Shown here: in pieces, positions 1 to 37,655 of the stretch | How positions within the stretch are numbered: the stretch's first letter is position 1 | How the letters are laid out: the number at the start of each line of letters is the position of its first letter | Sequence record: OQ417968.1 | Source of the DNA: Mycobacterium phage prophiT36-2b | Direction: 5' to 3' (one strand) | DNA length: 37,655 nucleotides | Notes under the pieces: model-generated | The model's database searches: none | What the model was told of the DNA's origin: nothing | What the model saw: the letters and a program-made list of their open reading frames with translations, nothing else | Program-made: the position numbers and the translations under genes

Positions 1-33
1 GTAATGAATAGGTCCGGGGTTGGCTTCCCCTGG
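1..33. repeat. attL: attL core: imperfect direct repeat of 37616-37648 (positions 1-14 identical, ~30/33 overall). Reads as the 3' half of a tRNA (acceptor/T-arm) beginning in the anticodon loop region
   Basis: Direct comparison: gtaatgaataggtcCggggttGgCttcccctgg versus gtaatgaataggtcAggggttCgAttcccctgg. Confidence 0.75.
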
Positions 34-318
34 ATTGTCATCGCCGCCGCCGGGGCCACGGCCCGGAACGGGCTTTATCCCGGCCGTCACGTAGATGTAT
101 GAAATCCCGGTACCTGCGCAGGCGCGATCAAGCTCGTCCACTGCCCATGCGACCTTGCCTGAGATTCGAGTAGACATCGCCTGGGGCGAGATTCCCACCG
201 CGCGGGCCAGTTCGGTGTACTTGATCCGTCTGCCCGCGCACTCTTCACGGATGCGGCGGGCCACGGCAGCAGCCCGCGATTCGCCGCGATCACCATCAAC
301 AGCCATCAAGGTCGTCAT
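1..318 (-). CDS. Prophage repressor, XRE-family HTH. Integration-truncated form whose ORF runs off the left window edge through attL (>=106 codons here)
   Basis: Manual translation of minus frame from ATG 318-316: MTTLMAVDGDRGESRAAAVARRIREECAGRRIKYTELARAVGISPQAMSTRISGKVAWAVDELDRACAGTGISYIYVTAGIKPVPGRGPGGGDDNPGEANPGPIHY... with no stop before position 1. HTH motif IKYTELARAVGISPQAMSTRISG. Absent from the ORF track because no in-window stop. Divergent from the cro-like gene. Confidence 0.7.
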   Translation of the reverse strand, partial: MTTLMAVDGDRGESRAAAVARRIREECAGRRIKYTELARAVGISPQAMSTRISGKVAWAVDELDRACAGTGISYIYVTAGIKPVPGRGPGGGDDNPGEANPGPIHY

Positions 319-416
319 GAGGTGAACTTTAGGTCATTTCTGTTGCAAAGTCTATCGCTCAGCGGTAGTCATCTACGACACGCCGTAGAAATTCACGTCG
401 ATGGACTTGCGTCGAA

Positions 417-433
417 CTACTGCTGAGCAGTAG
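417..433. promoter_or_regulatory. 17-bp palindrome CTACTGCT-G-AGCAGTAG (8-bp arms), 10 bp upstream of the cro ATG. Additional GTAG(A/T)(A/T)C half-sites at ~365-376 and 388-395 in the rep-cro intergenic region. Candidate operator(s) / divergent promoters
   Basis: Read directly from sequence 319-443. Confidence 0.45.
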
Positions 434-443
434 AACTACATGC

Positions 444-677
444 ATGTCACTAATGACTACTGATCAGCGAGTGGCGGCGAATGTGCGGGCTGAGTTAGCC
501 CGTAGGCGGGTCAACCGGCAAGCCCTGGCCAAGGCGATGGGTATCGGCCCGATGGCCGTTTCGCGCCGGATGTCTGGTCAGGTTTCGTTTTCGATCGCCG
601 AGCTATTCCAAGTCGCTGAAATCCTGAAAGTTGACATCGCGGCACTCATCGCGATCGATCAGGCGATTGCATCGTGA
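444..677 (+). CDS. Cro-like HTH (XRE family) transcriptional regulator, 77 aa
   Basis: ORF track. HTH ALAKAMGIGPMAVSRRMSGQVSFSIAELFQVAEIL. Divergent to the repressor. Confidence 0.7.
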   Translation: MSLMTTDQRVAANVRAELARRRVNRQALAKAMGIGPMAVSRRMSGQVSFSIAELFQVAEILKVDIAALIAIDQAIAS

Positions 678-850
678 ACTGCGATCAGCCCAAGGCTGCG
701 GTGCCTCTGGGCGACTTTGGCATGCCCGGAGTTCCCCAGCCCTGACCCGCCCGCCAAACAACTGAATACGGAAATACCCCAGGGCCGGGCACCTCTGCCA
801 AGAACCACCCGGACCCTGGGGCCACTGCAACCAGGATAGGAGCCCCTGGC

Positions 851-1147
851 ATGTCCCACCGTAACCCCGACAGCTATCAGCGCGTCGGAACTATCCGGGC
901 CGCAATCATGCGACACGCCTTCTGGACCGTGGCCGCGCTGGCCCTCATCTACGCGCTCGTCATGCTATTCGCCTACCAGTACACGCAATTCGTCATCTGC
1001 ATGGCGCTCGTGCTGGTCGCGTCCTGCATTGATCTGTGGGTGCATCGTCGCGGGCGTTACCGCGACCGATCAGCCACATTGCTGCTGTCCGCAGTGGTGG
1101 GCATCGCGGTAACGGCAGTCCTCGCGCAGGTGGGGGTGACCGCGTGA
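851..1147 (+). CDS. Small membrane protein (2-3 TM helices), 98 aa
   Basis: ORF track. Hydrophobic segments. RBS aggataggag upstream. Confidence 0.55.
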   Translation: MSHRNPDSYQRVGTIRAAIMRHAFWTVAALALIYALVMLFAYQYTQFVICMALVLVASCIDLWVHRRGRYRDRSATLLLSAVVGIAVTAVLAQVGVTA

Positions 1148-1383
1148 AGCTCATGCAGCTGTTCGAGTTCCGGCGCCGCATCCCTGACTCGCGGAATGTG
1201 TTGCAGCTCAACAAGAGTATCGACAAGGCGGGCTCCGTCATGGATATGTTCGCCGAGACTGCCGACGCTGCCGGGTTTGATCTGGGGGCCGACGCCGATG
1301 GTGTCGAACTGGCGCTGGTGGACTTCTTCACGGACCGCGATGCGCGGGAGCAGGCGAGCGCCGCGCTCAGGGCGGGTGCCTAA
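1144..1383 (+). CDS. Hypothetical protein (~79 aa)
   Basis: GTGA start/stop overlap with upstream gene. Acidic C-terminus. The track ORF 1036..1383 was trimmed to the coupled start. Confidence 0.45.
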   Translation: MKLMQLFEFRRRIPDSRNVLQLNKSIDKAGSVMDMFAETADAAGFDLGADADGVELALVDFFTDRDAREQASAALRAGA

Positions 1384-1613
1384 TGCAGCAGCCCACCAAG
1401 GCATTTGCCGACATGATGCTTGAACTCGCCGACCGGCTACAGGCAGTCCTGACCGAGATATACCCGGACGGGAACAATCAAGGCAGTCTGATCGTCAGCC
1501 CGGACTCGTTGCGGGCGGCTGGCCGACACTACGCGGCCCTGGCCGAGCAGCGCCGGGTGGAGATTCTGGCGCAGCTCAGGAAGTTCCAAGCCGAGCGCAG
1601 GCCCCCGCAGTGA
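1383..1613 (+). CDS. Hypothetical protein, 76 aa
   Basis: ORF track. TAATG overlap coupling. Confidence 0.5.
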   Translation: MQQPTKAFADMMLELADRLQAVLTEIYPDGNNQGSLIVSPDSLRAAGRHYAALAEQRRVEILAQLRKFQAERRPPQ

Positions 1614-1942
1614 TCGGCATGATTCCTGGTCGCAAGTTTATTGATGACCTTGGCAGACAGTGGGAATGGTGCGGAGGTCGGCCCGGAACATGGGCATGGC
1701 GCCTCACCGCGTTGCCCTGTGAAGGCCACAGCGCAGACCTGGCCGACCATCAGCCGATCGGCGAATATCCACCAATCGATATGTACGACCTGGTGCCCAT
1801 TGAGCGGAAAGTCGGGGCGCTTATGGCTGTGCAGCTCGCGTGCGAGGCGCTTTCCAGCTTCATCGGCGTGGAGCTATTACCAGGATTCACAGACGATTTC
1901 GCGGCGGTCCTGCGGCTACCGCCCGCCGCGTCCAACATCTAG
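1610..1942 (+). CDS. Hypothetical protein, 110 aa
   Basis: ORF track. GTGA overlap with upstream gene. Confidence 0.5.
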   Translation: MIGMIPGRKFIDDLGRQWEWCGGRPGTWAWRLTALPCEGHSADLADHQPIGEYPPIDMYDLVPIERKVGALMAVQLACEALSSFIGVELLPGFTDDFAAVLRLPPAASNI

Positions 1943-1957
1943 CAGGGAGGCCCGTTC

Positions 1958-2275
1958 ATGTCACGTTCCGAAGACCCGACCCTTGTCAATCTGGAAACAG
2001 CCGCCAGCGCATCGGGCGAAATCACTTCCATGACAGGTGATTCCATCGAAATACAGGGGAACTTCACCCCTGGTCAGGCATTGGTGCTACGCCCCGGCGC
2101 AAGGGTGTTCGTCCTGGCCGTCGATGACGCCATCGAGATCCTTGACGGCCTCACCGCCGACGCCGCCGCCGAGGCCGCAGCTGCCGCCGCCGCTAAAGCC
2201 GCCCATGAGGTCGCTAAGGCGGTCGCTACCGCCGCAGGACAGGCGGTCGAGAAGATACAGGCTGGTCTCGAATGA
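1958..2275 (+). CDS. Hypothetical protein, Ala-rich C-terminus, 105 aa
   Basis: ORF track. RBS agcagggagg. Confidence 0.5.
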   Translation: MSRSEDPTLVNLETAASASGEITSMTGDSIEIQGNFTPGQALVLRPGARVFVLAVDDAIEILDGLTADAAAEAAAAAAAKAAHEVAKAVATAAGQAVEKIQAGLE

Positions 2276-3420
2276 AGTTTGCGATCGACACCGATCTTCT
2301 CGCCGAGACCATCGCGGCGGCAATCAGTTCCGTGCCATCGCGCCCGACCTCGCCGGTCCTGGGCGGTGTGTTGATCGAAGCACAGATTGGCGCGGTCACG
2401 ATGTCTAGTTTCAACTACGACCGCGCCACCAAGCGCACCGCGCCCGCTATGGACGTTGCCGAGCCTGACACCGTTGTTGTCTCGGGCAAGCTGCTGGGGG
2501 CGATCGGGGGCAACCTGCCCCGCAACAAAGACGCCACCGTTGACGTGAGCGGCCAAGAAATGGTTATCACGGCTGGCCGCACCGCGTTCCGGCTCCCGCT
2601 GCTGCACGCCGAGGACTACCCGAACCTGCCGATCATGAAACCCGACGAGGACACCATCGGGACGGTCGATGGTGACACGTTCGCCGAGGCCGTCCAAGTC
2701 ATCGGCGCGTTGGCCTCCACCGACGAACAGCCCGCCAATCTCACCGGCATCAACCTCACTTTCAGCTCAAACGGGTTGTGGCTGTGCGCTACTGACCGAT
2801 ACATCGTTGGTCGGCGCCGCCTGGACTGGGCGGGCAACACGCAGGCTCAGGCCCTTGTCCCGGCTGCCGATCTGCTCGCAACAATCAAGGCAGTGGCAGG
2901 CCCGGCCCCCGAAGATGTCGAAATCCTGCTGCGCAACGGATCGATGTTTGGTCTGCGCACCTCGGCGACCACCGTCATGACCAGTTGCCTCGGTGAGGAA
3001 TTCCCGCCGATGGAAAGGGTACTGACGCCCGCTGTCTATTCCGCGGTGTCCACCGTGCCCACGGCGGAGCTGGCCTACATGCTGCGGCGGGCGTCGTCCA
3101 TCGCCGACGACGGCTACGCCCAGATTGACATCGAAGTCGATGCCGGGGGCCTGTCGGTCACCACCACCAAGAGCGCGACCGGCAAGGTCAACGACAGCAT
3201 TGCCTCTGAGCACCAAGGTGATTACCGCCGCGTCGCTTTGTCGTCGCGGCGCCTGCACAGCGCGCTATCGGTGGTTGATGACCCCGAGGTGAGCTTGGGT
3301 TTCCGCGCGACCGGACATCTGGTCGGTATCCACCCTGGCGCACTGGAGCGCACAGACGACGAAGTTGACCTGCTGGCGTGCAACAACTTCGCCCTACTCA
3401 TGGGGATTTCAGGCAAGTGA
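2272..3420 (+). CDS. dnaN: DNA polymerase III beta sliding clamp homologue (DnaN-like), 382 aa
   Basis: Pattern matches to mycobacterial DnaN: PVLGGVLI, TAFRLPLLHAEDYPNLP, LTGINLTF...ATDRYIVGRRRLDW, ALVPAADLL. ATGA overlap start. Confidence 0.8.
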   Translation: MKFAIDTDLLAETIAAAISSVPSRPTSPVLGGVLIEAQIGAVTMSSFNYDRATKRTAPAMDVAEPDTVVVSGKLLGAIGGNLPRNKDATVDVSGQEMVITAGRTAFRLPLLHAEDYPNLPIMKPDEDTIGTVDGDTFAEAVQVIGALASTDEQPANLTGINLTFSSNGLWLCATDRYIVGRRRLDWAGNTQAQALVPAADLLATIKAVAGPAPEDVEILLRNGSMFGLRTSATTVMTSCLGEEFPPMERVLTPAVYSAVSTVPTAELAYMLRRASSIADDGYAQIDIEVDAGGLSVTTTKSATGKVNDSIASEHQGDYRRVALSSRRLHSALSVVDDPEVSLGFRATGHLVGIHPGALERTDDEVDLLACNNFALLMGISGK

Positions 3421-3590
3421 TGGCAACCTGCGCCGCTCCCGCAGGAGCCCCAGTACACATCTACCGCTTCTATGCCTGGCAGCGCGGGAAGTGTGACGGC
3501 GGTTGCGGATTCCAACTCAAACCAGGCGACCTCGTAACCAGACGCGGCAATGAATTCAGCTGCAACACATGCGCAGAAAGGTGGAACTGA
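3420..3590 (+). CDS. Small Cys-rich (zinc-ribbon-like) protein, ~56 aa
   Basis: TGATGG overlap with dnaN-like stop. CDGGCG...CNTC motif. Trimmed from track ORF 3378..3590. Confidence 0.4.
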   Translation: MATCAAPAGAPVHIYRFYAWQRGKCDGGCGFQLKPGDLVTRRGNEFSCNTCAERWN

Positions 3591-3745
3591 TGGGCGAGCG
3601 ACGACGCATCAACCTTGACGGGGCCGAAGACAGGCTAGGCGGCGACGACTTGGATATCAGGACCGCGACGGCTATGGCGCTGATCGACATTGCCGAGACG
3701 TTGCGAGACATCTACGACTCCATGCCGTCAAGGTGGGACTGACTG
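3590..3745 (+). CDS. Small hypothetical protein (51 aa)
   Basis: Manual translation MGERRRINLDGAEDRLGGDDLDIRTATAMALIDIAETLRDIYDSMPSRWD. Tightly packed in the operon (TGATG overlap upstream, next ATG 1 nt after stop). Below track length cutoff. Confidence 0.4.
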
Positions 3746-4486
3746 ATGACCCACAGCGCTACACGGTTCTTCTGGTCGTGGCTGATCGGCTCGGCGGCGT
3801 TCTCCATCCTTGGTGTCGTCACGCACGCGATCCTCGGTGATGCGCGCTCGGCGCTGATCGCCTCGGTGCTCGCGGTCGGCATCGTGGTGATCCAGCTGTG
3901 CGCCACGTACGGCGTGCACGCCTTGGTTCAGGAACGCATCACCGGCGCCGCGTACCGGTGGGCGCTGGCGATCGCCGTAGCGCTGGCCCTCGGTGCGTTC
4001 GTGCTCAACTTCGTGGCGCTGCGCGATCTGGTGATCACCTGGGCGGGCACCGCGCCCGTCATCGCGTGGATCGTGCCGCTAATCATCGACCTGGGTATGA
4101 CGGCGAGCACTCTGGCGATACTGGCGCTCACCGACGCGCAACGCACCGAACAACTGCACGCATCGGCGCATCCTGCCGCACAACCAGCGGCCACGGTGCA
4201 CGTCGAAGTACACAACACGGTGCGCACCGAAGCGCATGCCCTCGCGCAACCCGCGCAGGCCGGTGTGCAGTCCGATCAGGCTGCCGTGCATGCTGCGGTC
4301 GCTGCACGCCTCACCGCTGCGGGCGTGGTGCGCATCGCCCCTGAACGCATCGTGAACGTCCTTGACGCGCACGCCGAGGGGATCAGGCCGGGAACCATCG
4401 CGCGATCCCTGGGTGTCGGGTTCAGCACCGTCAAGAACATCGTCGCGGCGCTCGCGGTCGAAGGGGCCGACCCCCATGGCGCCTAA
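3746..4486 (+). CDS. Membrane protein (4 predicted TM) with C-terminal HTH domain, 246 aa
   Basis: ORF track. Hydrophobic N-half. C-terminal IARSLGVGFSTVKNIV HTH. Confidence 0.6.
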   Translation: MTHSATRFFWSWLIGSAAFSILGVVTHAILGDARSALIASVLAVGIVVIQLCATYGVHALVQERITGAAYRWALAIAVALALGAFVLNFVALRDLVITWAGTAPVIAWIVPLIIDLGMTASTLAILALTDAQRTEQLHASAHPAAQPAATVHVEVHNTVRTEAHALAQPAQAGVQSDQAAVHAAVAARLTAAGVVRIAPERIVNVLDAHAEGIRPGTIARSLGVGFSTVKNIVAALAVEGADPHGA

Positions 4487-4727
4487 CGCACCGGCACCCG
4501 TGGTGCGCCGCATGTTCGCCCTGTTCCGCGAGGGCGGCGTGCAGCCGCGCCCGGACCGTCTTGCCGTCGCGTCATACATCACATGGCGGCGCATCGGGTC
4601 CACCGATGACCTTGCCGAGGACGACATTCGGGCGATCGTCGCGACGCTGGAGTACTGGCGTTTGGCCGGCCAAATCGAGTACAGGTGCCGCCGCATCGCC
4701 GAATCAATGCAGGAGGTGCCAGCGTAG
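4476..4727 (+). CDS. Hypothetical protein (~83 aa)
   Basis: Internal ATG of track ORF 4362..4727, overlapping the upstream stop by 11 nt. Confidence 0.45.
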   Translation: MAPNAPAPVVRRMFALFREGGVQPRPDRLAVASYITWRRIGSTDDLAEDDIRAIVATLEYWRLAGQIEYRCRRIAESMQEVPA

Positions 4728-5582
4728 ATGCTCACATTCGAGAACCGCCGCAAGTGGACTCGCCTAGTCCTGCGGATGCCCAGCGCCGAGCTGTCCGCGT
4801 CGTGCAAGACGGTCCTGCTGGCGCTGGAAAGCTACGCGGACTACCGCGACGGCACCGGGGCACACCCTGGCGAGGAGAACCTCTCCAAGGCAGCCGACGT
4901 GAACGTGCGAACCGTGCGGCGTGCACTGGCCACAGGGCGCGCGCTGGGACTGATCGAACAGACATCGGCGGCAAACTCAAAGGCGGGCAAGGCAGCCGAA
5001 TATAGCCTCACCCTGCCGGGGATCGCGGACGTTACGACCGGACACCCGAGTCCTGTGGACAACTCCACGACCGGACACCTCAGTCCTGTGAACAACTCCA
5101 CGACCGGACACCACAGTCCTGTCGAAACAGTCCACGACCGGACAAATGCGACGCCACGACCGGACACTGGTGTCCTCCCACCTAAGCCCTACACCAATAA
5201 CCTAGGGGTGTTACTTAACTCGGGTACCTCACCAGCCCCGCGCATCGCCGAGGACACACACCCCGAGCCTCCTTCGCGATTCTGCGATGAGCACCCGATG
5301 GGAACTCGGGTCAACTGCGGCAAGTGCGGCAACGCGCGAACTGCGTTCGACGCCTGGCAAGCTCACCAGGCCGTCCGCGATGTCGAGATCGCCCAGTCCG
5401 ACACCCGACGCCGCCATGAGCAGCGCGTCAACTGCCCGTGGTGCCATGGCACCAACGTCCGCGACATCGGCGCTGACCTCGTGGAGAAATGCGACCACCA
5501 GGAGCCTCCACGATCCCGTAGAACCCTCTCGCTGGTCCCACCGCTGCCGAGTGGACCCGAAAACGTCAGGGCGGCGCAGTGA
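4728..5582 (+). CDS. Winged-HTH DNA-binding protein with C-terminal zinc-finger motifs (replication-initiator-like), 284 aa. Contains internal 33-bp tandem repeats
   Basis: ORF track. wHTH TVLLALESYADYRDG...LSKAADVNVRTVRRALATGRALGLIEQ. CGKC...CPWC motifs. TAGATG coupling. Confidence 0.6.
   Translation: MLTFENRRKWTRLVLRMPSAELSASCKTVLLALESYADYRDGTGAHPGEENLSKAADVNVRTVRRALATGRALGLIEQTSAANSKAGKAAEYSLTLPGIADVTTGHPSPVDNSTTGHLSPVNNSTTGHHSPVETVHDRTNATPRPDTGVLPPKPYTNNLGVLLNSGTSPAPRIAEDTHPEPPSRFCDEHPMGTRVNCGKCGNARTAFDAWQAHQAVRDVEIAQSDTRRRHEQRVNCPWCHGTNVRDIGADLVEKCDHQEPPRSRRTLSLVPPLPSGPENVRAAQ
5034..5176. repeat. Iteron-like array: five copies of ACGACCGGACA at 33-bp spacing (first three units near-perfect over 33 bp), ending in the perfect palindrome GGACACTGGTGTCC (5162-5175). 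Candidate origin/operator array inside the initiator-like gene
   Basis: Copies start at 5034, 5067, 5100, 5134, 5156. Translated as TTGHPSPVDNS-type peptide repeats. Confidence 0.55.
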
Positions 5583-5818
5583 GCCCGCAATCCGGCCCCG
5601 CCGACACAGACGCCGACCCCGCCGCATTCGTACGCGGACCCGGCAGGCGTCGCCGCAGCGCACCGGGACCGGTCTACGACGCCTACGCGGTCAACGGCGC
5701 CATCAACCGCACCTGCCCGACATGCCAGGCACTGCCCATGCAGTACTGCCAAGGCCCCAACGGTGCCCTGCGCAAAAGCCCCTGCCAGAAACGACTTTCA
5801 GAGAGGCAAGACAGCTGA
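5579..5818 (+). CDS. Small Cys-rich protein (CPTC...C...C), 79 aa
   Basis: ORF track. GTGA overlap with upstream stop. Confidence 0.45.
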   Translation: MSPQSGPADTDADPAAFVRGPGRRRRSAPGPVYDAYAVNGAINRTCPTCQALPMQYCQGPNGALRKSPCQKRLSERQDS

Positions 5819-6693
5819 TGACGACCGAGTGCCGCAACAAAGCCTGCAAGCGCGCATCGCAGCTGTTCCTGTGCGACGACTGCACCACGGTCCTGCGCAA
5901 CATGCTCGACCAGGTGCCCGCTCTGCTGGCCGAACTCGATGCCCGCATCCAGAAGCTCGACCGCGTACCGCACGGCACCATCGGGCGCCGCCGTGGACCG
6001 TCAGATCTGAACGTTATGGACTTCGATGCCGTCGAGACCGCCCGTGAAACCCGAAAGATGCTGCGCCGCTGGGTCGCAACCGTCGCCGAGCAGCACAACG
6101 GGCGGCGCCCGCCTGGCCTAGACACCGTGGAAACCCGCATGTTCGCCCGCTGGCTACAGGTCAACGCCGATGCCATCGCACGACTCGAAATCGCCGGAAA
6201 GATCTACGACGACATCAAGAAGTTGGTGGGCTCCGATCAACGAGGTGGCCAGCTCGTGCGGGCCATCGACCGACGCGAACGGCACTTCGCCGGGGCATGC
6301 CCGACCATCACGGGATGGGACGCGCACGGTCGCGTCATCGAGTGCGGAGAAATCCTCTACGACGAATACGGCGACAGGACAATCGATTGCCCAACCTGCG
6401 GGCAGGAAATCGACGTAAAACGCAACCAGGTTAAGGCCCTCGCCACCCGCGACCTCATGCCGTCAGACGCATTGCTCGAAGCCCTTGAAAACGCGGGGGA
6501 CACGATCGAGGCCGAACAGATCGAACGCTGGATCGCCATCAAACGGCTACGCCCACGTGGCTACATGCACCAAGGGAAATTCGTCAAAACCCGTGTGCAA
6601 GAGGCTGATAGCGCTCTATACAGCTTCGAGAATGCACGCAGACTGCTACGAAAAGACAACCGGCACAGCATGAAACAGAAAGTGAACCGATGA
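5818..6693 (+). CDS. Hypothetical protein with several CxxC zinc-ribbon motifs (~291 aa)
   Basis: In-frame ATG of track ORF 5287..6693 that overlaps the upstream stop (TGATG). The longer N-terminal extension overlaps gene 4728..5582 and is Arg/Pro-rich, typical of a wrong frame. Confidence 0.55.
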   Translation: MTTECRNKACKRASQLFLCDDCTTVLRNMLDQVPALLAELDARIQKLDRVPHGTIGRRRGPSDLNVMDFDAVETARETRKMLRRWVATVAEQHNGRRPPGLDTVETRMFARWLQVNADAIARLEIAGKIYDDIKKLVGSDQRGGQLVRAIDRRERHFAGACPTITGWDAHGRVIECGEILYDEYGDRTIDCPTCGQEIDVKRNQVKALATRDLMPSDALLEALENAGDTIEAEQIERWIAIKRLRPRGYMHQGKFVKTRVQEADSALYSFENARRLLRKDNRHSMKQKVNR

Positions 6694-7052
6694 ACAACAC
6701 AGGAGAACAAGCCACGACCGCGATCCAAACGAGCGAGCTTGATCTACTGGAAGCCGAGGTGGCGGCCGAGTACTTCGCTCTGGTTGCCGAACGCACGCCG
6801 GGTGATGCCTTCCACCCGGTGAGGACGAAGTGGCTGCGGGTCGACCGACCAGGTCTTCCGCTGGTTCCTTTCGACATGCAATTCCCGCGTGAGCAATGGG
6901 CAATCGTGCCCGCACGCCGCATGGTCACACTGCTGTTGGTGCGCAGGGTAATCGCGCTGCTACACGACAAGCCCAACCACCCGCAGGCTGCCGAGCTGTA
7001 TCAACAGCTCGGGTTCTTGTGGTTGTACGGCGGAAAGATACGGGTGGCCTGA
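6690..7052 (+). CDS. Hypothetical protein, 120 aa
   Basis: ORF track. ATGA overlap. Confidence 0.5.
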   Translation: MNNTGEQATTAIQTSELDLLEAEVAAEYFALVAERTPGDAFHPVRTKWLRVDRPGLPLVPFDMQFPREQWAIVPARRMVTLLLVRRVIALLHDKPNHPQAAELYQQLGFLWLYGGKIRVA

Positions 7053-7267
7053 TGATGTGCGCGCTGTGCTGCGCGGATCGGCACGAAAGACCGCGCCTCG
7101 GCTGCCCTGGTGCGAATGCCACTGGCCCGCAACGCATCAGATGGAATTGGAATGTCAAGTACCGCAAGGGAACAAGCCGAACGGTTCGATTCAACTCGCA
7201 CGCGATCGTGACACTGTATGACGCGAACTGGCAGCCTCTCGCGACCCTTGTCAGACCCCCGGCATAG
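7052..7267 (+). CDS. Hypothetical protein (~71 aa)
   Basis: In-frame ATG overlapping upstream stop (TGATG). Trimmed from track ORF 6896..7267. Confidence 0.35.
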   Translation: MMCALCCADRHERPRLGCPGANATGPQRIRWNWNVKYRKGTSRTVRFNSHAIVTLYDANWQPLATLVRPPA

Positions 7268-7276
7268 AACTGTCCG

Positions 7277-7684
7277 ATGGACGCACGCAAGGCTATTCGC
7301 GAGGTCATCGAGAGCATCCCGCACCTGTTCGGAGTGACCCGAAGGGCGACTATTGGCGCCGAGGGTCAGACCGAGACCGTTGTCTACACCCAAGCCCAGG
7401 TCGCCGACATGATCGCCTCGATACTGCCCGACGCCCTAAAGGCCAAGGGCCACGTGGTTATCGAACTACCAGGTATCGAGTCGGTGTCCGATCAGCCCCG
7501 CCGCCGGTACGTCCGGGTGCCGATCACCGCACAACCCTGGTCTGACGGCGAGGTGCGCATCAGCCCGCACGACGACGAGGTGGCTATCCGCAACGTGCCC
7601 GACAGGCTGCACATGCAGGACGTTCCCGCGCTGGCCAGTGCGCTCATGGCCGCGCACTCCACGTGGCGACTGAAACGCCGATAG
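7277..7684 (+). CDS. Hypothetical protein, 135 aa
   Basis: ORF track. Confidence 0.5.
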   Translation: MDARKAIREVIESIPHLFGVTRRATIGAEGQTETVVYTQAQVADMIASILPDALKAKGHVVIELPGIESVSDQPRRRYVRVPITAQPWSDGEVRISPHDDEVAIRNVPDRLHMQDVPALASALMAAHSTWRLKRR

Positions 7685-7803
7685 GCGACAGCCGGTGAGC
7701 AACCTGCATGTCGGGCCGGGAAACACGCCGTCCGAAACGGGCTGCGCAGATATGTCCATCCTGACCTGCTAGTATTCCGTTTCGAGTCGCTACCCCCATG
7801 CCC

Positions 7804-7836
7804 GAAACCCTTCGGACCTGGGGGTTTCTTCATTTC
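7804..7836 (+). terminator. Rho-independent terminator-like hairpin (GAAACCC...GGGTTTC) followed by T-rich tract, at the end of the early operon
   Basis: Read from sequence. 170-bp gap before the HNH gene. Confidence 0.5.
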
Positions 7837-7854
7837 TAGCTACCGTCAGCGGGG

Positions 7855-8208
7855 GTGAAAATTAGGACACCAAGGGGCGCTAGGCGCACCGTTGTACGCA
7901 ACACCACGGCCCGTGACCGGCATCGGCGCATCATCGCCCGAGGACTGCCGCCAAGTCCGTTCGGGCCTAAGCCGCCGTGTTACCACTGCACCGAACCGAT
8001 CGACTACGACGCCGATCACAAGGACCCGCTGAGTTTCGAGATTGATCACCTGGTCGCGTTGGCCAACGGTGGCCCCGACACGATCGACAACATCGTGCCG
8101 TCGCATCGCAAGTGCAACCGCGACAAGTCGGACAAGGACCTTGACGAGCTGCTACCTGGTGGCGTCACGTTCGTCACCGATCGGCGTTGGTGGAACGAAG
8201 GGAGCTGA
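7855..8208 (+). CDS. HNH endonuclease, 117 aa
   Basis: HNH motif EIDHLVALANGGPDTIDNIVPSHRKCNRDK plus Cys pair CYHC. Position upstream of the terminase genes is typical of cos-phage HNH. Confidence 0.8.
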   Translation: MKIRTPRGARRTVVRNTTARDRHRRIIARGLPPSPFGPKPPCYHCTEPIDYDADHKDPLSFEIDHLVALANGGPDTIDNIVPSHRKCNRDKSDKDLDELLPGGVTFVTDRRWWNEGS

Positions 8209-8210
8209 AT

Positions 8211-8456
8211 GTGGTTGCACTCGTAGTTGCCGAGACCGTCCCACAGGCGACTCAGCTTGCCGTCGAACTAGGTATCAGTGCCGTCGCTGCCTCGCCGCGC
8301 AGCATCAAGGCTGGCGCCGGTCGCGGGCTCACGGACATAACGAAGATTGTTGTCGATGCCACGGTTTGGCCGCTGGCCTACGACATCCGCGAGCAGCTGG
8401 CACCCCATCAAGCGGCCATCGTTCGACACTGCGTCACGGAAAGGGGCAGGCAATGA
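8211..8456 (+). CDS. Hypothetical protein (~81 aa)
   Basis: In-frame GTG directly after the HNH stop, with GAAGGGAG RBS 8 nt upstream. Track ORF 8187..8456. Confidence 0.4.
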   Translation: MVALVVAETVPQATQLAVELGISAVAASPRSIKAGAGRGLTDITKIVVDATVWPLAYDIREQLAPHQAAIVRHCVTERGRQ

Positions 8457-8677
8457 ACGGCCACGTCACCCTCAACGTCACGACCGAGGTCACGGAATCG
8501 CACGTGATCACGCTGCTCGCCAACGGCCAGCCGATCGGCACCGTTGACTTGCGCCGGTACATGCCACGGCGAACGAAGCTCCGTCTTGCGATCAGTGGCC
8601 GTATCGGTCGGCTGCTGGCGCGCTTGACCCCCTGGGCGGGGTCGCCCAAGGGTGCAGGCTCTCGCCCCTCGCGGTAG
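8453..8677 (+). CDS. Hypothetical protein (~74 aa)
   Basis: ATGA overlap. Only the C-terminal portion of track ORF 8042..8677 (the N-terminal part is an Arg-rich wrong frame overlapping HNH). Confidence 0.4.
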   Translation: MNGHVTLNVTTEVTESHVITLLANGQPIGTVDLRRYMPRRTKLRLAISGRIGRLLARLTPWAGSPKGAGSRPSR

Positions 8678-8837
8678 TGCGGAAGCCCCCCCTGGCCGTT
8701 TTTGTTCAGATCCGCACGCCCTAGACCCCTAACGCCCGTTTTTTCTTGGCCACCAAGGCGATTCACCGAGGGTGAAACCGCCTGCGGTGCCGTTTCGTTT
8801 CAGCACAGGCGATTTGAGAGCCCGAAAGGAGGCAATC

Positions 8838-9272
8838 ATGAAGTTGGCAGCTGTGAATACCACCAGCGCGCCGCCGCCAGCGGCCCTCACCGACGATGGC
8901 CCCGGACAGGCGTTATGGCGCTCGATTGTCGATGCGTACACGCTGCGCCCTGACGAGCTGCGTCTACTGGCCGACGCGTGCGATCTGGCCGACCGGATCG
9001 CCTACCGCGAGAGTCGGGCCGCGCAGCTGCAACGCGAAGTCGGCACCAACCTGCTGATTCGTGGTTCCACCCGGCAGCCGGTCAAGAACCCGTTGATCGA
9101 TGAGGCCCGCCAGGAATTGGCCGAACAGCGCAAGGACCGCGTTGCCCTCAATGACCTGCTCGCGCGGCTCAAGCTGGCCGACTTGGAATCCGATGACGAC
9201 GAGGACGAAAACGAAGACGACTACGCCGCCGACCGGGACGGCAGCTCCCCAGACCGATCGGCGTCGGCGTAG
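8838..9272 (+). CDS. Putative terminase small subunit (144 aa), acidic C-terminus
   Basis: Strong RBS gaaaggagg. Internal start of track ORF 8772..9272. Position immediately upstream of terL and downstream of HNH. No diagnostic motif seen. Confidence 0.4.
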   Translation: MKLAAVNTTSAPPPAALTDDGPGQALWRSIVDAYTLRPDELRLLADACDLADRIAYRESRAAQLQREVGTNLLIRGSTRQPVKNPLIDEARQELAEQRKDRVALNDLLARLKLADLESDDDEDENEDDYAADRDGSSPDRSASA

Positions 9273-9670
9273 TGGCCACCAAGCGCAGCACCCGCCGCTC
9301 GGCGAACCGCTCGCATATGCGGGTGGTCCGTCCTGACGAGCGCGTCGCCGAGGCAGCGCAATCACCTGTTGCTGATGTGCCCGCCAGTGACGCGGCGCCC
9401 GAATCGGACAACCCCGCGCCGCCGACCGCAGACGGGGAGATGTCGCTGGCCGACGCGGTGGCCGGTGGCAACTATCAGGAGATTCTGCAAGCCCAGTCCC
9501 GCGACATCATCCGGGACCTGGCGGCTGCGACAGGGGCGTCTAAGGCCGCGCTGCATGGGCGCCTGATGACCATTTCCAAGGAAATTGAGAGCCTGAAATC
9601 CGCTCCGGGCGGCGAGAAGTCCGTCGTAGCCACCACCGACGATGAAACCTGGGACCCCGAAGCTATCTGA
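9272..9670 (+). CDS. Hypothetical protein, 132 aa
   Basis: ORF track. TAGTG overlap. Confidence 0.4.
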   Translation: MATKRSTRRSANRSHMRVVRPDERVAEAAQSPVADVPASDAAPESDNPAPPTADGEMSLADAVAGGNYQEILQAQSRDIIRDLAAATGASKAALHGRLMTISKEIESLKSAPGGEKSVVATTDDETWDPEAI

Positions 9671-11084
9671 GGTCGCCCGTCACATCGTTGCCCCGGCTGG
9701 GATCGTCTCGACCGGCTGGCCAGCGGTGCGCGACACGTGCAAGCGTCTCGGCTGGGAGTTCGACGGCTGGCAGGACGGCGCAGGTCGCCTGATCTTGAGC
9801 AAGCAGGCCGATGGCCTGTACGCCGCCGACACCATCGTGCTATCGATCCCCCGGCAGGTCGGCAAGACGTACCTAGTCGCGTGCATCATCTTCGCACTGT
9901 GCCTGATCAATCCGGGCCTGACGGTGATCTGGACCGCACACCGAAAGACAACTGCCGCTGAGACTTTCGAGTCATTCGCCGGTATGGCTGCACGGCCCAA
10001 GGTTGATCCACACATCAAGGACGTGCACCGTGCACGCGGCGACGAAAAGATCCTGTTCAACAATGGATCGCGAATCCTGTTCGGCGCCAGAGAGTCTGGA
10101 TTCGGTCGTGGCTTTTCCGATGTAGACATTCTGGTCTTTGACGAAGCGCAGATTATGACCGAGGCCACGTTGGAAGACATGGCTGCCGCGCAGAACGTAG
10201 CGACCAACCCGCTGACGTTCATGATGGGTACCCCACCGAGGCCCAAAGACCCCGGCGAGGTCTTCACCATGCACCGCCAAGAAGCACTCGACGGCGAAAC
10301 GACCGACACCCTATACATCGAAATGTCAGCCGACCGTGGTTGCAACCCGATGGACAGGTGCCAGTGGAGCAAGGCCAACGCGTCATACCCGCACCGCACA
10401 TCAGAGCGGGCCATGCTGCGGCTGCGCAAGAAACTCAAGTCCCTTGACTCCTGGCTACGGGAAGCCTTGGGGATCTGGGACGAAGTGTTGTTGCACCAGG
10501 CGGTCGTCACCGATGGGCTCTGGCGCGAGCTGATCGACATTGGCCCCGTGGACCATATCGCGCCAACGGGTATGGGCGTGGACATGTCCCACGCACTACA
10601 GATCTCGGTGAATGCCTGCTGGATCGAAGGCAAATCGGCTCACACCGAAGAGGTTTGGGCCGGAACCGATGTCAACGCCGCGATCGACTGGGTTGCCAAG
10701 GCCGCTGGCCGACGCATCGAAATCGTCATTGACGACCTGTCTCCGGCAGCGCAGATGATCCCCGGCCTCAAGGCACGCGGATGCAAAGTACGAAGGGGGA
10801 CAGCGCGAGATATGGCCAAGGGATGCCAACTGTTTGAGACCCGCGCCAAAGCGCCCAACCACGACCAGCTTAGCCACGCCGACCAGAAATCGGTCACCGA
10901 TGCACTCAAAGGCGCACGCAAACGGAAAATCTCGGACGCGGGCGGCTGGGGATGGGACCGCCGCGACTCCACCGCGATCATTCACCCGATCGTCGCGGCT
11001 ACCTTGGCGCTGCTCGCTGCTACCGAAAAGCACAGACCCGCAAAAGATTCCACGCGATCAGGAAGGAGGGCCGGGGTTCTATGA
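9642..11084 (+). CDS. terL: Terminase large subunit, 480 aa
   Basis: Walker A PRQVGKT, Walker B ILVFDEAQ. ATPase then nuclease-type C-terminal half. Start may be slightly downstream of 9642 (29-nt overlap with the upstream gene). Confidence 0.85.
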   Translation: MKPGTPKLSEVARHIVAPAGIVSTGWPAVRDTCKRLGWEFDGWQDGAGRLILSKQADGLYAADTIVLSIPRQVGKTYLVACIIFALCLINPGLTVIWTAHRKTTAAETFESFAGMAARPKVDPHIKDVHRARGDEKILFNNGSRILFGARESGFGRGFSDVDILVFDEAQIMTEATLEDMAAAQNVATNPLTFMMGTPPRPKDPGEVFTMHRQEALDGETTDTLYIEMSADRGCNPMDRCQWSKANASYPHRTSERAMLRLRKKLKSLDSWLREALGIWDEVLLHQAVVTDGLWRELIDIGPVDHIAPTGMGVDMSHALQISVNACWIEGKSAHTEEVWAGTDVNAAIDWVAKAAGRRIEIVIDDLSPAAQMIPGLKARGCKVRRGTARDMAKGCQLFETRAKAPNHDQLSHADQKSVTDALKGARKRKISDAGGWGWDRRDSTAIIHPIVAATLALLAATEKHRPAKDSTRSGRRAGVL

Positions 11085-12526
11085 CCTCCACAGGAAACGC
11101 ACAAGTCCGGTTGCCCAAGGTGAACAGCGATACAAACGACCTGATTAACGGACTGCTGGGCGAGCTGGAGGCGCGCCGACCACGTAACTACCTGCGCGCC
11201 TGCTACTACGACGGTCGCCGCGCCGTCCGCAAGTTCGGCTCGGGCGTCGTACCACCGGAGTATTTCAAGATCGGAATCGTGCTCGGCTGGTCGGCCAAGT
11301 CGGTGGACATCCTGGCGCGGCGCTGCAACCTCGACGGCTACACCTGGTCTGGCGGCGACCTGGACTCACTGGGCTATCAGGAAGTCATGGACGAAAACTT
11401 TTTCAGCGCAGAATCTTCCAGCGCTATCGTCTCATCCTTGATCCATGGCCCGGCGTTCCTGATCAACACCACCGGCGACGAATACGCCGACGAACCCGCG
11501 TCGCTGATACACGTGGCCGACGCCATGAACGCGACCGGCGAAATGAACGGGCGCACACGCCGACTGGACAACCTGCTCTCCGTACTCAAGCGCGACGAGG
11601 AACGCAACCCACTGAGCCTGGTGCTCTACCTGGACGGCCTCACGCTCACCGCCCGCAGGGACAAGGTCAGTGCGCGCTGGTCGGTGGAGTGGACACCGCA
11701 CCCGTGGGGTGTGCCCGCCGAGGCAGCCGTATACAAGCCCCGAGTCGGACGCCCATTCGGTGCCTCGCGCATCTCACGCGTCGTGATGAGCCTGCACGAT
11801 CGCGCCCTGCGGGTCGTGATTCGCATGGAAGGGCACGCCGACCTGTTCTCCTACCCGGAACTGTGGATGCTCGGCGCCGACCCCAGGGAAGTCCTCGCCG
11901 ATGAAAACGGCAACCCGCTACCGACCTGGAAAGCGATGATGGCCCGTATCAAGGGCATTCCCGACGATCCTGACGCCGCCAGTGACGCACTCTCGCGCGC
12001 CGAAATCCAACAGTTCCAACAGTCTTCACCGGCCCCGCACATCGACCTGTTCGCCCAATGCGCCAACGATTTCGCCGGCGAAACCGACCTTCCAGTTACC
12101 GCGCTGGGTGTACAGGCCAAGACGAACACCACCACCGCCGACGGCTCGGACAACGCCGAAAAGCAGCTCATTGCCGAGGCCGAAGGCGCCACTGACGACT
12201 GGTCCCCGGCGTTTCGCCGCTGCATGGCGCGCGCGCTGGCCATCAAGAACGACCTAGACGAAATCCCGCCCGCACTGGCCAGTCTGGCCACCAAGTGGCG
12301 ACCGCATGGCTATCTATCCCGTTCTGCGGCAGCCGATGCCGGAATGAAGCAGCTGGCCGCGGTGCCCTGGCTCGCCGAAACCGAAGTCGGATTGGAACTG
12401 CTGGGCCTGAGCGATTCGCAGATCGCGCGGGCCTTAGCCGCCCGACCGAAAACAGCTGTACAACAGGTAGATTCGGTGGCCGACGACACCGGCACCGGCA
12501 CCGGCACCGGCAATAGCCCTTCCTAG
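11081..12526 (+). CDS. Portal protein (~481 aa)
   Basis: ATGA overlap with the terL stop. Size and position. Trimmed from track ORF 10952..12526. C-terminus encodes (TG)4 from a GGCACC hexamer repeat at ~12487-12512. Confidence 0.75.
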   Translation: MTSTGNAQVRLPKVNSDTNDLINGLLGELEARRPRNYLRACYYDGRRAVRKFGSGVVPPEYFKIGIVLGWSAKSVDILARRCNLDGYTWSGGDLDSLGYQEVMDENFFSAESSSAIVSSLIHGPAFLINTTGDEYADEPASLIHVADAMNATGEMNGRTRRLDNLLSVLKRDEERNPLSLVLYLDGLTLTARRDKVSARWSVEWTPHPWGVPAEAAVYKPRVGRPFGASRISRVVMSLHDRALRVVIRMEGHADLFSYPELWMLGADPREVLADENGNPLPTWKAMMARIKGIPDDPDAASDALSRAEIQQFQQSSPAPHIDLFAQCANDFAGETDLPVTALGVQAKTNTTTADGSDNAEKQLIAEAEGATDDWSPAFRRCMARALAIKNDLDEIPPALASLATKWRPHGYLSRSAAADAGMKQLAAVPWLAETEVGLELLGLSDSQIARALAARPKTAVQQVDSVADDTGTGTGTGNSPS

Positions 12527-12616
12527 CGCGCTGTCTCGCGCACTGGCCGCGAGCGCGGCCCCCTAGACCACCCCAGCCGCAACGGCAGGGGCTTACCCGA
12601 AACGGGAGAACAACGC

Positions 12617-13204
12617 ATGTCCGAAAACAACGATCTGCCCATCCACCCCAGAACCGGTCTACGTGCCATAGGCATCGGTAAGCGCGGCCCCTGGTGGCCG
12701 GTCGCAGGTGGTAGCAGTGACGGTGATGGAAGCGGCAGCGACGGTGCTGGCGACGGTGGCGATCCCGCAACGGGATCGCCAAGTGACGGCGATGGTAACG
12801 GCGATCCGAACGAAACCGAAACGGTCGACTTCTGGAAAGCCAAGGCGCGCATGCAGGAATCGCGCGCCAAGACCAACGCGCAAGCGGCCATACAGCTCGC
12901 CGAGGCCAACAATCGTGCCAGCGCAGCAGAAGCCGAAGCGGCCACCGTGCCCGCCAAGGTGGCCGAAGCGCTCAAGGCGCATCTGGTGTCACGACACGAC
13001 ATTGCGGCCGAAGACGCCGAATTGTTCCTCACCGCAGCAGATCCCGACCTGTTGATCAAGCAGGTCGATCGACTGCTGGGTCCATCGGTCAAGCGCCGCA
13101 AGAACAACAACTACGTGCCCGACCAGGGCAACGGAAAACCCGACGCCGGAAAGCCAAGCGCAATGGTCGATTTCACGCGAACGCTGTTCGGCAAAGACAC
13201 CTAA
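12617..13204 (+). CDS. Scaffolding protein, 195 aa
   Basis: Between portal and capsid. Gly/Asp-rich N-terminus, Ala-rich helical C-terminus. RBS aacgggagaa. Confidence 0.65.
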   Translation: MSENNDLPIHPRTGLRAIGIGKRGPWWPVAGGSSDGDGSGSDGAGDGGDPATGSPSDGDGNGDPNETETVDFWKAKARMQESRAKTNAQAAIQLAEANNRASAAEAEAATVPAKVAEALKAHLVSRHDIAAEDAELFLTAADPDLLIKQVDRLLGPSVKRRKNNNYVPDQGNGKPDAGKPSAMVDFTRTLFGKDT

Positions 13205-13216
13205 GGAGAAACCATC

Positions 13217-14137
13217 ATGACCGTTTTGACCAGTTCAGCACTCGAATTGCCCGACGAGATCCTTGACCCCTGGCTGGGCAAGGTCAAGTACGGGTCCACC
13301 ATCGCCACCCTGTCGGGGGCCGAGCCGATGAAGTTCGGCACCGGCTCGTACATGAGCTTCGACATCGGGGAAGCCGAGTACGTCGGGGAAGGCACCGCCC
13401 ATGGGCCTTCGACGATCACCCCGACCCGCAAGAAGACCAAGCCGTACAAGTTCCACAAGACGGTGCGCTGGACCGAAGAGGTCAAGTACGCCGATGAGGA
13501 TCAGCAGTTGGACGCCATCAAGCAGATTCTGGCCCTGATCCAGCCGTCGCTGTCGCGGGCTCTGGATTTCGGCGTGTTCCACGGGATCAACCCCGCCAGC
13601 GGCGAAGCGGTCACCGCGATGGAAGAGCATCTGTCGCAGACCACCAACTCCGTGGAAATCACCTCGGGTGACTTCCCTCAGCTGAATCTGGACGCCGCCG
13701 ACGCGCTGGTGTTGGCCGACCGGTTCATGCCCAGGGACGTGGCGCTGGACCCCACGTATGCGGGCGTGTTCGGCAGTGTCCGCTTGCCGGTGGCCACGGG
13801 CGAGCAGGTCGGGCCGAAGATGTACCCCGATCTGGTCTATGCCACCGCACCGGCTGGGCGTCTGGAGAACCACAACAGCTCGGTTTCCGACACGGTGGGC
13901 GCCGTGGGGATCGCGGATGTGGCCACCAACGTCAAGGCATTCGTCGGTGACTTCTCGGCGATCCGCTGGGGTATTCAGCGGGCCATCGGGCTGGAGCTGA
14001 TCGAACACGGTGACCCGGACGGTCAGGGCGACCTCAAGCGCAACGGCGAGGTCGCTTTCCGCGCCAAGGTCATCTACGGCTGGGGCATCGCTGATCTGAG
14101 CGCTTTCGCCAAGATCGTTGATGCGGTCGCGGGCTAA
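13217..14137 (+). CDS. Major capsid protein (HK97 fold-like), 306 aa
   Basis: Strong RBS taaggagaaacc. Size and position after scaffold. Confidence 0.8.
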   Translation: MTVLTSSALELPDEILDPWLGKVKYGSTIATLSGAEPMKFGTGSYMSFDIGEAEYVGEGTAHGPSTITPTRKKTKPYKFHKTVRWTEEVKYADEDQQLDAIKQILALIQPSLSRALDFGVFHGINPASGEAVTAMEEHLSQTTNSVEITSGDFPQLNLDAADALVLADRFMPRDVALDPTYAGVFGSVRLPVATGEQVGPKMYPDLVYATAPAGRLENHNSSVSDTVGAVGIADVATNVKAFVGDFSAIRWGIQRAIGLELIEHGDPDGQGDLKRNGEVAFRAKVIYGWGIADLSAFAKIVDAVAG

Positions 14138-14139
14138 CC

Positions 14140-14310
14140 ATGCCCCGTTACCGCACTGAGACCGGTGTGGTCGTGTGTGTGCCGGTGGAGAAGGCGCAGC
14201 GTATTGGCGGGCTTACCCCCGTCGATACCGAGGCGCCTTCTCCCCGGCCCGCCGCGAAGCGTCCGGGCTCCAAGGCTCCCCGCCGCTCCGCACAGGGCGA
14301 GCAGTCATGA
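14140..14310 (+). CDS. Small basic protein, 56 aa
   Basis: Manual translation MPRYRTETGVVVCVPVEKAQRIGGLTPVDTEAPSPRPAAKRPGSKAPRRSAQGEQS. ATGA-coupled to the next gene. Below track cutoff. Confidence 0.35.
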   Translation: MPRYRTETGVVVCVPVEKAQRIGGLTPVDTEAPSPRPAAKRPGSKAPRRSAQGEQS

Positions 14311-14804
14311 CCGCACCACGCCCACCGCTGATCGCCCCCGCCGATCTGACCGCGTTCGCCGACATCGCCGAGGCCAAGGCCAAGGAGATGTGCGAGGACG
14401 CGATCGCGCTCGCGGGCCTGAGCGCGCCATGCCTGGACGCCGACAACTTGGACCCCAAGAAGGCCCGCGAGGCCAAAGCCATCTTGCGTGGTGCGGTCCT
14501 GCGCTGGAATGAAGCAGGGCAGGGCGGGCGCACACAGGTCAGCGAGACCACCGGCCCGCACCAGTACACCGAGACGTTCGATGCGCCCTCGCCGCGCCGT
14601 CATCTGCTGTGGCCCTCGGAAATCGCCGACCTACAGAAGATCTGCGCCAAGGGCGGCACCCGCGCCGCATGGAGCTACGACACCGCAGGCGGCTCCGGTA
14701 TGCGCCACGGAGATACCTGCGCCATCAATCTCGGGGCCACGTTCTGCGACTGCGGCACGATCTACAACGGCGGCGATGGCCCACTGTGGGACACCGATGA
14801 ATAG
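14307..14804 (+). CDS. Head-tail connector / adaptor protein (~165 aa)
   Basis: In-frame ATG of track ORF 14175..14804, overlapping the small ORF's stop. Gene order. Confidence 0.55.
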   Translation: MTAPRPPLIAPADLTAFADIAEAKAKEMCEDAIALAGLSAPCLDADNLDPKKAREAKAILRGAVLRWNEAGQGGRTQVSETTGPHQYTETFDAPSPRRHLLWPSEIADLQKICAKGGTRAAWSYDTAGGSGMRHGDTCAINLGATFCDCGTIYNGGDGPLWDTDE

Positions 14805-14828
14805 CGCACATCAGCGGCAGGCGCAGCC

Positions 14829-15158
14829 GTGAGCGCCCGCGAGACCGTGATTGTCACACCGACATTCGGTTACGACGATGACGGAGAACCCAGACCGGAC
14901 GGCACACCGTTCCCGCTCACCCCCAAGTTCGTCGCACCTGGTAACACGTTGCGCGAGTTCGGTGTAGGCGGCGACCTGGAACAGGCCGACTTCACGGTCT
15001 TTTTGGAGCTGACCGACCGGGGCAAGGTCAAAGACGACTACCGAATCGAAGTGCGCGACAAGGATTGCTTTGCCCGCGTGCAGGATTGGGTATCGCCTCG
15101 GACCGGGCGCGGCGTTGTGGCTGTGCTGGCCACCAGCGGAACGGGGCGCAGCAAGTGA
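14829..15158 (+). CDS. Head-tail joining protein, 109 aa
   Basis: ORF track. Gene order. Confidence 0.5.
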   Translation: MSARETVIVTPTFGYDDDGEPRPDGTPFPLTPKFVAPGNTLREFGVGGDLEQADFTVFLELTDRGKVKDDYRIEVRDKDCFARVQDWVSPRTGRGVVAVLATSGTGRSK

Positions 15159-15544
15159 CCCGAGTGCAGGCCGAGGTGCGCGGCGCGGTCAAGGACTGGC
15201 TGGCCGGCCAAAATCTGGGTGCCACCGTGGCGCTGTCGGTGCCCACCGACTGGACTGCACGCAAGGGGCCGCTGCTGATCGTCGCCGACGACGGCGGCCC
15301 GGTGCGCCTGCCGATCAAGTCCCGGCACACCGTCAGGCTTACCGCCTATGCGCCAGGCCCCACCGAGGCGCGACGCATCGCCACTGTCGCGGCGGGCAAG
15401 CTCGCCGAATCTGCGCCGCGCCCCGAAGGCATCGCACACGTAAGCAAGGACATCGGGGGTGTGCTCGATGCCCGCGACAAAGAAACCGGCGCCTATCTGG
15501 CATCGGTGCTGGTGCCTGTGACCGCCCGGACTGTGGAGGTGTAG
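15155..15544 (+). CDS. Tail component / head-tail joining protein (~129 aa)
   Basis: GTGA-coupled start inside track ORF 15065..15544. Confidence 0.5.
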   Translation: MTRVQAEVRGAVKDWLAGQNLGATVALSVPTDWTARKGPLLIVADDGGPVRLPIKSRHTVRLTAYAPGPTEARRIATVAAGKLAESAPRPEGIAHVSKDIGGVLDARDKETGAYLASVLVPVTARTVEV

Positions 15545-15787
15545 ATGTCGAATTTCAAGCTGAACCGCAAAGGCGGCGCGGAAGTACTCAAAGAGCTTGC
15601 CGCCCAGCAGATCAACGCTATCGCCAAGCAGATCGCCGCCCAGGCCGGACCGGAGGCCGAAGTGGACGAGTACACCACCGACCGCGCCGCCGCCGCCGTG
15701 CGCGTACCCGCCGACCAGCAGGCCAAAGACGGCGCACTGACCCGCGCGGCAGCCGCCGCGGGCCTAGAAGTACGCCTCAAACAGTAA
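15545..15787 (+). CDS. Tail terminator-like small protein, 80 aa
   Basis: ORF track. TAGATG coupling. Confidence 0.5.
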   Translation: MSNFKLNRKGGAEVLKELAAQQINAIAKQIAAQAGPEAEVDEYTTDRAAAAVRVPADQQAKDGALTRAAAAAGLEVRLKQ

Positions 15788-15814
15788 CCACTGCAACGCA
15801 ATTCACAAAGAGCT

Positions 15815-15845
15815 GACCCCGTCAAATCTGGCGGGGTCTTTTGTT
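15815..15845 (+). terminator. Rho-independent terminator: GACCCCG-loop-CGGGGTC followed by TTTTGTT
   Basis: Read from sequence immediately before the major tail gene. Confidence 0.7.
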
Positions 15846-15886
15846 GGCCCGCAAGGGCTGTTAGCCCTTGAAGGAGGGAAAATCAC

Positions 15887-16699
15887 ATGGCACCAACCAT
15901 CAATCCCGACGCCACCCTGATCCCGGACAAGGCCGAAGTGTGGGTCGTCCTGGCATCGGATGTCGACAACATCGCCGACATCTTCCCGGAGACTCCGGAC
16001 GCCGACCTGGACCCACTGTGGGGATTCACCGGCCTGATCGATGAGAAGAAGGGCATCCCCCTCAATCCGTCCTCGGAAGTCAAGGAGTACAACGGATTCG
16101 GTCATCCCCGGTTCCGGGTCAAGATCAAGAACGGCAAGCTCGAAACCGGCTTCACCGCACTGGAAAACAACAAGGTCACCAAGAAGATCGTGTTGCCCGG
16201 TTCGGCGCCCAACAAGATCGGCATTCCCAAGGACGTACAGGTCTACGTGCTGTACCGATACGTCGATGAGGCCACCGAGCAGGGCCAGATCGTCTGGGTG
16301 ACACTGACCCCGGCCCCGGTAGAACTCAAGGCACACGGCGGCGTCATCGAAGGCGAATTGTCCTACGCCGAGCTGGTTGTGCACCACACCGCCGACGCCA
16401 ACGGCGACGTATTCGAGGTGATCGACGCCTCCGCCGATGATGTCACCAAGACGTTCACGATCGATCCCACCGTGACCGCCTACACCGCCACCGTGGGCGC
16501 GGACACCACCACATCGATCACGGCCTTGACGGCGTACGCATTGCAGTCCGCGTTGCGTCTGCTGCCGTCCGTGGAAGCGCTGCCCGAACCGGGCGTGAGC
16601 GTGGAAGGCACGACCGGAGGCCCGCTGGTGGCCACCTTCACCGCCCCGGTGGGCACGGTGAGCGCCACCGGCACGGGCGGCACGGTCGCCGTCTCCTGA
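15887..16699 (+). CDS. Major tail subunit, 270 aa
   Basis: RBS gaaggaggg. Flanked by terminators. Thr/Ala-rich C-terminal extension. Confidence 0.75.
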   Translation: MAPTINPDATLIPDKAEVWVVLASDVDNIADIFPETPDADLDPLWGFTGLIDEKKGIPLNPSSEVKEYNGFGHPRFRVKIKNGKLETGFTALENNKVTKKIVLPGSAPNKIGIPKDVQVYVLYRYVDEATEQGQIVWVTLTPAPVELKAHGGVIEGELSYAELVVHHTADANGDVFEVIDASADDVTKTFTIDPTVTAYTATVGADTTTSITALTAYALQSALRLLPSVEALPEPGVSVEGTTGGPLVATFTAPVGTVSATGTGGTVAVS

Positions 16700-16710
16700 T
16701 CGAACCACCC

Positions 16711-16748
16711 GCACCGGGCCGGGACATCCGACTCCCCCGGCCCGGTGC
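16711..16748 (+). terminator. 13-bp-stem GC-rich hairpin (GCACCGGGCCGGG / CCCGGCCCGGTGC), no T-tract (mycobacterial I-shaped terminator type)
   Basis: Read from sequence after the major tail gene. Confidence 0.55.
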
Positions 16749-16808
16749 GGGGCTCCACATCAGCGAGTCGGCCCCCCAACCCATTCACACAAGGAGTCGA
16801 AGACAATC

Positions 16809-17138
16809 ATGACCACCACACCCCGCAAGAGCACACCGCGCAAGCGCGTACCGGCGAGCGCCCCCAGGCCCACCGATCACCTCCCGCCCAAGAGCGCTCG
16901 CCAGGCAGAAGCCGAAGACGGATTCGTGATCGTGGAGCAGTGCGGCATGGCGCTGCGTATCCCCATCGGCGGCAAGGTGCCGCTGGAGGCGTTCATCGCG
17001 TTCAAAGCTGGAGACGAAATCGGCGGAACTGAGCTGCTCCTCGGCGAGGAACAGTGGGCCGAATTCCTCAAACGCAAGCCAACTCTGGATGACTTCAACG
17101 ACATCGGGCGCGCACTGAATGAGGCTGCGGGAAACTAG
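16809..17138 (+). CDS. Tail assembly chaperone (gpG-like), 109 aa
   Basis: RBS caaggagtcg. Position before the tape measure gene. Confidence 0.75.
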   Translation: MTTTPRKSTPRKRVPASAPRPTDHLPPKSARQAEAEDGFVIVEQCGMALRIPIGGKVPLEAFIAFKAGDEIGGTELLLGEEQWAEFLKRKPTLDDFNDIGRALNEAAGN

Positions 17139-17533
17139 CAAGCCTCTGCCGCCTGCTCGATGAGCACGGCGACGCCATAGAGGCCGACTTGCTGCGGTTC
17201 TACCGCATTGATCTACTGGATTTCTACCGAGGGACGTTGACAGCACGCCGTATTCGCGTGCTGCTCAACCATTTACCGCACAACTCCGCGCTCATGCGCG
17301 CCCTCAATGGTGGACGGCCCGGATGGTCGGTGACCGATCACCTGCTGGCCGACCTGTGGGTACTGATCCTGAGGGCAATCACACGCGGGGAATCCACAAT
17401 CGAGGACCATCCGGTACGCGCCGCGATGCTCGAAAAGGCGCAAGCCGCCGCCAAACTCGCCAGCATCGCCGAACTACGCGAACGGTTCACCAGGCGTAAA
17501 CGACTGTACGCAAAGACATCTGGAGGTGAATAA
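16809..17533 (+). CDS. Tail assembly chaperone G-T fusion produced by -1 frameshift at 17129-17135
   Basis: Track ORF 17189..17533 (TTG start) is the -1 frame continuation. Canonical G/GT arrangement upstream of the tape measure gene. Confidence 0.65.
17129..17135 (+). promoter_or_regulatory. -1 programmed frameshift slippery heptamer G_GGA_AAC in the zero frame of the chaperone gene
   Basis: G frame reads GCG GGA AAC TAG. The -1 frame is open from 17123 through 17533 (stop TGA 17120-17122 just upstream). Confidence 0.7.
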
Positions 17534-20500
17534 GTGACGACCCCTATCGGCTATGCCACCCTACAGATCATCGCGGCCATGCCCGGAATCACCGACTCCA
17601 TCAACAAGGGTTTGGGGTTCTTGCCGAAGGCGGGCAAGGACGCGGGCAAGGTCCTCGCCGATGGCCTGGCCGCTGGGGTCGACGCTGCGGCCAAGAAGTT
17701 TGAACAGGCATCGGCCAAGGTCGAAGCCGCACAAAAGAAGCAAGCCGATACCGCCGGTAAGGCGAAAGTCGCCGAAGCGCAATTGCAGTCGTTGCGCGAC
17801 AAGGGCATAACCGATGCGGGCCGTCTGGCTGTCGCCGAAGAGAAGGTCGCCAAGACCAAGCGCGACCACGCGGCGGTGTCCAAGGCCGTGGCCGGTGCAC
17901 TCAAGGCCGAGACCGACGCAAGCGACAAGCTCGCCGAGGCCAAGAAGCGCGCCGCCAAAGCCGAATCCGACGCCACCAAGAGCGGCGCCGGATTCTCCGG
18001 CATGCTCACCGGCCTCAAGGACAAGATCGGCGGCACCGGCAGCGTTGTCGACGGCCTAGGCGCCAAGGTCAAGGGCCTGGGTGCCACGTTCGCATCCAAC
18101 CTCGGTATCGGCGTGGCCGGGGGCGTTGCCGGTATCGGCGCCTCGGTGGTGGCCATGGGCGAGACGTTCGCCCAAGTCAACAAGACGCTGGCCTTCTCCA
18201 CCGGGGCGACCGGCGACAAGCTCGACGCACTGAACGCCTCGGTGCGCAACATCGGCAAGGACTCCCCGAAGTCATTGGGCGACATCGCAACCGCCATGGG
18301 CGAAGTCGCCAAGACAACACAGCTGACCGGCTCCCCGCTGGAGAAGCTGACAAAGCAGGTGATCAAGCTCGACACCCTCGGGCAAAGCGTCGATATGGCG
18401 GGCTTTGTGCAGTCCATGCGCGCGTTCGGTGTTCCTGCCGATCAGATGTCGGGCCAGCTGGACCAGATTTTCAAAGTCTCCCGCGCTGTCGGCGCCCCGG
18501 TCTCGGACCTGATCGACACCCTGGGCAAGGGCGCCCCGCAGCTGCGCCAATTCGGCCTCAATATCGGCGAATCCGCGGGCCTGCTCGGCGGGCTGAAAAT
18601 GGCTGGCGTAGACGGCGATAAGGCCATGATGGGCCTCAACACCGCACTGAAGGTGGTCAGCAAGCAGGGCGGCGACATCAAGGCCAATCTGAGCAAGGCG
18701 ATCGCCGACATCAAGGGCATGGCCGATGCCGGAAACAACGCCGGGGCCAACGCGGCGGCAGCCAAACTGTTCGGCGGCAAGGCATTCGGCCCGATGCTGG
18801 CCGCGATCAAGGCGGGCAAGCTCGACATTGACGCCATGACGGCCAGCCTCGGGGAAAACCAAAAGGGCATCCTGGATTCCGGGGGCGCGGTCATCACCAT
18901 GTCCGGGGCATGGCAGATGTTCAAAAACAACGTCATGATCCTGCTGGAGCCGGTCGCCACCAAGGTCTTCGCCACCATGCAAAAGGGCATCCTGTGGTTT
19001 AGAAGCGAAGGCACGCAAGGTATCCGAGAGTTCGGCAACAATCTCAAGGGCATCTGGAACAGCGAAAGCGTGCAGAAGTTCGTCACGACCATCACGGGCC
19101 TGTTTGAGCAGTACTGGCCCAAGATCATCGAATTCGCAATCAATCTGGGGCGCGAAATCAAGGACGTGGCCCAGGTTGCCGGGCCGATTCTGGTCGATGC
19201 CCTCAATATTGTGGTGGGCGCGATCGGCGCGGTGGTCAGCGCCGGAACCGGCATCGTGAACTTCCTGCGCGAAAACAAGGAACTGGCGATCGCCCTCGGT
19301 ATCGCCCTGACCGCCACGGTCGGCCCCGCACTGGCGGCTGCCGGTGTCGCGTTCGTCGCCGCCGAGGCCAAGGCGCTTGCCTATGGCATCGCACAGACCA
19401 CGGTCGCGGTCGCGTCCAAGGCGTGGGCGGCAGCGCAATGGTTACTCAATGCCGCCCTGTCGGCCAACCCGCTCGGGCTGATCGTGACCGCGATCGCCGC
19501 GTTCGTCGCCGGGGTCATCTACGCGTACAAGCACTCAGAGACGTTCCGCAACATCGTGGACGCCGCCTGGAAGGGCATCAAGCTCGCCGCTCAGGCAGTC
19601 GTGACGTGGTTCACCGAGACCGCCTGGCCCATGCTCAAGGCCGCCTGGGAGGCCATCGGCGACGGCTGGAACTGGCTGGTAGAGACCGCAGGCAAGGTAT
19701 GGACCGGCGTACGCGAAAAGTTCACCGCCATAGTCGATTTCATCACCGGCTTGCCCCAAGCCATTTCCAACGGCGCAAGCGGCATGTGGGAGGGCCTGAA
19801 AAACGGGCTGATCGAGGTGTTGCGGTGGATCGCTGACCAGTGGAACAAGCTCACCGACACGCTCAGCTTCGATATCCCCGAGTGGGTGCCCGTCGTCGGC
19901 GGCAACAAATGGCACCTTCCCAAGATCCCGCAGTTCGCCGTGGGCGGTTTCACCGGCAATCTGCCGATCAAGGCGATCGCCGGGGTGGTGCACGGCGGCG
20001 AGCACGTCATTCAAGCCACCTCGCGTGAACGCCTGGAAACCGATCACCCCGGCCTGCTGGACCACATGAACGCCACCGGCCAGCTGCCCGGATACGAACA
20101 GGGCGGGCGGGTGCCCTACGGGCTGCCGGTGGGCACCAACACTGGGGGCTATGGCTCCAGCGGGGATGTCTTCCCGCCCTGGGTGCACGAGATCGAAAAG
20201 CGGTTCGGTGTCAAGGCGTCCACCTACCCCGGACACCAGGAACGTGACGGCCTGAACAAGGGCATCGACTGGGTGGGCTCGATCGAGGCCATGCAGGCGT
20301 TCGCCGAATTCCTCAAGGGTATTCGCGGGCAGCTGGAGCAAGTCATCTGGATGAACCCGAAGACCGGCGAGAAGATCGGCGTCGCCAACGGCCAGCTTGT
20401 CGGCCCCGGCACCTCCCAGCCGCAGTACTACGCCGCCGACTGGGGCGGGCATTCCAACCATGTGCACACCCGGCAGAGCTTCGCATTCGGCGGCACCGGG

Positions 20501-21691
20501 GCGGGCTCTGATGCCCTGGGCACACCGGTCTCATCCGGGCTTGGCATAGGCGGCGCCGGGGTGAGCGCCAGCGCCAACTACAGCGGCCTATCCGGCGATG
20601 ACCGCAAGGCCAAGTACGAAACCGACAACGAAGCGGCCAAAGCCGACTACGACAAGGAACTGGCGGCACTCAAGGACAAGTACGGCATCGGGACCGACAG
20701 CAAGGAACTGTCTGACCGCTCGCGCGACATCTCCAAGCGCCGCCGCGACCTGGCGGCGCAGTACCGCGCCGACAAGGACGCCGCCCAAAACGATCCGCTG
20801 CGCCTTAAAGATCTGGCCGACCAGTACAAGCGCGCCACTGACGCGCTCAAAGACGAGTCGGACCGCCTGGCGGGTGACCGCGATGCCGCCGCCGACCGCA
20901 AAGATGCAAATCGGCCGGCATTCGAGGCCGCTAAAAAGGAGTTGGACGCAAAATTCAAGCGCGACAAGGATGCCCGCAAGAGCGCCTACGACGGCGCCAA
21001 GCAATCCGGTAAGTCAGCTACGGGCGGCGGGTCGTACCCAACGACCGTTGACGGCTGGATCGGGTTTGCCGCTGAAAAGCTCATCGGCGGTCAGGTCTCC
21101 TCGCTGATGAGTGTGTTCGGCGTCCCCGAGCCGCACTGGCTGGGCGCCGCTAGCCAGTTCCTTGGCGGCATACAGGTCGATGGCAAGTCGCTGCTGTCAC
21201 TGGGCACCGATGCGGGCGCCAGCTCCACCATGCCCGCGCCGGTCACCGGACCCGATGAGTTCGACAGCGGCGCATCGGCCAGCGTGCCCGTCACCGCAGC
21301 CGCCCCCACCACGGCACCAGTGGCCGCGCCCGCTGCGCCCGCAGTGGATACGGGCGGCACGCCCTGGGGCTCGGTGGATCTGCCCGACTTCATCGATGAG
21401 ACCAACCTCTACGACTCGGGCGGCTGGCTGCCCGAAGGCATCAGCCTCACCGAAAACCGCACAGGCGGGCCGGAAGCGATTCTCACACAAGATATGTGGC
21501 GCACTGCGCAGGAAGGGGTCAATGTAGCAATGGCGATGGCCAAGGGATTCGCAGGCGGTGCACCCGCCGCCGCCAAAGCGGCAGGACCCGGTGTCGTGTA
21601 CAACATTCAGGCACGCGACACCGAAGACGCCTTCATTCGTGCTCAGCGCCAGGAACGCGAGCGCGCCGCTGCGAAACTGGCGAGGTTCTAA
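17534..21691 (+). CDS. Tape measure protein, 1385 aa, with embedded M23-peptidase-like motif (HQERD...HVH, ~20160-20480) and long coiled-coil segments
   Basis: Size, position, Ala/Gly-rich repeats. Motifs YPGHQERDGLNKGIDW and GGHSNHVHT. Confidence 0.85.
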   Translation: MTTPIGYATLQIIAAMPGITDSINKGLGFLPKAGKDAGKVLADGLAAGVDAAAKKFEQASAKVEAAQKKQADTAGKAKVAEAQLQSLRDKGITDAGRLAVAEEKVAKTKRDHAAVSKAVAGALKAETDASDKLAEAKKRAAKAESDATKSGAGFSGMLTGLKDKIGGTGSVVDGLGAKVKGLGATFASNLGIGVAGGVAGIGASVVAMGETFAQVNKTLAFSTGATGDKLDALNASVRNIGKDSPKSLGDIATAMGEVAKTTQLTGSPLEKLTKQVIKLDTLGQSVDMAGFVQSMRAFGVPADQMSGQLDQIFKVSRAVGAPVSDLIDTLGKGAPQLRQFGLNIGESAGLLGGLKMAGVDGDKAMMGLNTALKVVSKQGGDIKANLSKAIADIKGMADAGNNAGANAAAAKLFGGKAFGPMLAAIKAGKLDIDAMTASLGENQKGILDSGGAVITMSGAWQMFKNNVMILLEPVATKVFATMQKGILWFRSEGTQGIREFGNNLKGIWNSESVQKFVTTITGLFEQYWPKIIEFAINLGREIKDVAQVAGPILVDALNIVVGAIGAVVSAGTGIVNFLRENKELAIALGIALTATVGPALAAAGVAFVAAEAKALAYGIAQTTVAVASKAWAAAQWLLNAALSANPLGLIVTAIAAFVAGVIYAYKHSETFRNIVDAAWKGIKLAAQAVVTWFTETAWPMLKAAWEAIGDGWNWLVETAGKVWTGVREKFTAIVDFITGLPQAISNGASGMWEGLKNGLIEVLRWIADQWNKLTDTLSFDIPEWVPVVGGNKWHLPKIPQFAVGGFTGNLPIKAIAGVVHGGEHVIQATSRERLETDHPGLLDHMNATGQLPGYEQGGRVPYGLPVGTNTGGYGSSGDVFPPWVHEIEKRFGVKASTYPGHQERDGLNKGIDWVGSIEAMQAFAEFLKGIRGQLEQVIWMNPKTGEKIGVANGQLVGPGTSQPQYYAADWGGHSNHVHTRQSFAFGGTGAGSDALGTPVSSGLGIGGAGVSASANYSGLSGDDRKAKYETDNEAAKADYDKELAALKDKYGIGTDSKELSDRSRDISKRRRDLAAQYRADKDAAQNDPLRLKDLADQYKRATDALKDESDRLAGDRDAAADRKDANRPAFEAAKKELDAKFKRDKDARKSAYDGAKQSGKSATGGGSYPTTVDGWIGFAAEKLIGGQVSSLMSVFGVPEPHWLGAASQFLGGIQVDGKSLLSLGTDAGASSTMPAPVTGPDEFDSGASASVPVTAAAPTTAPVAAPAAPAVDTGGTPWGSVDLPDFIDETNLYDSGGWLPEGISLTENRTGGPEAILTQDMWRTAQEGVNVAMAMAKGFAGGAPAAAKAAGPGVVYNIQARDTEDAFIRAQRQERERAAAKLARF

Positions 21692-23095
21692 ATGCCTGTC
21701 GCAACAATCACTCTCGCATCATCGAACGGTGACACGGTGGTGGTGTCGGATTCCAACGGCGCCTACCTGGCCGATGACATCATTTTGGACACCGACCCGG
21801 ACGGCCTGTATGACACCCGGTTCACGGTGCGCACCATGTCGGGAGCGTTTCAACCGGGCGGGCGCATCGTGGGCGACACCGTACCGATCCGCGAGATGGT
21901 GATGCCGTTCCATCTGACACCCGCGAGCCGTCGCCGTTTCCAAAAGCTCTGGGGCACACCAGGAAATTTCAAACGGGTGCGCTATCACTACGACGGCCCC
22001 TCCGGGCGCCGATCGCTGACGATCCGGCTGTCCAAAGAAATCGCCTACACCACCGAGGATGGTTTCGACGCCGACATCGACAACGCATATCACGCGGTCG
22101 TCTCAGCGATCGCGGTCAACCCGATGTTTGAAAGCGCCGAAGACGTCGCCGAGTGGATCAATCCCGGCAACTTCACCATCTACCTGGCGGCGACATCGGG
22201 CACGTTCAAACTCGGCTACGGTACGGCGGGCGCGATCGTCCTGACCGCACCCGTCGCCTATAACGCCGATGCCGCCACCGTGCAGGCCGCGCTAGAGGCG
22301 CTGCCGACAATCGGCGCCGGAAACGTCACCGTCACAGGAGATCCCGGACACTGGACGGTTCGCACGCCAACAACGCGCCCCGGAACGCTCACGGTGGACG
22401 GGACTTCGCTTGCGCCGCTGTCCTTTTCCATCACCCTGGGCACCCTGTCCTACACCATCACCATCGGCGGGCAGACCACCGCGCCTATCGCGTTCACGTC
22501 GTCGGCCTCCACGCTACGGCAAGCCATCGAACAACTCTCCAACATCGGCACCGGAGGTGTCACCGTCACCGCCACCCTTTTCGGCTACGCCCTCTCGTTC
22601 ATGACCGGCCCGCTCAACGGATTCTTGGTGGCGCTGTTCACCGGAAAATCCACGGCGGGTATCCACATCGCCCGCGTGGTCACCAACCCCAACACCGGTT
22701 GGTTCGACGTGTGGAACCCCACCGATCAGAACCTATGGCCCGAATGGGAGCTGGACCCGGCTAAGCAATGGCAATTCCCTGATTTCGGTTTCGGGCAAGA
22801 GCGGCGCTGGAACCGGCCCGTGGATATCGACGCGGCTAGGATGGTCGTCACTCCCGAACTGACGCAGCTGCTTTCGGTGATGTCTGATCCGTTCATGGAC
22901 ACCTACCTCAACGCGGACTTATCCAACGCCGCAGGGCTGTTCAACGGTGTAGAGCCCAGATACCCGGTACCGCCCTACACCGGCACCGAGGACGACCCGG
23001 TGCTAATGCCGGTGGTGTGCACCGGCCCATCGGGCGCGAAAGTCACACTACGACAACGCCGTTTCTGGTCGGCAGAAAGCGGGCTAGAAGCATGA
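21692..23095 (+). CDS. Minor tail protein (distal tail, Dit-like), 467 aa
   Basis: ORF track. First gene after the tape measure. Confidence 0.65.
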   Translation: MPVATITLASSNGDTVVVSDSNGAYLADDIILDTDPDGLYDTRFTVRTMSGAFQPGGRIVGDTVPIREMVMPFHLTPASRRRFQKLWGTPGNFKRVRYHYDGPSGRRSLTIRLSKEIAYTTEDGFDADIDNAYHAVVSAIAVNPMFESAEDVAEWINPGNFTIYLAATSGTFKLGYGTAGAIVLTAPVAYNADAATVQAALEALPTIGAGNVTVTGDPGHWTVRTPTTRPGTLTVDGTSLAPLSFSITLGTLSYTITIGGQTTAPIAFTSSASTLRQAIEQLSNIGTGGVTVTATLFGYALSFMTGPLNGFLVALFTGKSTAGIHIARVVTNPNTGWFDVWNPTDQNLWPEWELDPAKQWQFPDFGFGQERRWNRPVDIDAARMVVTPELTQLLSVMSDPFMDTYLNADLSNAAGLFNGVEPRYPVPPYTGTEDDPVLMPVVCTGPSGAKVTLRQRRFWSAESGLEA

Positions 23096-24846
23096 GCATT
23101 GCGGCCTTCGCCGAACCGTTCACCGGTACCGATCACGACGACTTCGCCCAGTGGGCACGGGAGATCCGCGACTACCGCATCGAACGGGCCTATGACCGTC
23201 CCGGCGTGCAGCTCTATGACGGCGACTGGGTGTATCGCGGCACCGTCTACGGCGAGAACGGCGGCAACATCCACCCGGTCGTCAATGAGACCGGCACGAT
23301 CCAACTGAGGCTCCCGATCGATCTGGAGGATCGGCGCGGCACCTGGGCGGCGTTCTGGGCGCTAGACGAAGACGCGCGTGGCACCAGCAACATTCACATT
23401 CGCGTCGAGACGATGGGCGCGCGGATCTGCGGGCGCATGAAGTCCAAAAACGGCGTGACCATCGTGCGCGGCGACAAGGGCGATGAGGTCGTCATCGACT
23501 TCCTGGACGACATCGAAGAGATGAAATTCGTTCACACAGCGGGTAATCCGTTCCTGCCGTTGTCACTGATCCAGCAGCCCAAGGCGTGGATGCTGCTCGC
23601 GCAAGCCGATCACGGGATCTTGCTGACGCTGGCCGCGAACTTACTTCGGTTGCAGCTCACCAACATCAACCTCTCGTTTTTCGAGGACCTACTGGACCCG
23701 GACAATTGGCCGGTCAACCCGCTAGATCTATGGCAGCAGTCTCAGATCATCGTCAAGCCGCGCAAGATCGGCGATTCCGTAGCGCCGCTGGCCCTGGTGG
23801 TCGGCAGCATCCGAACCAGCATTTTCGATGTCGCGGCACCGATCCTGGAAGACGCTGAGTTGCAATGGGATCTGCGCCGCTGGTTTACCGGCGACCCCGA
23901 GCCGTGGCCGGGGGCGGGCACCGATTGGATACGCAACGGAACACTGTTCGTGGACATCGTGAACAAGTCCGGATTCCGCGAGGGCACCTCCCTGGGCGGC
24001 AACCTGTTCACCGGCCTGACGCGCACGATCGCGGGCGTCACGTCCAACCACGTCGAGGACAGCTACGACCTGTTTACCGGCGACACGATCGATGAGACCG
24101 GCTACCGGCTACCCGGCGTGCTCGGCACCCTGCCGTCACACCCGTACGTGGTGTACTGCGACGGCGACATCACTGGCATTCAGACCTCCGCGTTTTCGCG
24201 CTCGCCAGGCGGCGCGGGCCGGATCACGGTCGGTGGCCAGTCGATGCCAGGCGTCAACGAATTAATCAGTGCTGCAATACAATACGGCGGCGATGTTCTC
24301 GGAGACAACATCTCAGCGGCGATCAGCGCCGGTATCGGCAAAGACGTGACAGTCGGATCACTGGGCGGTGCGCTCGATAGCTTCCTGAACCCGATCTACA
24401 AGGACTCCATCCTGGCCAACATGTCCGTACCGCTGCTGCTACGCGTCTCTAAGCAGGGCTGGGGCCACTACCTGGAAACCACGTCAACCAACGTCACACA
24501 GGCATTCACCGCAGCATCCGTGATGGACCTGCGCCGCCGCCGTCGCGAGACTGACCCTGACATGTCATTTACGCTGACCGTCGCCAACGCCTCACCGTGG
24601 CTCATCGGAGACAACGGGTTTGGTCATTGGTGGCTCGGAGACCGCGTGGGCGGCACTGAGAAGTATTTGATGCCAAGGGTGTTCGTGCGCCGATGCCGCG
24701 AACTAGACATCTCCTGGGACGGACCCCAGGGATTGGGCATCGACGCCGTGTTCGGCGATACCCGCGCCGAAATGGACGCCATTGAGCGCATGGCTGAGCT
24801 GCTATCCAAGACGTTCAGCGGACTACAACAGATAGGACTCTGGTGA
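23092..24846 (+). CDS. Minor tail protein (Tal/baseplate hub-like), ~584 aa
   Basis: ATGA-coupled in-frame start inside track ORF 23017..24846. Confidence 0.65.
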   Translation: MSIAAFAEPFTGTDHDDFAQWAREIRDYRIERAYDRPGVQLYDGDWVYRGTVYGENGGNIHPVVNETGTIQLRLPIDLEDRRGTWAAFWALDEDARGTSNIHIRVETMGARICGRMKSKNGVTIVRGDKGDEVVIDFLDDIEEMKFVHTAGNPFLPLSLIQQPKAWMLLAQADHGILLTLAANLLRLQLTNINLSFFEDLLDPDNWPVNPLDLWQQSQIIVKPRKIGDSVAPLALVVGSIRTSIFDVAAPILEDAELQWDLRRWFTGDPEPWPGAGTDWIRNGTLFVDIVNKSGFREGTSLGGNLFTGLTRTIAGVTSNHVEDSYDLFTGDTIDETGYRLPGVLGTLPSHPYVVYCDGDITGIQTSAFSRSPGGAGRITVGGQSMPGVNELISAAIQYGGDVLGDNISAAISAGIGKDVTVGSLGGALDSFLNPIYKDSILANMSVPLLLRVSKQGWGHYLETTSTNVTQAFTAASVMDLRRRRRETDPDMSFTLTVANASPWLIGDNGFGHWWLGDRVGGTEKYLMPRVFVRRCRELDISWDGPQGLGIDAVFGDTRAEMDAIERMAELLSKTFSGLQQIGLW

Positions 24847-25268
24847 GTAAAGCATCTGAACCGTTGTCGGCCGAGGACGTTAAGGCACTGGCCGACAAGG
24901 TAATTGATGAGACGGTGATCCCCAAGAAGGTCCCTGCGGTCGATGACATCGACGGGCAGACCAAAGCGGTCGGCGGTGCGCTGGCCTCGGCACTGCTGAC
25001 CGCGACAGAGATGCCGCTACACACCCTACAGCCGTGGGTAGGCGAACTAGCCGATCAGATGGTCGCCCTCGGCATCCGGCAGACCGCACACGTGGACCCG
25101 GCAGCTGTGCATGCCCCGGCCTGGATCACCGATGGTGTTCGGCAGCAGTCCGTCAAGCTCCCCGAGCCGCCCCAGCACACCGAGGCCGCACCGGTCGTGG
25201 AGATGATCGCCACGGCCCCCAAGTGCCCCAAGCGCATCGCGAAGTCAGCTAGGGCGGTTCGCCGGTGA
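24843..25268 (+). CDS. Minor tail / hypothetical protein, 141 aa
   Basis: ORF track. GTGA overlap. Confidence 0.45.
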   Translation: MSKASEPLSAEDVKALADKVIDETVIPKKVPAVDDIDGQTKAVGGALASALLTATEMPLHTLQPWVGELADQMVALGIRQTAHVDPAAVHAPAWITDGVRQQSVKLPEPPQHTEAAPVVEMIATAPKCPKRIAKSARAVRR

Positions 25269-28030
25269 CCACACCCGGTGGCGTGCCCAACCTTCCGGTC
25301 GGCGCATTGACGGTCGGCACCCTTGCCGACAGGCTGCAAAACGTCACACAGGGCGCGATGCGCGCCCGCGCAGGCGAGCGCATGCCGTCGATCTTCCACT
25401 CATCGACCGGCGGCAACATCATGAACGACCTATCGCCGTTCGGGATCATCGCCGCTATCTGGGCCGGATTCAATTCCCATGTCGCCCAGGCCGACCCGAA
25501 CGACATAGACGGCCCCGACGACCTTCCCGGTCTGCTGATGGACTTCATCGAAGGCTTGCCGGTCATCGGCCAGTTCGTCACGCTACTGGAGGCGATCGCC
25601 GGGACCTACGACGGCACCGATGAAACCCTGCTGGCCATCCAGCAGATATTCATGCCGATACGCAAACTCCTGCAACTGGTTTCCGGCCAAAACGTCGGCC
25701 TGCCCACCGTGGAGGACATCGTGTCGGGCTGGGAACAACTCGGCGACGCGATCGGCAATGCAGTCAGCAAGCTGCCGGGTGTGTTGTCCATCTCGCGGAT
25801 CGCCGATGTGATCCAAGACCTGATTGACGGTGCGGGCGAATTCCTCAACGCGAGCAGTGTTGACGATAACCCGTTCTTCGACTGGGATTCGGTTGTCCCT
25901 GGGTGGCTTTCGGGCGGCTCGGTCCGGGCGAGCGGTAACGGCACCCAACAGGTGTTGCGTTCAGAACCGTTCGACGTGGCCGAGGGGCAAACACTGAACC
26001 TGCGGGTCGGGTCCATGTGGACCGGCCTGACGGCAATCGCAGGGTCGGACCCGATCAAGGTCGGGTGGACCCCGTTTGACGCGTCGGGCAACCCGCTGGC
26101 CGACGTGATCAAGGGTGTACTGCAACCGGCGAGCGCCGATGGGGGTTGGCAATGGATTCCCACCGACACATGGGATGTGCCCAGCGGAGTTGCGAAAGCC
26201 TCAATGCTGCTGATCCTGGACTCCGGTGCAACCGGTGGAGTGGTGCGCTTCTCCAACGCCAGGCCGTGGGCGTCGAACCTTTTGCCCACGAACCTCGTTA
26301 ACGGACTAGAAGCGGCGCTCACCGAATTCACTACCCGTATCAAGAGTCTGTTTGACACCATCGGCGGCGCGGTCGGGGCGACCGTCGAGGACATCGAAGC
26401 GCGCCTGGCGGCAATCGGCGCTGACGGCAAGATCGACGCCGCCGAACTGTGGAACATCGCCAACATTCCCGCCATCGCGGTCAGCAAGGTCAGCGGCCTC
26501 GTTGAGCAGCTGGCCGCCTACGCGCTCAAGAGCGCCGTGCAGACCTTCATGGACACCGTAGGCGGCACAGTCGGCGCATCCATGACCGACGTGTTTAACC
26601 GGCTCTCCAAGCTATCGTCCACCGGCCAGATCAACGGCGCCACAGGCATCTCCGGTGCGATCTCCGAGGCGCAGACCGGCGTCACAGCGGTACGCGATGC
26701 GTTCGTCAACGGGATGATCGGCCTACTGGGGACGGGCGGCTCCGGGTTCAGCAACACCGACGCCCAAAACCAGGCCACTCAGCTCGCGGTGCTCGCGCAG
26801 CAAGCGGCGGCAGCAGCGGCAGCCATTCAGGCCCAATACCTACGCAACCAGGTGACGGTGCCCTCCGGTCTAACGAGCTATATCACGACATTTGGCGGGT
26901 CCGATGGGTCAGCGTTACCCGCCGAGTTCACCGGCTCGGATCTGAAAATCCGTACCGCCAACGGCTATTGCGGTATCGACGCGTCAAAGCCTGACGGCAC
27001 CTATTTCGTCACCTGCAACAGGGCGACCACCACCGACGAGGTGCAGACCACGATTGTCATTGGTGATGCCGGTGGACTCAATTCGATTGCCACCTATACC
27101 CTTTTCAGTTCCGACAGCGCGGGCACGACCGGTGCATACTTGGGAGTCAACGGCAACTCAGTACAGGTCGGCAAGTACACCCGTTCGGGTTCGGCGTTCA
27201 CGTTCACGACGCCGTTCATGTCCTGGTCGGGGCCACTGGGGCAAGGCATTGCGGTAACGGCCTACCGCAAGTCGAACAACTGGGTGCTGGACGTGGGCGG
27301 CGATGTCAAGGCCACCGCAACTGATTCCAGCGTGACCACCGGGCCGTCAAACCGCTACGGCGCAGGCATTGTCATGATGCGCAAAACCTCAAGCGGAGGA
27401 TGGTTTTCGGGCAGCTACCAGTACGACTCGCTGCGGCTGGCGTCGGTGTTCCTGGGCGACTTCTACGCCAAGGCCACCAACTATACGGGCGCTCGGCTAC
27501 AGCGCGCGGTCGGCGCGGCCAACACCGCAGGCCCTACACATCCGTACTCGTTGGGGGGCAACGCATCTGTCACCGTGACCGGCGCATGGGGTGGCGGTGC
27601 CTTCGGCATCATCGGGTTCAGTTCCGATGACGTAACCCCCAATACCGCCAACGGCACCATCGTCGTGAATACCTCCGGGCTCTACTACGTCGAACACCGT
27701 GACCCCGCCTGGACATGGACAGCCGGAACAGCGATCGAACCGTCCGCATCAGCGCTCGACGTCGTGATCAACACCGTCAACCACATCACGCTCGAAGGCG
27801 ACTACAAGCTGCTCGACGGCACAGCCAACACCGACACCGGCAGCTGGGGCGTAACCGGCCACACCGCCGTCCCGATACCGGCGTTCGTGCGCCTCAACGC
27901 CGGGGACGTGGTGCAGCTGGGGTACACCGTCACGCTGAGAAACACGGGCGGCTCCTCACGCTCAGGCAATGCCGTCTTCACATTGACCGGGACCGCGCCG
28001 GGCTTGCTCGGCATCTACAAGATGGGTTAG
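25265..28030 (+). CDS. Large minor tail protein (putative receptor-binding/fibre), 921 aa
   Basis: ORF track. Central coiled coil (QAAAAAAAIQAQYLRNQ). Beta-rich C-terminus. Confidence 0.7.
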   Translation: MTTPGGVPNLPVGALTVGTLADRLQNVTQGAMRARAGERMPSIFHSSTGGNIMNDLSPFGIIAAIWAGFNSHVAQADPNDIDGPDDLPGLLMDFIEGLPVIGQFVTLLEAIAGTYDGTDETLLAIQQIFMPIRKLLQLVSGQNVGLPTVEDIVSGWEQLGDAIGNAVSKLPGVLSISRIADVIQDLIDGAGEFLNASSVDDNPFFDWDSVVPGWLSGGSVRASGNGTQQVLRSEPFDVAEGQTLNLRVGSMWTGLTAIAGSDPIKVGWTPFDASGNPLADVIKGVLQPASADGGWQWIPTDTWDVPSGVAKASMLLILDSGATGGVVRFSNARPWASNLLPTNLVNGLEAALTEFTTRIKSLFDTIGGAVGATVEDIEARLAAIGADGKIDAAELWNIANIPAIAVSKVSGLVEQLAAYALKSAVQTFMDTVGGTVGASMTDVFNRLSKLSSTGQINGATGISGAISEAQTGVTAVRDAFVNGMIGLLGTGGSGFSNTDAQNQATQLAVLAQQAAAAAAAIQAQYLRNQVTVPSGLTSYITTFGGSDGSALPAEFTGSDLKIRTANGYCGIDASKPDGTYFVTCNRATTTDEVQTTIVIGDAGGLNSIATYTLFSSDSAGTTGAYLGVNGNSVQVGKYTRSGSAFTFTTPFMSWSGPLGQGIAVTAYRKSNNWVLDVGGDVKATATDSSVTTGPSNRYGAGIVMMRKTSSGGWFSGSYQYDSLRLASVFLGDFYAKATNYTGARLQRAVGAANTAGPTHPYSLGGNASVTVTGAWGGGAFGIIGFSSDDVTPNTANGTIVVNTSGLYYVEHRDPAWTWTAGTAIEPSASALDVVINTVNHITLEGDYKLLDGTANTDTGSWGVTGHTAVPIPAFVRLNAGDVVQLGYTVTLRNTGGSSRSGNAVFTLTGTAPGLLGIYKMG

Positions 28031-28033
28031 TCG

Positions 28034-29086
28034 ATGCCCTGGTCTCCGAACCCGGCTGCGTCGCCTCGACGATCGGGCGGTAAGTGGTCTGCGCACCCGG
28101 TTGTGCCGTTGCGTAGATCTACCGGAAAGTGGATCTGGGTACCGCGCCTGGGTGCTGCCGATACCGGCGTTGGTGAGGACTCGGCAAGCCTGCTGGCCCG
28201 CTTGACGGCCACCGACAACGGCCTCGGTCAAGATCGCGGCGCACTGCTCGCGCACCTGTCCGGCCTAGACGACGGTCTGGGCTCTGACCGGGCCGCGCTA
28301 CTGGCCCACCTCACCGGAACCGACACCGCTATCGGCGAGGGCTCGGGCACGGTGTTCCTGAAGTACTTCCTGTCGGGAACTGACGACGCCATCGGCTACG
28401 ACACCGCCGCACTGCTCGCTCACCTCACAGGGAGCGAGGACAGCATCGGGTCCGATCTAGCCGCGCTACTGGTGCACCTGACGGGCCGTGACGACGGACT
28501 GGGCTACGACAGCGCCACCGTGGCCCGCTCGCCGACTGCGCCCCTGCGCACCGACTTCACCGCGACCGGCGCCTACAACTATGCGATTCCCGAGTGGTCC
28601 CTGATCATCGACTACGCGCTGTGGGCCGGTGCCGCATCAGGGCAGACCGGCAACGGCGCCGTCAATACGGCGGGCAAGGGCGGCAAGGCCGGTCAACTGA
28701 TCACCGGCACCCTGATACGTGGCGTTGACATTCCCTGGAGCCTGGCCGCCATCACCGGCACCGTAGGCGCAGGTGGTGCGCAACCCGCCAACAGCGACGG
28801 CGCGGGTCCGACCGCAGGCGCCAACACAACCGCCGTGATAAACGGCGCCACCCAGACCGCGATCGGCGGCAGTGGGCAGGCATCAAGTCAGAACGGCGAA
28901 ACCGCCGCCAGCGCCACCATCGCCGGAACCAACTACACGGGCGGTCCGGGCGGCACCGGGAACGGCAGCGCAGGAACCGCACCGGGCGGCGCTGGCGCGG
29001 GCGGAAACGGCGGCATCTTCGGCTCCCGCACACGCGGTGGGCCGGGCGGCAACGGACAAGCGTCATTCAGGGCACGTCAAACCTAA
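28034..29086 (+). CDS. Glycine-rich minor tail protein with 5-6 tandem 18-aa (54-bp) repeats (ALLAHLTGxDDxxGxDxA), 350 aa
   Basis: ORF track. DNA repeats at ~28187-28510. Gly-rich GGxGGxG C-terminus. Confidence 0.65.
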   Translation: MPWSPNPAASPRRSGGKWSAHPVVPLRRSTGKWIWVPRLGAADTGVGEDSASLLARLTATDNGLGQDRGALLAHLSGLDDGLGSDRAALLAHLTGTDTAIGEGSGTVFLKYFLSGTDDAIGYDTAALLAHLTGSEDSIGSDLAALLVHLTGRDDGLGYDSATVARSPTAPLRTDFTATGAYNYAIPEWSLIIDYALWAGAASGQTGNGAVNTAGKGGKAGQLITGTLIRGVDIPWSLAAITGTVGAGGAQPANSDGAGPTAGANTTAVINGATQTAIGGSGQASSQNGETAASATIAGTNYTGGPGGTGNGSAGTAPGGAGAGGNGGIFGSRTRGGPGGNGQASFRARQT

Positions 29087-29101
29087 AGAAAGGCAACAAC
29101 T

Positions 29102-29467
29102 ATGACAGCGGCAGCAGCACACCAGCGGACAATCTGCGACGCCATCACGGCGGCGGGCGTCAAGATCACCGCACACGAGTCCGACCCCGGCACCAACGGC
29201 GCGGGCTTGATCGCCACCACCCCGGCATCGTTCAACACCGTGTGGCCAGCGGCCACGGATGGCACGGGCGCAGACGCCGGATACGCCGTCTCGCAAGGCA
29301 GTACAGGGACATTGCAAGGCCCTGCCGGGAAAGTCGTTGGATGGTACGGCGTGTGGAACGGCTCGACGTTCCTGCGCGGTCATGCCCTAGACCAAAGCAT
29401 CACCATCGGTTCCAACCCGGTGAACTTCGACATCACCCCCAAGGCCCGATACAAGGGCGGTCAGTGA
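29102..29467 (+). CDS. Minor tail protein, 121 aa
   Basis: ORF track. RBS aaagaaagg. Confidence 0.5.
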   Translation: MTAAAAHQRTICDAITAAGVKITAHESDPGTNGAGLIATTPASFNTVWPAATDGTGADAGYAVSQGSTGTLQGPAGKVVGWYGVWNGSTFLRGHALDQSITIGSNPVNFDITPKARYKGGQ

Positions 29468-29607
29468 TGCGCCAGCTGCTCGCGGTATTCGCCCTCTGTC
29501 TGGCCATCGGCGCCGCTGCATTTCGGCTCGGCTGGTGGGCATCCGACCAACTTTCGTCCTACGCCCAAGAAATCAACCCACGTATTGAAAGGCAGTACAC
29601 CCGATGA
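29467..29607 (+). CDS. Small membrane protein (1 TM, 46 aa)
   Basis: Manual: MRQLLAVFALCLAIGAAAFRLGWWASDQLSSYAQEINPRIERQYTR. C-terminal in-frame part of track ORF 29242..29607. TGATG coupling. Confidence 0.4.
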   Translation: MRQLLAVFALCLAIGAAAFRLGWWASDQLSSYAQEINPRIERQYTR

Positions 29608-29768
29608 AATGGCTACGGCACCCGGTTGATTCGCTCATCGACTACGCCGCCGACCGGTTCTATGACCGGCTGCGCGATCGCGTACTGGCCGACCTGGCTC
29701 CTTTTGCCGGCAAAGAGCTAGACGCGGCGCGAGCCAAGCTGTCCGATCTGTTCGGGTGGCTGCCGTGA
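29604..29768 (+). CDS. Small hypothetical protein (54 aa)
   Basis: Manual: MKWLRHPVDSLIDYAADRFYDRLRDRVLADLAPFAGKELDAARAKLSDLFGWLP. ATGA coupling. Overlaps the lysA start by 13 nt. Confidence 0.4.
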   Translation: MKWLRHPVDSLIDYAADRFYDRLRDRVLADLAPFAGKELDAARAKLSDLFGWLP

Positions 29769-31033
29769 GGTACTGGCCCCTGGACGCTGGCCGCGTCATC
29801 ACCTCACCGTTCGGCACCCGCGACGGCGGCATGCACACAGGAACCGACTTCGGCTTCCCTGGCGGCTCCGGTGGCCGACCGGTCTATGCCGTGCAAGCGG
29901 GCACCGTCATTTATGCCGGTGCCGCCTCCGGATACGGCGGTCCTGATCCTGCGGGCTGGCTCGTCATCGACAGCACCGACGACCAGGGCGGCGGGGTATT
30001 CGAGTACGGACACATCGTGCGCGAGGTCGGCACCGGCGCGAAAGTTGTGGCCGGACAGCGCATAGGGCGTATCAACCCCGATTCGGCCACCAATGGCGGT
30101 GTCGCCCCACACCTGCACCTTTCCTGGATGCCGCGCGAATACAACCCCGCCCGCAAGCAAGACCCGCTGCCCGTACTGAACGGTGCCGCCGAACCCACCC
30201 CGACGACCCAACCGCCAGGAGGTAACTCAGTGACCATCTTCGGGATCGACATCAGTAACAACAACGGCACGGTCGATATAGACCGCGTGAAAGCCGAGGG
30301 TTTCCAGTTCGTGTGGGCCAAGGTGTCCGAGGGCGCCACCTTCCGTGACACGTTCTGGCCCCGCACCCGCGACTGGTGCCGCAAGGCAGGTCTACTGCTG
30401 GCCGGATATCACTACGTGCGCGAAGGCAACGCCGACGCCCAAGCCGACACGTTCGTCGCGCAGCTGGGGGACAAGACGATTCCGGCCATGCTCGATTTCG
30501 AGGACGGCTCGGGCGGCATCGAAAACTATTGGGATGTCAAGGAAGCCATCGAAGCTCGCGGCGTGCATGTGGCCCTGTCCTACATTCCGCGGTGGTACTG
30601 GCAGCGCGTCGGCTCACCGGATCTGTCCGGGGTTCCCGGCCTGATCCAGTCCAGCTACGTCACCGGCACCGGATACGCCTCGGCGCTCTACCCCGGCGAC
30701 AACTCGTCATTCTGGAACGCGTTCGGCGGCAAGGCTCCCGATATTCTGCAATTCACCAGCCAAGCTCAAGTGGCGGGCAAGATCATGGACGCCAACGCAT
30801 TCCGGGGCAGCATCGAACAGCTGCGCGCGCTGCTCAATCCCAACGAGCCCTCCCCGCAACCCGAACCGGTACCCGGCGACGTGATGTCCTACTTACGGGA
30901 CATCAAGGCGCAGCTGACCGGATCGCCCGAACTGGGCGAGTACCCCGGCTACCGGCAGCTGGACAACATGACGGTCACAGATTTCCTGGCCTCGCTGGGT
31001 AAGCGGCTCGCGGCGCTGGAGAACCGGTCATGA
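29756..31033 (+). CDS. lysA: Endolysin LysA: N-terminal M23 peptidase plus central GH25 muramidase plus C-terminal cell-wall-binding region, 425 aa
   Basis: M23 motifs (HTGTDF, HLHLS). GH25 signature IFGIDISNNNG...GYHY. Confidence 0.85.
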   Translation: MAAVRYWPLDAGRVITSPFGTRDGGMHTGTDFGFPGGSGGRPVYAVQAGTVIYAGAASGYGGPDPAGWLVIDSTDDQGGGVFEYGHIVREVGTGAKVVAGQRIGRINPDSATNGGVAPHLHLSWMPREYNPARKQDPLPVLNGAAEPTPTTQPPGGNSVTIFGIDISNNNGTVDIDRVKAEGFQFVWAKVSEGATFRDTFWPRTRDWCRKAGLLLAGYHYVREGNADAQADTFVAQLGDKTIPAMLDFEDGSGGIENYWDVKEAIEARGVHVALSYIPRWYWQRVGSPDLSGVPGLIQSSYVTGTGYASALYPGDNSSFWNAFGGKAPDILQFTSQAQVAGKIMDANAFRGSIEQLRALLNPNEPSPQPEPVPGDVMSYLRDIKAQLTGSPELGEYPGYRQLDNMTVTDFLASLGKRLAALENRS

Positions 31034-31938
31034 CGGCCCGACACGCCCTGCTGTGTTTCCGGGGCACGGGCGGTGAATGGGGCCTGGACTACACCTCCCG
31101 AGTAGCGCAAGCATGCTCGGCGCTGGTCGAAGAGGTCGATGTCGATGCCCCCGCGACCATGGGTGCCGCGCCGGTCGGTGCAGCCACAGACCCGCTGGCG
31201 CCCAGCGGTTTCGAGTGCGTACACGCCATGGTCGAATGGGCCGTCACATGGGTGCGTAACAACCCCACCCGCACATTCGGCGTCGCGGCGTACAGCCTCG
31301 GCGCGATCGGCGCAGTCTTGTTCGCGCGCGAATTCATGCCAGGCGGGCGGCTGGAAAAGTACCGGGATAACTTCCTGTTCGGCGTCACGTTCGGCAACCC
31401 CGCCCACGCACGCGGCCACACCTTCTATCTCGGCGAAGACCCTGGCGGCGAGGGCATCTCGGATATCCGGCTCCCCGAAGGCATGTTCGGCTGGGAATGG
31501 GCCGACCTCGTGCAAACCGGCGACCTCTACGCCAACGTCCTCGGAAACCCGCTGGTGGTCAAGGTATGCCGCGACGCCTACGCGATCGTGATGACCCAAC
31601 AGTTGCACAACCCGCTGCGCCTGATATTCGACATGCTGCCGCTGCTCTTGCAGATCGTCGCCGATTCGGTCAACTGGCCACTGTCGATACCGCGCACCAT
31701 CACCTCGGCGTTCCTGGGCCTGTTCGCCTCCCTGCTGCCGATGCTGCCCGTGAGCAACGACAAGACCGCAGCAGCTGTCGCAGCGGCAAGTCAAGGCATC
31801 GGATTCGCGCTCGCCCAGCCTCCAACCGGGCCGCACATCACCTACGAGTTCGCCGAGGTCTGGCCCGGAATGACGTACTTCGACCTGGCCGTACAGCACG
31901 TAAACGACTGGGCATCAAGAACACCCGCCCGCGCATGA
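31030..31938 (+). CDS. lysB: Lysin B (mycolylarabinogalactan esterase, alpha/beta hydrolase), 302 aa
   Basis: GxSxG (AYSLGA). Position after lysA. ATGA overlap. Confidence 0.8.
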   Translation: MTARHALLCFRGTGGEWGLDYTSRVAQACSALVEEVDVDAPATMGAAPVGAATDPLAPSGFECVHAMVEWAVTWVRNNPTRTFGVAAYSLGAIGAVLFAREFMPGGRLEKYRDNFLFGVTFGNPAHARGHTFYLGEDPGGEGISDIRLPEGMFGWEWADLVQTGDLYANVLGNPLVVKVCRDAYAIVMTQQLHNPLRLIFDMLPLLLQIVADSVNWPLSIPRTITSAFLGLFASLLPMLPVSNDKTAAAVAAASQGIGFALAQPPTGPHITYEFAEVWPGMTYFDLAVQHVNDWASRTPARA

Positions 31939-31967
31939 CCCACCCACAACCCGAAAGGAAAAACGCT

Positions 31968-32213
31968 ATGCCCAATCCCGTACCCCAGAACGACACCACA
32001 CGCCTGATCGTCTATGCGGTCACGTTCCTATCCGTGCTCGGCGGCACAGTCACCCTGATCGCTCTGGGCAAGATGGACGCCGCCAGCGGCCTACAGTGGA
32101 TCATCTCCGGGGCCGGTCTCATCGGAAGCGGCATGCCTGGCCTCAAGCTCGCCCAAGATATGCGCGCCAGCGGCACAGGAAGCTCTGACGATTCGGATGT
32201 GGCTGCCCAGTGA
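31968..32213 (+). CDS. Holin (2 TM, ~81 aa)
   Basis: RBS gaaaggaaaaacgct. In-frame ATG in the real C-terminal part of track ORF 31497..32213. Hydrophobic helices. Follows lysB. Confidence 0.65.
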   Translation: MPNPVPQNDTTRLIVYAVTFLSVLGGTVTLIALGKMDAASGLQWIISGAGLIGSGMPGLKLAQDMRASGTGSSDDSDVAAQ

Positions 32214-32461
32214 CACCGGAGATCATCCAAGCCGTTGGTGTCGCTATCGCCGCGATCCTGACCGCATGGCAGGCATTCACATCGCGTAAGGTCCGCGAAC
32301 TCGAAACCCGGCTACGCGCCGTCGAATTGGAGCGAGACACGTTCCGCACGAAATTACGGGCCGCTGTCCGGCACATCCGCGAATGGATGGCCTGGGCGAT
32401 ACACCACGCGCCAGGGCAAGCACCACCCGCCTTACCCCTAGAACTACGCGACGAGGTGTAA
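32210..32461 (+). CDS. Membrane protein (N-terminal TM plus coiled coil), possible second holin/lysis accessory, 83 aa
   Basis: ORF track. GTGA overlap. Confidence 0.5.
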   Translation: MTPEIIQAVGVAIAAILTAWQAFTSRKVRELETRLRAVELERDTFRTKLRAAVRHIREWMAWAIHHAPGQAPPALPLELRDEV

Positions 32462-32475
32462 CCGAGGCTAGATAC

Positions 32476-32514
32476 CAGAACCGCCCCACCGTGTCACTTG
32501 GTGGGGCGGTTCTG
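32476..32514. terminator. Bidirectional terminator: 14-15-bp perfect inverted repeat CAGAACCGCCCCACC / GGTGGGGCGGTTCTG with 9-nt loop, between the lysis cassette (+) and the minus-strand cargo cassette
   Basis: Read from sequence. Confidence 0.75.
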
Positions 32515-32529
32515 GTCGTTGCTGGCCTT

Positions 32530-32859
32530 TTACGCGGGCTTGTCGATCGGTTCGGCCTTGTACTTGAATTTGATGTCATCGCCGTTCACTGATGTTGTCG
32601 TGACCACGACGGAGTACTTAGTCCCCTCGTCGTCCACAACAGTGCACTTTTGTGTCGCATCGACCTTGCCGTCTAGCGGGCCGTCACACTCGGCGCCGCG
32701 AAGGTCGAAATGTTGCCTCTCTTTGACCGCGTCCTTTAGCCCCTGCTCAAGGTTGTCCTTAGAGATGCGCTTGAAATTGCCGACATCGACAGAGGCGTGG
32801 CAACCCGAGAGAGCGGCCATGAACAGCAGGGCCGAAGCAATCATCAAGTTAGCCTTCAT
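32530..32859 (-). CDS. Lipoprotein (signal peptide plus lipobox LSGC), 109 aa. Noticeably AT-richer codon usage than the phage backbone
   Basis: ORF track. MKANLMIASALLFMAALSGC. Confidence 0.6.
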   Translation of the reverse strand: MKANLMIASALLFMAALSGCHASVDVGNFKRISKDNLEQGLKDAVKERQHFDLRGAECDGPLDGKVDATQKCTVVDDEGTKYSVVVTTTSVNGDDIKFKYKAEPIDKPA

Positions 32860-33304
32860 CTTCCACCACTTTCAGGTTTTGCAGGAACGAAACAAACTCG
32901 GGCTTGACAAGATCATACTGGTCACGTGGCGAGCTGAATATCAGCTCCAGCAGATACGACCGGCCATCTGCAGTGCCAGTGGTCGAATACAGGCGATCGC
33001 CCCTCACCGGCACACCGGCTTCTATAAACTCCAATTCCTGGCCGTATTGCGATATGGGCTTGTACGAGATGTAGCCGCTGCGGGCGACGGTGGCATTCAA
33101 CCGGTCAGCGTCGGCCCGCGCATGCTTCTGGACATCGATTGTTGGCCAGTTGATGAAGCACTCGCGCACGACGATGCGTGCCGATGGCACGATAGGCTCT
33201 CTGACGTACACCACCACCGCGTACGGGTCGCTCTCGTGGTCTGGGGGGATGGTGGCCCATCCGGCAGGGCCGTCACCGCCAACGTTGACCTTGTACTTGG
33301 GCAC
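32849..33304 (-). CDS. Putative immunity protein of the toxin cassette, 151 aa
   Basis: Immediately downstream of the toxin gene (1-nt gap) and co-oriented. No recognisable motif. Confidence 0.4.
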   Translation of the reverse strand: MPKYKVNVGGDGPAGWATIPPDHESDPYAVVVYVREPIVPSARIVVRECFINWPTIDVQKHARADADRLNATVARSGYISYKPISQYGQELEFIEAGVPVRGDRLYSTTGTADGRSYLLELIFSSPRDQYDLVKPEFVSFLQNLKVVEDEG

Positions 33305-33305
33305 G

Positions 33306-34799
33306 TTAGTTATTGACCCACTGCCACAGTTTGCCTAGCTCGCCGCCGAATTCCTTTGGATCAACTGTAATTTCAAATCCCGGTTTGGCGCCTATGCCGA
33401 ATGCTAGGCCCCAGCTGCCGCCGATCTTCCATTTGTGGTCCGGGGTCTCGGCAAAGGTGAGATGTGCTCCGGCGCCCGCGCCAGCCCACTCCTGTACTTC
33501 ACCCTTCACTTGGAGACCGTGGCCCTCGTAGTCGAGATGCTGACCGCCACCGATGCCACCGAAGGCGCCACCGCCGATCTGAATTCCGTTCTCTGCTACT
33601 GCTTTACCGTTGGTGTATTCCTCGACACCTAGGCGACCGGCGGTGCCTGCCTCTATCTTGCTGCCGTCCCCCAGGTCCCAATGGATATTGCCCTTGTTGT
33701 CTATCAGGTATGCGCCCGCGTGTTGCTTGCCCGAAACGGCGTCTTTCTTGACTTCGCCCTCGGCGCCGAATTTTGCTTCCAGCTGTTTGGAATTGAGTTC
33801 CCAGTCCCCGCCGAATGCGTGCCCCTTGCGGCCCCACTCGTTGACCTCGCCGCCGAGCTCTCCGGTCTCGCCTTTCGCGATCGTGGGGCCTGAGCCGTCG
33901 CCGATCTTGGTCGGATCGCCGAACTTGCCTCCGATAGTTGTGCCGGTGGGCGTGGTGTTCTTGCCCTCCGGGGACTTGTCTACGCCCTTACCGGCCTGGG
34001 TGCCAAAGTCCTTGTCCTTCTTGAGCAATTCCTGTTCAGGGATCGGAATCTCCGGCTTGCCTAACTTGTCCTTGAGTGGGACTCCGGGCTGATCCTGCGT
34101 CTGCGGCAACCGACCAAGGGTGTCGGTCATGCTACCGACGCCAGCCGGTGTGGTCGCTGCCGGTTCCCCGGATAGCAGTTTCTGGACTTCCGTTGGTGCG
34201 AAGGCTTGTGGGTTCGTCTCGGCTACGGCGGCGCGTACGGCTGTGCGCCCGTTGGCGCCGACCGCGCTCAGGTTGATCGCGCCCGCGATTTGCGACTCGG
34301 CGCTATGGATTTTGTCCGCAACGCCCTGCGATGCCGAAAACCATTTGCCCGCGCTGTCTTTAAGTTCGTCAGCCGCAGCGGCCACAGTCTGTTTGTTCTT
34401 CGCTGCTTGCTCATCGCTCATCCCATCCGGGGCGGTGTAGGTCATCGTGTAATCCTGATTGACCGTTACGCCCTGGATCTGGCGAGCGTTGTCAACGATG
34501 TTGTGCCCATTGTTCAGAGCTGGCACCACTTCGTAGGTGACAGCGGCAGTCACCTCGGTCACCAGGCCCTCCACCGTGTCGTGGATGGAGGTGATCGCGT
34601 TTGTGTCCTGGCCAGCTTTGTCCTGCGCGGCGGTGGCCGTCTTGCCCCACCAATCCGTCCCACCTGGCGCGTACACGCCCGATTTGTACTCCGCGTAGTC
34701 GGACACCAGCGCCCGCATTTCAGCGGCCCAGCCGGGGACGTGCTCTAAATATGAGTTGGGGTTGATTGCCATGAATTCATCCAGCGGCGGAAGGGACAT
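33306..34799 (-). CDS. Polymorphic-toxin-like protein: N-terminal WXG (DWWGK) helical domain, Pro/Lys/Gly-rich linker, Gly-rich C-terminal domain, 497 aa
   Basis: ORF track. WxG motif ~residue 50. Low-complexity linker. C-terminal repeats GxWxL.../AKFGAEGEV/KGEVQEW/GIGAKPGFE. Confidence 0.55.
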   Translation of the reverse strand: MSLPPLDEFMAINPNSYLEHVPGWAAEMRALVSDYAEYKSGVYAPGGTDWWGKTATAAQDKAGQDTNAITSIHDTVEGLVTEVTAAVTYEVVPALNNGHNIVDNARQIQGVTVNQDYTMTYTAPDGMSDEQAAKNKQTVAAAADELKDSAGKWFSASQGVADKIHSAESQIAGAINLSAVGANGRTAVRAAVAETNPQAFAPTEVQKLLSGEPAATTPAGVGSMTDTLGRLPQTQDQPGVPLKDKLGKPEIPIPEQELLKKDKDFGTQAGKGVDKSPEGKNTTPTGTTIGGKFGDPTKIGDGSGPTIAKGETGELGGEVNEWGRKGHAFGGDWELNSKQLEAKFGAEGEVKKDAVSGKQHAGAYLIDNKGNIHWDLGDGSKIEAGTAGRLGVEEYTNGKAVAENGIQIGGGAFGGIGGGQHLDYEGHGLQVKGEVQEWAGAGAGAHLTFAETPDHKWKIGGSWGLAFGIGAKPGFEITVDPKEFGGELGKLWQWVNN

Positions 34800-34805
34800 C
34801 GTTGC

Positions 34806-35111
34806 TCACCTTTGCCGATAGATGCTGGGCGTGTTCTTGAAAGCCGTCTCCAGCTCGCTTGACTGCTGAACGAAAGCCTGATGCGCCTCGCTGATCAGCT
34901 CCCCGATAACCCGTAACCGTCGAGAGGCAACCCGCTGCACATTCGGGATCGTCTTGGTGGTCATTGACTGGATCGCCGCGAGGGCCGGATCGGCACCCTT
35001 GGTGACGTTTTCGCCGGCCGAAATCCGACCATCAATACGGTCAGCTATCGCGCTGAGCTGCGGATTCAGCTTGCCCAATGCCTCAAGGTCGGCCTTCAGA
35101 ATCTCATCCAC
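34806..35111 (-). CDS. Small helical protein, possible Esx/WXG100-family secretion partner (no WxG motif seen), 101 aa
   Basis: ORF track. GTG start with GGGGAGG RBS. ~100 aa all-helical. Directly upstream of the toxin gene. Confidence 0.4.
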   Translation of the reverse strand: MDEILKADLEALGKLNPQLSAIADRIDGRISAGENVTKGADPALAAIQSMTTKTIPNVQRVASRRLRVIGELISEAHQAFVQQSSELETAFKNTPSIYRQR

Positions 35112-35224
35112 GAACCGTTTGCCTCCCCGTCCATAGCTAAGCCGCTGGAGACAAAGCTACAACGCGCGTAGTGGTGCGCGCATGCCAATCGTGACGAGAC
35201 GGTCACCTCTGTTGGCCTGGTCCC

Positions 35225-35599
35225 TTAATCCAGATGTCCTGGTTCGCCAGGCGGAATGGTTTCAGGCGTGACGATGTACCGCTCGATGTCGCCCTCCGAT
35301 GCCGGGGTGACATCGCGCTCGTCCTGCCAGTTTCGCGAGCAACCGCCCTGGTAGTAGGTACCGCCGCAACTGCTGCGCCGGTACTGCGGACTCCAGAATT
35401 GGCGCGATCGTGACCACCATGGCCCGTTGGGTCCTTGCTGGATAGGTCCATCGCATATCTTGCGCACCTGCGGATTGAGCCCAAAGACAGGGACCTGTTC
35501 GCAGCCGGACGGTAGTGGGTCGGCCTGGGCGGGTGCGGTGCCGAAAATCGTCGCCGCGATCGCGGCGGTGGCTGCGGCAAGCGCCGCGATCTTCCCCAT
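35225..35599 (-). CDS. Secreted small Cys-containing protein (Sec signal peptide ...APAQA|DP), ~124 aa
   Basis: Internal Met of track ORF 35225..35728. The longer N-terminal extension would start at 35728, two nt from the tRNA gene. Confidence 0.5.
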   Translation of the reverse strand: MGKIAALAAATAAIAATIFGTAPAQADPLPSGCEQVPVFGLNPQVRKICDGPIQQGPNGPWWSRSRQFWSPQYRRSSCGGTYYQGGCSRNWQDERDVTPASEGDIERYIVTPETIPPGEPGHLD

Positions 35600-35647
35600 A
35601 GTTCGGGATGATAATGCCTGCTGGTCGCGGCTACTGCCTAACGGGAT

Positions 35648-35693
35648 GAGGCCACGCTGGCCCGGTGAAGCAAGCACCGGACCGCGTGGCCTC
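35648..35693. other. Nested inverted repeat: GAGGCCACGC...GCGTGGCCTC (10-bp arms) enclosing CCGGTG...CACCGG
   Basis: Read from sequence between the secreted-protein gene and tRNA-Thr. Confidence 0.4.
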
Positions 35694-35729
35694 TCTGACG
35701 GTGGTTTACGATTACGGGGCCTTTTCAAG

Positions 35730-35802
35730 GCCGCCTTAGCTCAGTCGGTAGAGCAGCTCACTCGTAATGAGCAGGTCAGCGGTTCGATTCCGCTAGGCGG
35801 CT
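35730..35802 (+). tRNA. tRNA-Thr (anticodon CGU), 73 nt, no encoded CCA
   Basis: Manual fold: acceptor GCCGCCT/AGGCGGC, D-arm GCTC AGTCGGTAG AGCA, anticodon stem GCTCA/TGAGC with loop CTCGTAA, T-arm AGCGG TTCGATT CCGCT. Confidence 0.85.
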
Positions 35803-35807
35803 CTCCT

Positions 35808-36700
35808 TTATGCCGCGTCGCCGTCCGTCAATATGAGGGACGGTATCGGCGCCCCTCCGATGGGTAGCTGTAGCCGCTCGATGCCTTCTGCTCGGCGTTC
35901 GTTCTTCACCTGGGTGTAGATCTGGGTTGACTGGATGCTCGCGTGGCGGGCGAGTTCCTGGGTGGTTCGCAGGTCTACGCCAGCCTCCAGTAGCGCGGTG
36001 CAATACCAATGACGCAACCGGTGACCGGCGCCCTGTACGCCTGCACGGGTGAATACCTGTCCAAGCGTGTGGCTGACCGACTCGCGGCGAACATGCCCGC
36101 CACTCTTGCTTGGAAACCAGTGCCCCTTGCGAGGCATTTGGTACGCGATTTCGACAACCAGCGGGTGAAGGGGAAGCACCTTCGTGACGTTGCCCTTGCC
36201 GTGCACGATCATCGTGCGGGCGATCAGGTCGAAGTGCTCGCCCTTGACCTTGGCGATTTCGTGCACTCGGAGTCCTTGCAGTGTGGCTAGCAGCGCCATA
36301 GCGCGTGTTCGTTTCCACATCCGAACGCGCAGGATGCGTCCCAGCTCCTCATCGGTCACTGGTCGCGGCTCGCTCTTGGGACGCCGGGGCGATGGAATGT
36401 GGAGCATCGGATTGTCTATGCGATGCCCCTGCGTTTGCAGCCACGAGAACCACGCACGCAATGTGCTGTGATACGTCCAGCGGGTTCGCGCTGACCAGCC
36501 TTCGTCACTGTCGGCCCCTTCGGCGAGCCACCGAACGATGTGTTCCAGTGTTGCGAGTTCCGGAGCCACGCCGCACCACTCGGCCATCCGCCTCACGGTC
36601 CACGCGCGCTCGGTGACTGTGCGAACAGACAGCGATTGCGCGTATTGCCATGTTGCCCAAAGGTGCAAGAGTGATGTGTGGTGTGAGTGAAGGTTCAGCA
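35808..36700 (-). CDS. int: Tyrosine integrase (site-specific recombinase), ~297 aa from Met at 36700 (alternative upstream start at 36821). C-terminus ...LTDGDAA
   Basis: Catalytic motifs HRLRHWY and IYTQV (Tyr). N-terminal core-binding/SAM-like domain. Abuts the tRNA 3' end. Confidence 0.85.
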
Positions 36701-36951
36701 TTCCGCCCCCTGATGATGAGTTGATGGTTTTCGGCTCCCTGGATTCCCCCCGGTCTCCATGCCGCTCGGCAGAGCACGAAACTATGGCGAGATGGGCTCG
36801 GCCACAAGCCTTTTCGGTCACTGTTTGAGCACCTTCCTGTAACTATTGGCACGGGCGTCCCATCGTGGCTTTGGCTCGGCTACCAGCAGATTTGGGTTTG
36901 GCATGCAGAAATGTTCCACGTGGCAATAACGTGATTTGACTGTTGCGAAAT

Positions 36952-37206
36952 TCAACGGTCCGCGAGGAATAGGGCAAATCGGTCGGTTTTGCCAATTCCG
37001 TAGAATCGCCGTCGCTCGCGTGAGCGGGATTGACCTTCGCCCCACAGCATTACGCCGTTCAACGCGTAGACGACACTCGCGTAGGCCGGTGTGCCGGGCA
37101 ATCGGAATACACACTCATGCACCGGGCCTAACACATCCGAGGTGCCACCGTTGGATATCCAGCCGTGCACGAGGGCCGTGCGGGCGTGGTGCTGCGCGTC
37201 GGTCAT
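36952..37206 (-). CDS. Hypothetical protein, 84 aa
   Basis: ORF track. ATGA-coupled to the upstream minus-strand ORF. Confidence 0.45.
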   Translation of the reverse strand: MTDAQHHARTALVHGWISNGGTSDVLGPVHECVFRLPGTPAYASVVYALNGVMLWGEGQSRSRERRRFYGIGKTDRFALFLADR

Positions 37207-37538
37207 CGACTCGCACCCTTGTCATAGGCAGCGACGACGAGCTTCAACACCGCTTCGGCTTGGGCGCGGTCGGCGACTTTGGCGGATAGTAGCTCTCCGG
37301 CCCGATCGCCCATGTAGACGGCCCACCCCGTAACCCAGTCCTTGGCCCACGCCACTGTGCGCAGGGCTCGCATCGCCGCCAGGCAGTCCCCGTCGTCCAC
37401 GATCGCGGTCGCTTCGCAGTCGTAGTGGGCGCGACTGAACGGGCGCTCAGCCTCGTCACCGCTGCGCCGGTATTCGACGTGAGCGCCGCACGCACAGCGT
37501 CGAACCCGAATGGTGGCGCCCTCGGTCGCCCTGCTCAC
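37203..37538 (-). CDS. Hypothetical protein, 111 aa (GTG start)
   Basis: ORF track. Its GTG start overlaps the stop of the repressor C-terminal reading frame (GTGA). Confidence 0.45.
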   Translation of the reverse strand: MSRATEGATIRVRRCACGAHVEYRRSGDEAERPFSRAHYDCEATAIVDDGDCLAAMRALRTVAWAKDWVTGWAVYMGDRAGELLSAKVADRAQAEAVLKLVVAAYDKGASR

Positions 37539-37615
37539 GCCGCGATCCGATCAGGCGTGACGGTCGGCACAGTGCTCATGAATAGGGGGACGATTTGGGC
37601 GTCTTTGTCAGACTT
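37535..37615 (-). other. Orphaned 3' end of the virion-form repressor gene: 26 sense codons (KSDKDAQIVPLFMSTVPTVTPDRIAA) plus stop. In-frame with the attL-side repressor ORF if core 37616-37648 is replaced by core 1-33
   Basis: Manual translation of the minus strand from 37615 in the frame that continues codon 3-1 of the left arm. Confidence 0.55.
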
Positions 37616-37648
37616 GTAATGAATAGGTCAGGGGTTCGATTCCCCTGG
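37616..37648. repeat. attR: attR core. With flanks 37613-37655 it is the 3' half of a tRNA-Thr(UGU)-like gene (anticodon loop CTTGTAA, T-arm AGGGG TTCGATT CCCCT, acceptor GGGTGGC). No tRNA 5' half upstream
   Basis: Direct repeat of 1-33. Manual tRNA alignment against tRNA-Thr(CGT) at 35730. Confidence 0.75.
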
Positions 37649-37655
37649 GTGGCTC

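What the first reader, a model, noticed from the sequence alone, without database searches (positions are those of the whole stretch)
1..318. Repressor gene is split by the attachment site (integration-dependent-immunity architecture)
The XRE-type repressor ORF on the minus strand runs without a stop from 318 through the attL core and off the window. If the right arm, core and left arm are joined as in the inferred attP, the same frame continues from position 1 into 37615-37535. That adds 26 residues ending ...TPDRIAA before a TGA, a C-terminal -AA that resembles an ssrA-type degradation tag. This is the layout described for mycobacteriophages with integration-dependent immunity (Broussard et al. 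2013), where integration removes the tag and yields a stable, active repressor. The predicted virion-form size of about 133 aa is close to the ~136 aa of those repressors.
Basis: partly seen in the sequence, partly recalled or inferred. Interest (0 to 1): 0.8.

Follow-up and report, generated by a model that had tools for sequence, protein, structure and literature searches.

The report
Prophage repressor gene split by attP

Summary
The minus-strand HTH repressor ORF is open from 318 to 1. Joined to 37615-37535 it gives a 132-aa protein ending PDRIAA, and its TGA overlaps the GTG of the next gene. Positions 1-33 and 37616-37648 are an imperfect common core (30/33 identical, exact over 1-14) covering the 3' half of host tRNA-Thr(CGU).

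The window has the length, cluster, attB site and tRNA count of prophiT36-2b (cluster MabB, 37,655 bp, attB-2). Amarh et al. 2023 (PMC9934374) already describe its integration-dependent immunity.

Points added here:
- In strain T36 the DNA left of position 1 is the tandem prophage prophiT36-2a, and the repressor stops at once (HY*, 106 aa).
- In solo lysogens the host tRNA supplies the stop (HYE*, 107 aa).
- The repressor shares PHROG 2328 with BPs gp33 and Brujita gp34, and the integrase also ends in -AA.
- Three phages read the same core in three different frames, yet all return to PDRIAA.
- In this phage's frame the native tRNA sequence has a TGA. The phage core differs at three positions, one of which removes that stop, and the tRNA rebuilt at attL is damaged (40.7 vs 71.5 Rfam bits).
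- The phage carries its own tRNA-Thr(CGU), which suggests tRNA-dependent lysogeny.

Verdict: interpretation supported, already known.

The parts
1..33 (.). attL-side common core, corresponding to the anticodon loop through the T-arm of tRNA-Thr(CGU). Positions 1-14 (GTAATGAATAGGTC) are the exact block where strand exchange must occur. Positions 15, 22 and 24 carry the phage-specific bases. The authors use a 40-bp core (1-40).
   Evidence: 30/33 identity with 37616-37648. (flanks differ on both sides of 1-14). (40-bp cores in the paper).
1..318 (-). Immunity repressor, first 106 codons (the prophage form). It has an HTH domain at about residues 15-68, then a Gly/Pro-rich linker that is encoded across the core. 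The stop codon lies just outside the window.
   Evidence: translation. (HTH_26, E = 3.6e-6, 27.5 bits against a cut-off of 22). (PHROG 2328). (97.5% identical over residues 1-79 to annotated MabB immunity repressors).
319..443 (.). Intergenic region between the repressor and the Cro-like gene. It holds inverted repeats (351-369 with 416-434) and a 17-bp near-palindrome at 417-433. These are candidate operator and divergent promoter sequences (inferred).
   Evidence: The consensus sigma-70 scan found no promoter.
444..677 (+). Cro-like HTH protein (77 aa), transcribed divergently from the repressor.
   Evidence: HTH_3, E = 1.1e-6. (PHROG 4583). (relatives' gene at this position annotated as a helix-turn-helix DNA-binding protein).
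35730..35803 (+). Phage-borne complete tRNA-Thr(CGU), with the same anticodon as the host tRNA at attB. It ends 4 nt before the integrase stop codon.
   Evidence: ARAGORN. (Rfam tRNA, 71.6 bits). (the paper notes that other MabB prophages lack it).
35808..36821 (-). Tyrosine integrase, ending ...LTDGDAA. It is 337 aa from GTG at 36821. Gene callers elsewhere start it at Met41, giving 297 aa.
   Evidence: Phage_integrase, E = 2.5e-21. (C-terminus; 85% identity to phiGD89-1 Int, 88% to prophiT36-2a Int, 61% to Brujita Int). (297-aa call).
36952..37206 (-). 84-aa ORF of unknown function between the repressor and the integrase. Its ATG overlaps the stop of the upstream ORF (ATGA). It is conserved in prophiT36-2a, and phiGD89-1 has an 84-aa gene at the same position.
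   Evidence: No Pfam or PHROG match.
37203..37538 (-). 111-aa ORF of unknown function. Its GTG start overlaps the TGA of the virion-form repressor (GTGA).
   Evidence: No Pfam or PHROG match.
37535..37615 (-). [quoted passage not shown] This ssrA-like tail is separated from the rest of the gene by integration.
   Evidence: (the PDRIAA* ending is shared with phiGD89-1, P3MA and prophiT36-2a). (the paper describes this remnant at attR-b).
37616..37655 (+). attR-side core. This is the host-derived, native 3' part of tRNA-Thr(CGU), from anticodon position 35 up to the first C of the CCA end. The remaining CA follows just outside the window.
   Evidence: (the flank continues CATCCC...). (identical to the intact tRNA in M. 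chelonae and 32 other species genomes).

Best explanation
The window is the integrated form of the temperate phage phiT36-2b (M. abscessus cluster MabB). It uses integration-dependent immunity.

In the circular or virion genome, 37615 is joined to 1. One leftward-oriented gene set then reads repressor (132 aa), 111-aa ORF, 84-aa ORF, tyrosine integrase. The attP core lies inside the repressor gene, in a Gly/Pro-rich linker after the HTH domain.

Both the 132-aa repressor (...DRIAA) and the integrase (...GDAA) end in an ssrA-like -AA motif. By analogy with BPs-type phages, that motif would make them unstable, so the long repressor gives no immunity.

Strand exchange within GTAATGAATAGGTC (1-14) at the tRNA-Thr(CGU) gene (attB-2) moves the last 26 codons, and the integrase gene set with them, to the far end of the prophage. 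A stop next to the junction ends the repressor after 106 or 107 residues. In solo lysogens the stop is TGA from the tRNA anticodon stem. In the T36 tandem it is TAG from prophiT36-2a. The result is a tag-less, stable, active repressor that would act on the operators at 319-443.

Shown here: the anatomy, the junctions, the homology and the conservation of the tail. Inferred from related systems: proteolysis of the long form, activity of the short form, and co-transcription of the repressor and integrase genes.

A further inferred step concerns the tRNA. This repressor crosses the core in the one frame where the native tRNA sequence carries TGA. The phage core differs from the tRNA at three positions, one of which removes that stop. 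The tRNA rebuilt at attL is therefore defective. The phage's own tRNA-Thr(CGU) probably compensates, which would be tRNA-dependent lysogeny.
For: **ORF and joined product.**

**Core and crossover block.**

**Prophage-form stops.**
- HYE* (107 aa) in the solo lysogen FVIN01000002.1, whose attL is in L002 and attR in L015.
- HY* (106 aa) in the T36-type tandem junction. L003 is 100% identical to the right end of prophiT36-2a over positions 1-1546, and about 99.9% identical to the window's left arm beyond that.

**Relatives.** The phage genome records of phiGD89-1 and P3MA hold a contiguous 144-aa repressor ending PDRIAA. It is followed by two small genes and the integrase, as in the inferred attP here. 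The 13 bases on the integrase side of the core (CTTTGTCAGACTT) are identical in phiGD89-1 and the window.

**Homology.** PHROG 2328 is the best family for the joined repressor (E = 1.3e-13), BPs gp33 (3e-41), Brujita gp34 (1e-39), phiGD89-1 gp40 and Gudmit gp36. BLASTP to Brujita gp34 gives E = 8e-8.

**-AA endings.**
- Repressors of the window, phiGD89-1, P3MA, prophiT36-2a, Gudmit and Brujita all end in AA.
- Integrases of the window, phiGD89-1, prophiT36-2a and Brujita end in AA.
- Background in the window: 3 of 299 ORFs of 50 aa or more; among 57 gene-like ORFs only the integrase.

**Selection on the tail.** Three phages read the same core in three different frames, and indels on either side bring each back to ...PDRIAA*.

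**tRNA.**
- With the host core the repressor frame reads GESNP*PIHY.
- Rfam tRNA scores: intact attB 71.5 bits, phage tRNA 71.6, attL chimera 40.7. The chimera has three non-standard pairs and a T-loop of UUGGCUU.

**Literature.**
- PMC9934374 describes this prophage, its integration-dependent immunity, its AA remnant and attP detected by PCR.
- PMC8092301 covers the MabB systems.
- PMC9262239 gives the mechanism.
- PMC10865867 describes tRNA-dependent lysogeny.
Against: - No stability or immunity data exist for either form of this particular repressor.
- Some integration-dependent repressors lack -AA. BPs gp33 ends KAS, and MabC, N, O and H repressors also lack it. The motif is therefore neither necessary nor proven sufficient.
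- The attP junction sequence was not found in IMG/VR.
- The 132-aa product was not among the three database homologues, and it could not be looked up directly. Direct attP evidence here rests on the published PCR and on relatives' phage genome records.
- No sigma-70-type promoter or terminator was detected by the simple scans, so the operon structure is inferred.
- The single-sequence AlphaFold model is too poor (mean pLDDT 39.8) to show that the tail is disordered.
- For the tRNA step: ARAGORN still calls the attL chimera a tRNA, and its function and the essentiality of t5010 in M. abscessus are untested.
- The paper proposes instead that the phage tRNA complements the defect made by prophiT36-2a.
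Confidence: 0.9

Rival explanations
1. This is conventional immunity. The repressor simply lies next to attL, and the open frame across the reconstructed attP and the -AA ending are coincidental. The 106/107-aa protein is the only functional form.
For: A 26-codon open extension is not unlikely by chance in GC-rich DNA (my rough estimate is about 0.5). The 132-aa product was not seen in the protein database.
Against: - The stop of the extension overlaps the next gene's start.
- The tail PDRIAA* is conserved in three phages that cross the core in three different frames.
- The tail is part of a contiguous annotated repressor in the phage genome records.
- AA endings are rare in the window.
- The repressor is homologous to the BPs and Brujita repressors.
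Confidence: 0.03
2. The gene is split as described, but the C-terminal 26 residues inactivate the virion form by a route other than ssrA/Clp-type proteolysis. Examples would be blocking dimerisation or DNA binding, or a different protease signal.
For: Several integration-dependent repressors have no -AA ending. BPs gp33 ends KAS, and MabC, N, O and H repressors 'presumably use alternative degradation systems'. The tail beyond the last two residues is conserved (PDRIAA).
Against: The integrase, which has an unrelated C-terminal sequence, also ends in -AA here and in relatives. That fits a shared degradation signal, as described for these systems.
Confidence: 0.07
3. On the side question of the tRNA: the phage tRNA-Thr(CGU) exists to rescue the defective tRNA made at attL-a by prophiT36-2a. 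This is the explanation favoured in the 2023 paper. It would not be there to compensate for phiT36-2b's own integration.
For: PMC9934374. In T36 the tRNA at attL-a has two acceptor-stem mismatches, and the tandem could have been selected for that reason.
Against: - Solo phiT36-2b-type lysogens exist. FVIN01000002.1 has both junctions directly on host tRNA sequence, and Logan DRR317499 (L001) has the same attL.
- There the phage's own attL tRNA is more damaged than attL-a: three non-standard pairs, loss of T-loop positions C56 and A58, and 40.7 vs 71.5 bits.
- A second variant of this repressor also ends in HYE, i.e. it was called directly at the host junction (P0001).
Confidence: 0.3
4. The prophage is a decayed remnant and the split repressor is a relic with no current switch function.
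For: None specific. The window alone cannot show activity.
Against: - All ORFs in the rep-int region are intact.
- Nearly identical copies occur in several strains.
- attP for prophiT36-2b was detected by PCR in cultures and supernatants (Table 3).
Confidence: 0.02

Closest known systems
prophiT36-2b / phiT36-2b of M. abscessus T36 (Amarh et al. 2023, PLoS One, PMC9934374)
   Same: It is the same element. The paper gives 37,655 bp, cluster MabB, one tRNA and attB-2 (tRNA-Thr t5010). It describes the repressor split by attP, the AA-tag remnant at attR-b, and the phage tRNA-Thr(cgt) about 2 kb from attR-b.
   Different: Nothing in the element itself differs. Additions here, which I did not find in the sections of the paper I read:
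- Solo lysogens and their HYE* stop.
- The TGA that the native core would place in this repressor's frame.
- Rfam scores for the chimeric tRNA.
- The frame difference from other MabB phages, with compensating indels.
Integration-dependent immunity of mycobacteriophages BPs, Brujita and Charlie (Broussard et al. 2013, as summarised in PMC9262239)
   Same: - attP inside the repressor ORF.
- A truncated prophage form.
- -AA tags on the repressor and the integrase (Brujita).
- A divergent cro-like gene, and a tRNA attB.
- The same PHROG family for the repressor.
- Brujita Int is 61% identical, and its repressor crosses a tRNA-Thr-like core in the same frame (ESNPRPIHY vs EANPGPIHY).
   Different: - Two extra genes lie between the repressor and the integrase.
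- Pairwise similarity to BPs gp33 is not significant.
- The core mismatches here damage the rebuilt tRNA. In BPs they 'do not impair normal base pairing'.
- The phage carries a replacement tRNA.
Other cluster MabB phages at attB-2 (phiGD89-1, phiGD21-1, P3MA, prophiGD08-2 and others; Dedrick et al. 2021, PMC8092301)
   Same: - About 84-86% DNA identity over much of the left arm.
- Repressor residues 1-79 are 97.5% identical.
- The same rep / two small ORFs / int layout, and the same PDRIAA tail and attB.
   Different: - They read the core in another frame (QGNRTPDLFITS), keep an exact copy of the tRNA 3' half, and add seven host-encoded residues (ELLYRLS) in the prophage form.
- According to the 2023 paper they lack the phage tRNA-Thr gene.
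- In the window, indels before and after the core shift the frame and then restore it.
tRNA-dependent lysogeny (Fionnbharth, cluster L and others; Guerrero-Bustamante & Hatfull 2024, PMC10865867)
   Same: A tyrosine integrase acts at a tRNA attB. The tRNA is not properly rebuilt at attL. [quoted passage not shown]
   Different: - The described cases share only about 8-11 bp of core. Here there is a 33-bp core at 91% identity with 14 exact bases.
- The described cases are not reported together with integration-dependent immunity.
- Whether the phage tRNA is required is untested here.

Membership tests
Integration-dependent immunity system (Broussard 2013; features as listed in PMC9262239 and PMC9934374) | The attP common core lies inside the repressor coding sequence | tested here: met
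   The core at 1-33 is translated as PGEANPGPIHY within the ORF 318..1, which continues into 37615..37535.
Integration-dependent immunity system (Broussard 2013; features as listed in PMC9262239 and PMC9934374) | [quoted passage not shown] | tested here: met
   107 aa (HYE*, TGA from the host tRNA) in the solo lysogen. 106 aa (HY*, TAG) at the T36 tandem junction. The virion form is 132 aa.
Integration-dependent immunity system (Broussard 2013; features as listed in PMC9262239 and PMC9934374) | [quoted passage not shown] | tested here: met
   It ends ...PDRIAA. The tail is conserved in relatives. AA endings are rare in the window.
Integration-dependent immunity system (Broussard 2013; features as listed in PMC9262239 and PMC9934374) | The long form is degraded and inactive, and the short form is stable and confers immunity | not testable with these tools
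   This needs protein stability and immunity assays. It is inferred from BPs-type systems.
Integration-dependent immunity system (Broussard 2013; features as listed in PMC9262239 and PMC9934374) | [quoted passage not shown] | tested here: met
   Int ends ...LTDGDAA. It is the only one of 57 gene-like ORFs ending in AA.
Integration-dependent immunity system (Broussard 2013; features as listed in PMC9262239 and PMC9934374) | rep and int lie in one operon in the viral genome, with a divergent cro-like gene | tested here: inconclusive
   Gene order and orientation fit. The first three genes have overlapping stops and starts, and no terminator-like site was found. The Cro-like gene is at 444-677. 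Transcription itself is not shown, and the scans found no promoter.
Integration-dependent immunity system (Broussard 2013; features as listed in PMC9262239 and PMC9934374) | attB overlaps a host tRNA gene, and the core rebuilds a functional tRNA in the lysogen | tested here: not met
   attB is tRNA-Thr(CGU). The rebuilt tRNA scores 40.7 bits against 71.5, has three non-standard pairs and an altered T-loop. The first half of the feature is met and the second is probably not. This is a departure from the canonical description, not from the immunity logic.
Repressor family of BPs gp33 / Brujita gp34 (PHROG 2328; Cro/C1-type HTH) | Significant profile match to the same family as the studied repressors | tested here: met
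   phrog_2328 matches: window 1.3e-13 (residues 12-117 to profile positions 8-114 of 128), BPs gp33 3.1e-41, Brujita gp34 1.4e-39. Pfam HTH_26 scores 27.5 bits against a cut-off of 22. Pairwise BLASTP: Brujita 8e-8, BPs not significant.
Cluster MabB M. abscessus prophages | Nucleotide similarity to MabB genomes and use of attB-2 | tested here: met
   84-86% identity over 52-69% of positions 1-6000 to the closest MabB prophages. attB-2 is tRNA-Thr t5010. The paper assigns the element to MabB.
tRNA-dependent lysogeny (PMC10865867) | A tyrosine integrase recombines at an attB that overlaps a host tRNA gene | tested here: met
tRNA-dependent lysogeny (PMC10865867) | [quoted passage not shown] | tested here: inconclusive
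   The exact core is 14 bp. The chimera loses 31 bits, has mismatches in the acceptor and T stems, and has lost C56 and A58. ARAGORN still calls it a tRNA, and its function is untested.
tRNA-dependent lysogeny (PMC10865867) | [quoted passage not shown] | tested here: met
   tRNA-Thr(CGU) at 35730-35803, 71.6 bits, with the same anticodon as the host gene.
tRNA-dependent lysogeny (PMC10865867) | The host tRNA is essential and the phage tRNA is required for viable lysogens | not testable with these tools
   This needs deletion of the phage tRNA and measurement of lysogeny frequency.

The most novel reading that the evidence does not exclude
phiT36-2b obligatorily couples two unusual lysogeny mechanisms. 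Its repressor crosses the attP core in the one reading frame where the native tRNA-Thr sequence contains TGA. The core has therefore diverged from the tRNA to keep the tagged repressor ORF open. As a result integration yields a crippled tRNA at attL, and the phage's own tRNA-Thr(CGU) becomes necessary for lysogen survival. That would be integration-dependent immunity plus tRNA-dependent lysogeny in one phage.

Natural solo lysogens imply that the tRNA serves the phage's own integration. They also make it at least as plausible that phiT36-2b entered attB-2 first in the T36 tandem, which is the reverse of the order favoured in the 2023 paper.
Probability: 0.5. Interest if true: 0.45.

Novelty: already known. 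Interest (0 to 1): 0.25.

Why it matters
Integration-dependent immunity ties the decision to become a lysogen to the physical act of integration. For M. abscessus it also has practical weight. Only the truncated repressor form can serve as a selectable immunity marker. Prophage immunity groups also shape which therapeutic phages can infect a clinical strain.

For this element the mechanism is already in the literature, so confirming it adds little.

The modest added value is evolutionary. The same 33-bp sequence has to serve as recombination site, tRNA 3' half and protein-coding sequence. This phage appears to have given up the tRNA role and carries a spare tRNA instead. That would link two recently described lysogeny variants, and it is directly testable.

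Tried and rejected
- **attP junction in IMG/VR.** An exact-match search for a 45-nt sequence spanning the 37615|1 junction gave no hit.
- **Large protein search with the 132-aa form.** It returned only three clusters, all prophage-form or partial. It gave no virion-form protein and too few sequences for C-terminus statistics.
- **Single-sequence AlphaFold2 model.** Mean pLDDT was 39.8, which cannot show whether the linker and tail are disordered. I did no fold search.
- **Consensus promoter and terminator scans of both arms.** Nothing was found. This says little for mycobacteria.
- **Broussard et al. 2013 (PMC3557535).** The paper is not held in the library. Its defining features were taken from later open papers by the same group.
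- **tRNA at 35730-35803 as the real attachment site.** I considered that the region beyond it might be a second element, and rejected this. That tRNA differs in sequence from the host gene. The host tRNA halves flank positions 1 and 37655 in solo lysogens. Relatives have the same rep-to-int order in contiguous phage genome records.
- **Target tRNA as tRNA-Thr(UGU).** I inferred this at first from ACTT|GTAATG at attR, and rejected it. The T at the wobble position is phage-derived, and the host gene has CGT.
Full report

Yes. The minus-strand frame of 1-318 is open for 106 codons, from ATG at 318-316. It encodes MTTLMAVDGDRGESR...NPGEANPGPIHY.

The window ends in an imperfect direct repeat. Positions 1-33 and 37616-37648 match at 30 of 33 positions, and the first 14 bases (GTAATGAATAGGTC) are exact.

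Placing 37535-37615 in front of 1-318 continues the frame for 26 codons (KSDKDAQIVPLFMSTVPTVTPDRIAA) to TGA at 37537-37535. This TGA overlaps the GTG start of the next minus-strand ORF, 37538-37203.

A 26-codon open stretch is not unusual in GC-rich DNA, so the continuity alone proves little. The context makes it meaningful:
- Only 3 of 299 ORFs of at least 50 aa end in Ala-Ala.
- Among 57 gene-like ORFs, only the integrase does.

**2. What is the element?**

tblastn of the joined protein finds annotated "immunity repressors" of M. abscessus cluster MabB prophages and phages, 97.5% identical over residues 1-79. The left 6 kb of the window is 84-86% identical to those genomes.

The window matches prophiT36-2b of M. 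abscessus T36 as listed in the literature: 37,655 bp, cluster MabB, one tRNA, attB-2. Amarh et al. 2023 (PMC9934374) state that it uses an integration-dependent immunity system. [quoted passage not shown] They also detected attP by PCR in cultures and supernatants.

**3. Where does the prophage form end?**

There are two situations.

*In the source strain.* In T36 (and T38, T48) the prophage is the right-hand member of a tandem pair. The DNA left of position 1 is the right arm of prophiT36-2a, not host DNA.
- The last 40 bases of the prophiT36-2a record equal window 1-40 (H32).
- Contigs L003-L005 are 100% identical to the prophiT36-2a right end over L003 1-1546. Beyond that they are about 99.9% identical to the window's left arm.
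- There the junction reads ...ACTA|GTAATG. The repressor ends HY-TAG, giving 106 aa.

*In solo lysogens.* A 99.9%-identical phage sits alone at the same site in assembly GCA_900134025.1 (contig FVIN01000002.1).
- L002 shows the host holB-like gene and the 5' half of tRNA-Thr immediately left of the core.
- L015 shows the native tRNA 3' end and CCA to the right.
- A Logan contig from run DRR317499 (L001) shows the same attL and host flank.
- In FVIN01000002.1 the flank reads ...ATTCACTC|GTAATG. The repressor ends HYE-TGA, giving 107 aa. The stop is supplied by the 5' strand of the tRNA anticodon stem.

The bases flanking 1-14 differ between attL and attR on both sides, in the pattern expected for host and phage origin. 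Strand exchange must therefore lie within those 14 bases.

**4. Is the attP reconstruction right?**

Three lines of evidence support it.
- The phage genome records of phiGD89-1 and P3MA contain a contiguous 144-aa repressor ending ...PDRIAA*. It is followed by two small genes and a tyrosine integrase. This is the order obtained by joining 37615 to 1.
- The 13 bases on the integrase side of the core (CTTTGTCAGACTT) are identical in phiGD89-1 and in the window at 37603-37615.
- attP PCR was positive for prophiT36-2b.

I could not find the junction itself in IMG/VR, nor the 132-aa protein in the protein collection.

**5. Homology to the studied systems**

- Pfam assigns a Cro/C1-type HTH (HTH_26, 27.5 bits against a cut-off of 22) to residues 22-68.
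- PHROG 2328 is the best family for the joined repressor (E = 1.3e-13, covering profile positions 8-114 of 128). It is also the best family for BPs gp33 (3e-41), Brujita gp34 (1e-39), phiGD89-1 gp40 and Gordonia phage Gudmit gp36.
- Pairwise BLASTP reaches Brujita gp34 (E = 8e-8) but not BPs gp33.
- Much of the Brujita match is the core-encoded peptide (ESNPRPIHY vs EANPGPIHY). It reflects a shared tRNA-Thr-type core read in the same frame, so it is partly constraint rather than descent.
- The integrase (Phage_integrase, E = 2.5e-21) is 85% identical to phiGD89-1 Int, 88% to prophiT36-2a Int and 61% to Brujita Int.
- The integrase ends ...GDAA. Those three also end in AA.

**6. Evidence that the tail is functional**

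The reverse complement of the tRNA can be read in three frames.
- Other MabB phages use the frame ...TQGNRTPDLFITS.
- prophiT36-2a uses ...GGIEPPTYSL.
- The window uses ...PGEANPGPIHY.

Alignment of the three genes shows indels before and after the core. These change the frame across the core and then restore it. All three proteins end ...PDRIAA* directly before the next gene. Keeping the last residues while the linker frame varies argues for selection on the C-terminal tag.

The 2023 paper notes the frame difference between the two T36 phages. In the sections I read, I did not see the comparison with other MabB phages.

**7. A consequence for the tRNA**

In the window's frame the native tRNA sequence reads GESNP*PIHYE*, with a TGA inside the T-stem. 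The phage copy of the core differs from the tRNA at positions 15, 22 and 24. One change turns TGA into GGA. The other two turn Ser into Ala. Beyond position 33 the phage sequence no longer resembles the acceptor stem.

The tRNA rebuilt at attL in solo lysogens therefore has:
- two non-standard acceptor pairs;
- one non-standard T-stem pair;
- a T-loop of UUGGCUU in place of UUCGAUU.

It scores 40.7 bits with the Rfam tRNA model. The intact gene scores 71.5 bits (M. chelonae, identical in sequence), and the phage's own tRNA-Thr(CGU) at 35730-35803 scores 71.6 bits. By contrast, phiGD89-1 keeps an exact copy of the tRNA 3' half.

[quoted passage not shown] Here it probably is not. The arrangement matches the sequence-level features of tRNA-dependent lysogeny. 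That paper cites the 2023 paper only for integration-dependent immunity, and a term search of its text found no mention of T36 or MabB.

The 2023 paper speculates that the phage tRNA rescues the milder defect made by prophiT36-2a at attL-a, and therefore favours phiT36-2a integrating first. The solo lysogens suggest instead that the tRNA serves phiT36-2b's own integration. This is inference. The function of the chimera and the essentiality of t5010 are untested, and ARAGORN still calls the chimera a tRNA.

**8. Mechanism, with shown and inferred steps marked**

- *Shown:* the gene anatomy, both junction types, the position of the crossover block, homology, conservation of the tail, and the rarity of AA endings.
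- *Inferred from BPs-type systems:* the long repressor and the integrase are degraded through their C-terminal tags. Integration yields a stable repressor that binds operators in the 319-443 region, where there are inverted repeats and a 17-bp near-palindrome. After integration the integrase genes are cut off from the repressor promoter.
- *Uninformative:* simple promoter and terminator scans and the single-sequence structure model.

**9. Verdict**

The feature is already known for this exact prophage. The residual interest lies in the probable coupling with tRNA-dependent lysogeny and in the frame-shifting evolution of the core-encoded linker. Both are modest and testable.

Noticed in passing
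window 35730-35803 (+), next to the integrase stop at 35808: A complete tRNA-Thr(CGU) scores 71.6 Rfam bits and has the same anticodon as the host tRNA at attB. Its stems differ from the host gene by compensatory changes. It ends 4 nt before the 3' end of the integrase gene, a layout that resembles a captured former attachment-site tRNA.
   Followed up: partly
L002 5524-5596 (attL of a solo lysogen, FVIN01000002.1): The tRNA rebuilt by integration of this phage scores 40.7 bits, against 71.5 for the intact gene. It has three non-standard pairs and an altered T-loop (UUGGCUU). tRNA function is probably lost at attL, unlike in canonical integration-dependent immunity phages.
   Followed up: yes
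L001/L002/L015 versus L003-L005: The same phage (99.9% identical) occurs in two arrangements. One is a solo prophage flanked by host tRNA halves. The other is the right-hand member of a tandem pair with prophiT36-2a. This bears on the order of integration events discussed in the 2023 paper.
   Followed up: partly
window 1-120 and 37535-37615, compared with L007 (phiGD89-1) and L012/L013 (prophiT36-2a): Three phages that use the same tRNA core translate it in all three reading frames. Indels on either side return each protein to the same ...PDRIAA* ending.
   Followed up: yes
window 5028-5176, inside the 284-aa ORF 4728-5582 (+): Three tandem 33-nt units and a fourth, more distant, related copy (ACGACCGGACACnnnAGTCCTGT...). 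The last copy holds a short palindrome (GGACACTGGTGTCC). They encode the repeated peptide TTGH(P/L/H)SPV. They could be iteron-like binding sites or simply a repetitive linker.
   Followed up: no
window 2272-3420 (+): The phage encodes a DNA polymerase III beta sliding-clamp homologue. Pfam domains come, and relatives' annotation.
   Followed up: no
window 28255-28516, inside ORF 28034-29086 (+): Four degenerate copies of a 40-nt unit, spaced 54-108 nt apart, lie within a 350-aa ORF downstream of the large 1385-aa and 921-aa ORFs. I did not examine them.
   Followed up: no
window 33306-34799 (-) and neighbouring ORFs up to the tRNA: A 497-aa ORF has no Pfam or PHROG match. It sits where relatives annotate WXG100 / polymorphic toxin and immunity genes next to attR.
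   Followed up: no
L015 1-5880 (host side of attR in FVIN01000002.1): The DNA just beyond the tRNA 3' end encodes an HNH endonuclease, a faint HTH_23 match and several proteins with no domain hit. It could be another mobile element next to the same tRNA.
   Followed up: no
L009 (Gordonia phage Gudmit gp36) and PhrostedPhlake gp44: These Gordonia phage repressors are 56-62% identical to the window's HTH domain. Gudmit's ends ...DSVAA after a tRNA-like core peptide, with a tyrosine integrase downstream. The same repressor lineage therefore appears to run integration-dependent immunity in another genus.
   Followed up: partly

What the first reader, a model, noticed from the sequence alone, without database searches (positions are those of the whole stretch)
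5034..5176. Iteron-like 33-bp tandem repeats and a terminal perfect palindrome inside the initiator-like gene
There are five copies of ACGACCGGACA at 33-bp phasing, three with near-identical 33-bp units. The array ends in the 14-bp perfect palindrome GGACACTGGTGTCC, so the direct repeats carry the half-site GGACAC. They are embedded in the ORF of a winged-helix plus zinc-finger protein, a classical arrangement for a phage or plasmid origin with initiator-binding iterons located within the initiator gene.
Basis: seen in the sequence. Interest (0 to 1): 0.6.

Follow-up and report, generated by a model that had tools for sequence, protein, structure and literature searches.

The report
Replication origin inside prophage initiator gene
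A mycobacterial prophage most likely carries its replication origin inside the gene for its own initiator protein, as phage lambda does: repeated binding sites for that protein alternate with sites matching the host DnaA protein, and this origin has not been annotated before.

Summary
The repeats are real. ACGACCGGACA occurs five times exactly at 5034-5166 and nowhere else in the 37.6-kb window. Two details need correcting. The spacing is 33, 33, 34 and 22 bp, not 33 throughout. The "perfect palindrome" is two 6-bp arms around a 2-bp non-symmetric centre.

The origin reading is well supported, by sequence comparison only.
- The motif is kept in all three reading frames and uses rare codons.
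- It lies in a predicted disordered linker between a winged-helix domain and a zinc domain.
- Every homologue (42-93% identity, 55 proteins, over 30 DNA loci) has the same layout, with 3-7 copies.
- At least four repeat types track the predicted recognition helix (50 of 50 proteins). This includes a second lineage with a different protein scaffold.
- The 50 bp after the last repeat are among the easiest to melt in the window, and their synonymous sites are the most conserved in the gene.

New here: each 33-bp unit is a 20-bp initiator site followed by a host DnaA-box match (TTGTCCACA at 5054-5062). The 22-bp units lack it.

Relatives are cluster MabB prophages of M. abscessus, where this gene is annotated only as "HTH DNA-binding protein". 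I judge it a new member of a known kind, untested experimentally.

The parts
4728..5582 (+). Gene for the putative replication initiator (284 aa). Layout: winged helix, disordered linker, zinc domain.
   Evidence: ORF. PHROG 26991 plus weak matches to eight 'replication initiation protein' PHROGs. Pfam HTH_36 at 22 bits, below the 25-bit cutoff. AlphaFold2 model. Homologues are annotated only as 'HTH DNA binding domain protein'.
4728..5024 (+). N-terminal winged-helix DNA-binding domain (aa 1-99).
   Evidence: pLDDT 80-95. Helices at aa 4-16, 24-36, 49-56 and 60-72; wing strands at 76-80 and 91-94. Foldseek finds winged-helix proteins, including N-domains of the staphylococcal RepA_N initiators.
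4905..4943 (+). Predicted recognition helix (aa 60-72, VRTVRRALATGRA; the covarying residues begin at V58).
   Evidence: Helix 60-72. The helix type V[DN]VRTVRRA goes with GGAC-type repeats in 20 of 20 proteins. Other helix types go with GGAAC- or GGCA-type repeats in 30 of 30. An independent second lineage shows the same link.
5025..5252 (+). Coding sequence for the disordered linker (aa 100-175). It carries all the DNA elements listed below.
   Evidence: pLDDT below 50 for aa 100-150 and 153-175.
5034..5053 (+). Iteron 1: ACGACC + GGACACCCGAGTCC (imperfect inverted repeat).
5054..5062 (-). DnaA-box match TTGTCCACA. It is identical to the mycobacterial high-affinity DnaA box.
   Evidence: one of only two TTRTNCACA matches in the window. 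The consensus is taken from PMC4285127, Table 1. Same offset and orientation in relatives.
5067..5086 (+). Iteron 2: ACGACC + GGACACCTCAGTCC.
5087..5095 (-). DnaA-box-like TTGTTCACA (fits TTRTNCACA).
5100..5119 (+). Iteron 3: ACGACC + GGACACCACAGTCC. It is followed by TGTCGAAACAGTCC, which has no DnaA-box match.
5134..5155 (+). Short 22-bp unit 4: ACGACCGGACA plus an unrelated right part. Only the left half-site is present, and it is read in frame +1.
   Evidence: An equivalent half-site unit is present in most relatives examined; L027 and L030 have a 33/23-bp spacing without an obvious short half-site unit.
5156..5175 (+). Iteron 5: ACGACC + GGACAC-TG-GTGTCC. This is the best inverted repeat (6-bp arms) and is read in frame +2.
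5176..5250 (+). Candidate DNA-unwinding and helicase-loading segment. It is low in GC and highly conserved, and holds CACCAATAACC and GGGGTGTTACTTAACTCGGGTACCTCACCAG.
   Evidence: GC is 0.52 against 0.63 overall. The 50-mer 5182-5231 is in the least stable 0.11% of the window, z = 2.9. Synonymous-codon identity is 0.89-0.92 here against 0.3-0.65 in the folded domains. It is conserved across repeat classes.
5259..5507 (+). C-terminal zinc/helix domain (aa 178-260; Cys/His motifs at 186-200 and 236-257). Its inferred role is recruiting host replication proteins.
   Evidence: pLDDT 75-93 with a long helix at 198-234. C186, H189, C197, C200, C236, C239, C255 and H257 are invariant. The domain is shared with phage 32HC gp67 and Rem711 'replication initiation protein'.

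Best explanation
Region 5034-5250 is most likely the lytic replication origin of this MabB-like mycobacterial prophage. It is written into the disordered-linker coding part of the initiator gene 4728-5582.

Proposed mechanism:
1. Dimers of the initiator's N-terminal winged-helix domain bind the near-palindromic sites CCGGAC-N6-GTCC. There are four full sites and one half-site, spaced at multiples of about 11 bp, so they lie on one face of the helix. This step is inferred from symmetry, phasing and covariation.
2. Host DnaA binds the TTGTCCACA-type boxes that follow the sites in the 33-bp units. This step is inferred from sequence only.
3. The resulting complex opens the adjacent easily melted segment, 5176-5235. 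This is inferred.
4. The conserved C-terminal zinc domain, DnaA, or both bring in the host DnaB helicase. The phage encodes a beta clamp but no recognisable helicase, primase or loader. This is inferred.

Because the linker peptide is unstructured, the DNA sites can be kept in any reading frame, and whole 33-bp units can be gained or lost without harming the protein.
For: - Five exact copies, confined to the array.
- The copies fall in frames 0, 0, 0, 1 and 2. In every relative the last copies also change frame.
- The rare codons GGA (11% usage), AGT (5%) and CCT (7%) are fixed in each unit, exactly where they form the half-sites.
- Across 27 distinct units the half-sites are conserved and the centre is variable.
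- The array maps to a pLDDT<50 linker between two confident domains.
- All 55 homologues and 30+ loci share the layout: n units of 33 bp, then 34 or 22 bp, then 22-23 bp. Copy number is 3-7.
- There are four repeat classes (GGAC, GGAAC, GGCAT, GGCAC). They match the recognition-helix type in 50 of 50 proteins.
- P0034 and P0035 have a scaffold 65-74% identical to GGAAC-class proteins. Yet they carry the window-type helix (9 of 12 residues) and GGACAC repeats.
- Between the window and phiGD21-1 the repeat class changes. The initiator N-domain is then the most diverged of the segments compared (50%), although the 79-aa zinc protein also diverges (62%). The C-domain (88%) and the 291-aa HTH protein (87%) stay similar.
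- The downstream 50-mer is in the least stable 0.11% of the window and shows the gene's highest synonymous conservation.
- The only two TTRTNCACA matches in the window are in the array. In about 260 kb of relatives, 74 of 76 matches are in the arrays, at one offset and in one orientation. They occur only in long units (73 of 117) and never in short or last units.
- The protein weakly matches initiator PHROGs.
- A remote relative in a 10.9-kb satellite phage has 6-7 CACGGGACA repeats in three frames at the same place.
Against: - No experiment exists: binding, unwinding and origin activity are all untested.
- Part of the helix-to-repeat covariation could be plain linkage, because the two lie only 100-270 bp apart.
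- The repeat units descend from a common ancestor, so the counts of DnaA-box matches are not independent events. Two relatives (L032, L035) lack such boxes.
- The "AT-rich" segment still has 48-53% GC.
- GC skew shows no clear switch at this site.
- The Pfam HTH_36 hit is below its cutoff, and there is no hit to any curated initiator family.
- No helicase loader or other partner was identified.
Confidence: 0.7

Rival explanations
1. The protein does bind these sites, but they act as an operator rather than an origin. Binding inside its own gene would shut down or block early transcription (autoregulation), and replication would start elsewhere.
For: Initiators and winged-helix repressors commonly autoregulate through repeated or palindromic sites. 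The covariation evidence supports binding, not origin function as such. Foldseek's top hits are transcription regulators of the MarR type.
Against: Operators normally overlap promoters, and none is predicted in 4300-6000. Four to seven phased sites are followed by a low-stability segment under synonymous constraint and are interleaved with DnaA-box matches. That is origin architecture. No other initiator or origin candidate is annotated in these prophages. The same module occurs in a satellite phage and in a small integrase-linked element, both of which need an origin.
Confidence: 0.13
2. The repeats are sites for a different protein, such as the 79-aa zinc protein or the 291-aa HTH protein downstream, the membrane-HTH protein upstream, or a host factor. 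Or they serve another cis function such as packaging or partition.
For: Several other DNA-binding proteins are encoded nearby. The 79-aa protein is also fairly diverged (62%) between the two repeat classes.
Against: The repeat class tracks the initiator's own helix in 50 of 50 proteins. The 291-aa, membrane-HTH and 83-aa proteins stay 74-87% identical while the repeats change class. Distant relatives keep the array but have different neighbours, namely DUF7341/7340 proteins in place of the 291-aa protein. The virion ends of phiGD89-1 lie about 4 kb away from this gene, so it is not the packaging site. The prophage integrates, so it needs no partition site.
Confidence: 0.07
3. It is only a peptide-repeat expansion in a flexible linker (TTGHxSPVxNS), produced by replication slippage. 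The DNA has no function of its own.
For: Units 1-3 are in frame and give an 11-residue peptide repeat. Copy number varies between strains, as slippage would produce.
Against: Copies 4 and 5 keep the DNA motif but encode different peptides (HDRT, RPDT), and this holds in all relatives. Rare codons are fixed. The sites have internal dyad symmetry with a variable centre. The repeats covary with the recognition helix. The linker is predicted to be disordered, so peptide conservation would have no obvious basis.
Confidence: 0.04
4. The array works as structured RNA, for example small hairpins in the mRNA that control translation or stability.
For: Folding of 5020-5240 as RNA gives z = -2.56 against shuffles.
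Against: The stems are just the 4-6-bp palindrome arms. There is no Rfam match in the region. The ~11-bp phasing, the covariation with a DNA-binding helix and the DnaA-box matches have no explanation at the RNA level.
Confidence: 0.02

Closest known systems
Phage lambda ori inside gene O (lambdoid O/P system)
   Same: The origin lies in the middle of the initiator gene. It has several near-palindromic sites for the initiator, followed by an easily melted tract. Site number varies between relatives (4 in lambda, 6 in Stx phages; PMC7466680). From general knowledge, the N-terminal domain and the sites change specificity together among lambdoid phages, while the C-terminal half is exchangeable. 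Here the N-domain is 50% and the C-domain 88% identical between repeat classes.
   Different: There is no sequence relationship. Pfam Phage_rep_O is not hit, and the O-like PHROG scores only E = 0.008. The C-domain binds zinc. No P-like or DnaC-like loader is encoded. DnaA-box matches are interleaved with the sites, which is not the lambda arrangement. The host is a high-GC actinobacterium, so the "AT-rich" tract is about 50% GC.
Iteron plasmids whose origins combine Rep iterons with host DnaA boxes (pSC101, P1, F, RK2, R6K; general knowledge, reviewed in PMC4980987)
   Same: An element-encoded winged-helix initiator binds phased direct repeats. Host DnaA boxes lie in the same origin next to an unwinding element.
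   Different: In those plasmids the origin lies outside the rep gene, and the DnaA boxes are usually grouped at one end rather than alternating one-to-one with the iterons. There is no hit to the Rep_3 or RepA families.
RepA_N replicons of Gram-positive plasmids (pSK41, pAD1 type) and Bacillus phage SPP1 oriL in gene 38 (general knowledge)
   Same: The origin repeats are embedded in the central part of the initiator gene, between an N-terminal winged-helix domain and a C-terminal host-specific domain. N-domain structures of RepA_N proteins (4pql, 4pt7, 5kbj) appear among the Foldseek hits.
   Different: The structural matches are weak (E of 0.02 or worse) and no better than to generic MarR-type winged-helix proteins. 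Pfam Phage_rep_org_N scores 14.3 bits against a cutoff of 23.3. The host phylum is different.
RepA-dependent origins of extrachromosomal cluster A mycobacteriophages (Wetzel et al. 2020, PMC7157519)
   Same: These are mycobacteriophage replicons in which the cis-acting origin is thought to lie within or next to the initiator gene.
   Different: Those authors found no repeated motifs. Their RepA proteins belong to a plasmid family, and those origins maintain the prophage as a plasmid. Here the prophage integrates and the repeats are explicit.

Membership tests
Lambda O-type initiator/origin (Pfam PF04492 Phage_rep_O) | Sequence membership in the O protein family | tested here: not met
   No PF04492 hit at E <= 0.1. 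The 'replication initiation O-like' family phrog_678 scores only E = 0.0079.
Lambda O-type initiator/origin | Origin located inside the initiator gene, between the N- and C-terminal domains | tested here: met
   The array at 5034-5175 encodes aa 103-150, inside the pLDDT<50 linker between the two folded domains. The position is shown; origin activity is not.
Lambda O-type initiator/origin | Several dyad-symmetric initiator sites followed by an easily melted tract | tested here: met
   Four CCGGAC-N6-GTCC sites and one half-site. The next 50 bp are in the least stable 0.11% of the window.
Lambda O-type initiator/origin | Binding of the sites by the initiator's N-terminal domain | not testable with these tools
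   Supported only indirectly, by helix-to-site covariation in 50 of 50 proteins.
Lambda O-type initiator/origin | A partner helicase loader (P-like) encoded downstream | tested here: not met
   The downstream 79-aa and 291-aa proteins match no loader family in Pfam, PHROGs, NCBIfam or PDB.
Iteron-plasmid Rep proteins (Rep_3/RepA/pi type) | Sequence membership; two tandem winged-helix domains | tested here: not met
   No Pfam or NCBIfam hit. The model shows one winged helix plus a zinc/helix domain.
Iteron-plasmid Rep proteins | Host DnaA boxes within the origin | tested here: met
   TTGTCCACA at 5054-5062 and TTGTTCACA at 5087-5095. In relatives, 74 of 76 matches lie in the arrays. This is a sequence match only; DnaA binding is untested.
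Pfam HTH_36 (PF13730) winged-helix proteins | Score above the Pfam gathering cutoff | tested here: inconclusive
   22 bits against a cutoff of 25 for the window protein. Many homologues carry a precomputed PF13730 hit.
SPP1 G38P-type replisome organiser (PF09681) | Score above the Pfam gathering cutoff | tested here: not met
   14.3 bits against a cutoff of 23.3.
Cluster MabB prophages of Mycobacterium abscessus | Nucleotide similarity and shared gene order with MabB genomes | tested here: met
   84-88% identity over 55-81% of a 3-kb query to 14 records. Eleven are prophi* prophage records, ten of which are among those Table 1 of PMC8092301 assigns to MabB; prophiT50-1 and the three isolated phages phiGD89-1, phiGD34-2 and phiGD21-1 were not checked, and P3MA is a separate isolate. 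Gene order is the same.

The most novel reading that the evidence does not exclude
This would be a composite origin in which sites for the phage initiator alternate one-to-one with host DnaA boxes, every three helical turns (33 bp). All of it is encoded within the disordered linker of the initiator. Short 22-bp units without DnaA boxes lead into the unwinding site. Specificity would be reprogrammed in nature by changing a few residues at the start of one helix together with the half-site (GGAC, GGAAC, GGCAT, GGCAC). Prophages, lytic phages of M. smegmatis and satellite phages would all use the same design.
Probability: 0.4. Interest if true: 0.65.

Novelty: new member of a known kind. Interest (0 to 1): 0.5.

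Why it matters
- Replication origins of integrating mycobacteriophages are essentially uncharted. In MabB prophages, IdentityCrisis and WST1, this gene is annotated only as an HTH DNA-binding protein, and no origin is marked.
- A defined initiator-plus-origin cassette of about 0.9 kb could give a new replicon for M. abscessus. The prophage survey paper notes that few plasmid replicons are available for this organism (PMC8092301).
- The four natural helix/half-site pairs offer a ready-made system for studying how winged-helix proteins read DNA, and for building mutually compatible replicons.
- If the DnaA-box reading holds, phage replication is tied to the host initiator. That bears on phage therapy against M. 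abscessus and on how the newly described satellite phages of M. aichiense replicate.

Tried and rejected
- The genome-contig scan with the protein alignment found no relative.
- A profile search of PDB sequences gave nothing significant.
- Foldseek against PDB gave only generic winged-helix hits, so it cannot assign a family. BFVD gave many phage "HTH domain" proteins and a few named initiators, which is supportive but not decisive.
- GC skew and cumulative skew across the window show no clear switch at the array. There is only a local negative skew in 5001-6000.
- The promoter scan of 4300-6000 found nothing, and the one terminator-like hit is at chance level.
- Rfam found only a tRNA elsewhere in the window. 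The RNA fold z of -2.6 is explained by the palindromes.
- I looked for a helicase loader among the neighbours. The 291-aa and 79-aa proteins have no informative family or structure match. The 291-aa protein is not clearly related to the DUF7341/7340 proteins that occupy the corresponding position in distant relatives.
- Literature searches found no description of this origin.
- I rejected the peptide-repeat, RNA-structure and packaging-site readings. The reasons are given under the rival explanations.

Full report
**1. The observation**

The 11-mer ACGACCGGACA occurs five times exactly on the + strand, starting at 5034, 5067, 5100, 5134 and 5156. Allowing one mismatch adds only two unrelated hits in the whole 37,655-bp window. 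The chance expectation is 1.16, and none of 100 shuffles reached 7. Tandem Repeats Finder reports a 33-bp period over 5034-5144.

Two details in the finding are wrong:
- The spacing is 33, 33, 34 and 22 bp, not 33 throughout.
- GGACACTGGTGTCC (5162-5175) is not a perfect palindrome. It is two 6-bp arms around a non-symmetric TG.

Units 1-3 each hold an imperfect inverted repeat, CCGGAC-N6-GTCCtG. Unit 4 has only the left half-site. The full motif is found nowhere else in the window.

**2. Context**

The window is a near-complete prophage. It is 84-88% identical over this region to cluster MabB prophages of Mycobacterium abscessus, with the same gene order. The array lies in ORF 4728-5582 (284 aa). 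[quoted passage not shown] The only replication gene annotated in these genomes is a beta clamp.

The AlphaFold2 model has three parts:

| Part | Residues | Confidence (pLDDT) |
|---|---|---|
| Winged-helix domain (recognition helix aa 60-72) | 1-99 | 80-95 |
| Disordered stretch | 100-175 | <50 for aa 100-150 and 153-175 |
| Cys/His-rich helical domain | 178-260 | 75-93 |

The repeats encode aa 103-150, so they fall entirely inside the disordered linker.

The protein hits PHROG 26991 (function unknown). It also weakly matches eight PHROGs annotated as replication initiation proteins, through both of its domains. The Pfam HTH_36 hit is just below its cutoff. No curated initiator family is matched.

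**3. The DNA, not the peptide, is under selection**

- Copies 1-3 are read as TTGH, copy 4 as HDRT and copy 5 as RPDT. That is three different frames.
- In every one of more than 30 related loci the last two or three copies also change frame.
- Each in-frame unit uses GGA, AGT and CCT. These codons account for 11%, 5% and 7% of their amino acids in this phage, and they sit exactly where they form GGAC...AGTCCTG.
- Across 27 distinct GGAC-type units the half-sites are nearly invariant and the centre is free. This is the pattern expected for a dimer site.

**4. Comparison with relatives**

All 55 homologues (42-93% identity; Mycobacteroides and Mycolicibacterium prophages, and the M. smegmatis phages IdentityCrisis and WST1) carry the array at the same place. 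The layout is n long units of 33 bp, then a 34- or 22-bp step, then 22-23 bp to a final full site. Total copy number is 3 to 7.

There are at least four site classes:

| Class | Site | Where seen |
|---|---|---|
| GGAC | CCGGACAC...GTCC | window |
| GGAAC | CCGGAAC-N4-GTTCC | phiGD21-1 and many others |
| GGCAT | CCGGCATGGCCGTGCC | L028 |
| GGCAC | GCGGCAC-N4-GTGCC | L029 |

The class matches the start of the recognition helix in 50 of 50 aligned proteins. V[DN]VRTVRRA goes with GGAC. xTTRAVRxA and its variants go with GGAAC or GGCA.

This is not only block inheritance. P0034 and P0035 have an N-domain scaffold closest to GGAAC-class proteins (65-74% identity outside the helix, against 49% to the window protein). 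Yet they carry the window-type helix (9 of 12 residues) and GGACAC sites.

The window and phiGD21-1 belong to different classes. Identities between them are:

| Segment | Identity |
|---|---|
| Initiator N-domain | 50% |
| Initiator C-domain | 88% |
| 291-aa HTH protein | 87% |
| 83-aa protein | 80% |
| Membrane-HTH protein | 74% |
| 79-aa zinc protein | 62% |

The sites therefore track the initiator's own DNA-binding domain.

**5. What lies next to the array**

The 60 bp after the last site have 52% GC, against 63% overall. The 50-mer 5182-5231 is in the least stable 0.11% of all 50-mers in the window (z = 2.9). It is the fourth least stable spot in the first 9 kb, and the other three are intergenic.

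Among 13 diverse genes, synonymous-codon identity is 0.3-0.65 across the folded domains. It peaks at 0.86 over the frame-shifted sites and at 0.89-0.92 over nt 5193-5240. The string GGGTACGTCACCAG is shared by six of the seven diverse loci compared; the window itself has GGGTACCTCACCAG, one base different. GGGTGTTACGTAAC is shared by several classes. I take this segment to be the candidate unwinding and loading site.

**6. DnaA-box matches (new here)**

The 9 bp after the palindrome in unit 1 (5054-5062) read TTGTCCACA on the minus strand. This is identical to the high-affinity DnaA box of M. tuberculosis and Streptomyces (PMC4285127, Table 1). Unit 2 has TTGTTCACA. These are the only two matches to TTRTNCACA in the whole window.

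In about 260 kb of related loci, 74 of 76 matches lie inside the arrays. They always come directly after the right half-site and always in the same orientation. They occur only in long units (73 of 117) and never in the short or final units. All four site classes have them.

Variation falls on the degenerate box positions (TGTG[GAT]A[CT]AA). The GGAAC-class arrays use the rare codons AAT and TAT to spell TTATTCACA and TTATACACA. This explains the two unit sizes: 33 bp is roughly an initiator site plus a DnaA box, and 22 bp is a site alone.

Caveats:
- The units share ancestry, so the counts are not independent events.
- Two relatives lack the boxes.
- DnaA binding is untested.

**7. Most likely mechanism**

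Initiator dimers load on the phased sites, and host DnaA loads on the interleaved boxes. The complex opens 5176-5235. The zinc domain, DnaA, or both recruit host DnaB. The phage supplies its own beta clamp. Only the sequence anatomy and the covariation are shown; binding, opening and recruitment are all inferred. I put confidence in origin function at about 0.7, and in the DnaA component at about 0.4-0.5.

**8. Rival readings**

- Autoregulatory operator rather than origin: 0.13.
- Site for another protein, or another cis function: 0.07.
- Pure peptide-repeat expansion: 0.04.
- Structured RNA: 0.02. The fold z of -2.6 is due to the palindromes, and there is no Rfam hit.

**9. Comparison with known systems**

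The element works like lambda ori inside gene O. Both have sites in the middle of the initiator gene followed by a meltable tract, and copy number varies (4 against 6 in lambdoid phages; PMC7466680). It also resembles iteron plasmids that combine Rep sites with DnaA boxes, and RepA_N plasmids and SPP1 gene 38, where the origin sits inside the rep gene.

It is not a sequence member of the O, Rep_3 or G38P families.

No paper in the library describes this origin. Wetzel et al. 2020 looked for repeats in other mycobacteriophage replicons and found none.

**10. Verdict**

This is a new, unannotated member of a known kind: an origin embedded in the initiator gene. The proposed twist of alternating DnaA boxes is plausible but untested. 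Interest is moderate, at 0.5.

Noticed in passing
L039 (Mycolicibacterium phage WillG, OR387121.1) 5237-5410: This 10.9-kb satellite phage of M. aichiense belongs to the EPIP class described in PMC12822802. Its HTH gene (4741-5853) is a remote relative of the initiator N-domain (28% identity). Directly after the winged helix it carries 6-7 copies of CACGGGACA(T) in all three frames, followed by AATAAACCCGGGT twice. This is a likely satellite origin, and the preprint does not mention it.
   Followed up: partly
window 5120-5133, and the equivalent units in L027, L030, L032, L034, L036: Long units that lack a DnaA-box match often carry ..T[CT]GAAAC.. instead (peptide PVET). This recurs across site classes. 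It could be a second factor's site or coincidence.
   Followed up: no
L028 3440-3480, L029 3465-3495, L034 about 3000-3030: In some distant relatives the segment after the last site has 2-3 tandem 11-bp repeats (CACCCTCCAAG), in place of the CACCAATAACC...GTTACGTAAC segment seen in the window class. This may be an alternative form of the unwinding element.
   Followed up: no
window 5205-5240: Relatives have the perfect 10-bp palindrome GTTACGTAAC here, where the window has GTTACTTAAC. Thirteen bp further on lies a related GGTACGTCAC, which is part of the universally conserved GGGTACGTCACCAG. This may be a site for another factor.
   Followed up: partly
window 35730-35803: A tRNA-Thr (CGT) gene lies 4 bp from the 3' end of the leftward integrase ORF (35808-36821). 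One MabB relative, prophiGD21-1, is also listed with one tRNA.
   Followed up: no
window 2272-3420: The phage encodes a DNA polymerase III beta clamp (382 aa). It is the only recognisable replisome part. No helicase, primase or loader was found in the early region.
   Followed up: partly
L032 (Logan ERR5412098 contig, 5.1 kb): Here the initiator homologue P0029 sits about 600 bp from a divergent integrase/210-aa gene pair and is followed by a DUF2637 protein. This is a different and apparently much smaller integrative element that uses the same initiator-plus-array module. Its array has no DnaA-box match.
   Followed up: no
L038 (Mycobacterium phage 32HC) 2522-2582: gp67 is annotated 'replication initiation protein' and shares only the C-terminal zinc domain with the window protein. 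Its linker holds the tandem repeats CGTCCGGCCGGA (2.5 copies) and ACCTAT (4.8 copies). This may be another origin inside a gene.
   Followed up: no

Follow-up and report, generated by a model that had tools for sequence, protein, structure and literature searches.

A PEST1-type toxin cassette in a MabB-type mycobacterial prophage, with a predicted glycine-zipper beta-hairpin toxin end and two linked partner genes

Described PEST cassettes and the new locus

Polymorphic toxin-immunity (PT-Imm) cassettes of mycobacterial prophages were described by Dedrick et al. (2021; PMC8092301) and were later renamed PEST (Abad, 2023; PMC10654092). The reference of the PEST1 type is prophiGD43A-6, and the PEST1 N-terminus and its effector have been modelled as a PE/PPE-like heterodimer, comparable to PE25-PPE41 (PMC10654092). 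In the literature, PEST1 comprises three genes; the DUF4333 gene is not counted, and the leaderless 151-aa protein is called a lipoprotein. Published tests of toxicity and immunity concern C-terminal domains other than that of the toxin described here (PMC10654092), and expression in lysogens has been published for the cassette of prophiGD43A-2 (PMC8092301, Fig. 4B).

The window, i.e., the whole analysed stretch of 37,655 nucleotides of Mycobacterium phage prophiT36-2b (OQ417968.1), is collinear throughout with MabB prophages (cluster assignment of the relatives from PMC8092301) and is classed as a MabB-type prophage from the M. abscessus/chelonae group. The original prediction placed five co-oriented leftward genes of an ESX/WXG-associated polymorphic toxin-immunity cassette at 32530-35599, in DNA richer in AT than the phage backbone. 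All five ORFs are found there on the minus strand (Table 1). The region has a GC content of 60.2% against 63.7% in the rest of the window. The 3-kb segments poorest in GC anywhere in the sequence, about 2.5 SD under the mean, overlap with it; the drop is modest but genuine. The cassette assignment is borne out by 80.9% DNA identity between 32530-35111 and genes 53-56 of prophiGD16-1 (MW584149), annotated as [quoted passage not shown].

Since published PT-Imm or "PEST1" cassettes are 81% identical in DNA, this kind of cassette is already known; new here are the predicted fold, the glycine conservation, the distribution and the two linked partners of a toxin end of so far unknown function. The same four genes occur in the same order in prophiGD16-1, prophiT49-2 (gp4-7, OQ417962), prophiGD54-2, prophiGD43A-2 and prophiGD89-1, and PEST1 relatives in MabB occupy the same slot beside the tyrosine integrase, which holds a different PT cassette in prophiGD21-1. 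The toxin protein is 87% identical to those of prophiGD16-1 and prophiT49-2, and 77-82% identical to those of prophiGD54-2 (82%), prophiGD89-1 and prophiGD43A-2 (77%). The expression in lysogens foreseen by the original prediction is the one published for the last of these cassettes. The 151-aa and DUF4333 proteins share 74% and 88% identity with their counterparts in prophiGD16-1, which carries two DUF4333 genes instead of one.

Table 1. Features of the cassette and its surroundings in window coordinates
Feature	Coordinates	Strand	Description
GC-rich hairpin, probable bidirectional terminator	32482..32510		CCGCCCCACC N9 GGTGGGGCGG, direct reading
109-aa DUF4333 lipoprotein	32530..32859	-	PF14230, signal peptide, lipobox L-S-G-C
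151-aa leaderless (cytoplasmic) partner	32849..33304	-	Begins 1 nt past toxin stop; upstream extension impossible
497-aa polymorphic toxin, PEST1 type	33306..34799	-	WXG helical N-terminus, disordered linker, glycine-zipper beta-hairpin-repeat C-terminus
Toxin residues 306-497, C-terminal "TOX" domain	33309..33884	-	Antiparallel meander plus terminal amphipathic helix (predicted)
Glycine zipper G460-G-S-W-G464-L-A-F-G468-I-G470	33390..33422	-	Translation checked
Toxin residues 211-305, Pro/Lys/Gly/Thr-rich linker	33885..34169	-	pLDDT <50 in both models
Toxin residues 1-210, helical secretion/targeting domain	34170..34799	-	AF2 full-length model, homology
101-aa helical secretion partner of toxin	34806..35111	-	ORF; phrog_18870, E 4e-44, function unknown
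124-aa Sec-type secreted CDGP-domain protein	35225..35599	-	PF24238, phrog_549
tRNA-Thr (CGT)	35730..35803	+	ARAGORN
Tyrosine integrase ORF	35808-36821	-

The last four genes are closely packed. The stop of the 101-aa gene is separated from the toxin ATG by 6 nt, the toxin stop from the start of the 151-aa gene (the small, tightly linked downstream ORF that had been noticed before) by 1 nt, and the 151-aa and lipoprotein genes overlap by 11 nt. These spacings argue for translational coupling and point to a four-gene operon at 32530-35111. Its 3' limit is probably a bidirectional terminator, a hairpin with perfect 10-bp arms that separates the convergent lysis genes from the cassette and was not flagged by a simple terminator scan.

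The secreted-protein gene had also been assigned to the cassette, and here the assignment fails. The gene lies 113 nt from the 101-aa gene and is missing in prophiGD16-1, prophiGD89-1 and prophiGD43A-2, in which the integrase directly follows the small partner gene; because of this absence from the closest relatives, it is regarded as a neighbouring insertion outside the toxin cassette. The product starts with MGKIAAL (the mechanical ORF extends to a TTG at 35728), is called with the same 124 residues in the public annotation of an identical locus, and matches PF24238 with 36.3 bits (cut-off 24.3). Homologues with about 43% identity are present in 160 mycobacteriophage records. Relative to the MabB prophages, the tRNA-Thr gene, which is 93.5% identical to that of phage DuncansLeg and unaligned in the closest relatives, belongs to the same insertion and is internal to the prophage; both extra genes lie between the cassette and int.

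The toxin and its small secretion partner

Searches of Pfam, NCBIfam, PHROG, PADLOC and PDB sequences gave no match for the 497-aa toxin. Its three parts are those anticipated in the original prediction, an N-terminal WxG helical domain, a Pro/Lys/Gly low-complexity linker and a distinct Gly-rich C-terminal domain. In the full-length AF2 model, helices span residues 24-42, 53-106 and 129-174, and the WxG motif W50-W51-G52 (nt 34644-34652) lies in the loop between two long helices, with W50 and G52 invariant among 30 homologues. With 25 further toxins of M. abscessus prophages, including that of prophiGD43A-6, the N-terminal ~228 residues are shared at 35-40% identity while the C-termini differ; the domain is also found on one protein with a PF13930 nuclease end. 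The C-terminal domain, in turn, occurs on at least four different N-terminal domains. Both ends recombine with other domains, which verifies the polymorphic architecture of the toxin. Although predicted to be disordered, the second half of the linker (from about I253-P-x-P-E-Q) is kept along with the C-terminal domain, and conservation starts at Q256 across four N-terminal types.

The gene upstream of the toxin occupies the "WXG100 effector" position of PEST cassettes. Its earlier description as an Esx-like helical protein of about 100 residues is right in location and in the helical partner it implies, and wrong in the motif, as the protein lacks tryptophan and therefore has no WXG; it also matches no Pfam family at E<=1. 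Its relatives are annotated as "WXG motif protein" (prophiGD16-1 gp56, 89% identity) and "WXG100 domain protein" (prophiT49-2 gp4, 85% identity). Same-position counterparts at distant loci give sub-threshold matches to WXG100, EspC or PE, and five of them contain YxxxD/E, in keeping with a type VII link, at the place of F-V-Q-Q-S in the 101-aa protein. That the 101-aa protein has neither WXG nor the canonical YxxxD/E counts against the mechanism proposed below.

Glycine makes up 23% of toxin residues 306-479. A confident AF2 model of the C-terminal domain, built from a deep alignment (pLDDT 85-94), predicts 6-7 antiparallel strands of 21-24 residues each, arranged as hairpin repeats of about 48 residues. 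Across the family, the domain consists of 22% Gly and 17% Ala and is free of Cys. Only G440, G442 and G470 are invariant among 70 members, and G377, G405, G415, A443, G464 and G468 are near-invariant (>=90%). The most conserved motif is the zipper pattern G460-x3-G464-x3-G468-x-G470, present in 65 of the 70, with glycine frequencies of 0.79, 0.96, 0.94 and 1.00 at the four positions. Conserved polar catalytic residues are absent from the 70-member family; the invariance of His, Glu and Asp residues seen within Mycobacteroides does not extend to the family as a whole. Because glycines alone, and not polar residues, are conserved family-wide, the domain is judged to be non-enzymatic.

Solved structures provided no significant match to the domain; the best fold matches are all outer-membrane barrels, of weak likeness. 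Phage structural proteins, the comparison that had been singled out as decisive against a toxin, yielded no match either. In the last three strands, a hydrophobic face alternates with a small/polar face. Judged from the model, the C-terminal end resembles a beta-sheet that pierces membranes more than it does an enzyme. Weighing against a membrane reading, strong polarity marks the first three strands, surfaces that face lipid are not typically made of Ala/Gly, and the zipper, which is helical in known glycine-zipper toxins, is predicted here as a strand.

Genes linked to the C-terminal domain

The C-terminal domain occurs rarely and in Actinobacteria only, and in every case it forms the C-terminus of a type VII secretion substrate, the N-termini being PF21725 T7SS_signal, WXG100, WXG100_2 or PPE-like. 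In Gordonia, the locus adjoins eccC, eccD and two WXG100 genes. We infer that the 497-aa toxin is exported by ESX. Of 50,697 phage records, an identical set of 7 is matched by the domain, by the 151-aa protein and by DUF4333, whereas the 25 prophages that share the N-terminus only contain neither the 151-aa protein nor DUF4333. All three are found together again in Mycobacterium sp. CBMA271, M. chelonae, Mycolicibacterium wolinskyi, Gordonia, Amycolatopsis and two Streptomyces.

Signal peptide, lipobox and hydrophobic N-terminus are all lacking in the 151-aa protein, the immunity candidate of the original prediction, and the "lipoprotein LpqN" label that GenBank gives to its relatives is regarded as a mis-annotation. 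Pfam Lpp-LpqN stays below threshold (E 0.16 for the 151-aa protein; at best 0.0026, in 2 of 17 members), and an LpqN-like fold found no confirmation. This partner gene is never duplicated and in every case directly adjoins the toxin gene on its 3' side; homologues with a PxGW motif take that position in Mycolicibacterium, Gordonia, Actinophytocola, Amycolatopsis and Streptomyces; among 19 homologue clusters, 16 have 147-151 residues, two have 108 and 120, and one has 164. It is proposed to act as a neutraliser or chaperone before export.

The lipoprotein of the cassette, which had been recognised as such, matches PF14230 (DUF4333) with 40.5 bits (cut-off 27) and contains two conserved Cys. A DUF4333 gene lies within 1-3 genes of the C-terminal domain in 9 of 10 distinct other loci examined, in one to three tandem, divergent copies (30-35% identity) that look like immunity arrays. 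DUF4333 is a broad family, and some copies have no toxin linkage. The lipoprotein is not incidental, its link to the toxin domain being as tight as that of the 151-aa protein, and it is proposed to be an extracytoplasmic protection (or accessory) factor specific to the C-terminal domain.

Under the standard three-gene model of PEST, cognate immunity would fall to the 151-aa protein alone, the target would be intracellular and possibly enzymatic, and DUF4333 would be a passenger inherited with the cassette. This agrees with the published annotation of the downstream gene as Imm and of DUF4333 as hypothetical (PMC8092301; PMC10654092), with other PEST types, in which toxicity is unmasked once the one gene downstream is deleted (PMC10654092), with the 1-nt spacing, which couples the 151-aa gene to the toxin more closely than any other, and with the Actinophytocola locus, where the partner is the one neighbour kept and no DUF4333 lies within 5 kb. 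It is rather unlikely in view of the presence of DUF4333 in 7/7 phage records with the C-terminal domain and 0/25 with the N-terminus only, its linkage over large evolutionary distances in either gene order, its overlap with the partner gene and the lack of conserved polar catalytic residues in the domain.

Proposed mechanism and known systems

The reading that we favour, with somewhat better than even confidence, is a PEST1-type four-gene operon for a membrane-permeabilising toxin with cytoplasmic and extracytoplasmic protection. The cassette fills the variable slot that lies between lysis genes and integrase, and its 101-aa protein may pair with the WXG helical N-terminus of the toxin in a PE/PPE-like heterodimer that would leave the cell via the host ESX (type VII) system. 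The flexible linker would carry a non-enzymatic, Gly/Ala-rich array of long amphipathic beta-hairpins with the conserved glycine zipper, and this domain, for which membrane activity is presumed from its predicted build, would enter a membrane and cause permeabilisation or depolarisation. The two protective genes may divide the labour: the 151-aa protein would bind the C-terminal domain in the cytoplasm of the producer before export, and from the outer side of the plasma membrane the DUF4333 lipoprotein would shield the lysogen and its kin from incoming toxin.

Alternatively, the product could be no toxin at all but a type VII-exported envelope protein whose beta-hairpins form a channel or surface structure of the producer, e.g., a mycomembrane pore, with the 151-aa protein as export chaperone and DUF4333 as periplasmic assembly factor. 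The outer-membrane barrels that make up all the best fold matches are in line with this, as are strand lengths exceeding what a plasma membrane needs and the many family members whose loci are chromosomal and single-copy, including one within an ESX locus. The family is, however, found equally in Streptomyces, Amycolatopsis, Prauserella and Actinophytocola, which lack a mycolate outer membrane. Furthermore, Mycobacteroides prophages swap the domain with nuclease, TNT and peptidase toxins on the same carrier and in the same slot (PMC8092301), and glycine zippers are characteristic of membrane toxins (PMC12744356). Together with the immunity-like DUF4333 arrays, this makes an envelope protein improbable.

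AvrE-family proteins reportedly form beta-barrel channels in host membranes (Nomura et al., Nature 2023), and phagosomal damage by M. abscessus reportedly needs its ESX-4 system (Laencina et al., PNAS 2018). A host-directed, AvrE-like channel in macrophage or phagosomal membranes that serves intracellular survival, with partners that only prevent self-damage, would suit the description of the prophiGD54-2 toxin as AvrE-like (distant HHpred similarity, with an LpqN-like lipoprotein as Imm) and the argument that growth inside host cells benefits from PT cassettes (PMC8092301), but is very improbable, as neither the toxin nor 21 family members match AvrE in Pfam at E<=1, most members come from soil saprophytes (Streptomyces, Amycolatopsis, Gordonia), and an extracytoplasmic protection factor of variable copy number fits bacterial targets better.

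The favoured permeabilising toxin resembles known systems in several respects. OmpU, NalP, FhaC and parasporin-2 have a long antiparallel beta-meander of hairpin-repeat build in common with the C-terminal domain as modelled, and beta-barrel and beta-pore proteins alternate hydrophobic and small/polar residues like its C-terminal strands. M. tuberculosis CpnT with EsxE-EsxF combines ESX export, a helical WXG-type N-terminal carrier, upstream small partner(s), a C-terminal toxin and a downstream antitoxin, the place of the proposed partner here. In CpnT, however, the toxin domain is an NAD+ glycohydrolase (TNT) and is paired with IFT, a soluble antitoxin, whereas the domain here has no catalytic residues and a second, lipoprotein partner.

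S. aureus EsxX, alongside which S. gallolyticus TelE-TipE and S. aureus TspA-TsaI are also listed, shows no sequence similarity to the toxin and belongs to T7SSb with LXG instead of T7SSa with a WXG/PPE-like domain. Its zipper, as in other known glycine-zipper toxins, is helical, whereas a strand in long beta-hairpins is predicted here, and its protection genes encode DUF5085 (ExiAB) and polytopic membrane proteins (ExiCD) instead of a possibly LpqN-like protein and a DUF4333 lipoprotein. Like the toxin here, for which such export is presumed, EsxX is type VII-secreted, with a helical N-terminal targeting domain and small helical partners, and ends in a non-enzymatic glycine-zipper domain, the function of which is predicted in our case (PMC12744356). 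EsxX requires cytoplasmic ExiAB and membrane ExiCD immunity pairs; its protection genes, as proposed for this locus, span two compartments, one soluble and leaderless and the other membrane-associated (PMC12744356).

Anatomy and prophage setting of the cassette

The original prediction described five leftward ORFs bounded by the lysis cassette terminator and by the tRNA and integrase, and read them as a cassette of a polymorphic toxin (PT) with its immunity protein (Imm); every one of these ORFs is found where it was placed (see the table). To the left, a hairpin sets the cassette apart from the lysis genes, which are convergent with it and comprise lysin A, lysin B and holin-like ORFs. The region is AT-richer, as had been noticed by eye, with 60.2% GC against 63.7% elsewhere, a small yet real drop that overlaps the lowest-GC 3-kb windows of the 37.6 kb. 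The last four genes are arranged like a single operon, with spacers of 6 nt (small partner to toxin) and 1 nt (toxin to leaderless partner) followed by an 11-nt overlap, and the first gene stands 113 nt away. A promoter/terminator consensus scan found no promoter and did not flag the hairpin, and is therefore uninformative for mycobacteria.

Features of the cassette region and of a conserved neighbour in the comparison loci
Feature	Coordinates	Strand	Remark
CDGP secreted protein, 124 aa, Sec-type signal peptide	35225–35599	−	ORF
Small partner protein, 101 aa	34806–35111	−	ORF
Toxin, 497 aa	33306–34799	−	ORF
Leaderless partner, 151 aa	32849–33304	−	ORF
DUF4333 lipoprotein, 109 aa	32530–32859	−	ORF
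tRNA-Thr(CGT)	35730–35803		Right of the five ORFs; tyrosine integrase ORF also to the right
GC-rich inverted repeat, perfect 10 bp, 9-nt loop	32482–32510		Between convergent lysis and cassette units
225–242-aa neighbour of the leaderless partner	L004 6905–7582, L009 5921–6616, L010 5776–6504	−	

The window is collinear end to end with cluster MabB prophages of M. abscessus and represents almost exactly an entire prophage of this type, its positions 43–37655 corresponding to position 72 to the end of prophiGD08-2 and others; the MabB assignment and attB-2 are taken from Dedrick et al. (2021; PMC8092301). Only ~25–28% of the left 25 kb is alignable at megablast level to the deposited MabB genomes, from which much of the phage backbone has thus diverged. 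MabB relatives carry a tyrosine integrase, and their attP lies inside the repressor gene in which the prophage ends on the right (integration-dependent immunity); since the tRNA-Thr of the window is internal, it is rejected as the attachment site.

The five-gene cassette that was proposed shrinks to four genes. The 124-aa secreted protein contains a CDGP domain (PF24238, 36.3 bits against a cut-off of 24.3), and its gene is missing, together with the tRNA-Thr(CGT), in prophiGD16-1, GD89-1 and GD43A-2, where the integrase gene directly follows that of the small partner. As the closest MabB relatives are without it, the CDGP gene is rejected as a cassette member; it forms, with the tRNA, a separate insertion of ~600 bp (35225–35803) in the same variable slot, between cassette and integrase. 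With its counterpart in the M. smegmatis phage DuncansLeg the tRNA shares 93.5% identity, and CDGP homologues (~43% aa identity) are scattered over 160 mycobacteriophage records, all as "hypothetical".

The remaining four genes (32530–35111) share 80.9% DNA identity with genes 53–56 of prophiGD16-1. Toxin identity reaches 87% with prophiGD16-1 and prophiT49-2 and is 77–82% with prophiGD54-2, prophiGD43A-2 and prophiGD89-1; the annotation of each of these toxins is that of a polymorphic toxin containing a WXG motif. Cassettes of this kind were described by Dedrick et al. (2021; PMC8092301) and renamed PEST, for phage-encoded ESX-secreted toxin, by Abad et al. (2023; PMC10654092), and like them the present one is prophage-encoded near the integration module or attachment junction, with the lysis genes on one side and the tyrosine integrase on the other. 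Expression in the lysogen has been shown for the cassette of prophiGD43A-2, which is 77% identical to that of the window (PMC8092301); PT toxicity, neutralization by Imm and ESX export have been shown solely for other types of toxin domain (TOX) (PMC10654092). This match, lysogenic expression included, bears out the reading as a toxin–immunity cassette: the finding is real, was correctly interpreted, and belongs to a published kind. The same set of four genes is found again in unrelated prophages of cluster MabI (80 kb), at their left end, and the MabB slot of prophiGD21-1 is occupied by a different toxin cassette, so the module moves as a unit. Since the identical 497-aa protein is present on 13 public contigs, the sequence itself is not new.

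The shuffled toxin and its C-terminal domain

The predicted N-terminal WxG helical domain of the toxin is confirmed as W50-W51-G52 in a helix-loop-helix, in which W50 and G52 are invariant. A full-length AF2 model, run with 30 close homologues and poor overall (pLDDT 50), places W50 and G52 in the loop joining two long helices. Pfam WXG100 and T7SS_signal do not recognize this N-terminus. Residues 1–228 are 35–40% identical to 25 other prophage toxins with differing C-termini, among them the PEST1 reference prophiGD43A-6, whose N-terminus and small effector have been modelled as a PE/PPE-like heterodimer (PMC10654092). A related N-terminus is also found on a chromosomal protein whose C-terminal end is a PF13930 nuclease. 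Within Mycobacteroides and Mycobacterium, the C-terminal segment (from ~253 to the end) is joined to N-terminal domains of four unrelated types. The toxin thus combines a WXG-type N-terminus of a PEST superfamily with a C-terminal TOX that recombines independently of it.

Upstream, the ~100-aa protein can fairly be termed Esx-like only as a small helical partner. It is the positional equivalent of the PEST WXG100 effector and 85–89% identical to genes annotated as WXG motif protein or WXG100 domain protein, but has no Trp, no central W-x-G, and no Pfam match at E ≤ 1, that to WXG100 (PF06013) included. It carries F-V-Q-Q-S where five counterparts in other genera have Y-x3-D/E.

The C-terminal domain has no match in Pfam, NCBIfam, PHROG, PADLOC or PDB sequences, where searches gave only noise, and an exhaustive search of 1.84 billion representatives returned only 20 relatives. 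A profile search yielded ~70 clusters with the domain, all from Actinobacteria: Mycobacteroides, Mycolicibacterium, Gordonia, Actinophytocola, Prauserella, Amycolatopsis, Streptomyces and an Aquihabitans MAG. The domain invariably occupies the C-terminus, behind N-termini of the PF21725 T7SS_signal, WXG100, WXG100_2 or PPE-like types. Across 70 sequences only G440, G442 and G470 are invariant; G464, G468, A443 and a few further glycines are more than 90% conserved, and D454, K456 and the D480-P481 pair are common (73–84% of members). A glycine zipper, G460-x3-G464-x3-G468-x-G470, is present as a pattern in 65 of the 70, and self-similarity of the domain at an offset of ~48 residues (hhalign 94%, E 1e-7) reveals a repeat within it.

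A usable AF2 model, and a confident one, came only from the C-terminal domain aligned with the 70 diverse sequences (pLDDT 85–94 over residues 306–497, pTM 0.64). It predicts six to seven antiparallel strands, each 21–24 residues long, arranged as a meander with an amphipathic helix behind them; the last three strands have one hydrophobic face (74% in the final strand) and one that is small or polar. On this model, we read the domain as a new hairpin-repeat beta domain with membrane-barrel character, which is not evidence of homology to any porin.

The leaderless partner and the DUF4333 lipoprotein

When 50,697 phage records were searched with tblastn, the C-terminal domain, the 151-aa protein and the DUF4333 lipoprotein matched the identical seven, and in the 25 other prophages with a related N-terminus neither of the two downstream proteins is found. 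The downstream gene that co-distributes with the TOX, as the Imm gene of a PEST cassette does, is therefore the 151-aa gene, the immunity candidate of the original prediction, and the DUF4333 gene too. Outside phages, the order is conserved in Mycobacterium sp. CBMA271, M. chelonae, Mycolicibacterium wolinskyi, Gordonia, Actinophytocola, Amycolatopsis and two Streptomyces species, and the downstream proteins there are homologous to the 151-aa protein (profile E 1e-6 to 1e-29, hhalign 87%, shared P-x-G-W motif), which is always single copy.

The 151-aa protein cannot be a lipoprotein, because the position of its ORF immediately behind the toxin stop allows no upstream extension, its N-terminus (MPKYKVNVGGDGPAGW) is hydrophilic, and 16 of its 19 homologue clusters have lengths of 147–151 aa (two are shorter, at 108 and 120, and one has 164). 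It thus has neither the signal peptide nor the lipobox cysteine of LpqN (PF10738), whose profile scores it at 11.9 bits (E 0.16), below the cut-off of 22.4, and matches only two of 17 family members, with a best E of 0.0026. A search of the PDB with the family profile found nothing, and neither this search nor Pfam establishes an LpqN/PsbP-like fold; a distant fold relation to LpqN is possible. The protein might be an Eag/DcrB-like chaperone. GenBank relatives of it in two close comparison loci (L001, 3819–4274; L002, 4244–4699) are labelled lipoprotein LpqN, which, the family being leaderless and without a lipobox, is a propagated annotation error. The true lipoprotein is the next gene, labelled hypothetical in most records.

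Compared with the window (32849–34052), the partner in the same two loci is 64–74% identical at the amino acid level, against 90–91% for the toxin domain and 88% for the lipoprotein, and this much faster divergence may reflect an arms race or relaxed constraint. Beyond the partner, on the opposite strand, Actinophytocola (L004), Amycolatopsis and Streptomyces have a conserved neighbour of 225–242 aa, which has a single transmembrane helix at its N-terminus, is 48% and 32% identical between loci, and is present in Actinophytocola where DUF4333 is absent.

The lipoprotein predicted in the cassette is the 109-aa protein, which matches DUF4333 (PF14230) at 40.5 bits against a cut-off of 27 and has a signal peptide with an L-S-G-C lipobox (MKANLMIASALLFMAALSGC) and two conserved cysteines. 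Its match to the mycobacterial NCBIfam family NF052486, "anti-apoptotic protein", is partial and far below threshold (42.6 bits, cut-off 250). With the exception of Actinophytocola, a DUF4333 gene lies one to three genes away in every listed locus. In mycolate-containing genera it is downstream and co-oriented, in Amycolatopsis and Streptomyces upstream and divergent. For comparison loci L001–L011 the HMM scan is circular, its models having been built from those loci, and the independent evidence consists of precomputed Pfam DUF4333 calls and cross-group profile searches. There is one copy in the window, two in prophiGD16-1, CBMA271 and M. chelonae, and three in tandem in M. chelonae S00154; tandem copies are only 30–35% identical to one another. 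DUF4333 genes with neither toxin nor partner within 4 kb are found in Mycolicibacterium peregrinum, Mycobacterium sp. DL99 and Nocardia (L014–L018), at 34–42% identity to the cassette copy and within a broad family; each may be an orphan immunity gene or an unrelated paralogue.

The Gordonia locus (L008, 1–3669) adjoins eccC, eccD and two WXG100 genes, that is, it lies in an ESX locus, which ties it directly to type VII secretion at the genomic level. The called N-terminus of the Gordonia family member is Pro/Gly-rich with no recognizable WXG domain, so its start may be mis-called.

A proposed membrane toxin and its functional precedent

We tentatively propose, while thinking it somewhat more apt to be wrong than right, that the C-terminal domain represents a hitherto undescribed family, spread through the Actinobacteria, of non-enzymatic pore formers that are exported by type VII (ESX) systems and built of beta-hairpin repeats with a glycine zipper. 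Protection would be double, by a leaderless binder in the cytoplasm and by a DUF4333 lipoprotein on the outer side of the membrane, and M. abscessus-group prophages would have captured the module from chromosomal ESX loci. Anatomy, shuffling, motif, predicted fold and three-way co-distribution are established here; prophage expression, the toxicity and immunity of other PEST types, and the PE/PPE-like pairing of the N-terminus are borrowed from relatives (PMC8092301, PMC10654092). The 151-aa protein would mask the C-terminal domain in the cytoplasm ahead of export, after which the glycine-zipper hairpin array would insert in and permeabilize a membrane, and the lipoprotein would give protection from outside.

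Of the other readings, a host-directed, AvrE-like effector is compatible with a membrane mechanism and has been claimed for the toxin of a relative on the basis of HHpred (PMC8092301), but neither the toxin nor 21 C-terminal domains have any Pfam match at all at E ≤ 1, and most family members occur in soil saprophytes. A channel or porin for the producer's own envelope would fit the barrel-like fold; it is weakened by the occurrence of the family in genera without an outer membrane and by the exchange of the domain, in the same slot, with nuclease, TNT and peptidase toxin domains. Weakened likewise is a plain three-gene model in which DUF4333 is a passenger, against which its strict and ancient linkage speaks. 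An enzymatic toxin is rejected, as conserved catalytic residues were not found and the His, Glu and Asp invariant within Mycobacteroides are not kept across the family, which argues against an enzyme. Also rejected are an anti-phage defence system, in the absence of a PADLOC match, and a phage structural protein, the outcome that the original prediction had named as counting against it, since there is no match in BFVD.

For the present toxin type, we propose that an array of beta-hairpins permeabilizes membranes by way of its conserved glycine zipper. M. abscessus prophages contain hundreds of such cassettes, expressed in lysogens and suspected of a role in strain competition and virulence, and many of their toxin ends have no known activity. 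If the wider proposal of an undescribed family is true, no beta-type pore-forming cargo of a type VII system would have been known before it, and DUF4333 would gain its first function; the analysis offers these widespread lipoproteins a candidate function. We propose to redefine the functional unit as four genes, including the DUF4333 lipoprotein, rather than three, and the propagated "lipoprotein LpqN" label is corrected on a protein without a signal peptide. Judging from its chromosomal distribution, the module is not phage-specific and has long accompanied type VII secretion throughout the Actinobacteria, Streptomyces included.

[quoted passage not shown] If the proposal is confirmed, the principle of two immunity proteins in two compartments would extend from the Firmicutes T7SSb to the actinobacterial T7SSa. 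The likeness is functional only, with no sequence similarity. Near its C-terminus, the family has the (G/A/S)xxxGxxxG pattern of TelE/EsxX/TspA-type toxins (in the 65 members with the zipper), but whereas the zipper of EsxX is a helix, that of the window toxin is predicted as a beta-strand (pLDDT ~87–91) and not as the transmembrane helix typical of those toxins, which makes the relation to the glycine-zipper toxins a functional analogy and not membership.

What the first reader, a model, noticed from the sequence alone, without database searches (positions are those of the whole stretch)
35730..35802. Intact tRNA-Thr(CGT) inside the prophage, 5 nt from the int stop codon
A complete, well-folding tRNA-Thr(CGU) sits between the cargo cassette and int. 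Its 3' half is related to the att core, but this gene carries anticodon CGT where the attR-side fragment has TGT, and several stem bases differ. The actual att core matches a tRNA-Thr(UGU)-like 3' half. Two explanations are possible. It may be a phage-borne tRNA. Or it may be a fossil of an earlier attachment site that was captured together with the int module through imprecise excision or module exchange from an element that used tRNA-Thr(CGU) as attB.
Basis: partly seen in the sequence, partly recalled or inferred. Interest (0 to 1): 0.6.

Follow-up and report, generated by a model that had tools for sequence, protein, structure and literature searches.

The report
Prophage tRNA replacing a disrupted host tRNA
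The prophage really does carry an intact threonine tRNA gene, most likely as a spare for the identical-anticodon host tRNA gene that the phage breaks when it integrates; both the gene and this idea were already published for this same Mycobacterium abscessus prophage (prophiT36-2b).

Summary
The tRNA-Thr(CGU) gene at 35730-35802 (+) is real and canonical: ARAGORN calls it, Rfam scores it 71.6 bits, and it folds as a cloverleaf. It ends 5 nt before the int stop codon.

The window is prophiT36-2b, a Cluster MabB prophage of 37,655 bp with one tRNA (Amarh et al. 2023, PMC9934374). That paper reported this tRNA and speculated that it complements a damaged host tRNA-Thr.

It is the host tRNA-Thr(CGU) gene t5010, not a UGU tRNA. 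The "T" in the attR fragment is phage DNA just left of the 14-bp crossover core.

My additions:
- This phage alone fails to rebuild t5010. The attL hybrid scores 40.7 bits against 71.5 for rebuilt genes and forms no acceptor stem.
- A single lysogen identical to the window at both ends examined exists.
- Six GenBank MabB relatives and IMG/VR relatives rebuild the tRNA through a 40-bp core. Those whose int-proximal end I could read keep only a decayed 3' half of this tRNA at the same spot.
- A second prophage lineage with a damaged attL carries the identical 73-nt tRNA.

This fits "tRNA-dependent lysogeny" (Guerrero-Bustamante & Hatfull 2024), here combined with integration-dependent immunity. 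Function is inferred, not tested. Already known; low interest.

The parts
35730..35802 (+). Intact phage-borne tRNA-Thr(CGU) gene; no encoded CCA
   Evidence: ARAGORN. Rfam tRNA 71.6 bits. Cloverleaf minimum-energy fold at -31.5 kcal/mol. The identical 73 nt occur in IMG/VR contig UViG_2675903612_000001.
35700..35729 (+). 5' flank conserved with the second tRNA-carrying prophage (GGTGGTTTACGATT...). TACGAT at 35706-35711 is a possible mycobacterial -10 (TANNNT); this is inference only.
   Evidence: Alignment A2. The consensus sigma-70 scan found nothing in this region.
35808..36701 (-). Tyrosine integrase, 297 aa, C-terminus ...LTDGDAA (ssrA-like -AA tag)
   Evidence: Called gene with PF00589. 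Translation. About 82% nucleotide identity to MabB integrase genes.
36952..37206 (-). 84-aa gene between rep and int; function unknown; conserved in MabB prophages
   Evidence: Called genes. Annotated as hypothetical in prophi89-1 and GD21-1.
37203..37538 (-). 111-aa gene downstream of the viral rep; its GTG start overlaps the viral rep stop codon
   Evidence: and direct reading of the sequence.
37535..37615 (-). [quoted passage not shown] It is separated from rep by integration.
   Evidence: In-frame reconstruction of a 132-aa viral Rep by joining the window's end to its start.
37616..37655 (+). attR^b: 14-bp crossover core (37616-37629) followed by the original 3' end of host tRNA-Thr(CGU) t5010. 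The host continues ...CCA tccc.
1..40 (+). attL^b (in strain T36, the hybrid attR^a/attL^b site): core GTAATGAATAGGTC, then a phage-supplied degenerate tRNA 3' part, CGGGG TTGGCTT CCCCT GGATTGT C
   Evidence: The hybrid with the host 5' half scores 40.7 bits against 71.5 and does not form an acceptor stem.
1..318 (-). Prophage form of the immunity repressor: 106 aa in the tandem lysogen, 107 aa in single lysogens. attP lies inside this ORF.
   Evidence: Translations. HTH_26 weak hit. Homologous to the prophi89-1 rep but with a 29-bp deletion.
471..677 (+). Divergent cro-like HTH gene
   Evidence: Called gene L006 9621-9827 with a weak PF01381 hit.
35225..35599 (-). 124-aa secreted CDGP-domain protein gene, the cargo gene directly upstream of the tRNA
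   Evidence: Called gene with PF24238. No match in the phage collection.
32530..35111 (-). ESX-type polymorphic toxin cassette: WXG protein 34806-35111, toxin 33306-34799, 151-aa and DUF4333 proteins 32530-33304
   Evidence: Annotation of the homologous cassettes in prophi89-1 and GD21-1.

Best explanation
The gene is a functional, phage-carried tRNA-Thr(CGU). It stands in for the host's tRNA-Thr(CGU) gene (t5010 at attB-2), which this phage damages when it integrates.

The phage attachment site lies inside the repressor reading frame (integration-dependent immunity). It shares only 14 bp (GTAATGAATAGGTC, tRNA positions 35-48) with the host gene. After integration the host gene keeps its 5' half. 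It receives a phage-derived 3' part with a mismatched T stem, a T loop lacking C56 and A58, and a non-pairing acceptor strand. The original 3' half is left stranded at attR.

The prophage-borne copy has the same anticodon and canonical structure. I infer that it supplies ACG decoding in the lysogen. This is the logic of tRNA-dependent lysogeny.

Shown: the anatomy, the in-silico damage to the junction tRNA, the existence of single lysogens, and the correlation across relatives. Inferred: expression and aminoacylation of the phage tRNA, non-function of the attL hybrid, and a fitness need for tRNA-Thr(CGU).
For: (1) The host attB tRNA is CGU. attL in single lysogens and in 17 IMG/VR contigs reads ATTCA CTCGTAA TGAAT.
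(2) The T36-2b-type junction tRNAs score 40.7-45.0 bits, against 71.5-72.3 for rebuilt genes and 71.6 for the phage gene. The hybrid folds without an acceptor stem, at -19.7 kcal/mol and z -0.13.
(3) Contig SRR12051568_30 is a single lysogen: host holB plus the broken attL at one end (L007). The other end (L020) is identical to the window over 5848 bp, including the tRNA.
(4) Correlation. Six GenBank MabB prophages and IMG/VR relatives have a 40-bp core that rebuilds the tRNA exactly or with a compensated T stem. Those whose int-proximal end I could read have only a decayed remnant covering the anticodon arm to the 3' end, 5 nt from the int stop.
(5) An independent lineage, UViG_2675903612_000001 (int 84% identical, different repressor tail), has two acceptor mismatches and A73 at attL (61.7 bits). 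It carries the identical 73-nt tRNA 3.8 kb from int.
(6) Why the core is short. The T36-2b rep is a prophi89-1-type rep with a 29-bp deletion. The deletion removes the end of the tRNA sequence and shifts the frame. In the new frame the authentic tRNA sequence would give a TGA codon; the A49-to-C change converts it to GGA.
(7) ACG makes up 22% of Thr codons in phage genes and 26% in flanking host genes, so there is no codon-supply rationale.
(8) Literature. The same speculation was made for this prophage (PMC9934374). The mechanism was proven experimentally for other mycobacteriophages (PMC10865867).
Against: - No expression, charging or genetic data were obtained here.
- I could not check that t5010 is the only tRNA-Thr(CGU) gene in M. 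abscessus.
- From my own knowledge, tRNA-Thr(UGU) with a modified U34 may read ACG. Loss of t5010 might then be costly rather than lethal.
- ARAGORN still calls the junction hybrids tRNAs.
- The correlation rests on two tRNA-carrying lineages.
- Contig UViG_2795385839_000001 has a broken attL, but neither the tRNA nor int was found on it. I could not tell whether the contig is truncated or is a counterexample.
- No consensus promoter was detected upstream of the tRNA.
Confidence: 0.7

Rival explanations
1. It is an ordinary phage tRNA that boosts translation of phage genes during lytic growth by codon supplementation, unrelated to integration.
For: Many mycobacteriophages carry tRNAs. The closest relative found is a tRNA-Thr(cgt) in the tRNA arrays of Cluster L phages.
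Against: ACG is not enriched in phage genes (22% against 26% in host genes). It is the only tRNA in the prophage and has exactly the anticodon of the gene at attB. It has decayed in the relatives that rebuild the host tRNA whose int-proximal end I could read. It lies among cargo genes next to int rather than among lytic genes.
Confidence: 0.1
2. It is a fossil of an earlier attachment site, or a host tRNA captured with the int module by imprecise excision.
For: tRNA(+) directly followed by a convergent int is the geometry of an attL junction. Other MabB prophages keep only the part from the anticodon arm to the 3' end, roughly the extent of a typical attP core, at the same distance from the int stop.
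Against: It differs from host t5010 at 10 positions in 5 compensated pairs. No exact copy exists in 185,579 species-representative genomes, and the nearest bacterial sequences found differ at 6 or more positions. The identical complete gene, with conserved 5' flank, sits 3.8 kb from int in another prophage. The remnants carry T69 where T36-2b has the co-varied G4-C69 pair, which implies selection on a whole gene. The upstream DNA is a CDGP cargo gene; a CDGP-domain gene also lies near int in another prophage (L008).
Confidence: 0.1
3. It is a counter-defence tRNA that replaces host tRNA-Thr cleaved by an anticodon nuclease or a tRNA-targeting toxin.
For: The anticodon stem differs from the host's (GCTCA/TGAGC against ATTCA/TGAAT), which could in principle evade a stem-specific nuclease. 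This is inference only, from direct comparison of the sequences; no tool result bears on it.
Against: No tRNA-Thr-specific nuclease was identified here. This idea does not explain the tie between tRNA presence and a broken attL.
Confidence: 0.05
4. The tRNA is a host gene marking a true boundary, and 35803-37655 is a separate small element.
For: Only the attL-like geometry.
Against: The repressor ORF is restored only by joining 37615 to 1. Related virion genomes (phiGD89-1, P3MA) are contiguous from the cargo cassette through int to rep. A single lysogen has host DNA only outside 1 and 37655. DNA left of the tRNA is phage cargo.
Confidence: 0.01

Closest known systems
prophiT36-2b of M. abscessus subsp. 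massiliense T36/T38/T48 (Amarh et al. 2023, PLoS One 18:e0281769, PMC9934374)
   Same: It is the same object. The paper's Table 2 lists 37,655 bp, Cluster MabB, attB-2 and 1 tRNA. The DNA left of the window in the source genome is 3794/3794 identical to the GenBank right end of prophiT36-2a. The paper reports the tRNA-Thr(cgt) about 2 kb from attR^b, notes that it is absent from other MabB prophages, and speculates that it complements an impaired junction tRNA.
   Different: In the passages I read, the paper ties the need for the tRNA to the two acceptor mismatches made by the neighbouring prophage T36-2a at attL^a. It favours T36-2a integrating first. I find that T36-2b's own junction is far more damaged, and that T36-2b occurs as a single lysogen. 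The remnants in other MabB prophages and the 29-bp deletion in rep do not appear in those passages.
tRNA-dependent lysogeny (Guerrero-Bustamante & Hatfull 2024, mBio 15:e03260-23, PMC10865867): Fionnbharth (K4), Cluster L, Cain (K6), Gaia (X), Gordonia CQ2/DL phages
   Same: Tyrosine integrase; attB in a tRNA gene; short core (8-17 bp there, 14 bp here); tRNA not rebuilt; phage carries a tRNA with the same anticodon. Close relatives with long cores lack the tRNA (Cain against Ximenita, Gaia against Omega). Gaia's tRNA also lies just downstream of int.
   Different: Their Table 2 lists Lys-TTT, Ile2-CAT and Leu-CAA, with no Thr case using this mode. Those integrases are lambda-like with arm-binding domains, and attP lies next to int. 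Here attP lies inside the repressor ORF, and the short core traces to a frameshifting deletion in that ORF. The requirement for the tRNA has not been tested here.
Integration-dependent immunity (Broussard et al. 2013, Mol Cell 49:237; MabB prophages in Dedrick et al. 2021, PMC8092301)
   Same: attP inside rep. The viral Rep is 132 aa and ends in -AA; the prophage Rep is truncated to 106-107 aa. Int ends in -AA. attB overlaps the 3' end of a tRNA gene.
   Different: According to Dedrick et al., the described tRNA-site systems rebuild the tRNA. This member does not, and it carries a replacement tRNA.
Lactobacillus johnsonii prophage Lj965 (as cited in PMC10865867)
   Same: The prophage fails to rebuild the tRNA at the junction and encodes a cognate tRNA.
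   Different: Unrelated phage and host. I did not examine it here.

Membership tests
tRNA-dependent lysogeny | A tyrosine integrase recombines attP with an attB that overlaps a host tRNA gene | tested here: met
   The integrase has PF00589. attL and attR junctions with host tRNA-Thr(CGU) t5010 were read directly.
tRNA-dependent lysogeny | The common core is short and no functional tRNA is rebuilt at the junction | tested here: met
   The uninterrupted core is 14 bp. The junction scores 40.7 bits against 71.5. No acceptor stem forms in the fold. C56 and A58 are lost and G1-C72 becomes G-U (direct reading). This is in silico only.
tRNA-dependent lysogeny | [quoted passage not shown] | tested here: met
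   Both are tRNA-Thr(CGU).
tRNA-dependent lysogeny | The host tRNA is needed, and the phage tRNA is required to establish or keep lysogeny | not testable with these tools
   This needs a tRNA deletion in the phage, or integration vectors with and without the tRNA.
Integration-dependent immunity | The attP core lies inside the repressor ORF, so integration truncates Rep | tested here: met
   Viral Rep 132 aa against prophage Rep 107 or 106 aa.
Integration-dependent immunity | The viral Rep and Int carry C-terminal ssrA-like -AA tags | tested here: met
   Rep ends ...DRIAA and Int ends ...DGDAA.
Integration-dependent immunity | Only the truncated Rep confers immunity | not testable with these tools
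   This requires an immunity assay.
Canonical elongator tRNA-Thr | Cloverleaf fold, universal tertiary nucleotides, G1-C72 and C2-G71, G35 and U36 | tested here: met
   and direct reading. The ThrRS identity elements are taken from my knowledge of E. coli ThrRS.
Cluster MabB (HB) M. abscessus prophages | Shared gene order (lysis genes, toxin cassette, int, two small genes, rep) and integration at attB-2 | tested here: met
   About 82% nucleotide identity over int and rep to 11 MabB records. Annotation. Length and tRNA count match the published table.
Host tRNA captured by imprecise excision, or fossil attL | Identity to a chromosomal tRNA and its upstream flank | tested here: not met
   10 differences from t5010. 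No exact match in the species-representative genomes. The upstream DNA is a cargo gene.

The most novel reading that the evidence does not exclude
phiT36-2b is itself a tRNA-dependent lysogen. This would be the first case for tRNA-Thr, the first in M. abscessus, and the first joined to integration-dependent immunity. The dependence may have arisen as a ratchet. An ancestor had both a tRNA-rebuilding attP and its own tRNA. Most MabB lineages let the tRNA decay. The T36-2b lineage instead suffered a 29-bp frameshifting deletion in rep that destroyed the rebuilding part of attP, which made the tRNA indispensable.
Probability: 0.55. Interest if true: 0.45.

Novelty: already known. Interest (0 to 1): 0.25.

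Why it matters
If the compensation is real, a tRNA-deleted phiT36-2b should be unable to lysogenise. That is a simple route to a lytic derivative of an M. abscessus phage. Integration vectors built from this int/attP would need the tRNA to work. It would also extend tRNA-dependent lysogeny to a new tRNA and host, and to phages whose attP sits inside the repressor gene. The reciprocal decay, of either the tRNA or the rebuilding core, is a clear example of how redundancy turns into dependence. The gene and the hypothesis are already published, so the gain here is refinement rather than discovery.

Tried and rejected
- An exact 73-nt search of 185,579 species-representative genomes gave no hit.
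- A relaxed 31-nt anticodon-arm search hit more than 120 unrelated bacteria. That arm is a common consensus.
- The consensus promoter and terminator scan around the tRNA found nothing.
- I tried to reach the right end of contig UViG_2795385839_000001, which has a broken attL. Scans with int, lysin B, a tail protein, tRNA patterns and an attR pattern never returned that end. It stays unresolved and the viral scans are exhausted.
- I considered and rejected a separate element starting at 35803, a tRNA-Thr(UGU) attB, and recent capture of host t5010.
- I did not run protein homology, structure prediction or fold searches. The question concerned an RNA gene and att sites.

Full report
**Observation.**
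ARAGORN finds a single tRNA in the window, tRNA-Thr(cgt) at 35730-35803 (+). Rfam's tRNA model matches 35730-35802 end to end at 71.6 bits, against a gathering score of 29. The RNA folds into a perfect cloverleaf at -31.5 kcal/mol, and none of 200 shuffles folds as well. All universal tertiary positions are canonical. The integrase ORF on the minus strand stops at 35808-35810, 5 nt from the tRNA end.

**What the window is.**
- The int-rep end is about 82% identical to Cluster MabB prophages of Mycobacterium abscessus. These share the order lysis genes, polymorphic-toxin cassette, int, two small genes, rep fragment.
- Exact-protein look-ups place the window in GCA_028210875.1 and GCA_900134025.1.
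- The published table of Amarh et al. 2023 lists prophiT36-2b as MabB, 37,655 bp, 1 tRNA, attB-2.
- The DNA directly left of the window in the source contig is 3794/3794 identical to the GenBank right end of the tandem neighbour prophiT36-2a.
- The window is therefore prophiT36-2b.
- That paper already reports the tRNA-Thr(cgt) "approximately 2 kbp from attR^b", says other MabB prophages lack it, and speculates that it complements an impaired junction tRNA.

**Integration-dependent immunity.**
A minus-strand ORF starts at 318 and runs off the left edge. Joining 37615 to 1 gives a 132-aa repressor ending DRIAA. In single lysogens the prophage form is 107 aa, and in the tandem lysogen 106 aa. 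Int ends DGDAA. attP therefore lies inside rep. This also shows that 35803-37655 belongs to the same phage.

**Which tRNA is the attachment site.**
- In lysogens where host DNA abuts the same left end, the junction is preceded by the host holB gene (L005, L007). It reads GCCACCCTAGCTCAGTCGGTAGAGCAATTCACTCGTAATGAATAGGTC followed by phage sequence.
- Seventeen IMG/VR contigs show the same host 5' part.
- The host gene is therefore tRNA-Thr(CGU), t5010.
- The uninterrupted identity between attP and attB is 14 bp, GTAATGAATAGGTC. The T at attR is phage DNA one base to its left.

**Integration breaks the host gene.**
- Downstream of the core, T36-2b supplies CGGGG TTGGCTT CCCCT GGATTGT C in place of AGGGG TTCGATT CCCCT GGGTGGC T.
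- The 49-65 pair is lost and the T loop loses C56 and A58. Two acceptor pairs are lost, G1-C72 becomes G-U, and the discriminator base changes.
- Rfam scores for this junction type fall to 40.7-45.0 bits. Rebuilt junctions score 71.5-72.3 bits.
- The hybrid folds without an acceptor stem, at -19.7 kcal/mol and z -0.13.
- ARAGORN still labels it a tRNA, so the damage is inferred rather than demonstrated.

**The phage integrates alone.**
Contig SRR12051568_30 carries host genes and the broken attL at one end (L007). At the other end (L020) it is identical to the window over 5848 bp, including the tRNA, and it ends in the same host flank. The tRNA is therefore relevant to T36-2b's own integration, not only to damage caused by the neighbour T36-2a.

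**Comparative pattern.**
- Six GenBank MabB prophages (prophi89-1, GD21-1, GD11-2, GD43A-2, T50-1, GD34-2) start with a 40-bp core that rebuilds t5010 exactly. IMG/VR attL junctions likewise rebuild it exactly or with a compensated T stem.
- Where I could read the int-proximal end (prophi89-1, GD21-1 and six IMG/VR MabB-type contigs), no tRNA is called.
- At the same position, 5 nt from the int stop, these keep a decayed piece running from the anticodon arm to the 3' end. Its anticodon loop is mutated and its T loop reads TCCGATT.
- The remnant has the phage-type T stem (AGCGG/CCGCT), not the host type.
- A different lineage, UViG_2675903612_000001, has an int 84% identical. Its attL has two acceptor mismatches and A73 (61.7 bits).
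- That lineage carries the identical 73-nt tRNA, but 3.8 kb from int, on the far side of its toxin cassette. About 40 nt of 5' flank is conserved with the window.
- So a broken junction goes with an intact phage tRNA, and a rebuilt junction goes with a decayed one. This is the pattern described for Cain against Ximenita and for Gaia against Omega.

**Why the core is short.**
The T36-2b rep aligns with the prophi89-1 rep except for a 29-bp deletion. The deletion removes the end of the tRNA sequence and shifts the reading frame across the core. In that frame the authentic tRNA sequence reads ...ESNP*PIHY. The A49-to-C substitution converts the TGA to GGA. At least that change is required for a repressor that reads through attP. 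The other changes could be drift once the phage had its own tRNA.

**Origin of the tRNA.**
- It differs from t5010 at 10 positions, forming five compensated pairs (4-69, 7-66, 27-43, 28-42, 51-63).
- No species-representative genome has an exact copy.
- The Cluster L phage DuncansLeg tRNA-Thr(cgt) differs at only 4 positions.
- It therefore looks like a member of a mycobacteriophage tRNA lineage, not a recent capture. The fossil-attP idea remains possible for the remnants but is the less economical reading.

**Other functions.**
ACG accounts for 22% of Thr codons in phage genes and 26% in flanking host genes. This gives no support to codon supplementation. Nothing points to an anti-nuclease role.

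**Verdict.**
The tRNA is real, phage-borne, and most likely a replacement for the host gene that integration disables. This matches tRNA-dependent lysogeny (PMC10865867) operating in a phage with integration-dependent immunity. The requirement is untested, and the essentiality and copy number of host tRNA-Thr(CGU) were not checked. Both the gene and the hypothesis are already in the literature for this very prophage. Novelty is "already known" and interest is low. The refinements above are modest additions.

Noticed in passing
L006 1-9150 (DNA directly left of window position 1): A second prophage, prophiT36-2a, lies in tandem at the same attB. Its int, an 84-aa gene and its rep remnant abut the window's first base, so the window's left att site is a hybrid attR^a/attL^b. 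This matches the published description.
   Followed up: yes
L001 about 4000-4050; L002 about 3990-4040; L021-L024, L027, L033 just downstream of int: Other MabB prophages keep a decayed copy of this tRNA, from the anticodon arm to the 3' end, 5 nt from the int stop. This is not mentioned in the passages of the papers I read.
   Followed up: partly
window 33-40, compared with L011 (alignment A3): A 29-bp deletion relative to the prophi89-1 rep removes the tRNA 3' end from attP and shifts the repressor frame. The A49-to-C change removes a TGA that the new frame would otherwise meet.
   Followed up: partly
L034 6733-6805; L051 65-137; L291 (IMG/VR UViG_2675903612_000001): Another attB-2 prophage with a damaged attL carries the identical tRNA at a different position: lysis genes, tRNA, toxin cassette, lipoprotein gene, int.
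   Followed up: partly
L017 1-45; L039 58-130; L044 66-138: The tRNA-like 3' part of the prophiT36-2a attP (GGGCAGC acceptor strand) fits a tRNA-Thr with acceptor GCTGCCC seen at other attL junctions. T36-2a may therefore have come from a host with that tRNA variant. This would explain its two mismatches in M. abscessus.
   Followed up: no
window 35225-35599 (-): A 124-aa secreted CDGP-domain protein gene (PF24238) lies between the WXG gene and the tRNA. It has no match in the phage collection. A shorter CDGP gene sits near int in another prophage (L008 6510-6791).
   Followed up: no
L043 (IMG/VR UViG_2795385839_000001) and L045 (UViG_2802428947_000006): These contigs have T36-2b-type broken attL junctions, but I could not retrieve their right ends. 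It is unknown whether they carry the tRNA.
   Followed up: partly
L004 1-7944 (host side of attR): The flank beyond attR holds a small HNH endonuclease gene and several genes without Pfam hits. It may be another mobile remnant.
   Followed up: no
window 2272-3420 (+): The prophage encodes a DNA polymerase III beta-clamp homologue (PF00712, PF02767, PF02768).
   Followed up: no
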